The notes beneath the pieces were generated by a model that was not told the DNA's origin, did no database searches, and was given only the letters and a program-made list of their open reading frames with translations. Below are positions 1-60,294 of a DNA stretch of 60,294 nt, piece by piece (within the stretch, counting starts at the first letter, position 1; every line of letters starts with the position of its first letter). This stretch comes from Longimicrobiales bacterium (GTDB taxonomy: Bacteria > Gemmatimonadota > Gemmatimonadetes > Longimicrobiales > Gaopeijiaceae). Made by a program: the position numbers and the translations under genes. The stretch is taken from assembly GCA_964201975.1 (NCBI GenBank), contig CAXNGW010000001.1, positions 1 to 60,294 of the forward strand, given 5' to 3'.

Positions 1-59
1 CGTTCCAGCACCTCACGGTCGGCATCCGCAACTCGAAGCGTAGCGAGCGGGCGACCCAT
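1..59 (-). CDS. 5' end of a gene running off the left edge (19 codons visible: MGRPLATLRVADADREVLE)
   Basis: ATG at 59..57 on the minus strand with AGGAGG 4 nt upstream. Too short to assign; the N-terminus is only reminiscent of HTH/transposase-type N-termini. Confidence 0.3.
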   Translation of the reverse strand, partial: MGRPLATLRVADADREVLE

Positions 60-212
60 GCAGCCTCCTGCGGTGGGGGACGCTCCAAGCTACACTTCGG
101 CTCGTAACTATGCCAGCTATTTCTGACTCAATAGACTAGCCTCTCACCGCGGTGGCCGCGTATTGTTCCCGGAGCCCTTCCTCACGGGCCGCCCGCTTCC
201 CCTCCCGAAGAC

Positions 213-1319
213 ATGGACAAGACCCAACTGCTCGCCCGCGTCCCGCTCTTCACCGAGCTGGAGCTGGCCGATCTCCAGCGGGTCGCGTCGGCGACGCGCA
301 GCGAGAGCTACGCGGCCGACGCCGACATCGTCCGCATCGGGGACACGGGTCATTCCCTGTATGTGGTGCTGGAGGGGAACGTCGTGGTCGTCTACCCCGG
401 GCGCAGCGCCGACGTGGAGCTGGCGCGCCTCGGAGCGGGCGAGTTCTTCGGCGAGATGGCGATCCTCAACGAGAAGCCCCGCAGCGCGACGGTGCGGGCG
501 CTGGACAACGTGACCGTGCTGGCGCTGGAGAAGGACGACTTCACCCGCATCGTGATGGAGTCGCCCTAGCTCGCGCTCAAGGTGATGGAAGCGCTGTCGG
601 TGCGCATCCGCAACACCGACGAGCAGCTGAGCGGGCTCTCCGAGCGCGCGCTGCGCGACGGGCTCACCGGGCTCCTCAACCGCCGCTCGTTCCACGACCG
701 CCTCGCCGAAGAATGCGACCGCGGCCGCCGCTACGGCGACGCGTTCGCGCTCATCGTCATGGACCTCGACCACTTCAAGCAGATCAACGACACCTTCGGC
801 CACGACACGGGCGACATCGTGCTGGGCTGGGTCGGCCGCATGCTCGGCGAGCATACGCGCGGCGCCGACGTCCCCTTCCGCATCGGCGGCGAAGAGTTCG
901 CGGTGATCTGCCCGGAGACGGGGGTGGAGGAAGCCGCGGCCGCGGCGCGCCGCCTGGTCGAGCTAATCGGGGAAGCTCGCCCGCCGCTCAGCTTCGCCCT
1001 CTCGATCACGGCGTCGGCGGGATTCGCAGTCTGTCCCACGCACGCCAAGCGCAGCGATCAGATCTTCCAGGCCGCGGATCAGGCGCTGCTCAAGGCGAAG
1101 GCCGATGGTCGGAACCGGGTCCACTCCGCGCCGGTAGCGGCGAGCTGGCCTCGTCCTCCCCGACTTCGGTCGCGCTCCGCAGCATCGCGATCCCGACCGC
1201 AACCAGCGCTATGTCGAGCAGGCCGATCGGTCGCATGCGCGGGAACAGCAGCAGGTAGAGCCCCACCGGCACCAGCGACAGCATCCCCGACAGCGCGACC
1301 GCGACCCCGTTGTCTTTGA
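213..1319 (+). pseudogene. cyclic-nucleotide-binding domain / GGDEF diguanylate cyclase fusion interrupted by an in-frame TAG (567..569)
   Basis: ORF 213..569 has cNMP-binding motifs (PLFTEL, GEFFGEMAIL, RSATVRA). ORF 582..1319 has a GGDEF domain (DGLTGLLNRR, DLDHFKQINDTFGH, RIGGEEF, AKADGRNRV). Both are in the same frame, separated only by TAG plus four sense codons, and IVMESP*LALKVMEALSVRI reads as one continuous helix. The last ~65 codons look non-coding-like and overlap the convergent gene. Confidence 0.8.
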
Positions 1320-1464
1320 GCGCCGACACCCCGGCCGCGATCGCCACCCCCGAGAACAGCACCGGCACCAGGAACGCTCCCGGCGCCACCATGCCGCCGA
1401 TCGATCCGGCGATGGTGTCGCGCGCGAAGCGAATCCAGTAGGCGATCAGCGCCAGGGCGATCAC
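1090..1464 (-). CDS. small integral membrane protein
   Basis: ORF 1090..1587 has hydrophobic helices (VIALALIAYWIRF, GAFLVPVLFSGVAIAAGV, LSGMLSLVPVGLYLLLF, LLDIALVAVGIAML). The ATG at 1587 would overlap the upstream gene by 82 nt. The GTG at 1464 precedes helix 1, so the start is uncertain. Confidence 0.45.
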   Translation of the reverse strand: MIALALIAYWIRFARDTIAGSIGGMVAPGAFLVPVLFSGVAIAAGVSALKDNGVAVALSGMLSLVPVGLYLLLFPRMRPIGLLDIALVAVGIAMLRSATEVGEDEASSPLPARSGPGSDHRPSP

Positions 1465-1505
1465 CCCGCCCGCCGCGCGCAGGGCGGCGCGGCGCCGCTC
1501 GGGGC

Positions 1506-2342
1506 TCAGGCCGCCCCCCGCTCCTGAATGCGCTCGTACTGGGCGAGGAGTTGGAGCGCGCCGCTCGGGTCGCCCGCCGCCTCGCACAAACGCCCCAGGT
1601 TGAAGTGGGACTCGGCGTGATCGGGATCGAGCTTCACGGCGCGTCGGTAGGCGACCATCGCCCCTCTCGCCTCCCCGCGGTCATCGAGCGCGACCCCGAG
1701 GTTGAACGCGGCCAACGCGCTGTCCGGGCGGGCCGCGCACGCCCGCCGGTAGTGCGATTCGGCGCCGCCGACCTCCCCCAGCTCGTGCAGCAGGCGGCCG
1801 AGGTTCAGGTGCGCCTCCGCGTGCCCGGGCGCGAGCGCGATGGCGCGCAGGTACGCCGCGCGCGCCTTCTCCACCGATACCGCCTCGAGGTCGAAGCCCA
1901 GGTCGAACCAGTCGTCCGCGGACAGCTCCGGGTCGCCCGCGCGCGGCCGCTCCGCGTCGGGCGCGAACGGCTCCACGCGGGACGCCAGCTCGGCGACCGA
2001 GAAGTCGAGAGCGAGCTGGCCAGTCTCGGGGTCCCACGCGGACCGCTCGTCCCGCACCAGCACCCGCTCGCCGACCGCGGAGACGCGCACCGCGCTGAGC
2101 GGTCGCCCGCGCGGGAGTTGCTCGCGCAGGCTCCGGAGCGCGGAGCGCACGCGGCGGGCGGGCACGTCGTTCGCGAGCAGCTCGCGCGCGGCGCGCAGCA
2201 GCACGATGTCCTGGAAGGTGAAGCGATAGGTATTCCCAGGCCCGCGCGCGGGCTCGAGCAGCCCGGCCCGCGCGAACGAGCGCATCCTCTCCTCGGTGAG
2301 CCCGAGGATCTCGGCGACGTGCCGCGTGGTGTAGCCGGTCAT
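1506..2342 (-). CDS. MerR-family HTH regulator with C-terminal TPR repeats
   Basis: N-terminal MerR-type HTH (YTTRHVAEILGLTEERMRSFARAGLL). C-terminal TPR-like repeats (AEAHLNLGRLLHELG, ALAAFNLGVALDDRG, AESHFNLGRLCEAAG). ATG 2342 (MTGYTT) chosen; the ORF extends to 2381. Confidence 0.8.
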   Translation of the reverse strand: MTGYTTRHVAEILGLTEERMRSFARAGLLEPARGPGNTYRFTFQDIVLLRAARELLANDVPARRVRSALRSLREQLPRGRPLSAVRVSAVGERVLVRDERSAWDPETGQLALDFSVAELASRVEPFAPDAERPRAGDPELSADDWFDLGFDLEAVSVEKARAAYLRAIALAPGHAEAHLNLGRLLHELGEVGGAESHYRRACAARPDSALAAFNLGVALDDRGEARGAMVAYRRAVKLDPDHAESHFNLGRLCEAAGDPSGALQLLAQYERIQERGAA

Positions 2343-2385
2343 TTCATGAAGATGGCGGCTCGCGACTGCCGATGCGACCAACGCG

Positions 2386-3063
2386 TTACTCGCCCGCCGC
2401 CCTCTTCTTCCTGGGCGGCGACTTGTCGGCTGTCTTCCTGGCGGGCGCCTTCTTGTCCGCGCCCTTCTTCTTGGCGCGGCTGGCGGGCTTCCGCTCGTCG
2501 CCGCCCGCGATCGACGCCTTGAGCGCCGCCATCAGGTCGATGATCTGGGTCTTCGGCTCCTCCGCCGGCGCCACCGTGATCTCCTACCCCTCGACCTTTC
2601 TCTGGATCAGCTCGAGCATCTTCTCGGCCGGCTTCACGTCGGCGGCGGCGATCGGCACCTCGGCGAACGAGCGCACCTCGTCGGCGTAGCGGAGCTGGTC
2701 CACGACCAGCCCCTCCTCGTGCGGCCGGGTCATGACCAGGTACTGCTTGCTGCGGGTGGCGTACTTGGCGATCGCCACCCGCCCGGACTCCTTGGTCTTG
2801 GGCGCCTCGATCGCCTTCAGCTCGTCCTCCTGGAAGAGCACGTACTGGCCCTTGGAGAACTCGTAGCCCTTGGCCATGTCGTCACGCGCGACCGTGACGT
2901 CGCACTGCGGGAAGCTGTAGTGCTGCTTCAGCCGCGTTCCGCACTCGGCGTGGACGAGGTTGAACGACACCCGGGAGCCAGGCTCGCCGGTCGAGTACAG
3001 CCTCACTGGCAAAGAGACGAGCCCGAAGGAGATCGTGGTCGAGGCGATCGCGCGTGCGGCCAT
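2386..3063 (-). pseudogene. ku: Ku (NHEJ DNA-end-binding protein) with an in-frame TAG and internal gaps
   Basis: ORF 2584..3063 (MAARAIASTTISFGLVSLPVRLYS, KGYEFSKGQYV) and ORF 2386..2574 (APAEEPKTQIIDLMAALKASI plus a Lys-rich tail) are typical Ku N- and C-termini. They share one frame and are separated by TAG 2584..2586. Relative to canonical ~270-aa Ku, about 45 aa appear missing after KTKE (near 2787) and about 25-30 aa after VKPAEKM (near 2619). Confidence 0.8.
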
Positions 3064-3148
3064 GGGCGGTCCTGGATGAAGCGTTCCCCTCCGGTGGGAC
3101 GACGGTGCCCGACCGGAAGAGGAACATATGTTCCTGGCGGTCTTCGGA

Positions 3149-3706
3149 TCACCCTCTACGAAATCTGTCTCCCGGCTTGGTGTTGCCCGAGATCTGCACG
3201 TCCCATCCGTCGGGATCCTTGACGTGGAAGCTGGCCCACGGACGCCGTCCCTCGGTGCCGGTGTCGAGCCGCGGCGCGAGGCCGCGCCGCTTCAGCTCGT
3301 CCTCGACCCGGTCGGTGTCCCAGTCGTCGATCTGGAACGACATGTGGTTCACGAGCCCCGTGATCTGCCCGGGGGCCGCCGGCGGCGCGCCCGCGGGCCG
3401 ATTGCGCGGCAGCATGTGCGTCCCCTCGGCGCCGAAGTAGAGGCGGCACTGGCCCTCGCCGTCGTCCCCTTCGACGCTCATCCCGAGCAGGTCGGCGTAC
3501 CAGTCGCGGGTGCGCGCGTAGTCGGTGACCTGGTACGAGATATGGTCGATGCCGATTGCCTTGAAGGCCGGCGCGGCGGCGGCGGCCGCGGCCTGCTTCG
3601 GCAGCGCCAGCGCGGCGGCCGCCACCGCCAGGGAGTGGATGAGCGTGCGCCGGTCGATCGCACCGTTCTCGAAGTCAGCGACCAGCCGGGCGATGGTGGC
3701 TTCCAT
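3149..3706 (-). CDS. VOC (glyoxalase/dioxygenase) family protein with Tat-type signal
   Basis: ATG 3706 with GGAGA upstream. Twin-arginine signal (DRRTLIHSLAVAAAALALP). VOC-like core (IDHISYQVTDYARTRDWYADLLGM, VNHMSFQIDDWD, FHVKDPDGWDVQI). Confidence 0.8.
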   Translation of the reverse strand: MEATIARLVADFENGAIDRRTLIHSLAVAAAALALPKQAAAAAAAPAFKAIGIDHISYQVTDYARTRDWYADLLGMSVEGDDGEGQCRLYFGAEGTHMLPRNRPAGAPPAAPGQITGLVNHMSFQIDDWDTDRVEDELKRRGLAPRLDTGTEGRRPWASFHVKDPDGWDVQISGNTKPGDRFRRG

Positions 3707-3833
3707 GGAGGTCTCCTGAAACGGGGAGTCGGCGGGCGCGGGGGAGCGGTCAGGATCATGCACCGCGGGCCGGCGGGGCGCCACTCGCGGGACCCGGCGC
3801 GGCGCGCCGGGCCACCATCTTACCTTCCCCGCC

Positions 3834-6105
3834 ATGCCCCCCCAGGACCGCCTCGAGCGGTATCGCGACAAGCGCTCCCCCGCGCCGCACCCCCGAGCCG
3901 TTCGGTGCCGCCGCACCCACCACCGGCCAGCTCTTCGTGCTGCACAAGCACCACGCCCGCAACCTGCACTAGGACCTGAGGCTGGAGTGGGAAGGGGCGC
4001 TGGAGTCGTGGGCGGTGCCCAAAGGGCCATCGCCCAATCCCGCGGACAAGCGGCTCGCCATGCACGTGGAACCGCATCCGCTCGACTACGCCGAGTTCGA
4101 GGGTGTGATTCCGAAGGGGGAGTACGGCGCCGGACCCGCGATCGTGTGGGACAAAGGAACGTGGGTGCCCGTCGAGGACGTCGCCGCCGGCTTCGCGAAG
4201 GGGAAGCTCCTGTTCGAGCTGTGGGGCTACAAAGTGAAGGGACTGTGGACGCTCGTGCACGCGCCGAAGGCGGGCGCGAACCACTGGCTCCTGATCAAGG
4301 AGAAGGATGAGCATGTGGATCGGGGCGGGACCGCCGTCTATCCTGACGACTCGATCTACTCCGGACTGGACGTGGACGACCTGCCGCGCGCGGCAGAGAT
4401 CCAGGCCGAGATGGAGGAGTGCGCGCTGGCCGCAGGGGCGCGCCGATGGGGAATCGCTCCTGATCAGCCGCAACGGGAACGACCTCACCCCAACCTTCCC
4501 CGAAGTCGCGCGCGCGATCCGCGGTCTGCCGTACGAGGGCCTCGTGCTCGACGGCGAGGTGGTCGTCCACGACGAGCATGGCCTTCCCTCCTTCGGCCAC
4601 CTGCAGCGGCGGGGCCGCTTGCAAAACGGGCGCGACATCGCGCGCGCCGCTGCCGAGCGTGGGCCCCCTGCGCTTCTCCGACCACGTCGCCGAGCAGGGC
4701 GAGGCGCTCATGACGAAGGTGGTGGAGCTGGGGCTCGAGGGAATCGTCGCCAAGCGCGCGGACTCCAAGTACGCCGGCGGGCGCTCGCGCTCCTGGTACA
4801 AGATCCCGGCGATCCGCACCGACGACTTCGTGGTGGTGGGATTCACCGACCCCGCGACGGGCCGCCCGGGCTTCGGCGCGCTGCACCTCGCCCGCTACGT
4901 GGGCGACACGCTCACCTGGATGGGGAGCGTCGGCACCGGCTTTGCCGAGGCGCAACTCAACGACCTGCGCGCGCGGCTGGAGGACGCGAGTGCGCGCACC
5001 GGGGTCGCGGGCGCGCCGCGCACCAAGGGCAACCACTGGGTGCGGCCCGAGCTGGTCGCCGAAGTGACGTTCAAGGAGATCACCGCCGACGGCATGGTCC
5101 GCCACGGCTCGTTCAGCCGGCTCCGCGACGACAAGCGGCCGCAGGAGTGCCGCGCGGAAGCGGAGGAGCTGGGAGAGGATGCGGCGGTTCCCGTGTCCGA
5201 GTCCGATCGCACAATCAAGTTCACCAACCTGAAAAAAAATATTCTGGCCGGACGCAGGCTTCACCAAGGGCGACCTGATCGAGTACTACCGCGCGATCGC
5301 GCCCTGGCTGCTCCCCTACCTGATCGACCGCCCGCTCGTACTCACCCGCTACCCCGGCGGCATCACCGAGAAGTCGTTCTATCAGAAGGATGCGCCGTCC
5401 TGGGCGCCCGACTGGATCCGCACGGTCACGGTGTGGAGCGACAGCTCCGAGCGGGAGCTCAACTATTTCGTCGCCGAGGAGGTGGACACGCTCCTCTATC
5501 TCGCCAACCTCGGCACCATCCCGCTCCACATCTGGCACAGCCGGGTCGCGTCGATCGCGACCCGCGACTGGTGCCTTCTCGATCTGGATCCCAAGGATGC
5601 GCCGTTCGCCGACGTCGTCGAGATCGCGCTCTTCCTGCACTCACTGTGCGACGAGGTCGGGCTGCCCCACTACGTGAAAACGTCCGGCTCGTCAGGGCTT
5701 CACGTGATGATCCCGCTCGGACGCCAGATGAGCTACGACCAGTCGGTCACGCTCGGCGAGTTGATCGCGCGCCTGGTGGTGAAGGCGCTGCCGAAGATCG
5801 CGACCATCGAGCGCACGGTGCAAAAGCGCGGAGGGAAGGTCTACGTGGACTACCTGCAGAACCGGCAGGGACAGCTGGTGGCGGCGCCGTTCAGCGCGCG
5901 CGAAAATCCGGGCGCGACGGTGTCGGCGTCGCTCAAGTGGAAGGAGGTCGGCCCGAAGCTGTCGCTCGCGGACTACACGATCGGGTCGGTCCCCAAAGGC
6001 ATGAAGAAGCTCAAGGGCGGGGACCCGTTCGCGCCGGTTTTGAGCGAGAGTCCTGACCTGGTGGCGGCGCTGGGGAGGCTGATGGAGCGGGCCGGGAAGG
6101 GGTAG
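3834..6105 (+). pseudogene. ligD: LigD (phosphoesterase-ligase-polymerase NHEJ enzyme), multiply disrupted
   Basis: PE domain in frame 1 (LFVLHKHHARNLH*DLRLEW, WAVPKGPS, HVEPHPLDYAEFEGVIPKGEYGAG). Ligase pieces in frame 2 (LLISRNGNDLTPTFPEV, LVLDGEVVV) and frame 0 (PLRFSDHV, GLEGIVAKRADSKY, RLRDDKRPQEC). Polymerase domain in frame 1 (FWPDAGFTKGDLIEYY, RPLVLTRYPGGI, LDLDP, VKTSGSSGLHV, YVDYLQN). Lesions: a shift at ~3876..3886, TAG 3970..3972, frame jumps with missing sequence at ~4436..4446 and ~4643..4650, and a +1 shift in the A8 run 5232..5239. Confidence 0.85.
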
Positions 6106-6120
6106 CCGGGTCGCCGAGGC

Positions 6121-6783
6121 CTACCCCGCGCCGAACGGCCTGCGCACCTCGGTCACCCGGATCGTGACTTCCTTCCCGGTGGCACCGCACGTCGATGCGT
6201 CCCCCAGCATTCCCTTCACGATCGCGCGATCGCCCTGCTTGAGCCCGCGCATGTCGCCCGCCAGGTAGTAGAACTCGCCCCCCTCCGCCTGCATCACGGC
6301 GCACCGGCCCGCGCCCTCCATGAGGATCCCCTCGCGCGACAACGCACCGTCGCGCTCGGTGACCTGGAATGCGGACGAGACCGCGAGCGGCCGGAAGTAG
6401 AAGTCGAGCACCACCAGCGCGTGCGGACGGTTCGACTCCGCCCACTGCGGAACGACGATCGTGTCGGTGAATTCCCCGGTCGTGCTGGTGAGGATCTCCT
6501 TGAGCACCTCGAACCCCACCCGTTGCGCGCCCACGCCCAGGCGCACCGGGGTGATCGCGGGGAGGTATTGCCAGCGCACCACCACCCTGGTCCCCGGAGG
6601 CCCGCTCAAGGGGGTGAACGTCGCGATACGGTACGCGAACGAATCCCGCACGGCGCGCGTGTTGACGCGCTCCCGGGCGTCCTGGGCCGCGAGCGTGACC
6701 GGGAGCAGAAGGGCGGGCAGGAGGGCGGCGAGCGAGCCGAAACGCCGCGCGCGGGGGAACAATGGGATCGCCATGGTCATCAC
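6121..6783 (-). CDS. secreted hypothetical protein
   Basis: Signal peptide (RRFGSLAALLPALLLPVTLAAQD). ATGA overlap with the upstream amidohydrolase stop. High GC3. No family recognised. Confidence 0.7.
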   Translation of the reverse strand: MMTMAIPLFPRARRFGSLAALLPALLLPVTLAAQDARERVNTRAVRDSFAYRIATFTPLSGPPGTRVVVRWQYLPAITPVRLGVGAQRVGFEVLKEILTSTTGEFTDTIVVPQWAESNRPHALVVLDFYFRPLAVSSAFQVTERDGALSREGILMEGAGRCAVMQAEGGEFYYLAGDMRGLKQGDRAIVKGMLGDASTCGATGKEVTIRVTEVRRPFGAG

Positions 6784-8003
6784 GGGTTGATGGATCCGAA
6801 CGGGCGGCCGTCGCGGAGCGCGGCGTAGGGGACCAGCCGCTGGGTCCCTGCGCGCCGCTTGCCTCCCGAATCGGTGAACTCGTACCGGCCTTCGGTGACC
6901 TCGAAGAGGGCGACGTCGGCCGCAGCGCCTTCCGTCAGCGTTCCCAGCTCCAGCCCCAGCGGGTAGATGCGCGCCGGCGCCGACGTGGCGCGCTCGATTA
7001 CCTGCGGGAGGGTCATCCCCATCTCCATGAACTTCGAGAGGGTCGTCGGCAGATCGAAAACGGGGCCGAGAGAGTTGCCCCGGTGGACGTCGCTGGAGAT
7101 GGTCGTGGGGAGGATGCCCTGGGCCAGCGCGCGCTCGGCCACATCGAAATCAAGGTTACCACGACCGTGCCCGATGTCCAAGTTCACCCCACGGGCGACC
7201 GCCTCCATCACCTCGGGATAGGGCTTCCCGGCGCCGTCGAGGATGCTGCCGTCGCGGCGGAACGCGTGCGTGATGACGTCGCCCGGCCGCAATTGCTCGA
7301 CGATGCGCGTGAGCGGCGACGTCTGCCCGCCGATGTGGACCACGATCGGCACCCCCGCCTGGTCGGCGGCGGCGCGCGCGCGCCGCATCACCTCGACGTC
7401 CTGACCGGCGGGGATGCCCGCCAGCATGCGCACCTTGACCCCCACGATGACGTCGCGGTTGGCCGCGATCGCGCGCGCACACGCGTCCGGGTCGAGGAAG
7501 GCCAGGTCCGCGGTCTCGTTTCCGATCGTCATGCCCGGCCCCGAGATGTTGATGAGCGCGTACACCCGCGTGCGCGCGCGGCTCGCCACGTACTGGCGGA
7601 AGCCGGGGAAAGTGGTGGCGCCGGCAGACCCCGCATCGATCACCCCGGTCACGCCGCGCGCGAGCCCGATCTGGTCGGCGTCGATGCCGACGTTGGCGAC
7701 GCCTTCGTAGCAGTGCACGTGGCTGTCGATCAAGCCCGGGGTGACGATCTTGCCCGCCGCGTTCAGCGACTGGCGCGCCTGGTCGGGCGGGATGCGCTCC
7801 GCCACCCGGCCGATGCGGGTGCCGAGGATGCCGACGTCGCGGATCCCGTCGATCCCGTTGGCCGGATCGATCACCCGCCCGCCCGTGATCACCAGGTCGA
7901 AGCGCGGGGTCTGGCCGGCGAGCAACGACGCGCCAGGCAGGGCCGCGGCGGCCAGCAGACTCGCGGCGCCGGCCAGGAACTCGCGGCGGTTGCGCTCGCT
8001 CAT
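6780..8003 (-). CDS. Tat-exported amidohydrolase-superfamily metallohydrolase (dihydroorotase/deacetylase-like)
   Basis: ATG 8003 gives MSERNRREFLAGAAS (twin-arginine). Metal-binding HxH (LIDSHVHCY). Blocks VGVKVRM, VVHIGG, ISSDVH and AADVALFE are typical of this fold. Confidence 0.85.
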   Translation of the reverse strand: MSERNRREFLAGAASLLAAAALPGASLLAGQTPRFDLVITGGRVIDPANGIDGIRDVGILGTRIGRVAERIPPDQARQSLNAAGKIVTPGLIDSHVHCYEGVANVGIDADQIGLARGVTGVIDAGSAGATTFPGFRQYVASRARTRVYALINISGPGMTIGNETADLAFLDPDACARAIAANRDVIVGVKVRMLAGIPAGQDVEVMRRARAAADQAGVPIVVHIGGQTSPLTRIVEQLRPGDVITHAFRRDGSILDGAGKPYPEVMEAVARGVNLDIGHGRGNLDFDVAERALAQGILPTTISSDVHRGNSLGPVFDLPTTLSKFMEMGMTLPQVIERATSAPARIYPLGLELGTLTEGAAADVALFEVTEGRYEFTDSGGKRRAGTQRLVPYAALRDGRPFGSINP

Positions 8004-8536
8004 GCGGGACTCATGGTGTGGAGGGAGGGAGAGGTGGCGATGCGTGCGGCCGCGCCCCAGTGGCGCCGGCCGAACCACCGCACGGCTAGATACGCAGCGC
8101 GCCGCCGCCATTTCGCGACGCCCTGCTCGCGCATGATGCGCGCGAACAGCTCGTCGGCGTGCACGCGCGTCCACGGCTGGTCGCGGGCAGCCCATGTCCC
8201 CGCGTCGGCCTCCCACTCGAGGGTGACAACACGCCCGCCTGCGCGGTACAGCCAGTCGTGGAAGATCGAGGCGAGCCCGAGGTCGAGCGGCGAGATCCAC
8301 GCCCACACCGGTCGCGGCACGCTGGCGAAGTCGTGCGCGAAACCGGCCGGCACCGTCAAACGATACAGGTGGGCGGGACGTTCTCCGCCCAGCGGGTGCC
8401 ACCAGCTGTAGGTGGCCTCCTCGAGCAGCTGGAAATGGTGGAAGAAGTCCGCCTCCAGGCGCTGGGCCGGGGAGGACGCCTCCCCTTCGACGTCGGGGCT
8501 CAGGGGCGGGGTGGGCGGGACGCGGTCCGGTGACAT
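8000..8536 (-). CDS. DUF1353-like protein
   Basis: Motif FAHDFASVPRPVWAWISP...ASIFHDWLY resembles the DUF1353 signature. ATGA overlap with the downstream amidohydrolase. ATG 8536 chosen; the ORF extends to 8677. Confidence 0.6.
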   Translation of the reverse strand: MSPDRVPPTPPLSPDVEGEASSPAQRLEADFFHHFQLLEEATYSWWHPLGGERPAHLYRLTVPAGFAHDFASVPRPVWAWISPLDLGLASIFHDWLYRAGGRVVTLEWEADAGTWAARDQPWTRVHADELFARIMREQGVAKWRRRAAYLAVRWFGRRHWGAAARIATSPSLHTMSPA

Positions 8537-8735
8537 GTTTGGCTTGCCCGCACAATTCACCCCGATCGGGCCGCCCGCCAGCCCCCCCGCCGCTCGGCGA
8601 CCCGCGTCGATCCGATACAGGCACTTCGCTACGAATAATGTCCCCTTTGGGGTTGAGCTGCTAACTCCCTGCCACACAATAAATTAGAAGTGGGGGAAGC
8701 CAGGCTTTCCGCTCCGTGACCCGGTCAAGCAGGCC

Positions 8736-9450
8736 ATGGCGGAGACCATGGTGGAGCGGCTCGCGGGCCGGGGATGGGACCTCCTCACCCTGGAGCACGA
8801 GCGCGTGGACTTCTGGGTCGAGCGCTTCACCACCGACCCGGACATGAAGGCCAGGATGGAGGGCTTCCTGTCCCGCGCCGGGTTGTACGCGCCCATGATC
8901 TCGATCAAGCTCGAGGAGCGGGACATGCCGCACGACCTGGTCTTCCTGGCGATGACCCGAGTCGGGGTTCGACCCCGAGGCGTATTCGGGTGCGAACGCC
9001 TCCGGACTTTGGCAGTTCATCGCCGAGACCGGGCGCCGGTACGGCCTGGTGGTGGTGACGGGCTCCGAACGCGCGAGCAGTGAGGAAGACTACTATCGGA
9101 TCTGGGACCGGCTGCCGGAGGAAACGCGCGACTACGTGCCCCTCATGATCGCCGCCGCGCGCATCGCCAAGGATCCGGGCCGGTACGGGTTCCAGCACGT
9201 CGTCCCGCTCGAGGCGCAGGAGTACGATGAAGTGAAGGCGGCGCCGAACACGGAGCTGTCCCGCATCGCCGCGGCCGCCGGCGTGGACGCGGACGCGCTC
9301 GCGGAGCTGAATCCCTTCCTGAAGGGGAAGCGGTCGCCCACGATCGACGGCTACCAGATCCGGGTCCCGCGGGGATCCGCGGAGCGGGTCGCGGCGGCGC
9401 TGGGGGGGGGGCGGGCTCCGGGCGAGTCCGCCACCCGGGCCGCCAATTGA
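8736..9450 (+). pseudogene. MltD-like lytic transglycosylase remnant (paralogue of 43594..44698)
   Basis: ORF 8736..9083 (RVDFWVERFTTDPDMKARMEGFLSRAG, MPHDLVFLAM) shifts frame at ~8955..8958. The shifted frame continues as ESGFDPEAYSGANASGLWQFIAETGRRYGL and then ORF 9049..9450 (YYRIWDRLPEETRDYVPLMIAAARI). About 45-50 aa present in the paralogue between RRYGL and YYRIW are absent. There is no signal anchor and no C-terminal LysM. Confidence 0.75.
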
Positions 9451-9460
9451 GCGGCGGGCG

Positions 9461-10684
9461 CTAGAGCTCTTCCTCGACCGTGAGCCCCTGGGCCTCGAGC
9501 GCGCGGACGATCGACTTGCCGTGGTCGCGGCCGCGCGTCTCGAGGTGCATCACCAGGTCCACATCGCCCACCGAGATGTCGGCGAAGGCGCGCCGGTGCA
9601 CGATCTCGAGCACGTTCGCCCCCTCCTCCGCGACCGCGTGCGCCAGCCGCGCGAGCGAGCCGGGGCGGTCCTGCATGCGCACCCGCAGCCGGATCAGGCG
9701 GCCGTCCGCCACCAGCCCGCGATCGATGATACGGGAGATGCGGTTGATGTCGATGTTGCCGCCCGAAAGCACGAACACCGTGGCCTGATCGGGCGACAGC
9801 GGCACCCGCCCGCTGAGGAGGGCGGCGGCCGGTGCCGCTCCGGATCCCTCGGCAACCGTCTTCTCGCGCTCGAGCAGCAGCAGGATGGCGGTCGCGATCT
9901 CTTCCTCGGTGACCACCACCAGGTCGTCCACCCAGTGCTGGATGTGCCCGAACGTGAGCTCGCCGACCTGCTTGGTCGCGATCCCGTCCGCGATCGTGTC
10001 GGCGTGCTCGATGCGGACGATGCGCCCCGCATCGCGCGATGCACGCGCCGACGGCGCCGCCGCGCTCTCCACGCCGATCACGCGCACGTCGGGGCGCTGC
10101 GACTTGATCGCGACCGCGATTCCCGAAATCAATCCGCCGCCGCCCACTGGCACCACGACCAGATCCACGTTCGGCACCTGCTCGAGGATCTCGAGCCCGA
10201 TGGTGCCCTGCCCCGCCATCACGTCGAGATCGTCGAAGGGGTGGATCATCACCAGCCCCTCTTCCTTCTCCAGCCGGCGCGCTTCCACCGCCGCTTCATC
10301 GAAGATGCTGCCGCGCAGCACGACGCGCGCGTGATAGCGCTCGTTGTTCTTGACCTTGATGCGCGGGGTGTTCTCAGGCATCACCACGGTGGCCTTGATC
10401 CCCAGCCGGTGCGCGTGGAAGGCGACCGCCTGGGCGTGGTTGCCGGCGCTCGCGGTGACGACGCCCTTCGCGCGCTGCTCCGGGCTCAGCTGGAGCATCT
10501 TGTTGAGCGAGCCGCGCTCCTTGAACGAGCCGGTGCGCTGCAGGTTTTCGAACTTCACGTGCAGCCGGCCGGGAATCAGGTCCCCGAACACGAGTGATTC
10601 CGTGCATGGCGTATGGACCAGCGCGCCGGCGATGCGCTCGCGCGCGACGCGCACGTCGGCGAGCGTCAACTCGGGGCGCTTCAC
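9461..10684 (-). CDS. ilvA: threonine ammonia-lyase (threonine dehydratase) with C-terminal ACT-like domain
   Basis: PLP-lysine motif TGSFKERGS, plus [10 protein letters not shown] and [11 protein letters not shown] 10684 forms a GTGA overlap with the upstream stop. The alternative ATG 10741 would overlap by 61 nt. Confidence 0.9.
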
Positions 10685-11217
10685 GGGCGCGCTTCGCTCC
10701 GCCCGAGCCCGCGGCTTCGGTGCAGGTAGCGAAGCCGCCATCCCACCTCGGTGCGCGCCACGACCCAGCTCTCCACCGCGGTCCAGGGCACGTTCTCGCC
10801 CGCCACCGACGCCTGGAAATCGAGCGACAGCAGCGCGGCGTCCGGGGAGAGCATCGAGAAGGTGGAGCCGGCGAGCGTCCAGCCGAGCCCGTCGGTGCCG
10901 CCGAGCAGCGGCCGCGGGAGCTGCGCCGCCGCGTCCGCGCGCGTCCAACGGACCTCGTCCTCCTGGTCGATCAGCACTGCGTCCCGAGTCGTCAGTTGCG
11001 CCACGCGCGTCACGTCACCCACGCGGAAGGCGTCGCTGACCGCGGCCAGCGTGGCCCGCACGGTGTCCTCGAGCGGTCCCCCCGACGGAGTGGACGCGCT
11101 GTACTGGGTGCCGGCGGCAGGCTGCTGCGCGGCCAGGTCGGGCCGCTTCTCGAAGCGGCAAGCCGAACCCAGCGCGACCACGCCGAGCAGGAGCCCGGCG
11201 CGCCGGCGCACGCTCAC
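10681..11217 (-). CDS. lipoprotein, SnoaL/NTF2-like fold suspected
   Basis: Lipobox (LLLGVVALGSAC). GTGA overlap with the upstream gene. The C-terminal pattern WTAVESWVVARTEVGWRLRYLH is typical of NTF2-like domains (weak call). Confidence 0.65.
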   Translation of the reverse strand: MSVRRRAGLLLGVVALGSACRFEKRPDLAAQQPAAGTQYSASTPSGGPLEDTVRATLAAVSDAFRVGDVTRVAQLTTRDAVLIDQEDEVRWTRADAAAQLPRPLLGGTDGLGWTLAGSTFSMLSPDAALLSLDFQASVAGENVPWTAVESWVVARTEVGWRLRYLHRSRGLGRSEARP

Positions 11218-11630
11218 CCGCGGGCCTTCGCCCGGTACACGCCCAGTCGGAGCGGAGGCTGGAGGCTGGAGGTGAAGTGGAGGCGGTTGTCGCTCTCCAC
11301 GACCACCACGCGCTGCTTGGTGTGGGTCTTCGGGTAGTCGGTGCCGGGCTCGCTCTCGACCATCAGGCGCTCGTCCGGTCCGAGCTCGCCGTACAGCGTC
11401 CGCAAGCGCTTCTCCAGGTCGGCGAGCAGCACCTGCTCGACCTCGCCCTGGACCCAGCCTTCGGCGCTGCCCTCCAGCGCGTGCTCCCGCACGCGGTCGT
11501 GCGCGGCCAGGAACTCGTCGAGCGGCTGCGCGTGCTTCTGATCCTTACGGAAGCGGATCTCGGTGAGGGCCTTGGAGTCGAAATCGGGCTCCACGCTGTG
11601 CACCGAAGTGCCGTAACGGCGGAGGATCAT
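11214..11630 (-). CDS. hypothetical protein
   Basis: ATG 11630 (MILRRYGTSVH), high GC3, lies between the helicase and the lipoprotein in the same operon. No family recognised. Confidence 0.6.
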   Translation of the reverse strand: MILRRYGTSVHSVEPDFDSKALTEIRFRKDQKHAQPLDEFLAAHDRVREHALEGSAEGWVQGEVEQVLLADLEKRLRTLYGELGPDERLMVESEPGTDYPKTHTKQRVVVVESDNRLHFTSSLQPPLRLGVYRAKARG

Positions 11631-11652
11631 AGGGGGAAGCGCGCTCCGCAGG

Positions 11653-12909
11653 TCAGCTGAAGCCGAGCAGCTTCTGGAGCTCCTCGGGAGACAGGTCGTC
11701 CGCGTTCTTGGAGCCCACCGAGCGCGCGGAGCGTGCGTGCTTGCGCTCCACCTCGTCCTCCGCCGGCGGCGCACCCGAGTAGTCGTAGCCCTCGATGCGC
11801 TCGCGCGGGAATGTACGCCCCAGATGGTGCTCGATGGTGCGCAGCGTGCCCAGGTCCCCGGCGGTGACGAACGTGACCGCGGTCCCCAGCGCCCCTGCGC
11901 GGGCGGTGCGCCCGATGCGGTGCACGTAGTCCTCGGGGTCCATCGGCACGTCGTAGTTGACCACGTGGGTGATCCCGTCCACGTCGAGGCCGCGCTGCGC
12001 GATGTCGGTCGCCACCAGCACGCGCACCTTCCCCGACGTGAAGTCCTCGAGCGCCTGCGTGCGGTGCTTCATCTGCCGGTCCGAGTGCATCACGTCGGCC
12101 TTGATGCCCTCGCGCGCCAGCCGGCCCACCAGCACGTCGGCGCCGACCTTGGTGCGGCTGAACACCAGCACGTGGTTCCATCCCTCGTGCTGGAGCAGGT
12201 GCACGAGCAGGTCGGGCTTCTTGTCCGGCTTCACCGAATAGATCACCTCGGTGATGCCCGACGCGGTCGTGCCCGAGCGCGCGGCCTCGACCCAGAGCGC
12301 CTTGTGCGTGATGCGGAGCGCGAGGTCGTGCACGCCGTTCGGCATGGTGGCGGAGAACAGCATCGTCTGCCGGCCGCGGGGGAGCATCTTCAGCACGCGC
12401 TCGATGTCCGGCCGGAAGCCCATGTCCAGCATGCGGTCCGCTTCGTCCAGCACCAGGAAGGAGACGTGGGAGAGGTCCACGCGCCCGCGCCCCATGTGGT
12501 CGAGGAAGCGGCCCGGCGTCGCTACGATCACCTCCCACCCCTCCTGGAGGGCGTCGATCTGCGGCCCGTAGCCCACGCCCCCGTAGATGGCGGTACAGCG
12601 GATGCTCGTGCCCTTGGCCAGGGCCTCGCTGTCGTCGGCGACCTGCTGCGCGAGCTCCCGGGTCGGACAGAGCACGAGGATCTGGAGCCCCTTGCCCGGC
12701 TCGATGCGCTCGAGCGCCGGGATCATGAAGGCGCCCGTCTTGCCAGTGCCGGTCTGCGCGATCCCGACCACGTCGCGACCGGAGATCGCCGCGGGGATAG
12801 CCTGCCATTGGATGGGGGTGGGTCGCTCCCACCCGAGCGCCTCAACCGCGGCCAGCCGTGTCTCGGACAGCCCGAGGGCCTGGAAGTTCCTTGCTTCTTC
12901 GGTCATCAA
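11653..12909 (-). CDS. DEAD-box ATP-dependent RNA helicase (RhlE-like)
   Basis: All canonical motifs are present: Q (PTPIQ), I (AQTGTGKT), Ia (PTRELA), Ib (TPGR), II (DEAD), III (SAT), V (ARGLD), VI (HRIGRTAR). Confidence 0.95.
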   Translation of the reverse strand: MMTEEARNFQALGLSETRLAAVEALGWERPTPIQWQAIPAAISGRDVVGIAQTGTGKTGAFMIPALERIEPGKGLQILVLCPTRELAQQVADDSEALAKGTSIRCTAIYGGVGYGPQIDALQEGWEVIVATPGRFLDHMGRGRVDLSHVSFLVLDEADRMLDMGFRPDIERVLKMLPRGRQTMLFSATMPNGVHDLALRITHKALWVEAARSGTTASGITEVIYSVKPDKKPDLLVHLLQHEGWNHVLVFSRTKVGADVLVGRLAREGIKADVMHSDRQMKHRTQALEDFTSGKVRVLVATDIAQRGLDVDGITHVVNYDVPMDPEDYVHRIGRTARAGALGTAVTFVTAGDLGTLRTIEHHLGRTFPRERIEGYDYSGAPPAEDEVERKHARSARSVGSKNADDLSPEELQKLLGFS

Positions 12910-12987
12910 TTCCTGGTATCGAAAACGGGGTCGAGACCGCGAAACGTAAGCGCGGACGGGATTTCCGCACAGTCTGGAGCCGATTCC

Positions 12988-13491
12988 ATGCCCGACCGTC
13001 CCACCCCCGTCCTCTTCGTCTGCCTCGGCAACATCTGCCGCTCACCGCTCGCCGAGGGGGTCTTCCGGAGCCTGGTGCGGAGCCGCGGGCTGGAGGCCCG
13101 CTACCGGATCGACTCCGCCGGGACCGGGGGCTGGCACGCGGGCGAAGACCCCGACCCGCGCTCGATCGAAGTCGCCCTCAAGAACGGCGTCACGCTGACC
13201 GGCCGGGCCCGTCAGGTGGAGCCCGAGGATCTGACGGCCTTCGCATGGGTGATCGCGATGGACCGCCAGAACCTGCTCGAGCTGCGGACGCTCGCGCGCG
13301 CGTCGGGCGGCACCGCGCGGCTGCATCTCCTGCGCGAATTCGACCCTGAGCCCGGCGACGTCCAGGTGCCGGATCCCTACTACGGGGGCCCCGAGGGGTT
13401 CGATCTGGTCTACGAGATGGTGCATCGCGCGTGCGCGGCGCTGCTCGACGAGATCGAGGCCGCGCGGGCAGGGCGCGCCGAGCCGGCATGA
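12988..13491 (+). CDS. low-molecular-weight protein tyrosine phosphatase
   Basis: CX5R(S) loop VCLGNICRSP near the N-terminus. DPYY motif near the C-terminus. Confidence 0.9.
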   Translation: MPDRPTPVLFVCLGNICRSPLAEGVFRSLVRSRGLEARYRIDSAGTGGWHAGEDPDPRSIEVALKNGVTLTGRARQVEPEDLTAFAWVIAMDRQNLLELRTLARASGGTARLHLLREFDPEPGDVQVPDPYYGGPEGFDLVYEMVHRACAALLDEIEAARAGRAEPA

Positions 13492-14420
13492 GCGCGGGGC
13501 GGGCGGCGCGGCTAGCGCCTGCACTCTCCTCCGCGCTCGAGCGCGCGCTGGAGGGCGTTCTGGGCGGGGCGGTCCGGCTGGCCGGAGCCGAAGCGCTCGG
13601 AGGCGGCTGCGTGAACCCGTCCGCGCGTCTGACCACCGAGCGCGGCGAGCGGTTCTTCGTGAAATGGAACCCGCGCGCGCCGGCCGATCTCTTCGCGGTT
13701 GAAGCGGACGGCCTGCGGGCGCTGCGGACGGCGGCGGGGGCTGCGCTACGCGTCCCCGAGGTGCTGGCGGTGGGGCGAGGTGGGGGAGGCTCCCCGCCCT
13801 GGCTGCTGCTCGAATACATCGAACCCGGTCGGGCCGGGCCTGCCTATGCCTCCGCGCTCGGCGCGGGGCTCGCCTCCCTCCACCGCGCGCCCGCATCCGG
13901 CGGGTGGGGGTGGGAGCGCGACAACTTCATCGGCCCGTTGCCGCAGGCGAACGCGGCCGCGCCCACCTGGGGAGAGTTCTGGCGCGACCGCCGCCTCGCG
14001 CCGCAGCTGAAGCGAGCGCGCGCGGCCGGTCGCTTCCGGGGCGCCGATGCGGGCGTGCGGGACCGCGCGGTCGACAGCACGCCGGAGCTGCTCGCCGGCG
14101 TGGACGAGCCGGCGAGCCTGCTGCACGGCGACTTGTGGGGTGGGAACGTCCTCGCGGACGGAGAAGGCCGGCCGGCGCTGATCGACCCCGCGGCGTACCG
14201 CGGGCACCGCGAGGTCGATCTGGCGATGAGCGAGCTGTTCGGCGGCTTCCCTCCCGGTTGGCCCCGCGCGTACTCCGATTCCTGGCCCCTCGACGAGGGC
14301 TACGCGCGCGGGCGCCGCGCTCTCTACCAGCTCTATTACCTGCTCGTGCACGTCAACCTGTTCGGCGCGGGCTACGAGTCGGGCAGCCTGGCCGCGGCGC
14401 GCGCGGCGCTGTACGCCTAG
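13488..14420 (+). CDS. fructosamine kinase family protein
   Basis: ATGA overlap with the PTP gene. Motifs FFVKWN, LLHGDLWGGN, LIDPAAYRGHREVDLAM, YQLYYLLVHVNLFG. Confidence 0.9.
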   Translation: MSAGRAARLAPALSSALERALEGVLGGAVRLAGAEALGGGCVNPSARLTTERGERFFVKWNPRAPADLFAVEADGLRALRTAAGAALRVPEVLAVGRGGGGSPPWLLLEYIEPGRAGPAYASALGAGLASLHRAPASGGWGWERDNFIGPLPQANAAAPTWGEFWRDRRLAPQLKRARAAGRFRGADAGVRDRAVDSTPELLAGVDEPASLLHGDLWGGNVLADGEGRPALIDPAAYRGHREVDLAMSELFGGFPPGWPRAYSDSWPLDEGYARGRRALYQLYYLLVHVNLFGAGYESGSLAAARAALYA

Positions 14421-15616
14421 CGGCGCGCGAGCGCCCCCGCCAGCCGCCGGATCCCGTCCTCCAGCACCGCGTCGGCCGCCGCGTAGCTCATGCGCACCCA
14501 GCGGTCGTCCCCGAACGCCGAGCCCGGCACCAGCGCCACGCCGGTCTCCTCGAGCATCCAGGAGCAGAACTTGGTCGAGCTGGGGATCTCGTCGGTGAAC
14601 GCCGAGTCCACCCGGAAGAAAAGGTAGAACGCGCCCATCGGCTTCACATACGCGAAGTCGGGGAGCAACTCGTCGAACAAGCGCGTCACCAGGTCGCGGC
14701 GGCGGCGGAACGCGACCACCATCTCCTTCACGGCCTTGTCGGTGCGGGCGGTGTCGGTGAACGCCGCCAGCACGCCGACCTGAGTGGGTGTAGAAGCGTT
14801 CGAAGAAACGTGGCTCTGGACCGCGCCCAGCTCCTTGGCGGTGACCGTGTCGCAGTAGGAGAAGCCGAGCCGCCATCCGGTCATCGCGAACGCCTTCGAG
14901 GCGCCGTCCACCAGCACGAACTTCTTCCCCAGCGATCCCGCGGGCAGCTCGAGGATACCGGTCGCGGGCGTGCCCTTGTCATCGGCGAAATTGATGCAGC
15001 GGTAGATCTCGTCCGCGATCACCCAAACGTCCCGGTCGCGCGCCCACTCGATAACGGCCTTGAGCTCGTCACTCGGGTAGACGCTCCCCGTGGGGTTCGA
15101 CGGGGACGAGTAGATCAACCCCTTCGTATTCGGCGTCCATGCCCGCTCGAGGTCCGCGGGAGTGAGTCGGAAGTCGCGCTCCTCGCTCCCCATCACCGGC
15201 ACCGGCGTGGCACGCGCGAGCGTCACGATCTCGGGGTAGCTGGTCCAGTAGGGAGCGCCGATCAGGACTTCGTCGCCGGGCCCGAACAGACAGAAGCACG
15301 CGTTGAAGAGCGCCTGCTTGGCGCCCGACGTGACGACCACGCCCTCGGGGTCGAGCTCCCGCCCCGCGCGCTCCGACAGCGAGCGCGCGATCGCCTTCTT
15401 GAGCTCGGGCATGCCGGCCGGCGGCGTGTAGCGGGTCTTGCCCTTTCGGATCCCCTCGATCGCCGCGTCGGAGATGAACGTCGGCGTGTCGAAGTCCGGC
15501 TCGCCCGCGCTCAGATCGATGATGTCACGGCCTTCGGCGCGCAGCTTCTTGGCGAGCGCGCTCACCGCCATGGTGGCGGAAGGCTTGATCTTTTCGACGT
15601 TGGCGCTGAACGGCAT
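14417..15616 (-). CDS. class I pyridoxal-phosphate-dependent (aspartate-type) aminotransferase
   Basis: ATG 15616. Motifs GEPDFDTP, SPSNPTG and the PLP-lysine context GASKAFAMTGWRLG. The stop overlaps the convergent gene's stop in CTAG. Confidence 0.9.
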   Translation of the reverse strand: MPFSANVEKIKPSATMAVSALAKKLRAEGRDIIDLSAGEPDFDTPTFISDAAIEGIRKGKTRYTPPAGMPELKKAIARSLSERAGRELDPEGVVVTSGAKQALFNACFCLFGPGDEVLIGAPYWTSYPEIVTLARATPVPVMGSEERDFRLTPADLERAWTPNTKGLIYSSPSNPTGSVYPSDELKAVIEWARDRDVWVIADEIYRCINFADDKGTPATGILELPAGSLGKKFVLVDGASKAFAMTGWRLGFSYCDTVTAKELGAVQSHVSSNASTPTQVGVLAAFTDTARTDKAVKEMVVAFRRRRDLVTRLFDELLPDFAYVKPMGAFYLFFRVDSAFTDEIPSSTKFCSWMLEETGVALVPGSAFGDDRWVRMSYAAADAVLEDGIRRLAGALARR

Positions 15617-15724
15617 GGCTCCCTCTGACGTGGACGGGTTAGGGCATCGCTTCCGAAGACCGGAATATACGCCCGAGGCACCGGCTCTACCTAGCCGGCC
15701 CGGCGCTCCGCAGATTCGCCCGCC

Positions 15725-16312
15725 ATGACCCCTTCCTCCATCCGCTTCTTCTTCGACTACGTGGATCCGGGATCCTTCCTGGTGGAGCGGATCCTGTTGG
15801 GCCCCGAGGAGCGCGGCGAGGTCAGGGTCGAGCGCATCCCCTTCGAGGTCACCCCTCCCCCCGCACCGCTGGCGGATTCCACGAGCGATGAGTGGCAACG
15901 GTTCTGGGAGGGTGCACGCGACATGGCCGCTCGGGAGGGGGTCGCGCTCGCCAACCCGAGCCTCGTTCCCTGGACCCGTAAGGCGCACGAGATGGCGCTG
16001 CACGCGCGCGAGCTCGGCGTCTTCCCCGCCGTCCACCGCGCGCTCTTCGAAGCTTTCCTGATCGCCGGACGGGACCTCGGGCGGGTGGACGTGCTGCTCG
16101 ATCTCGCGGTGAAGCGCGGGCTCGACCTCACCGCGACCAAGGCCGTGCTCGACGTGGACCGGCATGCGCCGGCCATCGCACACGCGCGCGTCGAAGCGGA
16201 ACGCGAAGGAGTCCGGGGGGTTCCCACCCTGCTGGCCGCGCGCGGAAGGCTGGAAGGCTTCCGCGGCGCCGATGCGACCCTCGACTTTCTCCGTGGAGTC
16301 GCGGCCCCCTGA
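15725..16312 (+). CDS. DsbA-family / 2-hydroxychromene-2-carboxylate-isomerase-like thioredoxin-fold protein
   Basis: N-terminal IRFFFDYVDPGSFL sits in place of the CxxC motif. C-terminal GVRGVPTLL is typical of the family. Confidence 0.75.
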   Translation: MTPSSIRFFFDYVDPGSFLVERILLGPEERGEVRVERIPFEVTPPPAPLADSTSDEWQRFWEGARDMAAREGVALANPSLVPWTRKAHEMALHARELGVFPAVHRALFEAFLIAGRDLGRVDVLLDLAVKRGLDLTATKAVLDVDRHAPAIAHARVEAEREGVRGVPTLLAARGRLEGFRGADATLDFLRGVAAP

Positions 16313-16326
16313 CCGCGAACGTCCCC

Positions 16327-16629
16327 ATGTCTGGATATCTGCGAAAGACCGCTCTGAGCCCCGACGAGGTGCTGTCGGCCGCCGAGACGCTCCTCCCCGA
16401 GCGCATCGGCCTCAGCCGCGCCACGGGCTCCGGCCACGGCGCCACCTACACCGGCGCCGAAGGCACCGTCACGCTCGCCGCGCACCGCCACGGCGTGTAC
16501 ACCGAGGTGACCGCCAGCACCGATCGCCTGCGCACGTCGCGCGTGGACTACGAGATCCAGAAATTCCTGAACACCCTCCCCTACGAGCCCTTCGACCACG
16601 GTGGCCCGGGTTCGGGCGAGCTTACATGA
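16327..16629 (+). CDS. hypothetical protein (100 aa)
   Basis: High-GC3 ORF. ATGA overlap with the following helicase-like gene. No family recognised. Confidence 0.55.
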   Translation: MSGYLRKTALSPDEVLSAAETLLPERIGLSRATGSGHGATYTGAEGTVTLAAHRHGVYTEVTASTDRLRTSRVDYEIQKFLNTLPYEPFDHGGPGSGELT

Positions 16630-18677
16630 GCCGCGCAATGGAGTCCTTCGAGGAGCTGGGCCTCGGACCGGAGCTGGTGGAGGCGCTGGCGGCCGAGGGG
16701 TTGGAGGAGCCCACCCCGTTCCAATCGGCCGCGATCCCGGTGATCCGGCGCGGCAACAACCTGCTCGGCCGCGCCGGTCCCGGAGCGGGCACCCTGGTCG
16801 CGTGGGGAGCCGCCCTGCTCGACCGGCTCGAAGCGGGCGCGGGAACGCCGCGCGCGCTCGTGCTCACTCCGAGCGCAGAGTCGGCCCGGCAGCTGGCCGA
16901 GTCGCTCGCGAGCCTGGCCGCCGCGAGCGGCCATACGCTCGCCTCCGTGGGCGCGCCGTGGGTCCTCCCCGAGCGCGCCGATCTGCTGTTCGGCACCCCC
17001 TCCGACCTGCTCGAATGGGCGCGCGCGAGCCGCTTCGACGTGAACGCCGTCGAGGCGCTGGTGGTGGACCAGGCGTCCGCGCTCCAGCGCGTGGGCGGCC
17101 TTGGCGAGGTCGAGGCGCTCCTCGAGTTCATCCCCAAGGAAGCGCAGCGGGTGGTGCTCGCGCTGCCGGTGACGCCCGAGATCGAGAATTTCGTGGAGCG
17201 CCACGTGCGCCGCGCGGTGCAGGTCCCGCCGGCCGTCGTCGAAGCCGAGGCGAGCACCAAGCGGGGCGAGGTGCGGTACCGGATCGTGGAGGAGCCGCGA
17301 GAGGCGGGGGTGCTCCAGCTGGTCGCCGAACTGCTCGAGGATACGCGCCACTGCTGCCTGTTCTTCGCGACCGAGGACCGCGCCGCCGACGTCGGCGACT
17401 ACCTCACGATGCACGGCTACGCGGCGGGCGCACCCGGCGACGAGGCCGCGCCGGTGTGGCTCGCGGTGCTCGAACTGGCGGCGCGGCCATCGCTCGACAT
17501 GCCCCAGGTCGTGGCGGTGAGCTACGATGCGCCCGCCGGCCCCGATGGGCTCGACCGCAGACACGGCGGCGGCCACGGCGGCGTGATCGTCGTTCTCCCG
17601 CGCGAGATGCCCCACCTGCGAGACGTGGCGCGGCGCACCGGCTACCGCGTGGTTCCATTCCCGCCGGCGCCCGTCGCCGCGGGCCGCAGCGAGCTGGACG
17701 CGCTCATCGCGCGCCTGGACGCGGCCGCGGGAGACGCGGACCTGGGTCCCTACCTGGTCGCGCTCGAGCCCCTGTTCGCGCGCAAGGGCGCGGCGGAGGT
17801 GGCCGCGGCCGCGGTCGCGCTGCTGCGCCAGCGGCCCGCCGCGCAGGCGGCGCCGAGCGCGCACACCGCGCCGGCAGCGCCCTCGAGCACGGCGGCTGCG
17901 TCCCGCACGGGGCAGGCCCCGCCGCCCGCGTTCGTACGGCTCTACATCAGCCTGGGCGAGCGCGACGATGCTGGGCCGGGAGACATCGTCGGTGCCATCA
18001 CCGGAGAAGCCGGCGTGGCCGGCGCGCAGGTCGGCAAGATCGAGGTGCGTGACACGTTCTCGATCGTGGAGGTTCAGGACTCTGTCGCCGAGCGCGTCAT
18101 CAAGGCGCTCAACGGCATTACCATCCGCGGACGCAGCGTGCGCGCCGACTACGATCGCGCGCGGGCCGGCGGGCGCGAGGGGCGCGCGCGCGAAGCGCCG
18201 CGAAGCGGCGAGTCACGCGCGCGCCCGGCGCCGCGCGGGAAAGAGCGTGGGCCGCGGGACAACGAACGCGGGCCGGAGGATCGGGGCGCGAAGGAGCGGG
18301 GGGCGAAGGATCGGGCTCCTCGGGACCGGAGCGAAAAGGATCGGGCACCTCGAGATCGCGCACCCCGGGATCGCGCCCCCGAAGGGGGCTCCGATCGCGG
18401 GCCGCGCGGCCCCAAGCCCGGTGGCCCCAGGGGCCCCAAGCCAGGAGGCCCGCGAAGCGGCCCGAAGCCCGGTGGTCCGAGAGGCGTCGGGTCGAAGCCG
18501 GGCGGTCCCCGGCCGGGCGGTCCCCGGCCCGGCGGCCCCAAGCCGGGCGGCCCCAAGCCCGGTGGCCCCAAGCCCGGTGGTCCGCGAGGCGGGGGCAAGG
18601 GCGGTCCGTCCAAGAGCGGAGGGGGGAGCCGCGGCCCCCGTCCCGGCGGGCGCCCTCCCGGGCGAGGGCGGAGCTAG
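16626..18677 (+). CDS. DEAD-box-helicase-like protein with degenerate catalytic motifs, DbpA-type RNA-binding domain and Gly/Pro/Arg/Lys-rich repeat tail
   Basis: The Q motif is retained (PTPFQ). Motif I reads GRAGPGAGT (no Walker lysine), Ia PSAESA, II VVDQAS (not DEAD), and the VI region RRHGGGHGG. The DbpA-like domain is FVRLYISLGERDDAGPGDIVGAITGEAGV..VGKIEV.DTFSIVEV. The tail contains DRAPR and P[KR]PGG repeats. Confidence 0.8.
   Translation: MSRAMESFEELGLGPELVEALAAEGLEEPTPFQSAAIPVIRRGNNLLGRAGPGAGTLVAWGAALLDRLEAGAGTPRALVLTPSAESARQLAESLASLAAASGHTLASVGAPWVLPERADLLFGTPSDLLEWARASRFDVNAVEALVVDQASALQRVGGLGEVEALLEFIPKEAQRVVLALPVTPEIENFVERHVRRAVQVPPAVVEAEASTKRGEVRYRIVEEPREAGVLQLVAELLEDTRHCCLFFATEDRAADVGDYLTMHGYAAGAPGDEAAPVWLAVLELAARPSLDMPQVVAVSYDAPAGPDGLDRRHGGGHGGVIVVLPREMPHLRDVARRTGYRVVPFPPAPVAAGRSELDALIARLDAAAGDADLGPYLVALEPLFARKGAAEVAAAAVALLRQRPAAQAAPSAHTAPAAPSSTAAASRTGQAPPPAFVRLYISLGERDDAGPGDIVGAITGEAGVAGAQVGKIEVRDTFSIVEVQDSVAERVIKALNGITIRGRSVRADYDRARAGGREGRAREAPRSGESRARPAPRGKERGPRDNERGPEDRGAKERGAKDRAPRDRSEKDRAPRDRAPRDRAPEGGSDRGPRGPKPGGPRGPKPGGPRSGPKPGGPRGVGSKPGGPRPGGPRPGGPKPGGPKPGGPKPGGPRGGGKGGPSKSGGGSRGPRPGGRPPGRGRS
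18404..18590 (+). repeat. in-frame tandem ~15-nt repeats encoding (P[KR]PGG)n inside CDS 16626..18677
   Basis: Reiterated ggccccaagcccggt-type units. Peptide: GPRGPKPGGPRGPKPGGPRSGPKPGGPRGVGSKPGGPRPGGPRPGGPKPGGPKPGGPKPGGPRG. Confidence 0.85.
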
Positions 18678-18712
18678 AGAGCGGAACCGACCCGGAACGA
18701 ACAAGGGGCCGC

Positions 18713-18752
18713 ACCTCACGGGGTGCGGCCCCTTCGGTTTTTGCGCGCGTCG
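18713..18752 (+). terminator. rho-independent terminator
   Basis: Perfect 13-bp stem aaggggccgcacc / ggtgcggcccctt with a 6-nt loop, followed by cggttttt. Lies 36 nt after the stop at 18677. Confidence 0.7.
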
Positions 18753-18800
18753 TCCGGGGTGCGGGCGGAAGCGTCCGGCCGTCCGGGGTCGCGGGCTGAC

Positions 18801-19085
18801 CTACCGAATGCCTTCCTTGAGACCCTTGCCCGACCGGAAGCTGGGGGACTTGGACGCTGCGATCTTGATGCTCTCGCCGGTGCGCGGATTGCGACCCGTG
18901 CGAGCCTTCCGCTTCTTCGCCTCGAACGTTCCGAAGCCCGTGATCTGAACGCGGTCACCCTTCTTCAGCGCGCGCTGGATGATGCCGCCGTCGGTGCTGA
19001 AGAGCGCGTCAACCGACCGGGAGGCGTCGGCCTTCGTGATCCCGGTGGCGTCCGCAAGGGAGTCCACCAGATCGGACTTGTTCAT
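18801..19085 (-). CDS. hup: HU-family nucleoid-associated DNA-binding protein
   Basis: 94 aa: MNKSDLVDSLA....GFGTFEAKKRKARTGRNPRTGESIKI, the canonical HU/IHF arm. Confidence 0.95.
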   Translation of the reverse strand: MNKSDLVDSLADATGITKADASRSVDALFSTDGGIIQRALKKGDRVQITGFGTFEAKKRKARTGRNPRTGESIKIAASKSPSFRSGKGLKEGIR

Positions 19086-19381
19086 CTGCTCACTCCTGCT
19101 CAGGAAGGTGGGGGAAATCTTGCGGCCTCGGCCGCTCTGTTCATCGAGCATCGCCTCCGGCACCGCGAGCCGGAAAATGCCGACCCCCCAAAACACCGCG
19201 TGGAATCACGCTTTTCAGCACCTCGGGGGGGAAGCGTATCAACGGTAAGAGGCCCTTCCGAACGCGTCAAGAGACAAGAGTGGCCTTGCGCGCACGCCGC
19301 CCGCGCCTTCGCGGCGCCACGCACGCGAACGAGCGAGCGCACCGGAGGCCACGCCGAAAAACGAGAAGTGGGAGAAGCGAG

Positions 19382-19407
19382 AGGGGCCCGCGCGTGCGCG
19401 GGCCCCT
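19382..19407 (-). terminator. GC-rich hairpin downstream of the small membrane protein gene
   Basis: Perfect 11-bp stem aggggcccgcg / cgcgggcccct with a 4-nt loop, 5 nt after the stop. No adjacent U-tract. Confidence 0.4.
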
Positions 19408-19411
19408 TCGG

Positions 19412-19609
19412 TCAGACGGTCTGCTCGCGCCTGCGATTGCGCACGAGCGCGTAGATGAAGGAGGCCACCGCGATGAAGAGCGCGACCTTGACCGTGATCG
19501 CGATGAGCGCGAAGAACAACCCGATCAGGGGCAGCACGAGCGCGGCGAACACCTTGAACAGCACCAGCGCCGCGACTCCCCCGACGAACAATCCCGCGAA
19601 CGTGCGCAT
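19412..19609 (-). CDS. small membrane protein (65 aa, two TM helices)
   Basis: ATG 19609 preceded by AGGAGGAAGG. Sequence: MRTFAGLFVGGVAALVLFKVFAALVLPLIGLFFALIAITVKVALFIAVASFIYALV. Confidence 0.6.
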   Translation of the reverse strand: MRTFAGLFVGGVAALVLFKVFAALVLPLIGLFFALIAITVKVALFIAVASFIYALVRNRRREQTV

Positions 19610-19938
19610 CCTTCCTCCTGGTTGAGCGCCGCCGACCTCATCGTCCCGTACGGACATGGTCGAGGGCGGGTTTCGCATCCCCCATCCGGTACGGACCCGT
19701 GCGCCCATTCCTTCGCGCCCTTCACGAGGTCTGGCATCCCCCCTGTAGGGGCCCCTGGGCGTGACGGAGCCTCTTCGGCTCCCGAGGCCCTCCGGGGCCC
19801 TCCATCGAGGCCACGACCGACCGCGACCGACCACGCCTGACCGACTCCGCGCGATGCACGCCGAAGAGATCCGCACCGCGGCGCGCCTCTGGGCGTGGGG
19901 CGTCGCCGCGTCGATCCACGCCTCACGCGGAGGGATTC

Positions 19939-20259
19939 ATGAATGCGCTCGTGAAGCAGGCCGGGGTGGTGGCGATCCTCGCACTGGTCGTGTCGGTGCC
20001 GGCGCTCGCCGGGATGACGAACTGTCTCGCGTACATCTCCAGCCAAGGGGACGACACTCCGCTGACGGGCTACCTGGAAGGGGAGAGAACCCACACCAGC
20101 ACCTCGACCCGCAGCTACACCAGCAGTTGGAGCTACAAGTTCTTCGGCGGGACGTTCTCGTTCACCAACACCGACAGCGAGACGTACTCCGTCGGCGTCT
20201 ACCGGATGAGCGACGGCAGCGTCCAGCAGTTGCGCTGCGACACCTACCAGTACGTCTGA
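19939..20259 (+). CDS. small secreted Ser/Thr/Tyr-rich protein with two Cys
   Basis: Signal peptide (VVAILALVVSVPALAG). High GC3. No family recognised. Confidence 0.65.
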   Translation: MNALVKQAGVVAILALVVSVPALAGMTNCLAYISSQGDDTPLTGYLEGERTHTSTSTRSYTSSWSYKFFGGTFSFTNTDSETYSVGVYRMSDGSVQQLRCDTYQYV

Positions 20260-20314
20260 GCCGAACCGCGGGGGCCGGTACGGTGCCGGCCCCCGCTTCC
20301 TCCAGGGGGGAATC

Positions 20315-21340
20315 ATGAGAGCGCAATTCACGCTGAGCGCCGCCGTTCTGGTCGCCGCCTGCCTCGCGGACGCGGGACCGCAGGTCGAACCAATGACGCT
20401 CGCCCCGGCCACAGGACCGGTGACGCTGATCCGCGAGGCGACGGGCTCGGATGCGGGCGGTGCCGACCTCTTCCTGCCGGCGTCGCCGCGCGTGGCGGGC
20501 GGGCGGGTGTGGGTGCTCGATGGGGGCAACGATCGCCTGGTCGGCTTCGACGCGACGCTGTCGCACGCCCTCGTCGTGGGCCGCGAGGGTGAAGGACCCG
20601 GCGAGATCCAGTTCGCGGGGGAGTACGTCGTGGACCAGGGGCGCCTGATCGTCGCCGAGATGGGCAATAGTCGGCTCTCCGTGTTCGACACCTCGGGAGC
20701 GTTCCGCTCGGTCATCCCGCTGGCCCGCCCTCCCCGCTTCCTCGCGGTCGTGGATACGACGCTGGTCGTCACGACCGGCGTCGTGGGACCGGAGTATGTC
20801 TACCGTGTGGGCGAGCGGGGCCAGGTCGTGCCGTACGCGACCGTGCCAGGGTCGATCCGGCGTCTGGCCGCGTCGCAGCCCGCGCTCTACCTCCCCGCGA
20901 GCCCGTACATCGCCTCCGGGGCCGGTGGCGAGCTGTACGTGCTCGATCCGTCTGTGCTCGCGCTCACCGAATTCGGCCAGGGCGGCGAAGTGGTGGGCGT
21001 GCACTTGCTGCCCGAGCCGATCCGGGCGCAGCTGCTCGAGCGCAGGCTGGAGCAGAGGAAAGCATGGGGCGCCAAGGCCGCGGCATTCGTAGATACGCCC
21101 GCGAGCAAGCGCATCTCGGTGGATCCCGAGGGACGGATTCTCTTGCTCTTCTCCCTCCCCGACAGCTGGGGGCTGCTGATCGACCCCCGCGACTGGAGCG
21201 CGCGGCCCCTCCCGCTCCCCGAGAACCGCCGCCTGCACGACCTGCTCTGGGCCGCGAGCGACGCGACGCTGCACGGAGACCGGCTCTACGTCGTCACCGG
21301 CAGCCAGTTGTACGAGTTCGCGGTCGAGGGCTGGCGATGA
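20315..21340 (+). CDS. lipoprotein, beta-propeller (NHL/6-bladed-like) suspected
   Basis: Lipobox (AAVLVAAC). Repeated strand patterns (RVWVLDGGNDRLVGFD, RLIVAEMGNSRLSVFD, ELYVLDPSVLALTEF, RLYVVTGSQLYEF). Confidence 0.65.
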   Translation: MRAQFTLSAAVLVAACLADAGPQVEPMTLAPATGPVTLIREATGSDAGGADLFLPASPRVAGGRVWVLDGGNDRLVGFDATLSHALVVGREGEGPGEIQFAGEYVVDQGRLIVAEMGNSRLSVFDTSGAFRSVIPLARPPRFLAVVDTTLVVTTGVVGPEYVYRVGERGQVVPYATVPGSIRRLAASQPALYLPASPYIASGAGGELYVLDPSVLALTEFGQGGEVVGVHLLPEPIRAQLLERRLEQRKAWGAKAAAFVDTPASKRISVDPEGRILLLFSLPDSWGLLIDPRDWSARPLPLPENRRLHDLLWAASDATLHGDRLYVVTGSQLYEFAVEGWR

Positions 21341-21969
21341 CCGCGCGGATCGCCGTGCTCTTGGGCGCGGTGGGGATCGCGGGCGCGCTCGCGGGACTCG
21401 TCGCGCGGCTGTTTGCGGATCCACCGGCACCGGCCGGGGCACCGCCCGCCGGCCCCCCGCCAACGCTGGCGATGGGACCCGTCCACGCGGGGCACCTCGT
21501 GGTGGTCTTCTCCGACTACGAATGCTCCGCCTGCGCCCTCCTCGAGCGGGAGAGCGGCCCCGCGGTGCGCGCGATCGCCGCGAGCGGCCGGCTGCGCGTC
21601 GAGGTGCGGCATTTCCCGCTGCGCGGCCATCGCAGGGCGGCCCGCGCCGCCGCGGCCGCGGTGTGCGCCGCGCGCCAGGGGGCTGGCTGGGAGATGCACG
21701 GGGCGCTGCTCGCCAGCGCGCCCAGGTGGCGGTTTGGGCCGCCCTCCCTGCCCTGGTTCCTCGCGCTCGCGGATTCGCTGGGCCTGGACGCGCAGGCGTT
21801 CGCGGCGTGCGTCGCCGACGACGCGGTGGCGGGACTGCTCGCGGCCGATCTGGCGCTCGGCCGGGCGCTCGGACTGATCGGCGTGCCGGCCGTCTTCATC
21901 GACGGCGCGCCGGTCCCGGTGCGATCGCCGGGAGCGCTCGTGCGCCGGGTCCAGCGAGTGACGCGATGA
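21337..21969 (+). CDS. membrane-anchored DsbA-like thiol:disulfide oxidoreductase
   Basis: ATGA overlap with the upstream gene. N-terminal TM helix. CxxC in VVFSDYECSACALLE. C-terminal GVPAVFIDG. Confidence 0.8.
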   Translation: MTARIAVLLGAVGIAGALAGLVARLFADPPAPAGAPPAGPPPTLAMGPVHAGHLVVVFSDYECSACALLERESGPAVRAIAASGRLRVEVRHFPLRGHRRAARAAAAAVCAARQGAGWEMHGALLASAPRWRFGPPSLPWFLALADSLGLDAQAFAACVADDAVAGLLAADLALGRALGLIGVPAVFIDGAPVPVRSPGALVRRVQRVTR

Positions 21970-21972
21970 GCG

Positions 21973-22929
21973 TCACAGCCCGAACCTCCGCATGCGGTCG
22001 CGCAGCGTGTTGCGCGACATGCCGAGGTCGAGCGCGGCGCGCGTGCGGTTGCCGCGGCGCCGATCCAGCGCGTCGCGAATGCGCTCCCTCTCGGCGTCGT
22101 CCGAGCCGTAGAAGGAGTACCGAGCGTGGTCGGCGGCGGCCGGCGGCTCGTTCGCCTCGGGTCGCCCGGCCAGGACGGTGGCGAGGGATCCCGCGAAGTC
22201 GTCCTGTAAGCCGAGGATGAGCGCGGCCTCGAGGGCGTGGCCGAGCTCGCGCACGTTGCCCGGCCACCCGTGGCCCATAAGCAAGCGAGTCGCCGCCTCG
22301 TCGAGCCGGGGACAGGCGAGCCGGTGGCGGGCCGCGGCGGCGGCGAGCAGGTGCGCGGCCAGAAGAGGAACGTCGCCCGCGCGCTCGCGGAGGGGAGGCA
22401 GGCGGAGCTCCAGCAGCGCGAGGCGGTGATACAGGTCGCGCCGAAACGCCCCCGCCGCGATCGTCCCCAGCTCGCAGGCGGTTGCGGACACGAGCCGCAC
22501 GTCCACCCGCACCGTCGCGCGCGCCCCGACCGGACGCACCTCACCCTCCTCGAGAACGGTGAGCAGCTTCGCCTGCTGGGGGAGCGGGAGGTCGCCCACC
22601 TCGTCGAGGAGCAGCGTGCCCCCGTGCGCGCTCTCAAGTAGTCCTGCGCGGTCCTCGCTCGCGCCGGTGAAGGCGCCGCGGCGGTGACCGAAGAGCTCGC
22701 TCTCGAAGAGCGCTTCGGGAACCGCGGCGCAGTTCACCGCGACGTACGGCCCCCGCGAGCGGACGCCGGCCGCGTGGATGGCGCGCGCGAGCAGGCTCTT
22801 GCCCGTCCCTGTCTCGCCCAGCAGCAACACCGGCGCGTCCACCGCTCCCGCGCGCGCCACGAAGCGGCGCACGACTGCCATGGCAGCGCTGTCACCGACG
22901 AGGATGGGGTTGGGCTTCGCGGACCGCAT
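21973..22929 (-). CDS. sigma-54-dependent transcriptional activator lacking an N-terminal sensory domain (PspF-like architecture)
   Basis: The AAA+ domain begins ~8 aa from the start. Walker A GETGTGKS, GAFTGA loop, Walker B LLLDEVGDL, C-terminal Fis-type HTH (RTRAALDLGMSRNTLRDRMRRFGL). Confidence 0.9.
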   Translation of the reverse strand: MRSAKPNPILVGDSAAMAVVRRFVARAGAVDAPVLLLGETGTGKSLLARAIHAAGVRSRGPYVAVNCAAVPEALFESELFGHRRGAFTGASEDRAGLLESAHGGTLLLDEVGDLPLPQQAKLLTVLEEGEVRPVGARATVRVDVRLVSATACELGTIAAGAFRRDLYHRLALLELRLPPLRERAGDVPLLAAHLLAAAAARHRLACPRLDEAATRLLMGHGWPGNVRELGHALEAALILGLQDDFAGSLATVLAGRPEANEPPAAADHARYSFYGSDDAERERIRDALDRRRGNRTRAALDLGMSRNTLRDRMRRFGL

Positions 22930-23038
22930 GCGACAACGTCGCCCGGGTCACCGGGCAGTCGAATGCTCGAACGCGCATGTCATAGAGGGGACTCGGCGCC
23001 CGGGCCACTCAGGCGGCGCCGGAGCCGGCCTGCGGGGA

Positions 23039-23254
23039 CTACTTGTAGCGGTAGGTGACGCGGCCGCGGGTCAGGTCGTACGGGGAGAGCTCCACTTTCA
23101 CGCGGTCGCCCTCCAGCACGCGGATGTAGTTCTGACGCATCTTGCCGGACAGGTAGGCGAGGATCTCATGTCCGTTCTCAAGCGCGACCCGGAAGGTCGC
23201 GTTGGGCAGCACTTCACTCACCGTGCCTTCGATCTCGATCGCTTCCTTCGCCAC
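23039..23254 (-). CDS. infA: translation initiation factor IF-1
   Basis: 71 aa from GTG 23254: [70 protein letters not shown]. Confidence 0.95.
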
Positions 23255-23351
23255 GTTGCTCCGCTGTGAGGGGACGCCGCCGCGCGGGGGCGGGCCGACC
23301 CCAACCTTACACTCGGTCGCATGGGGTGGCAACGGACGGTATCCTGGAGCC

Positions 23352-23570
23352 ATGCCCAGTCCGTTCACCCCGGTGGAGCGGCGCGCGCTCGAGCACGAGC
23401 TCGCGCGGGGGGGGAGCGCGTGTCCGCGCTGCGGGTCGGAGCTGGAAACGCGCGAGGTCCCGCCCAGCGGGCAAGTGTCGTACGTGCGGAGCCGCGTGTG
23501 GCTGCTGTGCGGAGGGTGCGGAGGCACCGCCGTCGTGGACCGCCGCCGCATCGAGCGGGCCTGCGAATAA
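23352..23570 (+). CDS. small zinc-ribbon-like protein (72 aa)
   Basis: Two CxxC pairs (CPRCGS, CGGCGG). ATG 23352. Confidence 0.5.
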
Positions 23571-23637
23571 GCCCCTGCCGTCCCCGCCGAATCCGGGTTA
23601 GGGTTGATTCCCTCGAACCCCGAGTCCTGGAGACGCG

Positions 23638-24117
23638 ATGCCCAACCGCACGGCCACTTTCCGCACCACCCTCGGAACCTTCAAGGTCGAGCTGCTCGAC
23701 GACAAAGCCCCCGCCACGGCCGGCAACTTTGCCACGCTCGCCGAGAAGGGCTTCTACAATGGAGTCATCTTCCACCGGGTCATCGAGGGCTTCATGCTGC
23801 AGGGGGGCGACCCGACGGGCACTGGCCGCGGCGGCCCCGGCTACCAGATCCCGGATGAGTTCGGGAAGGGGCTCCAGCACGACGTCGAGGGCATGCTGTC
23901 GATGGCCAACTCGGGCCCCAACACGGGTGGCTCGCAGTTCTTCGTCACCCTCGCCCCGACCCCCTGGCTCGACCGTAAGCACGCCATCTTCGGCAAGGTC
24001 GTCGAGGGGCTGGACGTGGTTCGCAAGATCGGGAAGGTGAAGACCAAGCAGGGTGACCGGCCGCTCGAGGACGTCGTAATGGAGGAGGTCAAGGTGGAGG
24101 GCGCCAAGACGGCCTAG
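23638..24117 (+). CDS. cyclophilin-type peptidyl-prolyl cis-trans isomerase
   Basis: Motifs [41 protein letters not shown]. Confidence 0.95.
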
Positions 24118-24201
24118 CCGTCCCCCGGGGGGGTCACCACGGGCGGCTCGGTCCCGGGAGGGGCGTGGCAGCGCTCTTGCACGCCCTGCAGGGGAAAAAC
24201 C

Positions 24202-26517
24202 ATGCCCACTTCGCGAAACCCCTCCGATCCCGGTCCCGACAGCCCAGGGAGGCGCCCCGACCCCCCCGGGGATCCCGAGCGTCCGGTTCCGGACACCCAG
24301 CCGGGCCGTTCCCCCGAGCCTGACCCCCATCCGGAGCCCGGGCGCAGCCCGGGGCCCCAGGCCGATCCGAAACCGGAGCGCACCACCGCGCGCGCGCAGG
24401 TCGCCGCGCTGGTCGGGCGGATGCGCGCGTGGCCGCGCCCCTCCCGGCGTCAGACCGCGACCGCCCTCGCGGTCGTGGCGGCCTGCCTGCTGGCGGCGTG
24501 GACCCGTTGCGGGGTGCGGGGCTGCCCCGACGTGGGCGTGCTCGCGGCCTATCAGCACGGCGGCGGCCCGCTCCTCCTCGACCGCGGCGGCATGCCCCTC
24601 GCGCGCGTGACCCCGCTGGCGCGTACGACGGTCCCCATCGGGTCGCTGCCCGCCTATCTCCCGGAGGCGTTCATCGCGGTCGAGGACAAGCGCTTCCGCG
24701 ATCACGGCGGCGTGGACTGGAGACGGGTGCCCGGCGCGCTGCTCGCCAACCTGCGCTCGCGTGAGATCGCACAGGGATTCAGCACGATCACGATGCAGCT
24801 CGCCCGCAACGTCTTCCCTGAGCGGCTGCCGGCGTCGCAGCGCACGTTCCGCCGCAAGGCGCTCGAGATCCGCGTCGCGGGGGCGATTGAAAACCGCTTC
24901 ACGAAGGACGAAATCCTCGAGCTGTACCTCAACCACACCTACTTCGGCGGCGGCGCGTACGGGGTCGAGGCGGCTTCCCGCTACTACTTCGGCAAACCCG
25001 CCGCGAAGCTGACGCTGGCGCAGGCCGCTACCCTCGCCGCGATCCCGCGCGGGCCCTCGCTCTACGATCCGCGCCGGCACCCCGAAAGCGCCCGGGCGCG
25101 GCGCGACCTGGTGCTGGGCCTGATGGAGCGGCAGGGACAGGTGGATGCGGAGGCGGCGCGCTCCGCGCGCGACGCCGAGCTCGCGGTGCTAGCCAAGCCG
25201 CCGCGCGCGCGGGACCGCGACCCTCTGGCGCCCTATTTCATCGAGGAGATCCGCAAGGCGCTGGAGGATCGCTACGGATCGGATCTGTACCACGGCCGCA
25301 TGCGGATCCACACCACGCTCGACCGGGAGCTGCAGGTCGCGCTCGAAGAAGAGCTCGAACGACAGGTCCGAGCCGTCGAGCGGGGGGCCTTCGGACGGTT
25401 CCGGCATCCGGACTACGAGCCGGGCCGGACCGGCGCGGCCCAGACCCTCTATCTCCAGAGCGCGGGGTTGGTGCTCGACGCGCGCACCGGCGACATCCTC
25501 GCGCTGGTGGGCGGACGCGACCACGACCAGTCCACGTTCGACCGCGCGGTACTGGGGCGCCGTCAGCTGGGGAGCGCCTTCAAGCCGTTCGTCTACGCCG
25601 CCGCGCTCGCGAAGGGGTGGACCACGATCGATCAGCTCGACGACGAGCCCCTCCGCCTCGCCATGGACGGTGGGCGGGCCTACGAGCCGCACAACTTCGA
25701 CGGCAGCTTCAGCGGACCGGTGTCGCTGCGCGAGGCGCTCGTAAAGAGCCTCAACGTGCCCACCGTCCGGCTGGCGACGCAGGTCGGCACCGGCGACATC
25801 GCTGCCCTCGCGCGCGCAGCAGGGCTGCACGGGGAGATGGCCGAGACGCCCGCGATGGCGCTGGGCACCGTGAGCGCGAGCCCCCTAGAGGTGGCGCTCG
25901 CCTACACGCCCTTCGCCACGCTCGGAACCGCGGTGCGGCGGCCGCGCTGGGTGACCATGATCGAGGATGAGGACGGCAAGGAGCTGTTCGCGCAGGATCC
26001 GGATACGGAGGCAGCCCTCGACCCGGCGGTCGCGTACCTCGTGACCGATATCCTGTCCGACGTGGTGGACCGCGGCACCGGCAGCGGCGTGCGCCGGGCC
26101 GACTTCCGCGGGGTCGCGGCCGGGAAGACCGGAACCACATCGAACGGGCGCGACGTGTGGTTCGTCGGCTACACGCCGGAGCTGGTCGGCGTAGTCTGGA
26201 TGGGGCTCGACCGGCCTGCCACCATCCTAGCGGGGGCAGCCGGTGGGCAGCTCGTGGCTCCCGTGTGGGGCCGCATGATGGCCCGCGTGGCGCGCACGCG
26301 GGCGATGCCCGGGCCATGGGAGGCCCCGGCCGGGATCGTCACCCGGCGCGCCGACCCCAATACCGGAAGGGTGCTGAGCGACGGGTGCTGGCTCCAGGGC
26401 GGGGTGGAAGAGGTCTTCCTGGAGGGCACCGCCCCGCCGGCGAGCTGCCCCGAGCAACCGCGCCGCGGCTTCTTCGATCGAACCTTGGGGTGGCTGGGCG
26501 GGATCTTCGACAGATAA
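24202..26517 (+). CDS. mrcA: bifunctional class A penicillin-binding protein (PBP1A: glycosyltransferase + transpeptidase)
   Basis: GT51 motifs EDKRFRDHGGVD, GFSTITMQLARN, RKALEI. Transpeptidase motifs SAFKP (SxxK), SLN, KTGTT. Pro-rich N-terminus and TM anchor. Start uncertain. Confidence 0.9.
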   Translation: MPTSRNPSDPGPDSPGRRPDPPGDPERPVPDTQPGRSPEPDPHPEPGRSPGPQADPKPERTTARAQVAALVGRMRAWPRPSRRQTATALAVVAACLLAAWTRCGVRGCPDVGVLAAYQHGGGPLLLDRGGMPLARVTPLARTTVPIGSLPAYLPEAFIAVEDKRFRDHGGVDWRRVPGALLANLRSREIAQGFSTITMQLARNVFPERLPASQRTFRRKALEIRVAGAIENRFTKDEILELYLNHTYFGGGAYGVEAASRYYFGKPAAKLTLAQAATLAAIPRGPSLYDPRRHPESARARRDLVLGLMERQGQVDAEAARSARDAELAVLAKPPRARDRDPLAPYFIEEIRKALEDRYGSDLYHGRMRIHTTLDRELQVALEEELERQVRAVERGAFGRFRHPDYEPGRTGAAQTLYLQSAGLVLDARTGDILALVGGRDHDQSTFDRAVLGRRQLGSAFKPFVYAAALAKGWTTIDQLDDEPLRLAMDGGRAYEPHNFDGSFSGPVSLREALVKSLNVPTVRLATQVGTGDIAALARAAGLHGEMAETPAMALGTVSASPLEVALAYTPFATLGTAVRRPRWVTMIEDEDGKELFAQDPDTEAALDPAVAYLVTDILSDVVDRGTGSGVRRADFRGVAAGKTGTTSNGRDVWFVGYTPELVGVVWMGLDRPATILAGAAGGQLVAPVWGRMMARVARTRAMPGPWEAPAGIVTRRADPNTGRVLSDGCWLQGGVEEVFLEGTAPPASCPEQPRRGFFDRTLGWLGGIFDR

Positions 26518-26705
26518 GGACCGGGGGGACTGAAGCGGGGGAGGCCCGGTCCCTGGCCGGGTCTTCTGGCGCTCCGGTTCCGAGGCACCCGAGATTCAGG
26601 CGGCCACACCGCCTTTCGCCCAGCTTCCGCCGTTCGCCTGACCCAACGAGCAGCTCTCGTCGACCCGACCCCGGGCCGGACGTCGCCCGCTCCCGTGGAG
26701 GTCCG

Positions 26706-27578
26706 ATGCGCTTCCAGCGTCCACGCGCCGCCGTCCTGGGGCTGATCGGCGCCGGAGCGCTCGCGGGCGCCGCGCCGCTCGCCCGCGCGGGCGCGGGCGC
26801 GGACGCTCCGGCGGCCGCATCGGCTGCGCCCCCCCTGGCCCGGCGCGCCGGGTCCCCCGTGGTGCTCACCCCGCAGCAGGTGGCCCGCGAGTACCACGAG
26901 TTCTACTTCACCCGCGGCAAGTACTCGGAGGGCGGCCGCGGCTTCCGCAGGGGATTCGGCGGCGGCAGCTGGGCCACCGACTGGCCCAAGGCCGACCAGC
27001 AGTTCATGGTCGTGCTCAAGCGCCTCGTCGGCATCGACAACTCCCCCCTCGACAACGCGGTCGACCTGGCCGATCCCGAGCTCCGCCGCTTCCCCTTCCT
27101 GTACATCCTCGAGGTGGGAGAGATGTACATGACCGACGCGGAGCTCCTCGGTCTCAGAAGCTACCTGGCCGCGGGCGGTTTCCTGGTGGTGGACGACTTC
27201 TGGGGTCCCTACGAGCTGGCCAACCTGGAGCGAGAGCTGGGCCGCCTTCTGCCGGGAAAGCCGCTACGGGAGCTGCCGCTCGACCACCCGCTGTTCAACA
27301 ACGTCTACGACGTCTCGAATGTCATCCAGGTGCCGAACGTCCGCACCGGCCAGTCGCACGGCATGTACGGTACGCCCACCCACGAGGGGCGCGGATCCGA
27401 GGTCCCGCACGTGTTCGGCATCGACGACGACCGCGGCGAGCTGATGGTGGTGGCCAACTGGAACACCGACATCGGCGACGCCTGGGAGTGGGCCGAGAAC
27501 CCGTACTATCCGCTCAAGTTCTCGACCTACGCGTTCGAGATCGGCGTGAACATGATCGTCTACGCGATGAGCCACTGA
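26706..27578 (+). CDS. DUF4159-type secreted protein (copy 1)
   Basis: Signal peptide. Shared core with 33507..34298 (FLYILEVGEM, LRSYLAAGGFLVVDDFWG, WNTDIGDAWEW, AFEIGVNMIVYAMSH). Confidence 0.75.
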   Translation: MRFQRPRAAVLGLIGAGALAGAAPLARAGAGADAPAAASAAPPLARRAGSPVVLTPQQVAREYHEFYFTRGKYSEGGRGFRRGFGGGSWATDWPKADQQFMVVLKRLVGIDNSPLDNAVDLADPELRRFPFLYILEVGEMYMTDAELLGLRSYLAAGGFLVVDDFWGPYELANLERELGRLLPGKPLRELPLDHPLFNNVYDVSNVIQVPNVRTGQSHGMYGTPTHEGRGSEVPHVFGIDDDRGELMVVANWNTDIGDAWEWAENPYYPLKFSTYAFEIGVNMIVYAMSH

Positions 27579-27587
27579 GGAAGGGAC

Positions 27588-29870
27588 GTGGAGTCCATCT
27601 TCGAGTTCCTGTTCAAGTACCACCCCGCCCTGTACCGGCAGGGGGACATCGCGCTGCGGGGACCGTGGCCGATCGCGACGCTGCTGATCGCGGCGGTCGC
27701 GGTCGCGGCCGTGGTCGGGTTCAGCTACCTGCGTCCGCGCGGGCGCGCGGGCGCGCTCGACCGCGGCGTGATGGCGGTGCTGCGCACGTCCGCGCTCTGC
27801 GTGATCGTGCTCTGTCTCCTCCAACCCACCCTGGTGCTCCGCGCGGTGGTGCCACAGCGCAACTTCGTCGGCGTCCTGATCGACGACTCGCACAGCATGA
27901 CCCTCCCCGGCGAGGACGGCCGGCCCCGCAGCGCGTTCGTGGCCGACCAGCTGGGGCCCGACGGCGCGCTGCTGAAAGCGCTGTCGGAGCGCTTCGCGGT
28001 GCGCACGTTCTCGTTCTCGTCCACCACGGGCCGCGTCTCCGACCCAACCGCGCTCGGCTACGCGGGCACCCGCACCGATCTCGCCAGCGCGCTCGACCGC
28101 GTGCGCGAGGACCTGTCCGCGGTGCCCTTGTCGGGCATCATCGTGATCAGCGACGGGGCGGACAACGGCGGCCGCGTGCTGGCGGAGTCGCTGGTGCCGC
28201 TCCAGGCCGCGTCGATCCCGGTGTTCACGGTGGGGCTCGGGGAGGAGACGCTCACCCCCGACGTGCAGATCGACCGCGTCCAGGCACCCCAGTCGGTGCT
28301 GCTCGGGAGCGCGGTGGTGGTAGACGTGATCGTGAGCCAGCGCGGCTACGAGGGCGAGACGGTGACGCTAGAGGTGGCCGACGAGACCCGCATCCTCACG
28401 CAGCAGCCGGTGGCGCTGGGCGAGGACGGCGAGCCGGTGGTGTCGCGGGTGCGCTTCACCGCCGACCAGTCCGGTCCGCGCCGCGTGACCTTCACCATCG
28501 CCCCGTCGCCGGGCGAGCGCGTGGCCGGCAACAACCGCCGTGAGCTGCTCATGGACGTGCGCGACGACCGCAAGAAGGTGCTCTACTTCGAGGGGGAGCC
28601 GCGCTTCGAGGTCAAGTTCATGCGCCGCGCCGTGGACGGGGACGACAACCTCCAGCTCGTCGTCCTCCAACGCACCGCGCCCGACAAGTTTCTGCGCCTC
28701 GACGTGGACGGCGCGGAGGAGCTGCAGAGCGGCTTCCCCAAGACCCGGGAGGAGCTGTTCCGCTACCAGGGGCTGATTCTGGGGAGCGTGGAGGCGGGGT
28801 TCTTCACGCACGACCAGCTGCTCATGATCCAGGACTTCGTGAGCCAGCGCGGCGGCGGGCTGCTCGTGCTGGGCGGCCGCCACGCGCTCGCCGAGGGCGG
28901 CTACGCCGGCACCCCGGTCGCGGACGTGATCCCGGTCGTGATGGGGCCGTCGCAGGGCGACAACCCGCGTGCCGTCGAGGTGAAGGTCTCGCCCACCCCG
29001 GCAGGCGCCCTCAATCCCGCCACCCAGATCGCGAGCGCGGGCGAGACGCCGAGCGCGGTGTGGGAGCGGCTGCCCGCGCTCACCACGCTCAACCCGATCT
29101 ACCAGGTCAAGCCGGGTGCCACCACACTGTTGGTGGGCAAGTCCGAGGGGTCTCCGGGCGAGGACCGGGTCGTGCTCGCCTGGCAGCGCTTCGGTCGCGG
29201 CCGCTCGTTCGCGCTGCCGGTGCAGGACTCGTGGATCTGGCAGATGCACGCCGACGTGCCGCTCGAGGATCAGAGCCACGAGCGCTTCTGGGGCCAGCTG
29301 CTGCGCGGGCTGGTGGACGGTGTGGGTGAGCCGGTCTCGGTCTCGCTCGACCACGAACGCGCGGACGCGGGCCAGCCGATCAAGGTGAGCGCGCGCGTAC
29401 GGGATTCGACCTACATCGAGTTGAACGACGCCACCGTCGGGGCCCGCTTGATCGCCCCGTCCGGGGCCGAGCGCAACCTGACCCTCGAGTGGAGCGTCGA
29501 GGACGACGGGCTCTACACGGCCACGTTCGTTCCCGACGAGAACGGCACCTGGGCGGTGGACGTCGACGCCAGCCGCGCGGGCGCCGCGATCGGACGGGAC
29601 GAGGTGTGGGCGCGGGTGGGCGCGGGCGACGACGAGTACTTCGATGCCGCGCGGCGCCAGGCGCTGCTCGAGCGCATCGCGGAGGAGACCGGCGGCCGCT
29701 CCTATCGCGCCGCAGATGTGGATCGGCTACCGGAGGACATCCAGTACGCGGGCGCCGGCGTGACGATTACCGAGGAGCGGGATCTTTGGGACATGCCGTT
29801 CCTCTTCCTCGTGCTGGTCGGGCTGATCGGGAGCGAATGGGCGTTCCGGCGCCGCCGGGGGCTGGTGTGA
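27588..29870 (+). CDS. multi-pass membrane vWA protein with GATase1-like C-terminal region (Bat-operon partner type)
   Basis: GTG start 10 nt after the upstream stop. N-terminal TM helices. MIDAS-like VLIDDSHSM. LLVLGG..ALAEGGYAGTPVADVIPV block. C-terminal TM helix (FLFLVLVGLIGSEWAF). Confidence 0.75.
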   Translation: MESIFEFLFKYHPALYRQGDIALRGPWPIATLLIAAVAVAAVVGFSYLRPRGRAGALDRGVMAVLRTSALCVIVLCLLQPTLVLRAVVPQRNFVGVLIDDSHSMTLPGEDGRPRSAFVADQLGPDGALLKALSERFAVRTFSFSSTTGRVSDPTALGYAGTRTDLASALDRVREDLSAVPLSGIIVISDGADNGGRVLAESLVPLQAASIPVFTVGLGEETLTPDVQIDRVQAPQSVLLGSAVVVDVIVSQRGYEGETVTLEVADETRILTQQPVALGEDGEPVVSRVRFTADQSGPRRVTFTIAPSPGERVAGNNRRELLMDVRDDRKKVLYFEGEPRFEVKFMRRAVDGDDNLQLVVLQRTAPDKFLRLDVDGAEELQSGFPKTREELFRYQGLILGSVEAGFFTHDQLLMIQDFVSQRGGGLLVLGGRHALAEGGYAGTPVADVIPVVMGPSQGDNPRAVEVKVSPTPAGALNPATQIASAGETPSAVWERLPALTTLNPIYQVKPGATTLLVGKSEGSPGEDRVVLAWQRFGRGRSFALPVQDSWIWQMHADVPLEDQSHERFWGQLLRGLVDGVGEPVSVSLDHERADAGQPIKVSARVRDSTYIELNDATVGARLIAPSGAERNLTLEWSVEDDGLYTATFVPDENGTWAVDVDASRAGAAIGRDEVWARVGAGDDEYFDAARRQALLERIAEETGGRSYRAADVDRLPEDIQYAGAGVTITEERDLWDMPFLFLVLVGLIGSEWAFRRRRGLV

Positions 29871-30907
29871 GCCGCGGAAGCCACGCCTTCGGCGCGTCCT
29901 CGCGGCGGACCGCGATGCTGCTCGCTGGGATCGCGCTCGCTCTGGGCGCCGCCCCGTTGCGCGCGCAGGACACCCACCTCGTGCTGGTGGTCGGACTCTC
30001 GGGAGACGACCGCTACCGCGAGCGCTTCCGGGGGTGGGCCTCCACCATCCGCGATGGGGCGGTGGACCGTCTCGGCGTGAGCGAAGCCAACGTCGTGTGG
30101 CTGGGAGACGACCCCACCGCGACCCCCGGGCGCATCCACGACAGGGCGACCGTCGCCAACCTGCGGACCGCGCTCGCCGGGCTCGCGCAGCGCGCCGGGG
30201 CGGCCGACCGCGTGGTGCTGGTCCTCATCGGCCACGGCACCGAGCGCGAGGGCAAGCCGCTCTTCAACCTCACTGGCCCGGATCTCACTCCCACCGACCT
30301 GTCGCTCATGCTCGGCGCGCTCGCCCCCCGCCGCGTCGCGGTCGTGAACACGTCGAGCGCGTGCGGCGGCTTCGTCGCCGAGCTATCGGGACCCGGCCGC
30401 ACGATCATCGCCGCGACCCGCTCGGGCCGCGAAAACAACGAGACATGGTTCGCCGGCTTCTTCGCCGACGCGCTCGCCAAGGACGGATCCGACCTCGACA
30501 AAGACGGCCGTATCTCGCTCCTCGAGGCGTTCGAATACGCGCGCCGCGAGACCGGGCGCTACTTCGAGGAGAAGAAGCTGCTGGTGACCGAGCACGCCGT
30601 CCTGGACGACGACGGCGACGGCGAGGCGACGATGGAGCCGACCCCGGGCCAGGGCGACGGCGTGCTGGCCGGCGCGTTCTACGTGGGCGGCGGGGCGCGC
30701 TCCGCCGAGACCCAGGCGGCCGCGGCGAACGATCCCGTGCTGCGCGGCTTGCTGACCGAGCGCGCTGCCGTCGAGGAGAAGCTCGCGACCCTGCGCGCGC
30801 GCAAGGCCGAGATGCAGGCCGACGCCTACGACCGCGAGCTCGAGACGCTGCTCGTGGAGTTGGCGCTCAAGAGCCGCGAGATCAAGGAGCACGGAGGGGG
30901 GGGTTGA
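29867..30907 (+). CDS. secreted clan-CD (C13/legumain-like) cysteine peptidase homologue
   Basis: GTGA overlap (alternative ATG 29915). Signal peptide MLLAGIALALGAAPLRAQ. His-Gly (VLIGHGTE) and Ala-Cys (NTSSACGGF) dyad contexts. C-terminal coiled-coil. Confidence 0.65.
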   Translation: MSRGSHAFGASSRRTAMLLAGIALALGAAPLRAQDTHLVLVVGLSGDDRYRERFRGWASTIRDGAVDRLGVSEANVVWLGDDPTATPGRIHDRATVANLRTALAGLAQRAGAADRVVLVLIGHGTEREGKPLFNLTGPDLTPTDLSLMLGALAPRRVAVVNTSSACGGFVAELSGPGRTIIAATRSGRENNETWFAGFFADALAKDGSDLDKDGRISLLEAFEYARRETGRYFEEKKLLVTEHAVLDDDGDGEATMEPTPGQGDGVLAGAFYVGGGARSAETQAAAANDPVLRGLLTERAAVEEKLATLRARKAEMQADAYDRELETLLVELALKSREIKEHGGGG

Positions 30908-33510
30908 TCCGCCGCCTGGTCGCGGCGGGGGTGCTCGCGTGCGCCGCCCCACTCGCAGCGCAGAGCCGCGGCGCGGCGCTGGAGGCGTGGCAGACCGGGA
31001 AGTACGACGAAGCGATCGCTGCGTACCAGGAGTTGGCGCAGCGCCCCGGCGCGCCGCCCGATGTGCACCGCGATCTCGCGCGCGTCCTCCTCGAAGTGGG
31101 CCGCACCGACGAGGCCGAGCGGGGGCTGCGCGCGGCCGGCGCCGGCCCGGACCTGTCCAATGCGCTCGGCGAGGTCCTGCTCGCCACGGGCAAGCTGGAC
31201 GCCGCCGAGGCGGCCTTCCGCGCGGCCGCCGACGGACGCGCGCGGGACGGCGTCCTGGCGCGCGCCAACCTGGCCGAGCTGCTGTGGAACCGGGGCCGTC
31301 GCGCGGAAGCCCTGCGCATGTTCGACGCGTTCATCGACCTCTACAACCAGAGCGGCCGGCTCGGCGCCGCCGAACTGATGGCGGTGGGGCGCGCCGTAGC
31401 GCACCTCGGGGCCACCAATCCCCAGCTCTTCCAGGACGCGCTGATGGCGTTCGATCAGGCTTCCGGCGCGGCCCCGGGGGATCCGCTCCCCAAGGTGTTG
31501 GCCGGGGAGCTGTTCCTCGAGAAGTACAACGGCACCGAGGCGCACGCGTCGTTCAAGGAGGCGCTCGCGCGCAATCCAAAACACCCGGCTGCGCTGCTCG
31601 GGGAAGCGCGCGCACTCGCGTTCGACGGCGCCCCCGGGGCGAGGGCGCTGATCCAGCTGGCGCTCGGGGTCAACCCGCGCTCCGCGCCCGCGCACGCGCT
31701 GCTCGCGCGCATGGCCCTCGAGAGCGAGGACTTCGCCACCAGCGTCAGGGAGGCGGACGCAGCGCTGGCCGCGAACCCGGCATCGGTGGAGGCGCTCGCC
31801 GTGCTCGCCGCCGGGCGCTTCCTGGCCGGCGACCAGCGCGGCTTCGAGGCCGCGCGCGACCGCGCGCTCGCGATCGACCCGACCGGCGCGGAGTTGTTTA
31901 CCACCGTCGCCGAGATGTCGGTGCAGCACCGCCGCTACGCAGAGGCGGTGGCGATGGCCGGCCGCGCGGTGGCGCTGGACAGCCTGGCGTGGGGCGCGCG
32001 CGGCCTCCTCGGCATGAACCAGTTGCGCGTGGGCGCGATCGCGGAGGGCCGCGCCAACCTCGAGCGCGCTTTCGCGGGCGATCCGTACAACGTCTGGTTC
32101 AAGAACACGCTCGACCTGCTCGACACGTTCTCCCGCTACCGCACCGTGCGCACGCCCCACTACGAGCTGTTTCTGCGGGAGGACGAGGCCGACCTGCTCG
32201 AGCCGTACGTGGCCGCGCTGGGGGAGGAGGCGTTCACGGCGCTCGCGCGGCGCTACGGGACGGAGCCGCCCACGCCGATCCGGCTGGAGCTGTTCCCGCG
32301 CCACGCGGACTTCTCGGTGCGCACGCTGGGCCTCACCGGCCTGGGCGCGCTCGGCGTGGCGTTCGGCTCGGTGCTGGTGATGGACTCACCGTCCGCGCAC
32401 GAGCCGGGCGAGTTCAACTGGGGCTCCACGCTATGGCACGAGCTGGCGCACGCGTTCCACCTGGGGATGACGAAGAACCGCGTGCCGCGCTGGTTCACCG
32501 AGGGGCTCGCCGTGCACGAGCAGCGGGCCGGCCGCCCGGGCTGGGGACACCCGGTCAGCCTCAGCTTCCTGGACGCGTATCGTGAGGGCCGCCTCGCGCC
32601 CGCCAGCAACCTGAACCGCGGGTTCATGCAGCCGGATTACCCGGAGGAGGTGATCCACAGCTACTTCCTCTCTTCCCTCGTGTTCGCGTGGATGGAGCAG
32701 ACGCACGGCAAGGACGCCGCCGTCCGCATGCTGAAGGGCTATGGCGAGGGCAAGGACACGCCGGCGCTGGTGCGCGAGGTGCTCGGCATGGATCCGCCGG
32801 CGTTCGACAAGGCGGTGGACGACTACGTGCGCGAGCGGTACGCCGACGCGTTCCGGTCCACCATCCTGGTCGGAGATCCGCTGCCCCCGGATGCGCCACT
32901 GGAAGCGGTCCAGGCCGCGGCCCGCCGCAACCCCGGCTACTTCCCCGCCCGCCTCCGGCTCGGCCAGCTCCTGGTGGAAGCCGGGAAGCCCGCCGAGGCC
33001 GAGGTCGAGCTGAAAGAGGCGCTGCGGCTCTTCCCGACCTACGCTGAGGTGGACGGTCCGTACCTGTACCTCGCCCGCATCCACCGCGAGCGGAAGGAGC
33101 TCGACCGCGCGGCCAACGCGCTGCTCCAGCTCGGCAACCTGAACGAGAGCGCGTACGAGGTGCACGTGCTCGAGGCCGACGTGCGCAGGGAGATGGGCGA
33201 CCTTGCCGGCGCCGCCGGCGCGCTCGAGCGCGCGCTCCTGGTCAACCCGTACGATCTCGCGGTCCACCAGAAGCTCGCCGACATGGACACCCAGCTCGGG
33301 CGCCACGACGCCGCGGTGCGCGAGCGGCGCGCGGTGGTGGCGCTGAATCCGGTGGACCGCGCCGAGGCCCATTACCGGCTGGCGCGCGCGCTCCTCCAGG
33401 CGGGGAGCCGGGACGAGGCGCGCCGCGAGGTCCTCCGTTCGCTCGAGGCGGCCCCCAACTACGAGCAGGCGCTCGAGCTGCTCCTGGAGCTGCGCGGGGG
33501 CGGCGGATGA
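30904..33510 (+). CDS. TPR-repeat protein with peptidase-MA-type (HExxH...E) metalloprotease domain
   Basis: TTGA overlap. Signal peptide. N- and C-terminal TPR-like repeats. Zinc motif LWHELAHAF with downstream WFTEGLAVHE. Confidence 0.7.
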   Translation: MIRRLVAAGVLACAAPLAAQSRGAALEAWQTGKYDEAIAAYQELAQRPGAPPDVHRDLARVLLEVGRTDEAERGLRAAGAGPDLSNALGEVLLATGKLDAAEAAFRAAADGRARDGVLARANLAELLWNRGRRAEALRMFDAFIDLYNQSGRLGAAELMAVGRAVAHLGATNPQLFQDALMAFDQASGAAPGDPLPKVLAGELFLEKYNGTEAHASFKEALARNPKHPAALLGEARALAFDGAPGARALIQLALGVNPRSAPAHALLARMALESEDFATSVREADAALAANPASVEALAVLAAGRFLAGDQRGFEAARDRALAIDPTGAELFTTVAEMSVQHRRYAEAVAMAGRAVALDSLAWGARGLLGMNQLRVGAIAEGRANLERAFAGDPYNVWFKNTLDLLDTFSRYRTVRTPHYELFLREDEADLLEPYVAALGEEAFTALARRYGTEPPTPIRLELFPRHADFSVRTLGLTGLGALGVAFGSVLVMDSPSAHEPGEFNWGSTLWHELAHAFHLGMTKNRVPRWFTEGLAVHEQRAGRPGWGHPVSLSFLDAYREGRLAPASNLNRGFMQPDYPEEVIHSYFLSSLVFAWMEQTHGKDAAVRMLKGYGEGKDTPALVREVLGMDPPAFDKAVDDYVRERYADAFRSTILVGDPLPPDAPLEAVQAAARRNPGYFPARLRLGQLLVEAGKPAEAEVELKEALRLFPTYAEVDGPYLYLARIHRERKELDRAANALLQLGNLNESAYEVHVLEADVRREMGDLAGAAGALERALLVNPYDLAVHQKLADMDTQLGRHDAAVRERRAVVALNPVDRAEAHYRLARALLQAGSRDEARREVLRSLEAAPNYEQALELLLELRGGGG

Positions 33511-34298
33511 TCCGCGCCGGCGGCGCGCTCGGCCTCTCGTTCCTGCTGGGGCTGGGAGCGGGGGTCTCGTCGGCGGCCCACGCGCACGAGGCGGAGGCGA
33601 CCCCCCAGCAGGCCAACCCGCCCTACGACGGCCGCTTCGCCTTCGTGCGGCTGCGCTACGGCGCGGCGGGCGGCGGCGACCTCCGGACGGGCGGGCTCGG
33701 GAGGGGGCGGGGGCGGGAGCCGATGTGGTCGCACGACACGCCCCGGGCAGAGACCAACTTCCTCCGCATCCTGCAGCAGCTGACCTCGATCCAGACCGCC
33801 CCAGACTACCACCTGATCCTGGACGTGGACGACCCCGCGCTGTCTCGCTACCCGGTCGCGTACATCGTAGAGGTGGGCTACTGGGATCCCACGGAGAGCG
33901 AGGTGCTGGCGCTCCGGGCCTGGCTTCTCAAGGGCGGGTTCCTCATCGTGGACGACTTCCGGGGCGATCATTGGGCGAACTTCGAGGCGCAGATGCGCCG
34001 GATCCTCCCGGACGGGCGGTTTCTCCCCCTCGATGGGCGCGACGCGATCTTCGACTCCTTCTTCCATATCGCAGATCCGTACTCGCTCGTCCCGCCCTAC
34101 GATCAGCAGCTGCCCCCCGTGTATCTGGGGTTGTTCGAGAAGAACGATCCCAGCCGTCGGATGATGGTGATCGCGAACTACAACAACGACCTGGCTGAAT
34201 ACTGGGAGTTCTCCGACTACGGCTATTATCCGATCGACCTCTCTAACGAAGCGTACAAGTTCGGGGTCAACTATGTGATGTACGGCCTCACGCACTAG
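33507..34298 (+). CDS. DUF4159-type secreted protein (copy 2)
   Basis: ATGA overlap. Signal peptide. Motifs YIVEVGYW, LRAWLLKGGFLIVDDFRG, YNNDLAEYWEF, AYKFGVNYVMYGLTH. Confidence 0.75.
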   Translation: MIRAGGALGLSFLLGLGAGVSSAAHAHEAEATPQQANPPYDGRFAFVRLRYGAAGGGDLRTGGLGRGRGREPMWSHDTPRAETNFLRILQQLTSIQTAPDYHLILDVDDPALSRYPVAYIVEVGYWDPTESEVLALRAWLLKGGFLIVDDFRGDHWANFEAQMRRILPDGRFLPLDGRDAIFDSFFHIADPYSLVPPYDQQLPPVYLGLFEKNDPSRRMMVIANYNNDLAEYWEFSDYGYYPIDLSNEAYKFGVNYVMYGLTH

Positions 34299-34328
34299 CT
34301 GGTCTCGAGCGACGTTGGACGACGCGCT

Positions 34329-35402
<1,074 letters not shown>

Positions 35403-35409
35403 GCATCCG

Positions 35410-36345
35410 TTGACCCAGCGCCGCGCGCCGGCCCGCACCGACACGCCGGGGGCCCGGTTCCTCGATCCCAAGGTGCTCGCCCGGATCGACAACCTGGACC
35501 TTCTCGCGCGCACGGTGGTGGACAGCTTCCTGCACGGGCTCCACAGCTCTCCCTACCTTGGGCTGTCCATGGAGTTCGCGGAGCACCGCGCGTATATGCC
35601 GGGAGACGACATTCGCAAGATCGACTGGCGGCTCTACGCGCGCACCGACCGCCACTACGTGAAGCAGTACGAGGCCGAGACCAACGCCAATTTCACCATC
35701 GCGTTGGACGTGTCGAGGTCGATGGCGTACGGAAGCGGCGGCATCACCAAGCTCGACTACGCGCGCTTCCTGGCCGCTTCCCTCGCGTACTTTTCGATCC
35801 GTCAGCGCGACCGCGTCGGGCTGTACGCGTTCGACACCGAAGTGGTGGAGCACGTGCGCCCGTCGGTCCGCCACCTGGACCAGGTGCTGCACGCGCTCGA
35901 GCGGGTCGTGCCGGGGCGCCCGGGCGCGCTCGGCCCGCCGCTGTTCACGGTCGCCAGCACGTTCCGCCGCAAGGGCATCGTGGCGGTGATCTCGGACTTC
36001 TACGAGTCTCCGGACGCGGTGATCGACGCGCTCAAGCCTTTGATCGGCAGCAAGCACGACGTGATCGTCTTCCACGTGCTCGATCCCGCCGAGCTCGAGT
36101 TCCCGTTCGACAAGCCGGCGAGCTTCGAGGATCTGGAGACGGGCGAGCGCTTCCCGGTGGTGCCCGAGAAGCTGCGCGAGGGTTACCGCCAGATGATGCG
36201 CGAGCACGTCGCGGAGGTGCAGCGGCGTGTGCTCGGCCAGGGGGCCGAGTACACACTGCTCGACAGCTCCCAACCCCTCGACATGGCACTCTTCCGCTAT
36301 CTGCTCGCGCGCCAGAAGACCCGCGGCAGCCGCGGAGCCGCCTGA
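35410..36345 (+). CDS. DUF58 (vWA-like) protein
   Basis: Motifs EFAEHRAYMPGDDIRKIDWRLYARTDRHYVKQYE and MIDAS-like ALDVSRSM. TTG start. Confidence 0.9.
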   Translation: MTQRRAPARTDTPGARFLDPKVLARIDNLDLLARTVVDSFLHGLHSSPYLGLSMEFAEHRAYMPGDDIRKIDWRLYARTDRHYVKQYEAETNANFTIALDVSRSMAYGSGGITKLDYARFLAASLAYFSIRQRDRVGLYAFDTEVVEHVRPSVRHLDQVLHALERVVPGRPGALGPPLFTVASTFRRKGIVAVISDFYESPDAVIDALKPLIGSKHDVIVFHVLDPAELEFPFDKPASFEDLETGERFPVVPEKLREGYRQMMREHVAEVQRRVLGQGAEYTLLDSSQPLDMALFRYLLARQKTRGSRGAA

Positions 36346-36347
36346 CC

Positions 36348-38456
36348 ATGCCACTCGGATTTCTCGTTCCGCTCTTCCTCGCCGGCCTCGCGGCGATCGC
36401 GATCCCGATCTGGATCCACCTGACGCGCAAGCAGCGCAGCCTGGTGATCGAGTTCCCCTCGCTCATGTTCCTGCGCCAGATCCCGTTCAAGGAGGATCGC
36501 CGCCGGACCATCCATCACTGGCTGCTGCTGGCGCTGCGCGCGCTCGTCATCCTGCTGCTGGTGGCGGCGTTCGCGCGCCCGTTCTTCCAGGGCAACGCTG
36601 CGCTCGCGGTGTCCGGGACGGGCCCCCGCGAGATCGTCGTCCTGCTCGACCGCTCCTACAGCATGGCGACCACGGGACGCTGGGACGCGGCGATCACCGC
36701 CGCGCGGCAGGCGATCAGCGGCTTGGGGCCGCTCGACAAGGTGAGCCTGCTCGTCTTCGATCAGGGAGCCGAGTCGGTGGTGCGCTCGGAAAACGATCCG
36801 GGGCGGCTGCGCGCCGCGATCGACACCCTCCAGCCCGGGTGGGGATCGACCCGGTTTGGGCCTGGCCTCAAGCTGGCTCAGACCATCCTCGAGGAGTCCG
36901 CGCTGCCGGTCCGCGAGCTGGTGATGGTGAGCGACTTCCAGCGGCGGGGCTGGACGGGTGAGGAGGGCGTGCGGCTGCCGGCGGGCACCCGCGTCCGCAC
37001 GATGCCCGTGTCGGGGGGCGGCGCCAACGTCGCGGTCGCCGACGTTGTGCTCCGGCGCGACCGCTTCTCCGGCCGCGAGCGAGTGGCCCCGAGCGCGCGC
37101 CTCGTACGCACCGGCGGCGACGCCGAGGCCGAGGTGGCTGTCGTGCTCGAGGTGGAGGGACGCGAAATCCAGCGCCGCACCGCGACGCTGCCCGCGTCCG
37201 GCGCCGCGACCGTAGACTTCAGCCCCGTGCCGGTGGCCGAGCGGCACACGCGCGGAACCGTGCGAGTCGCAGGGGACGTGCTCTCCCGCGACGACGCCCG
37301 CCATTTCGTCGTCTCCCCCGGCAGCGCGCAGCGCGTGCGGGTCTACACGCGGCCGGGTGCGGCCGGCGAGGCGTCGCTCTTCCTGAGCCACGCGCTGAGC
37401 ATCTCGGACGAGAGCAGGTTCGCCGTGGAGGTCCGCCCGCTCGGCGCCGGCGCGACCGACGGGCTCGCAACCGGACAGGTGGCGGTGCTGACCGACGTGC
37501 CCTTCCCGCTGGGCACCACCGGGAGCCAATTGCGGCGGTTCGTCGAGGGCGGCGGCGGTCTGCTCGTAGTGGCCGGACAGTCGTCCGCGTGGGGCGACGA
37601 TGTGGACAGCTGGATGGGCGTCCGCATCGCCGAGCCGGTGGACCGCCTGGACGGGGGCGGCGGACGCATCGGGTGGGTGGACTACGACCATCCGATCTTC
37701 CAGCTCTTCAAGGGACCGCGCAGCGGCGACTTCACCAGCCCGCGCTTCTTCCGCTACCGCGCGCTCGTCCCGCTCGACGGAGCCGGCGTGCTCGCCCGCT
37801 TCGACGACGGCTCGCCGGCACTCATCGAGCGGCGGATCGGCCAGGGACGCGTGCTGGTGTGGGCGTCCACGCTGGACTCGTTCTGGAACGACCTGGCTGT
37901 GCAGCCCATCTTTCTCCCGTTCGTCCATCAGATGACGCGGTACGCGTCTGGGCGGGGCGAGACCCTGCCCTGGTTCACGGCCGGCCAGGTTCTGGACGTC
38001 TCAGACGTGCGGGCGATGGCCACCGCCGGGCTCCTCCAGGGTACGGAGGAAGGCCTGGATCTGGAGGGGGAGCGGGTGGTAATCGACCCGACCGGGGCGT
38101 CGGTCCGGTTGCCCGGCGGCGCGGGACCCCATTATCTGGTCCTGGAGGACGCCGGCTTCTATACCATGCGTCCTCCCGGCACCGACCAGGACCGCCCTCT
38201 CGCGGTGGCGGTCAACGTGGACCTGGCCGAGTCGGATCCGGCGACTATGGACGGGGAGGAGGTCGCGGCGGCCCTGTCGGCAACTGTGGCTGAGGGGGAC
38301 GGCACCGGAGGGACGGGGGGTGCGGTAGATCTCCAACGCACGGACATAGAGAGGCGGCAATCTCTTTGGCGGCTGCTCCTGGTCGCGGTGCTGGCGCTGC
38401 TGGCGGCGGAAACGGTGATGGCGAACAAGAGGTCCACGGCGGTCGCCACGAGCTAG
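36348..38456 (+). CDS. BatA-type N-terminal double-TM vWA protein
   Basis: N-terminus MPLGFLVPLFLAGLAAIAIPIWIHL.RKQ....FPSLMFL. MIDAS-like VVLLDRSYSM. C-terminal TM helix. Confidence 0.85.
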   Translation: MPLGFLVPLFLAGLAAIAIPIWIHLTRKQRSLVIEFPSLMFLRQIPFKEDRRRTIHHWLLLALRALVILLLVAAFARPFFQGNAALAVSGTGPREIVVLLDRSYSMATTGRWDAAITAARQAISGLGPLDKVSLLVFDQGAESVVRSENDPGRLRAAIDTLQPGWGSTRFGPGLKLAQTILEESALPVRELVMVSDFQRRGWTGEEGVRLPAGTRVRTMPVSGGGANVAVADVVLRRDRFSGRERVAPSARLVRTGGDAEAEVAVVLEVEGREIQRRTATLPASGAATVDFSPVPVAERHTRGTVRVAGDVLSRDDARHFVVSPGSAQRVRVYTRPGAAGEASLFLSHALSISDESRFAVEVRPLGAGATDGLATGQVAVLTDVPFPLGTTGSQLRRFVEGGGGLLVVAGQSSAWGDDVDSWMGVRIAEPVDRLDGGGGRIGWVDYDHPIFQLFKGPRSGDFTSPRFFRYRALVPLDGAGVLARFDDGSPALIERRIGQGRVLVWASTLDSFWNDLAVQPIFLPFVHQMTRYASGRGETLPWFTAGQVLDVSDVRAMATAGLLQGTEEGLDLEGERVVIDPTGASVRLPGGAGPHYLVLEDAGFYTMRPPGTDQDRPLAVAVNVDLAESDPATMDGEEVAAALSATVAEGDGTGGTGGAVDLQRTDIERRQSLWRLLLVAVLALLAAETVMANKRSTAVATS

Positions 38457-38511
38457 AGACACCGCTGCACCGCGGAAGAGAGGCGCGGCCGAGCCACTCC
38501 GAGGAGGCACC

Positions 38512-41500
38512 ATGGACACACGGCAGGTGAGCGATCGGGAGCGGGTGCGGGAGATCCTGGGGAGCGTGCGCAGCCGCTGGCGCTTGCGGGTCGCCCTGCG
38601 CGGCGTCGCGATCGTGCTGGGCGCCGGGATAGCGCTGTTCCTGGTGTCGGCGTTCGGTCTGAGCGCGCTTCGCTTCTCCGCCGCGGCGGTGATCGGCTTC
38701 CGCTTGCTGTCGTGGATCGCGGTCGGCACGCTGGCCTGGCTCCACCTCGTCCGTCCGCTCCGGTCGGCCCCCAGCGACGAGCGCGTCGCGCTCTACATCG
38801 AGGAGCACGAGCCTTCTCTCGAGGCCACCCTCCTCGCCGTCGTCGAGGCCGAGCGCTCCGGCGCCGAGTTCTCTCCCAGCCTGGTGCGCGGCATCGTGCG
38901 CACCGCCGTCGAGCGCGCCGGTGCGGTGGGCGACGGGCGCCGCATCGACCAGGAGCGCCTGCAGCGGACCGGCGGCATCCTCGCCGCGGTCGCGGTGACG
39001 ACCGTCGTGCTGCTGCTGCTCTCCCCGGCTGGAATCAGGCAGGGGCTGTCGGCGCTGCTCAATCCGACCGCGAGCCCGAGCGCGGTCAACCCGTACTCGA
39101 TCACGGTGAGCCCCGGCGATGCGGTGGTCGCGCGCGGCTCCGACCAGCTCGTCACCGCCGCGCTGGGCGGGTTCAACGCCGCCGAAGCGACGCTGTTCAC
39201 GCGGACGAACGAGGGCGAGCCGTTCGAGCGGCTCACCATGCTCCCCGGCACCACCGACGGCGCATTCGAACTGATGCTGCTCAACCTCGCCGACGGCGCG
39301 GATTACTTCGTGGAGGCCGACGGCACCCGCTCGCCGGTGTTCCACCTGGAGGTCGCCGACCTCCCGTACGTGGACCGCCTGGAGCAGACGCTGCGCTTCC
39401 CCGCATACACGGGGCTGCCCGACCGCATCGTCGAGGACGGCGGCGACGTGGCCGCTCTCGACGGCACCAGGGTGACGCTCCGCATCCATCCGACCATCGC
39501 CACCCGGTCGGGCCGACTGCTCGTCGAAGGGCAACAGCCGGTCGCGCTGACGTCGGTCGGAGACAGCGTTCTCACCGGCGTCTTCACGGTGGCGGGCGAC
39601 GGCTTCTACCGGATCGAGCTGGACGCGCCGGACGGACGCCCGGTCGAAGCGTCGCCCCGCTACACGATCGACGCGCTGGAAAATCAGCCGCCGCAGGTGC
39701 GCGTGGTGAAGCCGGGCAGAGACGGCAACGCCAGCCCGCTCGAGGAGGTGTACTTCGAGGCCGAGGCGCTGGACGACTACGGCGTCTCGGAGCTGAGCCT
39801 GGTCTACTCCGTGAACGGCGGCGACCCCAAGACCGTGCGGGTCTTCGACGGCGGCGCTGCCCCGCTCGCCGAGGCGTCGGCGGGACATACCCTCTACCTC
39901 GAGGAGCTCGGCCTGCAGGCGGGAGACCTCGTCACCTACTGGGCGACGGCGCGCGACACCCACGGCGCCGGCGCGGGCCAGGAGGTCACCAGCGACATCT
40001 ACTTCCTCACCATCCGCGCCCTGGGCAGCGAGTACCGCGAGGCGGAGGGGGGTGGCGGTGGCGGGGGCGGCGGCGGCATGGGGGGGCCGGAGAGCTCGCT
40101 CTCCGAGCTCCAGAAGCAGGTGATCGCCGCCACCTTCAATCTCGACCGCGACCGCGCGCGCCACACCGAGGCAGACTTCGCCGAGAACGTGGTCAGCGTG
40201 CGCCTGGCGCAGGAACAGGTCCGCGCCCAGGTCGAGACGCTGGTGGAACGGATGGTGAACCGCGGTCTGTCGGGGGCCGACGAGCAGTTCAAGAACATCG
40301 CGGCCATGCTGCCCGAGGCGGTGGCGGAGATGGAAGCCGCGGAGGCTTCGCTCGCGAAGGCGGACGCGAAGGGCGCCCTCCCACACGAGCAGAAGGCGCT
40401 CCAGCACGTGCAGCGCGCCGAGGAGACGTACGAGAAATACGTGACGCTCCAGCAGCAGCAGGGCGGTGGCGGCGGGGGGAGAGGCGGCGGCGCCAACGCG
40501 GAGGACTTGGCCGACCTGTTCGAGCTTGAGCTCGACAAGCTGCGCAACCAGTACGAAACCGTGCAGCGCGGCGAACGCCAGCAGCAGGACAACCAGGTGG
40601 ACGCCGTGTTGGAGAAGCTACAAGAGCTCGCCCGCCGCCAGCAGCAGGCGGCCGAGCGGCGCCGACTGGAGGCCCAAGGCGGCTCACGCGGCGCCGAGGA
40701 CCAGCGCGCGCTGGCCGACCAGACCGAGGTGGTGGCGCGCCAGCTCGAGAAGCTCGCGCGCGAAACGCGCGACGAGCAGCTGGCCGAGACCGCGCGCAAC
40801 CTCCAGGACGTCGCCGACCAGATGCGCCGCTCGGCGGCGCAGGGCGGGAGCGCCGGAGCCGCGGGCGCGGCGGCCGCTGCGGACCGGCTGGCCGACGAGC
40901 AGCGCCGGCTCCAGCAGGAGCGGCAGGAGCGGCTCGGCGAGGACATGGCGAGCGCGCAGCAGCGCGCCCAGCGGCTGGTGGAGGAGCAGAGCCAGGTGCG
41001 GCAGCAGGTGCGCGGGCTGGCCGGCCGCGCGGGTCGAGACATCGAGCAGCAGCGCGCTCAGATCAACGAGCGCAAGGACCGCATGTTCGCAGAGGTCGAG
41101 GACCTGCGCGAGCAGCTCCAGCGGATGAGCGCGGAGTCCACGCGCGAGGGCGACGCCGACGCCGCGCAGAAACTCGCGGGAGCGGCCGACGAGATCGAGG
41201 AGCGGAAGATCCGCGAGAAGATCGCGTACTCGAAGCGTGTCGTTGAGCAGCGAACCAACGCCGACGCCACCGCGTTCGAGGCTCAGATCGCCATGGACCT
41301 GGATGAGCTCCGGAAACAGATCGACGACGCGAGCGAGGCGATGGACGGTGGCGAGCCCAAGCCGATGGAGGAGGCGCTCGACCGGGCGCGCCGCCTGGCG
41401 CGAGGCACCGAGACGCTCGGGCGCCGGCTGGAGCAGGGCCAGCAAGGTCAGGAGGGTCAGCAGGGCGGTGCGGGCGAGCGACTGGACCCCAACGCCCAGG

Positions 41501-41934
41501 GAGGCGATCCCTCCTCCGACCCGCGTGGCGGAACGGGCGGTGGGGCTACGCGCGGCGACCCGCGCACGCGCGCGCTGACGCCCAGCGAGATCCGCGACTT
41601 CCGCCAGGAGTTCCAGCAGCGTCTGGGCGATGCGGAGGCGATGGGGCGCGACCTGCAACGGGCCGGGGTGGACGCGGCCGAGCTGACCGAAGTCATGGAT
41701 GCCCTGGAGCAGCTCACTGCCGCGCGCCCGTACAGCGACCTGCCGGAGCTCGCGCAGCTCCAGAGCAGCCTTCAGGAGAACCTGCAGCGGCTGGAGTTCA
41801 GACTGCGCCGCGAGGTGGAGGGGGACGGGTCGGACCGGGCCGTGCTGAACGGCTCGGACGAGGTGCCCGAGGGATTCAGGGGCTTGGTGGAGGAATACTT
41901 CCGGGCGCTCTCCCGCGCGGGCGGGGGGCGCTGA
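38512..41934 (+). CDS. 1140-aa membrane-anchored low-complexity/coiled-coil protein (DUF4175-like by architecture)
   Basis: N-terminal TM helices, a beta-rich middle, Gly runs (GGGGGGGGGMGG, QQQQGGGGGGRGGG), and a ~550-aa Gln/Arg/Glu/Ala-rich tail. Last gene of the operon. Confidence 0.7.
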   Translation: MDTRQVSDRERVREILGSVRSRWRLRVALRGVAIVLGAGIALFLVSAFGLSALRFSAAAVIGFRLLSWIAVGTLAWLHLVRPLRSAPSDERVALYIEEHEPSLEATLLAVVEAERSGAEFSPSLVRGIVRTAVERAGAVGDGRRIDQERLQRTGGILAAVAVTTVVLLLLSPAGIRQGLSALLNPTASPSAVNPYSITVSPGDAVVARGSDQLVTAALGGFNAAEATLFTRTNEGEPFERLTMLPGTTDGAFELMLLNLADGADYFVEADGTRSPVFHLEVADLPYVDRLEQTLRFPAYTGLPDRIVEDGGDVAALDGTRVTLRIHPTIATRSGRLLVEGQQPVALTSVGDSVLTGVFTVAGDGFYRIELDAPDGRPVEASPRYTIDALENQPPQVRVVKPGRDGNASPLEEVYFEAEALDDYGVSELSLVYSVNGGDPKTVRVFDGGAAPLAEASAGHTLYLEELGLQAGDLVTYWATARDTHGAGAGQEVTSDIYFLTIRALGSEYREAEGGGGGGGGGGMGGPESSLSELQKQVIAATFNLDRDRARHTEADFAENVVSVRLAQEQVRAQVETLVERMVNRGLSGADEQFKNIAAMLPEAVAEMEAAEASLAKADAKGALPHEQKALQHVQRAEETYEKYVTLQQQQGGGGGGRGGGANAEDLADLFELELDKLRNQYETVQRGERQQQDNQVDAVLEKLQELARRQQQAAERRRLEAQGGSRGAEDQRALADQTEVVARQLEKLARETRDEQLAETARNLQDVADQMRRSAAQGGSAGAAGAAAAADRLADEQRRLQQERQERLGEDMASAQQRAQRLVEEQSQVRQQVRGLAGRAGRDIEQQRAQINERKDRMFAEVEDLREQLQRMSAESTREGDADAAQKLAGAADEIEERKIREKIAYSKRVVEQRTNADATAFEAQIAMDLDELRKQIDDASEAMDGGEPKPMEEALDRARRLARGTETLGRRLEQGQQGQEGQQGGAGERLDPNAQGGDPSSDPRGGTGGGATRGDPRTRALTPSEIRDFRQEFQQRLGDAEAMGRDLQRAGVDAAELTEVMDALEQLTAARPYSDLPELAQLQSSLQENLQRLEFRLRREVEGDGSDRAVLNGSDEVPEGFRGLVEEYFRALSRAGGGR

Positions 41935-41938
41935 CGGG

Positions 41939-42361
41939 TCAGGCCGAGAGCGCCTGCCGCACGGCGTCGGTGAGTCCGTCGAGGCTGAAGGGCTTGTCGA
42001 GGAAGCCCACCTCGGCCACGCGCACCCCCCGCAGGATCACCTCATCCTCCGTGTACGCGGACATGTACAGCAGGCGGGTCTCGGGCCGCTCTACGGCGAG
42101 CCGCTCGCCCAGCTCACGACCGTTCATTCCCGGGATCACCACGTCGGTGAGCAGGAGGTCGAGCCGTCCCGCGTGCGTGCGCGCGCGCGACCTCGAGGGC
42201 CTCGACTCCCTCTCCCGCCTGCAGCACCGGTAGCCCACCCGCTGGAGCACGCGCGCGGCGACCTTACCCACCGCGTCATCGTCGTCCACGACCAGGATGA
42301 CCGGACCCGTGGGATCGTCCACGCTCGGCCCTGGGGGCGCGGGATGGGGCTGCTGTTCCAC
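41939..42361 (-). CDS. single-domain response regulator (receiver) with an aberrant internal segment
   Basis: GTG 42361 with GGAGG 7 nt upstream. Motifs VVDDDD, LLLTDVVIPGMNG, FLDKPF. Residues CCRRERESRPSRSRARTHAG (42165..42229) replace the expected helix 2. Confidence 0.8.
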   Translation of the reverse strand: MEQQPHPAPPGPSVDDPTGPVILVVDDDDAVGKVAARVLQRVGYRCCRRERESRPSRSRARTHAGRLDLLLTDVVIPGMNGRELGERLAVERPETRLLYMSAYTEDEVILRGVRVAEVGFLDKPFSLDGLTDAVRQALSA

Positions 42362-42434
42362 TCGGATCCTCCGGTGTGGGATCTCCCCAAGCTAACTCGC
42401 TGTCCGTGCGGTGTCTCCGCCCGCATGTCTTTTT

Positions 42435-42716
42435 TCATCTCTCGATCAACGGCTCGTACTCCGGATGTCTGCGCACGACGGTGCCGACGAACCAGCAGGT
42501 CGGGATCACCTTCAGCCCCTCAGCGCGAGCCCAGTCGAGCGCCCCGCGCACGAGTTGCTCCCCTACCCCGCGGCCGCGCAGCGTGGGGTGGACGTAGGTG
42601 CTCAGGAAATCCACCACTCCCGCCTGCGACCGCGTGTAGATCAGGTGGCTCTCCCGCTCCTCGGTCTGGGCTACGAAACGCTTTCGCTTGGGATCGTGCG
42701 TCACCTCGGCTTCCAC
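42435..42716 (-). CDS. small GNAT-like N-acetyltransferase (YjdJ type)
   Basis: GTG 42716 with AGGAGGAGG upstream. Motifs FLSTYVHPTLRGRGVGEQLV and VIPTCWFV...RRHPEY. Confidence 0.7.
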   Translation of the reverse strand: MEAEVTHDPKRKRFVAQTEERESHLIYTRSQAGVVDFLSTYVHPTLRGRGVGEQLVRGALDWARAEGLKVIPTCWFVGTVVRRHPEYEPLIER

Positions 42717-42871
42717 TTGCAGCCTCCTCCTCGCTCTTGTCTCCCCCAATTCCACGGAATGGTGCAAGTGCCGTGCGGAAGAGTCCAGGGATCCAGCGGG
42801 GACCGAGCTTGGTACGCGTCCTGCGGACGGCGGAGCATCCCTCGTCCGTCCCCCCGCCATCTGGGAGGCCC

Positions 42872-43555
42872 GTGCGTCGCAGCCTGCTCGCCCCGGTCCT
42901 GACCTGCCTCCTCGCGCCCTGGGCGGCGGGGTGCGGCAGCGACGCCGCAGATCGTGCAGGTTTGCCGCCCACCGCCGACGAGCGGCTAGCGGTCTGGGCG
43001 ACCCTCCCCGAGGGCACCTCGGTGCCCGTGGCCCTCGGGTTCGGGAGGGCGCTCTCGGACTCCGTGGTGGTGGCGCTGCTCGAGCGCCACGGACTTCGCC
43101 CCTACGCGGTCTATCTGACCGCCGCCGATGTCGCGGGATCCCACCGGCGTGAGCGCAGCCGCGCGTCGATCGAGCTGCTGGGGGAGGCGCGCGAGCAGAC
43201 GATCGCCCAGCTGCGCACTTCGATGTGCGCGCAAAAAGGACGCGCGCGCGCGTTGCTGGCCGAGACGGGAGGGGGAGCGGACCCGATCCCCCTCTACCGG
43301 GAGGTCTTGTCGCGCTTCCTGCTCATCCAGAAGACGCTGCCCGAGCTGGAGACGGGAGCCCCGCTGGTGTATGGGGTCGAACGTGATCGTGCCCCAGCCC
43401 CCGTCGCCGGCGGGAGGCCCCGCACCCCTGGATCCCGTGATCGCGGCGCTGGCCCCGGACGGGGTGAGTGCGAGCATGGCCCAACTGGCGGAGAACGGGA
43501 TGGGATCGTGCGACGACGCCACTCGGCCGGACGAGGAGCCCGGCCGCTGACCTGA
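42872..43555 (+). CDS. lipoprotein, hypothetical; probable frameshift near 43371..43385
   Basis: GTG 42872 after GGGAGG. Lipobox LLAPWAAGC. After ...APLVYGVE the GC3-rich coding signal moves to the frame ending at 43550 (NVIVPQPPSPAGGPAPLDPVIAALAPDG...). Confidence 0.55.
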   Translation: MRRSLLAPVLTCLLAPWAAGCGSDAADRAGLPPTADERLAVWATLPEGTSVPVALGFGRALSDSVVVALLERHGLRPYAVYLTAADVAGSHRRERSRASIELLGEAREQTIAQLRTSMCAQKGRARALLAETGGGADPIPLYREVLSRFLLIQKTLPELETGAPLVYGVERDRAPAPVAGGRPRTPGSRDRGAGPGRGECEHGPTGGERDGIVRRRHSAGRGARPLT

Positions 43556-43593
43556 ATCCCGCGGGGCGCCATCACCCATCCGCCGGGCGGACG

Positions 43594-44698
43594 CTAGCGG
43601 GTGACCTTGAGCGTCTGGCCCGCGTGGATGCGATCGTTGCGGAGCCCATTGAGCGTGCGCAGCTGCCTGACGCTCATGCCGTGCCGCTGCGCGATCGCGC
43701 TCAGGTTATCGCCGCTACGAACGCGGTAGGCCGCGTTGTGCGTGATGCCTCTGGTGACCGGGGCGGTCTTCCCGGCGAACCGCATCCAGTTGTCCTGGAA
43801 CGAGGCACTGGCGCCGGTGGGCAGGCGGACGGCGACGCGGCGATTGCCGGGCGTCTTGCCGCTCTTCAGGTACGGGTTGAGCAGCCTTACCTCGTCCACG
43901 TCCACCTCAGCGGCGCGCGCGATCTGATCAAACGTCATGGAGGCGTCGGTGACGACCTCCTCGTATGTGACGGGCTCCTCGGGAGACACGTCGCCGAAGC
44001 CATAGCGCGCGGGCTCTTTGGTGATGCGGGCGGCCGCGATCATGAGCGGAACGTAATCCCGCGTCTCCTGGGGCAGACGGTTCCAGATGCGGTAGTAGGC
44101 GCCTTCCCCGAACGCCTTCTCGGTGCCGAACTCCTCGCGCATGATGCGCGCGACCCGGTTCTCGCCGGTGTTGTACGCGGCGGCGGCGAGGTACCACGAG
44201 TCGAACCGGTCGTGCAGCTCCTGAAGGTAGTCCAGCGCCGCCTCGGTCGACCGCTCCGGGTGGTTCCGCTCGTCCACGTAGCCGTCGATGGTGAGGCCGT
44301 AGCGGCGGCCGGTCTCGGAGATGAACTGCCAGAGCCCCGACGCCGCCGCGGGCGAGTACGCGCGCGGCTGGAAGCCCGACTCGATCATGGAGAGGAAGAG
44401 CAGGTCCTGGGGCATCCCGCGCTCGGCGAGTTGGCTCGCGATCATCTCGCGGTACCGACCCGAGCGGCGTAGGAAGCCCTCCATCTTGTCCCGCATGTCG
44501 GCATCGGTCGAGTAGCGCCCGACCCAGTAGTCGACCCGCGGCCGGAGCCACCGTTTCCGCCTCGGGACGGGCCCAGACGATGCCTCCCACCCCCACTACC
44601 CCGGCCAGACCGAAGGCCGCGAGCCAGGGGCTCCGGCGCGAAAGCAGCGCATGTAGCGTCCGGTTCCTGCTGTCCAGCTGGGCGATGTAGCGGGCCAT
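43594..44698 (-). pseudogene. MltD-like membrane-bound lytic transglycosylase with C-terminal LysM; signal-anchor separated by a frameshift
   Basis: ORF 43594..44496 has the SLT core (LLFLSMIESGFQPRAYSPAAASGLWQF, AAAAYNTGENRV) and LysM (YRVRSGDNLSAIAQRHGMSVRQLRTLNGL). ATG 44698 has GGAGG 8 nt upstream and encodes MARYIAQLD..PWLAAFGLAGVVGVGGIVWA in another frame. The conserved RVDYWVGRYSTDAD has no start codon in its own frame. Confidence 0.75.
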
Positions 44699-44932
44699 CG
44701 CGACACCTCCGGCGGACGGGCAAGCAGTCAAATAGGCAGTGCGAAGCAACCAGGGCCCGACGCCCGGGTCGTCCGCTCTGCGTATTGTACGACACCCGTA
44801 GGGGCACAAAGTTCCGTTTGGCCCCCCCTGAGGGCGAGTCCGGGCAGGGTCCAGCGAGGGCACGGCGCCTGTTAGATTATCCGGCTTCCGACCGGAAAAC
44901 CCGGTCGGTTCCGACCCTGCCAGCCGAGAGCC

Positions 44933-46615
<1,683 letters not shown>

Positions 46616-46748
46616 CCGGGAGAGGCCCTAACGTGCCCGGTGCGGGCGGCGTCCCGCCGCTATTGGATTGGATATCCGTCCGTTCTCCTTCAGGAAACAT
46701 CCGGCAGCACCAGCATTCGCCCCCCATGCCCATGTGCCCGCCGAGGCT

Positions 46749-47282
46749 ATGACCCCAGGCGACGCAGACAAGCCGCGCCCGAAATCTCGAGATCCCAGGA
46801 AGTCGACGGGGTCCGATACGGCCGATCTCGTCTCCGAGGTCCTCGAGGACGCCAAGCGCCGGCAAGTGGCACGCACCAAGAAGGCCGAGCCGCTGGGCCG
46901 CAATCGTTAGCGGGTCGCGGCCGTCTCGCTGCCGCTCGCTGGAGCGTTTTCGTTCTATCTCTGGTTCGGCAACCCCGCCTGGGTCACTCCGACCATGCCC
47001 GACCCCGTCACGGCCGAGCGGGCCGAGGCGGGGCTGCGGGTAGCGATGTTCTTCGAAGCGCAGAAGATCGAAAACTTCCGCCAGACGACGGGTCGGCTGC
47101 CCGACACGCTCGGGGAGCTGGGATCGGCGCCGGCCGAAATGAGCTACCAGCGCGTGGACGCGCGTACGTACCGGCTCGTCGGCCAGAGCCGCGGCGTCAC
47201 GCTCACGTTCAACTCGGATCAGGCGATCCAGCAGTTCGTGGGCGACGCCATGGACCGCCTCGGCATCGGAGACGGCCGATGA
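46749..47282 (+). pseudogene. single-pass membrane 'anchor' protein A1 (paralogue of 47722..48237) with an in-frame TAG
   Basis: ORFs 46668..46910 and 46995..47282 share a frame. TAG 46908..46910 is followed without further stops by the TM helix RVAAVSLPLAGAFSFYLWF. The periplasmic part aligns with A2 (FRQTTGRLPDTLGELG..MSYQRVDARTYRL versus FRLSSGRLPDQLRETG..ISYQKLDARTYSL). Confidence 0.7.
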
Positions 47283-47725
47283 GCGCCCGCCGACAGAACG
47301 GGTTCACGCTGATCGAGCTGATGCTCGTGGTGGTGATCGTCAGCATCCTCGCCGGCCTCGCGATCCCCAACTACCAGAACGTCGTCGTCAAGGCGCGAGC
47401 TGCCGACCTACTGGGACGCATCGACGTGGTCAGGGTCGGAGTGCATCAGTTCCTCGGGGAGAACAACGCCTGGCCGGGTGAAACCGCGACCGGGGTGGTC
47501 CCCGCCGGCCTGACGGGCTTCCTGCCCGACAACTTCTCGTTCACGGGTGAGGGATTCAATCTGGATTGGGAGAACGGCGGTGGTCTGATCGGGATCGCGA
47601 TCATCACGGACAACGAGACCCTCGGCAACGCTCTGGTCGATCTGGCGGGCCCCAGACGGTGGTTCGGTGTCCGGGAACCGCTACGTGTTCATCCTGGACC
47701 GGAACTGACCGCCCGGCACGCATGA
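47279..47725 (+). CDS. type IV pilin-like / pseudopilin protein P1; C-terminal frameshift suspected (~47669..47675)
   Basis: ATGA overlap. Prepilin leader and methylation motif MSARRQNG|FTLIELMLVVVIVSILAGLAIPNY. In the +1 frame the end reads GNRYVFILDRN* (stop 47706..47708), which matches the P2 end GHNSTFLIDGL*. Confidence 0.75.
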   Translation: MSARRQNGFTLIELMLVVVIVSILAGLAIPNYQNVVVKARAADLLGRIDVVRVGVHQFLGENNAWPGETATGVVPAGLTGFLPDNFSFTGEGFNLDWENGGGLIGIAIITDNETLGNALVDLAGPRRWFGVREPLRVHPGPELTARHA

Positions 47726-48237
47726 CCGAGAGCGAGCCGAAGCCGCTCGACCGCAAGAGCCTCTCCGACGACAAGGAGGGGACGCGGGTGATCGATGAAG
47801 TGCTGCGCGACCAGGCGCGGCGGGAAGTGCTGCGGGACATCGCCTACCGGCGGCCCAGCGCATCCCTTCGGACCCGCGTCGTCGCGGGGGTGCTGGGGCT
47901 GGTCGCGCTCGTCACGTGGACCCTCCCGGTCCCCGGCCTCCGGCCCGACATCCCCTTCCCCCTCCCGCCCGCCGACGAGGAGGCCGCCCTCCGGATCGCC
48001 GCCTATATCCAGGCGCAGCAGGTGGAGGCGTTCCGCCTCTCCTCCGGCCGCCTTCCCGACCAGCTGCGCGAGACCGGGGAACCCATGCCCGGGATCAGCT
48101 ATCAGAAGCTGGATGCGCGCACCTACAGCCTGAACGGCACCACCGAGCGCACCACCATCCGGTGGATTTCGTCCGACTCGTCAGCCGCGCTCCTCGGCAA
48201 GAACGGAGCGCAGCGGCTGCGCGGAATGATCCCATGA
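47722..48237 (+). CDS. single-pass membrane 'anchor' protein A2
   Basis: Charged N-terminus, TM helix (VVAGVLGLVALVTWTL), ~100-aa extracytoplasmic domain. Paralogue of A1. Confidence 0.7.
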   Translation: MTESEPKPLDRKSLSDDKEGTRVIDEVLRDQARREVLRDIAYRRPSASLRTRVVAGVLGLVALVTWTLPVPGLRPDIPFPLPPADEEAALRIAAYIQAQQVEAFRLSSGRLPDQLRETGEPMPGISYQKLDARTYSLNGTTERTTIRWISSDSSAALLGKNGAQRLRGMIP

Positions 48238-48689
48238 GCGCCCATCGCCGCGGCGGCTTCACGCTGGTCGAGGTGGTCGCCGTGGTCAGCATCCTCGCGC
48301 GCATCGCGCTCCCCAACGTCCAGGAGGCGCTCATCCGCGCGCGCGCCGCCGCGGCGATGGGGGACGTCGAGGTGGTGCGCACCGCCGCGGCCAACTACTA
48401 CGCGCGCAACAACGCTTGGCCGGGGGAGGCACCGCCCGGCGTGGTTCCCGCTGAGCTGCTCGATGACCTGCCCGACGAGTTCTCGTTCGATCGCGGCGAG
48501 TATCGGCTCGACTGGGAACGCTGGACACTGCCCAACGGACTGCCAGAGGACACGACGCCTCGCATTCTCGTGGGGGTGTTGATCGCGACTCCGGACGAGA
48601 TGCTGGGGAACGCGGTGGCCGCGCTCATCGACAATAGCGGCTGGTACAGCCTGGGGCACAACAGCACGTTCCTGATCGACGGGCTGTAG
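48234..48689 (+). CDS. type IV pilin-like / pseudopilin protein P2
   Basis: ATGA overlap. Leader MSAHRRGG|FTLVEVVAVVSILA. Shares NNAWPGE, VVPAEL..LPDEFSF, LDWE with P1. Confidence 0.8.
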   Translation: MSAHRRGGFTLVEVVAVVSILARIALPNVQEALIRARAAAAMGDVEVVRTAAANYYARNNAWPGEAPPGVVPAELLDDLPDEFSFDRGEYRLDWERWTLPNGLPEDTTPRILVGVLIATPDEMLGNAVAALIDNSGWYSLGHNSTFLIDGL

Positions 48690-48704
48690 CGCGCCTCCGA
48701 GCCG

Positions 48705-49577
48705 TCAGAACCCGAACACCCGCGCGGCGTTGTCGTGGAATACCGCGCCCCACTGCTCCGCGGGCACCGCTTCCATGTAAGCACGCACGTAAGCGGCCAC
48801 GTCCACCAAGGGCCAATCGCTGCCGAACATCAGCTTGGTGGGGTCTTCCACGTAGCCCAGCACCCAGCGGATGGCGTCCACGACATAGCGCTCGCGCGCC
48901 GCCGCGGGAACGCCGTCCATGTCTCCGGTCATGAGCGCGGAGCACTCGAGGTACACGTTCGGATTCTTGTAGGCGACCTCGGCGGCGGACTGGAGCCAGG
49001 GATTTCCGCAGTGGGCGATCACGAACGTCACGTCGGGATGATCTACCGCCACTTCGTCCACCGTGAGCGGGTCCGCGTACTTGAGCTTCGCTCGCGCGGA
49101 CTCGGTGTCCCCGGTGTGGAAAACCACCGGAACGCGGTGGCGCGCGGCGAGTCGGTAGACGGGCTCGTAGACGGGGTCCGACGCCCACCGCGGTACGTAG
49201 CCCAGGTAGATCTTCACGCACTGCACCCGCTGGTCCGCGAGCGCCCGGCCCAGAGCGATCGTGTCCGGCTCGGCGCCCACGCCCGCGCAGAAGCGCACCG
49301 GACCAGGGAGGTCCGGAGGATCCACCGACCCCTGCGGGAGGTGGACCACCGCCCCCACGATCCCCGCGTCCCCCCACGCGGCAAGAAGACCCTCCCGGGT
49401 GTTGGAGATCGCCGCGTCGCTCGCGGCCGGATCGAACGCGGCGTGCTCGTGGACGTCGATGATGCGGGCTGGCCAGCGCCCGGGCGCCTCCTGGGCGCGG
49501 AGGGGGACCCCCGCGGCCACAAGGACGGCGCAGAAGACGATGCCGACCGCGATCGGCGGAGGGGGCGTGCGTAGCAT
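48705..49577 (-). CDS. secreted amidohydrolase-2 (TIM-barrel metal-dependent hydrolase) family protein
   Basis: ATG 49577. Signal/TM (IAVGIVFCAVLVAAGVPLRAQ). Motifs IIDVHEH, VVFHTGD, VIAHCGNPW, MFGSDWP. Confidence 0.8.
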   Translation of the reverse strand: MLRTPPPPIAVGIVFCAVLVAAGVPLRAQEAPGRWPARIIDVHEHAAFDPAASDAAISNTREGLLAAWGDAGIVGAVVHLPQGSVDPPDLPGPVRFCAGVGAEPDTIALGRALADQRVQCVKIYLGYVPRWASDPVYEPVYRLAARHRVPVVFHTGDTESARAKLKYADPLTVDEVAVDHPDVTFVIAHCGNPWLQSAAEVAYKNPNVYLECSALMTGDMDGVPAAARERYVVDAIRWVLGYVEDPTKLMFGSDWPLVDVAAYVRAYMEAVPAEQWGAVFHDNAARVFGF

Positions 49578-49836
49578 GGGGCAAAGGTGCCCCGCGGCTC
49601 CGCGGCGGGCAAACCGCGCCGTCAGCTCAACGGCCACAGCCACGCCGCTCCCCGCACTCCACTCGCGTCTCCCCAGCGGTTGCGGACTACGCGCGCCGCC
49701 ACTGTGTCGGTGAACACCCAGGCGGGCAGCTCCGCGCAGGGCTGACGGGATCGGCTCGAAGCGGCTGGTGGGTCTCCCGCCCCTGGCACGTCCCCTGCTA
49801 CCATGGCACGGGTGACCTGCAACCCCATGTCCGGAG

Positions 49837-50448
49837 GTGCGCGTGGATGTCCCGCCCGAGATCGCCTTTCGTAATTTGGACCCCACCGATGCGCTCAAGC
49901 GGCTGGTCCAGGAAGGAATCGACTCCCTCGCCAAGGTCCACCCTCGCGTCGTGAGCTGTCGCGTGATGGTGGAGGAGGCGAGCCGAGGACTTCCTCATGT
50001 CCGGCTGGACATCGGCATTCCCGGCGGTGAGCTCGTCGTCGATCACGAAGCGCCGCTCGACCCCCAGCATAGGGATAGGGATGTAGCCCAGGCGATCCGG
50101 GAGGCGTTCAACGTGGCGCGCCGCCAACTTCGCGAGCGGCACAAGCGCCGCTCGGACGGCAAGCGCCGCGGTGGCGCTCCCCAAGGACGGATTCTTCGGC
50201 TCATCATGGAGAGCCCGGCCGACCGATACGGCTTCCTTCTCTCTGACGACGGGCGGGAGATCTACTTCCACGAGAGCGTCGTGCGCGGAATCGCCTACGA
50301 CGAGATGGTCGAGGGCCTCGAGGTTTCCTTCACCGAAGCGAGCGCCAAGGAAGGATCCCAGGCGACTTCAGTTTCCCCGCTCGTGGGGGGCGACGACATG
50401 GACAGCGAGGAGCGTCATTCCTTGATCCTGGGATCCGACGCGCTCTGA
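49837..50448 (+). CDS. HPF/RaiA-like ribosome-associated domain fused to a cold-shock-like (CSD/OB) domain
   Basis: N-terminal HPF-like pattern (ALKRLVQEGIDSLAKVHPRVVSCRVMVEE...VAQAIREAFNVARRQLRE). C-terminal CSD-like pattern (YGFLLSDDGREIYFHESVV....EGLEVSF...AKEGSQATSV). Start GTG 49837 or 49843. Confidence 0.65.
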   Translation: MRVDVPPEIAFRNLDPTDALKRLVQEGIDSLAKVHPRVVSCRVMVEEASRGLPHVRLDIGIPGGELVVDHEAPLDPQHRDRDVAQAIREAFNVARRQLRERHKRRSDGKRRGGAPQGRILRLIMESPADRYGFLLSDDGREIYFHESVVRGIAYDEMVEGLEVSFTEASAKEGSQATSVSPLVGGDDMDSEERHSLILGSDAL

Positions 50449-51713
50449 ATTCCGCTCGCCACCTCCGGAATGATCCCCATGCGTTGGTAGATCGGCCGCA
50501 CCATTTCGCGTAGCTCCGGCAGCTCGCGCGCGAACCAGACCGCGAGCGCCACGCACGCGAGGCCGCCGACGCCGACCGTGAGGGGCGCGCCGATCCGCTC
50601 CGCCAGGGCTCCCCCGAAGAGCGCCCCCAGCGGCGACAGGCCGATGAACGCCATCGTGTAGAGCGCCATGACCCGCCCCCGCATCTGCTCCTCCACCAAC
50701 GTCTGGAGAATCGTATTCATGGCCGCCGTGGTCGCCATGATGCCGAAGCCGGCGAACATCATGAGCACGGAGGACAGCCACACGTTGCGCGACCACGCGA
50801 ACGCGACCAGGGCGGCGCCGAAGAGCGCCGTACAGCGCACAATGAACATACCGAGCCCCCACACCGACTCTCGCGACGCCAGGGTCAGCGCGCCCGCCAG
50901 CGCCCCCAATCCGGCCGCCGCGGTCAGGAGTCCGAGCGTGCCGGCACCGCCGTGCAGGACGTCGCTCGCGAACGCCGGCAGCAGCACCGAGTAGGGGAGC
51001 CCCACCAGCGAGATTAGCGTGAGCAGGACCAAGATGGCGCGGATGGGCGGAAAGCCGAACGCGTAGCGGAACCCTTCCCGCATCGTGCGCAGGACGGACT
51101 CGCCACCGCTCGAGCCTTTGTCCCTCGCTTCCACAGCCCACATGGCGCCGAGCACGGCGAGGTAGCTGAGCGCGTTGAGCACGAAGACCGGACCCTCACC
51201 CACCACCGCGATCATCACCCCCGCGATCGCGGGGCCCACCAGCCGGGCTCCGTTGAAGATCGCGGAGTTGAGCGCGATCGCGTTCGGCAGGTCCTGGCCA
51301 TTCACGAAACGGACGATCAGCGCCTGTCGGGCGGGCACGTCGAACCCGCTGCAGAGGCCGCTCCAGGCCGCGAGCACGATCAGATGCCAGACCTGCACGG
51401 TTCCGGTCAGCACCAGCGCGGCCAGCACGACTGCCTCCAGCATCAAGCCGATCTGGGCGACGAAGACCATTCGGTATCGGCTCCAGCGGTCCGCCAGCGC
51501 TCCGGCCACGCCCGCCACCAGGAAGGTCGGGAACTGGCTGCAGAACGCGATCAATCCGAGGACGAGCGTGGACCCGGTCATCCGGTAGACGAGCCAGCTC
51601 ATCGCCACCTGCTGCATCCAGGAGCCGATCAGCGAGATGCCTTGTCCAAGAAGAAAGAGGCGGAGGTCGCGGTGCCGAAGAGCCCGCATGGCGAAGCGTA
51701 CGCGGTCGAGCAC
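50415..51713 (-). CDS. MFS transporter (EntS/MFS_3-like)
   Basis: 12 predicted TM helices. N-terminus LRHRDLRLFLLGQGISLIGSWMQQVAMSWLV is typical of the family. Alternative ATG start 51689. Confidence 0.85.
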   Translation of the reverse strand: MLDRVRFAMRALRHRDLRLFLLGQGISLIGSWMQQVAMSWLVYRMTGSTLVLGLIAFCSQFPTFLVAGVAGALADRWSRYRMVFVAQIGLMLEAVVLAALVLTGTVQVWHLIVLAAWSGLCSGFDVPARQALIVRFVNGQDLPNAIALNSAIFNGARLVGPAIAGVMIAVVGEGPVFVLNALSYLAVLGAMWAVEARDKGSSGGESVLRTMREGFRYAFGFPPIRAILVLLTLISLVGLPYSVLLPAFASDVLHGGAGTLGLLTAAAGLGALAGALTLASRESVWGLGMFIVRCTALFGAALVAFAWSRNVWLSSVLMMFAGFGIMATTAAMNTILQTLVEEQMRGRVMALYTMAFIGLSPLGALFGGALAERIGAPLTVGVGGLACVALAVWFARELPELREMVRPIYQRMGIIPEVASGIQSASDPRIKE

Positions 51714-51866
51714 GAGCGGGCTTACCTCGGGATGGGGATCTTGGGATCTCGCCGACCCGGGCGCTTACCCCCCAGGCACGCACGCGGACCGGACCGAAAA
51801 AAAACGATGGGGGAGGGCGACCTTGGTCGCTCTCCCCCATCGTCTTCCCAGCTCGAACGACCGCGT

Positions 51867-52289
51867 CTAGCGGTTGTTCATAAACTCGTCCGGCAGAACC
51901 GCTCCGATCACTTCCACCCGCGCACCACGCGCGGCGTCCATGATCGAGATCACCTCACCGTACTTCACCGCACCGTCCGCCTTTACGAAGAGCACGCGGT
52001 CGGGACGGTTGCTGTACACTTCCATGAACTTGGCCTTCAGCTGATCCTTCGGCACCGGCGTCTTGTTCAGCATGTACTGGCCGCCGGGGAAGACTTCGAG
52101 CACAATCGGCGGAACCGACGGCGCGGTGTCCTCTTCCTTCTCGACCGGCAGCTGAATGTCGATGCTCCGCTGCAGAAGCGGCTGCGCGATGATGAAGATG
52201 ACCAGCAACACCAGCAGCACGTCGATCATGGGCGTCATGTTGATCTCGTTCATCGTGCCGCCGCTCTTGCCACCCGCTGACATCGACAT
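51867..52289 (-). CDS. exbD: ExbD/TolR biopolymer transport protein
   Basis: INMTPMIDVLLVLLVIFII TM helix followed by a periplasmic domain. Confidence 0.9.
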   Translation of the reverse strand: MSMSAGGKSGGTMNEINMTPMIDVLLVLLVIFIIAQPLLQRSIDIQLPVEKEEDTAPSVPPIVLEVFPGGQYMLNKTPVPKDQLKAKFMEVYSNRPDRVLFVKADGAVKYGEVISIMDAARGARVEVIGAVLPDEFMNNR

Positions 52290-52292
52290 GGT

Positions 52293-52757
52293 CTAGCGTC
52301 CCTCCCCTTCGGTCGTCGCCGGCGGTGTGGCTTCCGAAACCGCGGCGAGCACGCGCGCTCCCGCATCCCGGCCCATGTCCATCATCTCGAGCACGTCCTG
52401 GAAGGGCAGCCCCGCGTCGGCCTTGAGGTAGAGCACCTTGTCCTCGGGCCGCTCAGCGAACGACTGCTGTAGCGCGGCGAACATCTTGTCCTTCGGGATC
52501 GCACGCTTGTTGAAGTACCAGTTCCCTTCCACGTCGATGCCGACTACGACGCGGCTCTCTTCCTCCGGACGCTCCAGGAGGTTGTCCCCCACCGGCAGCA
52601 CGGCCTGGAAGCCCTGCAGCAGCGCGGGAGTCACCACCATGAAGATGATCAGCAGCACGAGCATGACGTCCACCAGCGGCGTCACGTTGATGTCGCTGCT
52701 GACCGAAGGGTTGTCGTATTCACTGCTCGGCCCGCTCACGCCACCGCTCATCGACAT
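52293..52757 (-). CDS. exbD: ExbD/TolR biopolymer transport protein (second copy)
   Basis: INVTPLVDVMLVLLIIFMV TM helix. Its ATG shares one nt with the exbB stop. Confidence 0.9.
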   Translation of the reverse strand: MSMSGGVSGPSSEYDNPSVSSDINVTPLVDVMLVLLIIFMVVTPALLQGFQAVLPVGDNLLERPEEESRVVVGIDVEGNWYFNKRAIPKDKMFAALQQSFAERPEDKVLYLKADAGLPFQDVLEMMDMGRDAGARVLAAVSEATPPATTEGEGR

Positions 52758-53512
52758 TAGGGCCTCCCGGCCACCGCCGCCGGCTGCGCAGCCGTCACGC
52801 GCTTGTTGGCGCTAGCGCTGTGGAAGGGGTCCATGCCGCGGGCCATGCGGCCCTCGATCGCCAGCAGGAAATTCATGAACTCCTTCGTCCCGTAGTCGAT
52901 CTCCATCGAAATCATCTCGATCCGGTTCGTGAAGTAGTTGTAGAGCCACACGGCTGGGATGGCCACCAGGAGCCCGAGGGCGGTCGTGATGAGCGCCTCG
53001 GCGATCCCGGCCGAGATGGCGGCGAGACCACCGCTGCCGGCCGCGGCCATCCCGGTGAACGCGTTCACGACGCCCATGGTGGTGCCGAGCAGGCCGACGA
53101 ACGGAGCGGTCGAGCCGACGGTGGCCATGACGCCCATACCGCGGCGGAAGCGCGCCAGCTGCTCGAGCTTGTTGAGCTCGATCGTGCGCTGGACCGCACC
53201 CACCTCGACCGCCGACAGCGTTTTGTCGGCGACGTTGTCGCGGAGCGACGAGAACACGCCGCGATAGGCGGCCGCGAGGTGGCCCTTCTGATGCGCCATC
53301 ACCGCACGATCGGCCGCATCGAGGTCATTGGCCTCGAGCGCCGCAGAAAGCTTCGGCGCGAACTTGACCACCTGGCTTCGCGACCGGGACATGTCGAAGA
53401 AGCGCTGGAACGCCACGGTGAGGGAGTACAGGGACATGACGAGGAGTACATACACGATGCCCTTGGCGAACCAGCCCATGGTGCCCCACAACTCCAGCAG
53501 ATCTGTGCTCAC
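52757..53512 (-). CDS. exbB: MotA/TolQ/ExbB proton-channel protein
   Basis: GSTAPFVGLLGTTMGVVNAF and AGIAEALITTALGLLVAIPAVWLYNYF. Confidence 0.9.
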   Translation of the reverse strand: MSTDLLELWGTMGWFAKGIVYVLLVMSLYSLTVAFQRFFDMSRSRSQVVKFAPKLSAALEANDLDAADRAVMAHQKGHLAAAYRGVFSSLRDNVADKTLSAVEVGAVQRTIELNKLEQLARFRRGMGVMATVGSTAPFVGLLGTTMGVVNAFTGMAAAGSGGLAAISAGIAEALITTALGLLVAIPAVWLYNYFTNRIEMISMEIDYGTKEFMNFLLAIEGRMARGMDPFHSASANKRVTAAQPAAVAGRP

Positions 53513-53582
53513 GTTCGTGCTCCTGTTGAATGTGCGACCGGCCCATCCGGAACGGTCGGCTGGGTGATCAGCGCGATCCGCT

Positions 53583-54377
53583 TCAGCGGACCTGGAAGGT
53601 GATGGGAATCGACACCCACACCGGCACCTGCTTGTCCCGGTTCATGGCCGGGCTGAACTGCATGACCTGACCCACCTTGAGGGCCGCCTCGTCCAGGGCC
53701 GGATGACCGCTGGACTGGTGGATCTGTACGGCTTCCACGGCACCCTTGTCGCTGATGCGCACCCACACCTCGACCTTTCCACCCACGCCCGCATCGCGCA
53801 GGAGCGGCGGATACTCACGCTCCAGAGCCCGGCCCACGTCGTCACGGTTCCGCAGATTCGGCGCGACCGTGAACGGAGTGAAGGACGGGGTCTCGCCGAT
53901 GGCGACGACCGCCTCGTCCCTTGCGCCCGCCCCGATCGCGTTCTCCACGCCCTGACCGGTGAAGTCCGAGGCCTTGAACGCGACCTCTCCCGGAGGGGGG
54001 ATCACGGACGGAACGATGTCCGGCACGGACAGCGTCTGGAACCCCTGGAACTGCGCCTGGGGTTGGTCGACTGGGGGCGGGGGCGGGGGCGGGGGCGGCT
54101 GGAACTCCTGGGTCAGCTCGACGATCGTGACCTCGTCCTCTTCCGAGGTCACGCCCTTGCCTACCGTAGTCCACACCATCGCACCGACAGCGACCACGTG
54201 CAGGGACGTGGAAATGATTCCCGTCAGGACTGCTCCCTTGTTCCGAGGCGGCTTGCTGGCGAGGAGCCCGCCGCCGAAGGTGGGCCGGTGCTCCCTAGGA
54301 GGGGGCGCAGCGCTGGTGGCAGCAGCAGCTCCCTTTTCTGCCGCGCTCTTGCCGGCCTTTCCGCGATCGGCGCTCAT
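53583..54377 (-). CDS. tonB: TonB-family energy transducer
   Basis: N-terminal TM helix, Pro run (QPPPPPPPPPVDQPQ), and a C-terminal TonB domain (YPPLLRDAGVGGKVEVWVRI...GHPALDEAALKV...F.PA). Confidence 0.9.
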   Translation of the reverse strand: MSADRGKAGKSAAEKGAAAATSAAPPPREHRPTFGGGLLASKPPRNKGAVLTGIISTSLHVVAVGAMVWTTVGKGVTSEEDEVTIVELTQEFQPPPPPPPPPVDQPQAQFQGFQTLSVPDIVPSVIPPPGEVAFKASDFTGQGVENAIGAGARDEAVVAIGETPSFTPFTVAPNLRNRDDVGRALEREYPPLLRDAGVGGKVEVWVRISDKGAVEAVQIHQSSGHPALDEAALKVGQVMQFSPAMNRDKQVPVWVSIPITFQVR

Positions 54378-54935
54378 GTGTGGTCTCCCGTGTTCATGCG
54401 TTCCATGGTGACGGAAACGGTGTCAATGCCATCCGCCGCCATGAGGCAAGATGGATCCAAAACGGCAGCACGATAACTCGTCGGGGACGATTCGAAAAGA
54501 GTCCTCAGCGACGTTGTGTTCCGTCACGGGCGGTCGATAGCACCTGGGACTTTTGTCGTGGATCAGAGGGTAGCGACGAGGCCGTCGCCAGCACCCCTAA
54601 TCGTCCGCGGCAGTAACGTGGCACGAAGCCGCAGCACAGTCAACGATGCGGTGCAAGAGGGAGACCATAAGGGTTCCTCCCACCGTGCGAAAGGTGGATC
54701 GCCGCCGCAGCCGGGCATCCGCCCGACATCCATTAAGATGTCCGGAAGGTAGAATGCGGGCGCCTCACACACACGTGGGTTCTAGGCGGGCTCCCCGAAC
54801 CGGCCGGGATGGCGCTGGGAGCAACGGCCGTGCCGGGGCTGGGGGGCGGGCCCCCTCCGCCACCGTTGACCCGAGCGGTCCACGTCTAGAGCTTTCGAGT
54901 TCCCTGCGCTCGGTGCCAAAAACCGGAGACGCCAC

Positions 54936-56117
54936 TTGAGTCAGATCTCGGCCTCCCATCCCGCCGACGAGTCCCACCACGACATCATCTATCCCGCGGC
55001 CGTCCCGTTCGTGATCGTCCATCTGGCCTGCTTCGCGGCCATCTGGACCGGGGTGACGGTCCAGGCGCTGGTGATCTGCATGGTTCTCTATTGGGTGCGG
55101 ATGGTGGCCGTGACCGGTGGCTATCACCGGTATTTCTCGCACCGAACCTACAAGACGAGCCGAGCCGGCCAGTTCGTGATCGCCGTCCTCGCCCAGTCGT
55201 CCGCACAGCGGGGCGCGGTCTGGTGGGCTGCGGTCCACCGCGATCACCACAAGCACTCCGACACCGAGCTCGATCCGCACTCGCCCCGGCACCACGGCTT
55301 CCTGCATTCGCACGTGGGGTGGATCTTCGCGAAGCAGAACGCTCGTCCTGACTACGAGAGCGTGGCCGACCTCACCCGCTATCCCGAATTGGTCTGGCTG
55401 AACAAGCACGAGTACTTCGTGTCCGCCCTGCTCGGCTTCGGGGTGTGGCTCTACGCCGGCTGGTCCGGGCTGGTGGTGGGCTTCCTGTGGAGCACGGTGC
55501 TGCTCTGGCACGGCACGTTCTCGATCAACTCGCTGGCGCACGTGGTCGGCAACCAGCGCTACCTGACCGGCGACGACTCCCGCAACAACTGGTGGCTCGC
55601 GATCGTCACCTGTGGGGAGGGGTGGCACAACAACCACCACGCCTACCAGAGCTCCACGCGCCAGGGCTTCCGCTGGTATCAGGTGGACATCACCTACTAC
55701 GTCCTGACGCTGTTCTCTTGGCTGGGCCTGGTGTGGGACTTGCGCGCACCCCCGGTCGAGGTGGTCACCAACCAGCAGCGTCTCGGCCGCACCGTGGTCG
55801 AAAAGGTCGCCCGCCAGCTGGCGGATACCTTCCCGGCAGAGCGGATGGCAACTCAGCTGCGGGATGCTTGGGAGCACCACCCCACGTGGCCCGAGATCCA
55901 GGCGCGGCTACAGGCCGCACGGGCGCACGCGGCGGCCCGCCTCGCGACCGTCCATCTCCCCGTACTCCCCACTTCGGAGGAGATGCGCCGTCGCGCCGCG
56001 GAGATGTTCAGCGTGCCCGAGGTGTCCCTCGACGAAGTCGCCGAGCGGGCGCGGCTGCTGCTCATCCAGTCGGTGAGCGTGCAGATCCTGGGCGAGTTGG
56101 AGGCGGTCCCCGCCTAG
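54936..56117 (+). CDS. acyl-CoA (delta-9 type) fatty-acid desaturase
   Basis: Three His boxes (HRYFSHR, HRDHHKHSD, GEGWHNNHHAY). TTG start is the first in-frame start. Confidence 0.9.
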   Translation: MSQISASHPADESHHDIIYPAAVPFVIVHLACFAAIWTGVTVQALVICMVLYWVRMVAVTGGYHRYFSHRTYKTSRAGQFVIAVLAQSSAQRGAVWWAAVHRDHHKHSDTELDPHSPRHHGFLHSHVGWIFAKQNARPDYESVADLTRYPELVWLNKHEYFVSALLGFGVWLYAGWSGLVVGFLWSTVLLWHGTFSINSLAHVVGNQRYLTGDDSRNNWWLAIVTCGEGWHNNHHAYQSSTRQGFRWYQVDITYYVLTLFSWLGLVWDLRAPPVEVVTNQQRLGRTVVEKVARQLADTFPAERMATQLRDAWEHHPTWPEIQARLQAARAHAAARLATVHLPVLPTSEEMRRRAAEMFSVPEVSLDEVAERARLLLIQSVSVQILGELEAVPA

Positions 56118-56144
56118 GCGAGCTGTTCCTTTCCATCGTCATCG

Positions 56145-56471
56145 GTGTATCTTCTGGATGAAACTCGATCTCATTCTCAGGGAACCCGAGTGACCCAAAG
56201 CACCCCCTCCGCCAATCCGTCCGACGCAGTCGAGTTGCGCCTCGCGGACATCCCGCTGCGGGAAACGGTCGTGCTGGTGCGGATCGACCTTCCCCCCGAG
56301 CTGATGGAGCCCCTCCTCGAACTCGGGGTGCTCCCGGGCTGCCTGCTCTGTCCGGTCCGTCGGTCTCCTTCCGGTGACCCCATCGTGCGGGTGGACGGCA
56401 CCCTACTCGCGATCCGTCGCGAAATGGCGGGATGCCTGTGCGTGAGGCGCGCCGGTCCCCACGCCGCCTGA
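56145..56471 (+). CDS. feoA: FeoA-family ferrous iron transport protein
   Basis: FeoA-like SH3 pattern (VVLVRIDLPPELMEPLLELGVLPGCLL...GDPIVRVDGTLLAIRREMA). Start uncertain (GTG 56145 or 56190). Confidence 0.75.
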   Translation: MYLLDETRSHSQGTRVTQSTPSANPSDAVELRLADIPLRETVVLVRIDLPPELMEPLLELGVLPGCLLCPVRRSPSGDPIVRVDGTLLAIRREMAGCLCVRRAGPHAA

Positions 56472-58420
56472 CCCCACGGCAGCCGCAGTTGGCCACTCCC
56501 TTCGATCCCAGCTGCCACACCGACGGCGGCGTCCAGCTGACCGATCCGCGGTCGCCCGCGACCCCCCTGGTCGCGCTGGTGGGGCCGCCCAACTCGGGCA
56601 AGTCCACCCTCTTCAATCAGCTCACCGGGCTCCGCCAAAAGGTCGCCAACTATCCCGGGGTGACCGTCGAGAAGCACGTCGGCGTGACGCGCCTGCCCAG
56701 CGATCGCACCATCGAGCTGGTGGACCTCCCCGGCGTGAACGGTTTCTCGGCGCGCAGCCTCGACGAGCGCGTGACGCGCGACGTGCTCGAGGGCCGGGTC
56801 GAGGGCATCCGGGCCCCCGATGCGCTCGTGCTGATCATCGATTCCACGCGGCTCGAGACCCAGCTCATGCTGGTGGAGCCGGTGCTCGAGCTCGGCATCC
56901 CGACGCTGCTCGTCCTCAACATGGCCGACGAGCTCGAGCAGCGGGGCGGGACGGTGCGCGACGAAGTCCTCGCCGAGCGGCTCGGCGTCACCGTCGTGCG
57001 CACCAACGCGCGCGTTGGCGAAGGGTTGAACGGGGTACGGCATTTCCTCGAGGTCGTCGCTGAGCGCGGCCCACTCCCCCCTCGCCCCTGCCCGGCGCTC
57101 TCCAACGTCGGTCGCGGACACCCGCTGCCGATGGTGGATGCGTTCGCCGAGCGTCGCCGCCGCATCCAGGCGCTGAGCAAGGCCGCGGGCTTCGTTCCGC
57201 CGGGCGCGTCGCGGTTGACCGAAACGCTCGACTCCATCTTCCTGCACCGCGTGTGGGGCCCCCTCATCTTCCTCGCCGTGGTCGTGCTGGTCTTCCAGTC
57301 GATCTTCACCTGGGCCGCTCCGCTCATGGACGGAGTGCAGGCGGTGGTGGCGGGGTCCGGCGCGTGGATCGTGCAGCATCTCCCCGACTCCTGGTTCCGC
57401 TCGCTACTGGTGGACGGGATCTGGTCGGGGGTGGGCTCGGTAGTCGTTTTCCTGCCCCAGATCCTGGTCCTCTTCCTCTTTCTCAGCGTGCTCGAGGACT
57501 CCGGTTACATGGCGCGAGCGGCGGTCATCGCCGACCGCACGATGTACCGGGTCGGCCTCCAGGGTCGGGCGTTTCTCCCCCTCCTCTCGGGCTACGCATG
57601 CGCCATCCCGGCCATCCTCGCCGCGCGCACCGTGGCGGACGAGCGGGACCGCCTGGCGACGATCTTCGTGACGCCATTCATGACGTGCTCGGCGCGGCTG
57701 CCGGTGTACGCCCTCCTGATCGCCGCGTTCATCCCGGAGCGTCCGGTACTCGGCCCGCTCATGGGCACCCGCGCCGCCACCCTGCTGGGCCTCTACGCGC
57801 TGGGGGCGCTGGCCGCCATCGTGACGGCCGCGGTGCTCCGCCGCTCGCTCCTGCGGGGGAGGCGCGCGACCTTTTTCATGGAGCTGCCGCCCTACCGGAT
57901 CCCGTCGCTGCGCTCGCTCGCGCTCCGCCTCTATGACCGCAGCCGCATTTTCCTCCGACGCGCCGGGACGACCATCCTGGCTGTCGCAATCGTGCTCTGG
58001 GCGCTGACCCAGATCCCACGCATCGACGGCGCGCCCCCGAGCATCGACGCGAGCCTGCTCGGGGAGCTGGGCCAGGCGATCGAGCCCGTGATCCGGCCGC
58101 TCGGCTTCGACTGGACGATCGGCGTCGGGCTGATCTCGTCGCTGGCGGCCCGCGAGGTGATCGTGGGGACGCTCGGCACCCTCTACGGGGTGGCCGACCC
58201 GACCGAGGGTTCGCTGGCCCTGCAGGACGCGCTCCGCAGCCGCCTGGACCTGGGGGCGGCCGTAGGACTGCTGATTTTCTTCGCGTTCGCGCTCCAGTGC
58301 ATGTCCACCGTGGCGGTGATGCGGAGGGAGACAGCGGGATGGAAATGGCCCGCGCTCCAGTTCGGCTACATGCTCCTGCTCGCGTACGGCGGCGCCTTCC
58401 TCGCCAACGCCCTCCTCTAG
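56432..58420 (+). CDS. feoB: ferrous iron transporter FeoB
   Basis: G-domain motifs (GPPNSGKST, DLPG, NMAD) followed by the polytopic membrane domain. Start ATG 56432 (40-nt overlap with feoA) or TTG 56489. Confidence 0.9.
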   Translation: MPVREARRSPRRLTPRQPQLATPFDPSCHTDGGVQLTDPRSPATPLVALVGPPNSGKSTLFNQLTGLRQKVANYPGVTVEKHVGVTRLPSDRTIELVDLPGVNGFSARSLDERVTRDVLEGRVEGIRAPDALVLIIDSTRLETQLMLVEPVLELGIPTLLVLNMADELEQRGGTVRDEVLAERLGVTVVRTNARVGEGLNGVRHFLEVVAERGPLPPRPCPALSNVGRGHPLPMVDAFAERRRRIQALSKAAGFVPPGASRLTETLDSIFLHRVWGPLIFLAVVVLVFQSIFTWAAPLMDGVQAVVAGSGAWIVQHLPDSWFRSLLVDGIWSGVGSVVVFLPQILVLFLFLSVLEDSGYMARAAVIADRTMYRVGLQGRAFLPLLSGYACAIPAILAARTVADERDRLATIFVTPFMTCSARLPVYALLIAAFIPERPVLGPLMGTRAATLLGLYALGALAAIVTAAVLRRSLLRGRRATFFMELPPYRIPSLRSLALRLYDRSRIFLRRAGTTILAVAIVLWALTQIPRIDGAPPSIDASLLGELGQAIEPVIRPLGFDWTIGVGLISSLAAREVIVGTLGTLYGVADPTEGSLALQDALRSRLDLGAAVGLLIFFAFALQCMSTVAVMRRETAGWKWPALQFGYMLLLAYGGAFLANALL

Positions 58421-58485
58421 ACCGCCTTCCACCCCGTCCGCCCGGGGGGTGCCCCGGAAGCCGCCGCCCGATATAGTTCAGCCCC

Positions 58486-60171
<1,686 letters not shown>

Positions 60172-60196
60172 GGGCGGTCCCGTAGGCGGAAAACGA

Positions 60197-60226
60197 CGAG
60201 GCCCCGGCCAAGCGGCCGGGGCCTCG
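60197..60226 (+). terminator. GC-rich hairpin after the 58486..60171 stop
   Basis: Perfect 13-bp stem cgaggccccggcc / ggccggggcctcg with loop aagc. No U-tract. Confidence 0.4.
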
Positions 60227-60294
60227 CGATCCAACGGGGGTGCGCCGACTCTTTGCTACTGGGCCCGCAGCTGTCCCCGGACCTCGCCTGAGGG

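Follow-up and report, generated by a model that had tools for sequence, protein, structure and literature searches.

Two gene pairs lie one directly after the other on a contig of a Longimicrobiales bacterium, and each of them encodes a putative single-pass membrane protein (A) and a type IV pilin-like protein (P). This arrangement raises the question of what a pilin-like protein does when it is encoded beside a membrane partner and apart from the genes of a pilus or secretion machinery. We analysed the whole stretch of DNA that contains the locus (60,294 nucleotides, hereafter the window) together with 33 related loci, a total of 527 kb. The reading that we favour, with modest confidence, is that a module of pilin plus partner, specific to Gemmatimonadota, is present here in two paralogous copies, whose products would form cognate A–P complexes in the inner membrane, served by a type IV pilus machinery from other parts of the genome.

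The four open reading frames, A1-P1-A2-P2, are present on the + strand at the positions given in an earlier note on this DNA. The first pair belongs to the type III modules and comprises A1 (46749..47282), now a pseudogene, recognised from its translation and its homology to intact orthologues, and the prepilin-like gene P1 (47279..47725 as the sequence stands), recognised from Pfam and TIGR02532 matches and frameshifted near its 3′ end. The second pair is of type II: A2 (47722..48237) is intact, encodes 171 aa and was defined by homologue clusters and an AF2 model, and the prepilin-like gene P2 (48234..48689), defined by AF2, Foldseek and a PilE profile match, has an intact ORF with a deletion of three residues in alpha1-N. 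The synteny comparison identified ettA (ABC-F translation factor; 44933..46615, + strand) as a conserved upstream neighbour of the module. A1 and A2 are 36% identical (E 3e-24) and P1 and P2 44% identical (E 3e-34), values far beyond chance in a paralogue comparison, and the two anchor-plus-pilin pairs are thus real paralogues. An ATGA overlap had been claimed for every junction. This holds for the A-to-P junctions, the only ones at which the overlap is conserved (4 nt in L001, L002, L028 and L031), but not for P1/A2, where the overlap was created by the frameshift; the P1 stop as the sequence stands is at 47723-47725, whereas the intact-frame stop is at 47706-47708, 13 nt before the ATG of A2, and the corresponding gap is 42-53 nt in relatives. 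A and P are translationally coupled via the conserved ATGA overlap. A promoter and terminator scan of 46400-49000 gave no signal above the shuffled expectation, and Rfam and tRNA scans of the whole window gave no match.

The leaders of P1 (MSARRQNG/FTLIE, the slash following Gly-1) and P2 (MSAHRRGG/FTLVE) show the classical prepilin pattern G/FTL(I/V)E with Glu+5 that had been noticed before, and both proteins have the basic leader, Gly-1, hydrophobic +1 residue and Glu+5 of a class III signal peptide. P1 matched Pfam N_methyl (PF07963) with 35.9 bits (cut-off 21.2) and TIGR02532 with 32.9 bits (cut-off 16.3), and its alpha1-N has the type IVa length, with Pro at +22. In the P2 of the window, the loss of three residues after Glu+5 places the helix Pro at +19 instead of +22 and reduces the Glu5-to-Pro spacing to 14 versus 17; because of this deletion, the Pfam N_methyl score of P2 (19.5 bits) falls below the cut-off of 21.2, while TIGR02532 is matched with 18.6 bits (cut-off 16.3) and PF07963 is present in the P2 orthologues. 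Among P homologues from across the phylum, Gly-1 occurs in about 60 of the 72 that were parsed, Gly-1 together with Phe+1 in 53 of about 72, and an automated parse found a spacing of 17 between the acidic residue at +5 and Pro in 58 of 76, most of the other parses also being 17 by eye.

Evidence of a pilin fold came from profiles and models. The P-family profile aligned with Neisseria PilE (E 3.4e-12, residues 9-80; gonococcal and meningococcal PilE, E 3-5e-12), and the match takes in the 'YY.n.G.WP' alpha-beta loop. The AF2 model of P2 (pLDDT 82) has a helix at 11-59 and four strands, and its seven best PDB matches in Foldseek were all pilin structures, including C. difficile PilA1 (probability 1.0, TM 0.49-0.55) and gonococcal pilin, but with E values of 0.018-0.26. 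Neither P1 nor P2 contains cysteine, and therefore they lack the C-terminal, disulfide-bonded D-region of type IVa pilins. The type II P proteins have a conserved Arg at +18 within alpha1-N, P2 too has the conserved Arg in its alpha1-N, and the type I P proteins have a degenerate leader (G/ATPGD), without Phe+1 and with Asp for Glu at +5, which may not be a prepilin-peptidase substrate. Taken together, the family HMMs, the PilE profile and the AF2 and Foldseek results for P2 bear out the proposal that both P proteins are of the prepilin type and have a pilin fold. P is most probably a type IVa-pilin-like protein: it carries a class III signal peptide with Gly-1, followed by an acidic residue at +5 and by Pro22, and its alpha1 is predicted to pack on a beta-sheet head.

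The protein encoded by A1 consists of a charged N-terminal part in the cytoplasm, a single TM helix and, on the periplasmic side, an alpha/beta domain of some 90 aa. The AF2 model of A2, with a core pLDDT above 90, comprises a cytoplasmic helix (12-41), a TM helix (49-67), a Pro-rich linker and an alpha(83-108)-beta3-alpha domain. The A proteins of Gemmatimonadales carry long cytoplasmic extensions, first basic and then acidic, that are disordered in appearance. A2 has homologues in 59 close clusters, and the A family amounts to 825 clusters at 50% identity. A1 and A2 had no Pfam or NCBIfam match at E <= 1, and a search of Pfam, NCBIfam and PDB sequences with A1, A2 and long A homologues gave no match either. 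When the full-length A2 model was compared with the PDB, Foldseek gave no match at E <= 1e-3; the best was the small Thermus pilin-like protein TTHA1222 (5g2f; E 0.23, probability 0.77), dsRBD and SRP9/14 alpha-beta3-alpha folds scored similarly, and the 50 highest-ranking matches included no structure of PilN, PilO or GspM. A PDB profile search with the A family found no pilin, and E. coli GspL, GspM, GspC and GspB did not match A by phmmer. An hhalign comparison of the A and P families produced a topologically sensible alignment that was not significant (probability ~1%, E 0.057). Since the Foldseek matches are not significant and other folds score similarly, the idea that A is itself pilin-like stays a lead only. 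The absence of any significant Pfam, NCBIfam, PDB, Foldseek or GspA-M/O match agrees with the suggestion that A1 and A2 are dedicated bitopic partners outside the known pilus and T2SS families. From its predicted structure, A would be a bitopic, N-in inner-membrane protein of a previously unannotated family, with a cytoplasmic amphipathic helix and a Pro-rich linker.

The pairing is conserved beyond the window: in every related locus examined with downstream sequence, a P gene follows A, the exception being the eroded L007/L008. All 18 genome loci, and all the taxon-labelled proteins seen, belong to Gemmatimonadota; type I modules occur throughout the phylum and are present as a single copy in Gemmatimonadales. 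The neighbour-joining trees of A and P are congruent and recover the same three module types, which suggests that A and P co-diverge as cognate pairs. Among the genes that adjoin the modules (ettA, Bat/VWA, DUF4175, ROK, HPF, MFS, ExbBD-TonB), the only recurring ones are ettA and the Bat/VWA-DUF4175 block. A same-strand ettA is directly upstream in 16 of 19 loci, and also in L028-L032; within L031, an unrelated CBM9/DUF5916 gene sits between ettA and A, which argues against an obligatory ettA-A operon. As an upstream neighbour of the module, ettA is conserved; any functional linkage between them is putative. The genes downstream are unrelated housekeeping genes (a BNR/sortilin-like protein, an APH-M23-aminotransferase fusion, FeoAB, a MacB-type permease and a hydrolase).

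The machinery was searched for in two ways: Pfam was run on 10 selected or unclear ORFs and combined with inspection of the other ORFs and synteny with Pfam-annotated relatives, and E. coli GspA-M and GspO were used as phmmer queries against the six-frame ORFs of the window and the 33 loci. No secretin, ATPase, platform protein or prepilin peptidase was found in the window or the related loci. In the phmmer search, GspG and GspH alone gave matches, to P genes only, and there were no homologues of GspO, GspE, GspF or GspD. The cassette is accordingly located away from type IV pilus or T2SS machinery, none of which was found within the 60 kb, as had been proposed. Three findings had been named in the earlier note as evidence against its view, namely a match of A to a known minor-pilin-associated family, a pairing not conserved elsewhere and the lack of a pilin fold in P; we found none of the three. 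A literature search for the A–P module retrieved no specific description of it, and type IV pilus genes have been reported in the phylum Gemmatimonadota (PMC10581226).

According to the favoured reading, P would insert into the inner membrane and would be cut after Gly-1 by a prepilin peptidase encoded elsewhere in the genome. Each P would then be bound, in the membrane or the periplasm, by its own A, which may act as a docking partner or chaperone. A could either pass P on, as a pilin of low abundance, to a type IV pilus machine or keep it as a short membrane-tethered stub. The link with the pilus is indirect, because no pilus machinery is near the module in any of the 33 related loci. The degenerate type I leader, the lack of a D-region disulfide, the weak fold match of A and the non-significant A-versus-P profile comparison count against a pilus-served module.

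These same observations are in part those that an explanation independent of the machinery would draw on. Under that explanation, which we consider possible but on the unlikely side, A and P form a stable inner-membrane heterodimer that never enters a filament, the pilin-type N-terminus of P is a signal-anchor only, and the complex either provides a scaffold in the envelope or periplasm or acts in signalling, with the cytoplasmic domain of A as its output. It would fit the oldest and most widespread module, type I, in which P has no Phe+1 and has Asp at +5, the absence of a disulfide D-region, and the cytoplasmic extensions of the Gemmatimonadales A proteins, which suggest cytoplasmic partners; in addition, the module never adjoins pil or gsp genes and, from one order to the next, stays among the same housekeeping genes (Bat/VWA, DUF4175, ettA). 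However, even type I P proteins retain Gly-1, an acidic residue at +5 and the exact spacing from +5 to Pro22, features that serve prepilin-peptidase recognition and the packing of helices in filaments and that a mere anchor does not need, and the P proteins of types II and III keep the textbook G/FTLxE leader. A broader proposal along these lines, which we regard as doubtful, is that A–P is a core invention of the phylum in which the pilin fold is used outside filaments: P, cleaved or uncleaved, would be permanently held by a co-evolving A, whose cytoplasmic tail would link the complex in the periplasm with a process in the cytoplasm, independently of pili. The fixed adjacency of ettA might or might not reflect such a coupling between periplasm and cytoplasm.

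The module could also be all that is left of an operon for a T2SS or a type IV pilus; A would then be a very divergent equivalent of PilN, PilO, GspM or GspL and P a GspG-like pseudopilin. The size and topology of A are those of PilN, PilO and GspM (~170 aa, N-in, one TM segment, a periplasmic alpha/beta domain), E. coli GspG matches P by phmmer, and P has a weak match to the GspG model TIGR01710 (34.2 bits for P1 and 21.6 for P2). Nevertheless, we judge this origin improbable, given that the GspG scores do not come near the cut-off of 88.85 bits and involve the N-terminal helix only, and that GspG (E 8.5e-6) ranks well behind the type IVa pilins (E 3e-12) in the PDB profile search. Regarding A, the lack of matches from the E. 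coli Gsp proteins and of Pfam matches at E <= 1, the absence of PilN, PilO and GspM from the 50 best Foldseek matches, and a predicted alpha-beta3-alpha topology that differs from the duplicated alpha-beta-beta ferredoxin-like fold all speak against it.

Duplication followed by partial decay had been presented in the earlier note as a single story, and this did not hold: the duplication is ancient, and the damage is recent and strain-level. DNA similarity between the two modules remains only in blocks of 56-81 nt with 73-74% identity. Types III and II form separate clades common to several Longimicrobiales genomes, and both module types are intact in relatives. A1 shares 85% and 70% amino acid identity with its intact orthologues in L002 and L001, respectively, and the part of A1 that follows the TAG is still recognised by the A-family HMM (7e-47). 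All four genes have evolved under purifying selection (dN/dS 0.09-0.28), module 1 being the most constrained (dN/dS 0.09-0.15 against L002). These sequence comparisons suggest that the tandem doubling (types III plus II) is an old event in Longimicrobiales and that the two copies are, as a rule, retained. If an orphan cassette had recently been duplicated in tandem and the redundant copy were decaying as surplus, this would account for two homologous modules that adjoin and for a TAG and a frameshift that both lie in the first of them; such a history is nonetheless very improbable, since the paralogues are merely 36-44% identical, each module type forms its own clade with intact members in several genomes, selection is strongest on the very module that carries these lesions, the P1 frame is intact in a 99.5%-identical strain, and P2, in the module taken to be intact, is also altered.

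Inspection of the lesions indicated how far the damage extends. The nonsense codon of A1 (46908..46910, + strand) occupies a position at which the L001 and L002 orthologues have Gln, which fits a change from CAG to TAG. The next ATG (46995) is downstream of the TM helix, so that a product restarted there would be devoid of the anchor. The +1 G insertion in P1 (47666..47667, + strand; GG versus a single G in relatives) produces TTCGGTG, where the 99.5%-identical contig L006, which keeps the P1 frame, has TTCGTG. It swaps the conserved C-terminal strand VSGNRYVFILDRN of P1 for GVREPLRVHPGPELTARHA; without the extra G, the protein ends in VSGNRYVFILDRN followed by the stop codon, as in the orthologues. 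P2, in turn, carries a 9-bp in-frame deletion at approximately 48270..48275 (+ strand), just 3′ of the Glu+5 codon (48270-48272), according to the orthologue alignment: the three residues just after Glu+5 are present in all 24 aligned orthologues, and the 3-column gap is found only in the P2 of the window, the deletion being specific to this lineage. Therefore, of the proposal that the first module is damaged and the second intact, the first part stands and the second does not. Stop-codon reassignment was considered and rejected; P2 itself terminates with TAG, and thus TAG is an ordinary stop here. The TAG of A1 is also present in the independent assemblies L003 and L004, and the extra G of P1 in L003, L004 and L005, the last being a separate Logan assembly of raw reads that spans the frameshift only; because both lesions recur in independent assemblies, they are real and not sequencing errors. 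That both arose during sequencing or assembly, with all four genes working in the actual genome, is hardly credible, for although related long contigs do show breaks likely of the assembly type (ettA split in L001, P2 split in L002), the TAG is repeated in two assemblies from other samples and the extra G in three, one of them built from raw reads, and GG is no long homopolymer. The decay is a recent, strain-level event that also touches P2, and the locus is being inactivated in this strain, with A2 alone untouched.

Descriptions of type IV filament systems usually give a fixed list of parts. To this list, the module adds a pilin-like protein that is always paired with a co-evolving membrane partner from an unannotated family; the partner family is large, and the pair, encoded apart from the machinery, is retained throughout a phylum that has been little studied. 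If it is true that A is a docking or chaperone protein dedicated to a pilin, this would be a class of accessory protein new to type IV filaments; if the pair needs no machine, it would exemplify a pilin fold put to use outside filaments. The A family is delimited clearly enough for a Pfam or NCBIfam model of its own, with which genomes of Gemmatimonadota would be better annotated. The nonsense codon, frameshift and helix deletion found at the strain level show that at least one natural population can do without the module, or that selection there acts against it, and they provide a starting point for an ecological comparison.

Among the known systems, type IVa pilins (Neisseria PilE, Pseudomonas PilA) are like P in having a basic leader up to Gly, the sequence F-T-L-x-E, a hydrophobic alpha1-N with Pro22, an alpha1-C that runs into the 'Y..n.G.WP' alpha-beta loop, and a four-stranded head. 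In contrast to them, the head of P is not alignable by sequence past residue 80 and lacks the D-region disulfide, type II P proteins have the Arg at +18 and type I the G/ATPGD leader, and the P gene is never near pil genes and is always preceded by its cognate A gene. GspG and GspH of the T2SS share with P a similar N-terminal helix (TIGR01710, E 2e-8 for P1, and the phmmer matches) and a small size, but both P1 and P2 stay well short of the equivalog cut-off of TIGR01710 and are not part of a gsp operon. PilN, PilO, GspM and GspL have the same general build as A, which is likewise encoded in a pilin-related operon; however, they show no sequence or fold match to A, which is not within a pilMNOPQ or gsp operon and is present one-to-one with its pilin and duplicated along with it, whereas they are present once per machine. 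TTHA1222 of Thermus thermophilus (5g2f) resembles the A2 model over 78 aligned columns (target-normalised TM 0.44, probability 0.77), with a long helix against a small antiparallel sheet and then a loop of the 'G-R-L-P' type that recalls the pseudopilin 'G-x-Y-P'; unlike TTHA1222, A has no class III signal peptide and contains a 15-residue Pro-rich linker between the TM segment and the helix. Finally, the Verru_Chthon cassette proteins (TIGR02596/TIGR02599) belong to phylum-restricted multi-gene cassettes, have prepilin-type N-termini and are encoded apart from pilus operons. The libraries searched (Pfam and NCBIfam) contained no match to A, and the match of P1 to TIGR02596 is weak and N-terminal (E 9.5e-5, 22.6 bits versus a cut-off of 70, 28 residues only), but, as they are generally described, these cassettes are similar to the A–P module in being restricted to a phylum, in the prepilin-type N-terminus of their products and in their location away from the machinery.

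The segment 46749-48689 is occupied by four ORFs on a single strand: A1 (46749-47282) and P1 (starting at 47279), followed by A2 (47722-48237) and P2 (48234-48689), where A is a single-pass membrane partner and P a type IV pilin-like protein. Their third-position GC (81-88%) speaks for these frames and against the ORFs that overlap them on both strands. Identity is 36% between A1 and A2 (E 3e-24) and 44% between P1 and P2 (E 3e-34); likeness of the two modules at the DNA level is limited to the best-conserved blocks (56-81 nt, 73-74% identity, about 950 nt apart).

The proposal that P1 and P2 are pilin-like was borne out by several comparisons. P1 scored above the cut-offs of Pfam N_methyl and TIGR02532; P2 exceeded that of TIGR02532 and fell slightly below that of N_methyl because of its deletion (see below). 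Twenty-one diverse P proteins were combined in a profile, which matched gonococcal and meningococcal PilE (E 3-5e-12, residues 9-80); beyond the methylation motif, this match takes in alpha1-C and the 'YY.n.G.WP' loop. P2 was modelled with AF2 (pLDDT 82, pTM 0.69) as a helix of 49 residues plus a sheet of four strands, and the best seven PDB matches of this model, with modest E-values, were all pilin structures. By profile and model, P is a predicted pilin.

For A1, A2 and the long A homologues, no match was found in Pfam, NCBIfam or PDB sequences. An exhaustive A profile search recovered 825 clusters at 50% identity (301 with E <= 1e-10), nearly all of about 170 aa. In the A2 AF2 model, the cytoplasmic helix spans 12-41 and the TM helix 49-67; a Pro-rich linker then leads to an alpha(83-108)-beta3 core with pLDDT > 90 and a less confident C-terminal helix. 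Foldseek returned nothing significant for this model; a small Thermus pilin-like protein ranked best (E 0.23), ahead of dsRBD and SRP9/14 folds, which share the alpha-beta3-alpha topology. The hhalign comparison of the A and P families was not significant, and E. coli GspL, GspM, GspC and GspB matched no A gene. Therefore, A is not recognisable as PilN, PilO, GspM or GspL, in agreement with the earlier note, which did not recognise it as a known pilus or T2SS component. As a lead only, its ectodomain might be a pilin-like head on a non-cleavable anchor.

All 18 related loci from GTDB contigs (one genome per species) belong to Gemmatimonadota (Longimicrobiales, Gemmatimonadales, Gemmatimonas), and all taxon-bearing source names are consistent with this phylum. 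When the loci were surveyed with A and P HMMs of our own, P was directly after A wherever downstream sequence was available, except in L007 and L008, where the P genes are eroded. Here, in another genome (L007 9600-10950, L008 9286-9978), a lone A2-type gene adjoins IS elements (rve, Transposase_mut), a P1-like gene upstream is reduced to its last 48 codons and no P2 lies downstream; this is a second, independent erosion of the locus.

Neighbour-joining trees of A and P are congruent and resolve three module types. Type I includes the Gemmatimonadales single modules and, in three other genomes, the first module; its P leader is G|ATPGD, and its P proteins still have Gly-1, an acidic residue at +5 and a Pro at +22. 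Type II is the A2/P2 kind (P leader G|FT(L/M)VE, conserved Arg at +18), and type III, the A1/P1 kind, is restricted to Longimicrobiales. Therefore, modules duplicate and diverge as units, a pattern that would be expected of cognate interacting pairs. The type II Arg (P2 and homologues P0208-P0253) lies at mature +18 within the hydrophobic alpha1-N ('SILARIALP'), where type III has Gly or Ala; pilins do not usually carry a charge in this helix. Gemmatimonadales type I A proteins (L019-L026, L027, L028) have 290-400 aa and no Pfam match; they begin with a tip rich in basic residues (ARKRKKxKK, for example), and a long acidic, Ala/Pro-rich, disordered-looking stretch then leads to the conserved helix-TM-ectodomain.

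The A1 ORF is broken by a TAG at 46908-46910; at this codon, the orthologues on two large related contigs encode Gln. In the same contigs, the P1 C-terminus is '...RWFVSGNRYVFIL...'; a single extra G at 47666/47667 throws the window P1 out of this frame, and with the G taken out it again reads VSGNRYVFILDRN up to a stop at 47706-47708. An artefact is contradicted by independent assemblies from other samples, which carry the TAG (L003, L004) and the extra G (L003, L004, L005), and by L006 (99.5% identical), where only one G is present and P1 stays in frame. Of the ATGA joins noted earlier at every junction, the A-to-P overlaps stand and are retained in relatives (4 nt), but the P1/A2 overlap arises only through the frameshift, since the unshifted P1 stops 13 nt before A2 (42-53 nt in relatives). 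The second module was considered intact; the A2 and P2 ORFs are indeed open, yet P2 lacks three residues directly after Glu+5, the sole case among 25 aligned homologues. About 75 P proteins show a spacing of 17 between the +5 acid and the helix Pro, equal to Glu5-Pro22 in type IVa pilins; only P2 of the window lineage departs from it, with 14 (parsed automatically, with parses that took an upstream acid read by eye). Hence the lesions are real, recent, and three rather than two. A perfect 17-nt inverted repeat (48241-48257 / 48345-48361, CCCATCGCCGCGGCGGC / GCCGCCGCGGCGATGGG) flanks the P2 leader and alpha1-N coding region and lies beside the place of the 9-bp deletion; it may form an mRNA hairpin, or have arisen by chance, the DNA being 70% GC.

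The dN/dS values against L002 and L001, respectively, were 0.09 and 0.18 for A1, 0.15 and 0.23 for P1, and 0.25 and 0.28 for A2; P2 gave 0.24 (L001 only). Therefore, all four genes were under purifying selection, strongest in module 1, and the damage is very young. Together with the relatives' orthologues, L006 and the module-type trees, these values contradict the idea of a duplication followed by decay. ettA in L001 (7664-8727) and P2 in L002 (10513-10992) are each split in two ORFs on very long 'ctg' contigs, through an assembly indel or a real lesion.

In 16 of 19 loci, the gene immediately upstream, in the same orientation, is ettA (ABC-F translation factor; 44933-46615, and in L010-L032), and ahead of ettA stands a MoxR-DUF58-BatA/VWA-DUF4175 block. 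This synteny crosses orders (Longimicrobiales, Gemmatimonadales) and is unusually deep for apparently unrelated genes; since an unrelated CBM9 gene separates ettA from A in one lineage, ettA was treated as a positional neighbour. Two genes downstream of the module is a hibernation-promoting factor gene (Ribosomal_S30AE; 49837-50448, L003 5122-5727), apparently fused to a weak cold-shock domain, so that two ribosome-associated genes flank the locus. Elsewhere in the window are a cyclic-nucleotide-binding-domain ORF with a GGDEF diguanylate cyclase ORF directly after it (135-1319, read by eye from translations) and an NHEJ-type repair cluster (2584-6105), with a Ku-like ORF (2584-3291, minus) adjoining ORFs for LigD-type ATP-dependent ligase and polymerase/primase domains (4307-6105, plus). 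A further ORF (21973-22929, minus; Pfam E 9e-61) encodes a sigma-54 activator that has an AAA+ domain and a Fis-type HTH and is without receiver or sensor domain; in other phyla, pilin genes are regulated by such activators.

As first noticed for the window, no secretin, GspE/PilB-type ATPase, GspF/PilC platform or GspO/PilD peptidase was found in it or in 33 related loci (527 kb in total). Published surveys report type IV pilus genes in G. groenlandica (PMC7844134) and in Gemmatimonadota from every environment but the marine one (PMC10581226), and the machinery may plausibly lie elsewhere in the genome. The main rival, a membrane complex independent of this machinery that merely reuses the pilin fold, is favoured by the degenerate type I P leaders, by neighbours that are constant and unrelated to pili and by the long cytoplasmic tails on A proteins from Gemmatimonadales; we consider it rather unlikely. 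The co-divergence of A and P, their translational coupling and the pilin register that is preserved suggest that P would be cleaved, that A would bind P, and that P would enter or prime a filament. We lean towards a phylum-specific pilin with a cognate bitopic partner, doubled long ago in Longimicrobiales, served by machinery encoded elsewhere and undergoing inactivation in this strain.

The scores of P on GspG-type models are far under cut-off, and, unlike type IVa pilins, P has no cysteines and therefore no D-region. No description of an obligate co-evolving A partner was found in the four profile libraries, PDB or literature searched. P is one more pilin of a known kind, and the A-P module is a well-defined, not a categorically new, system.
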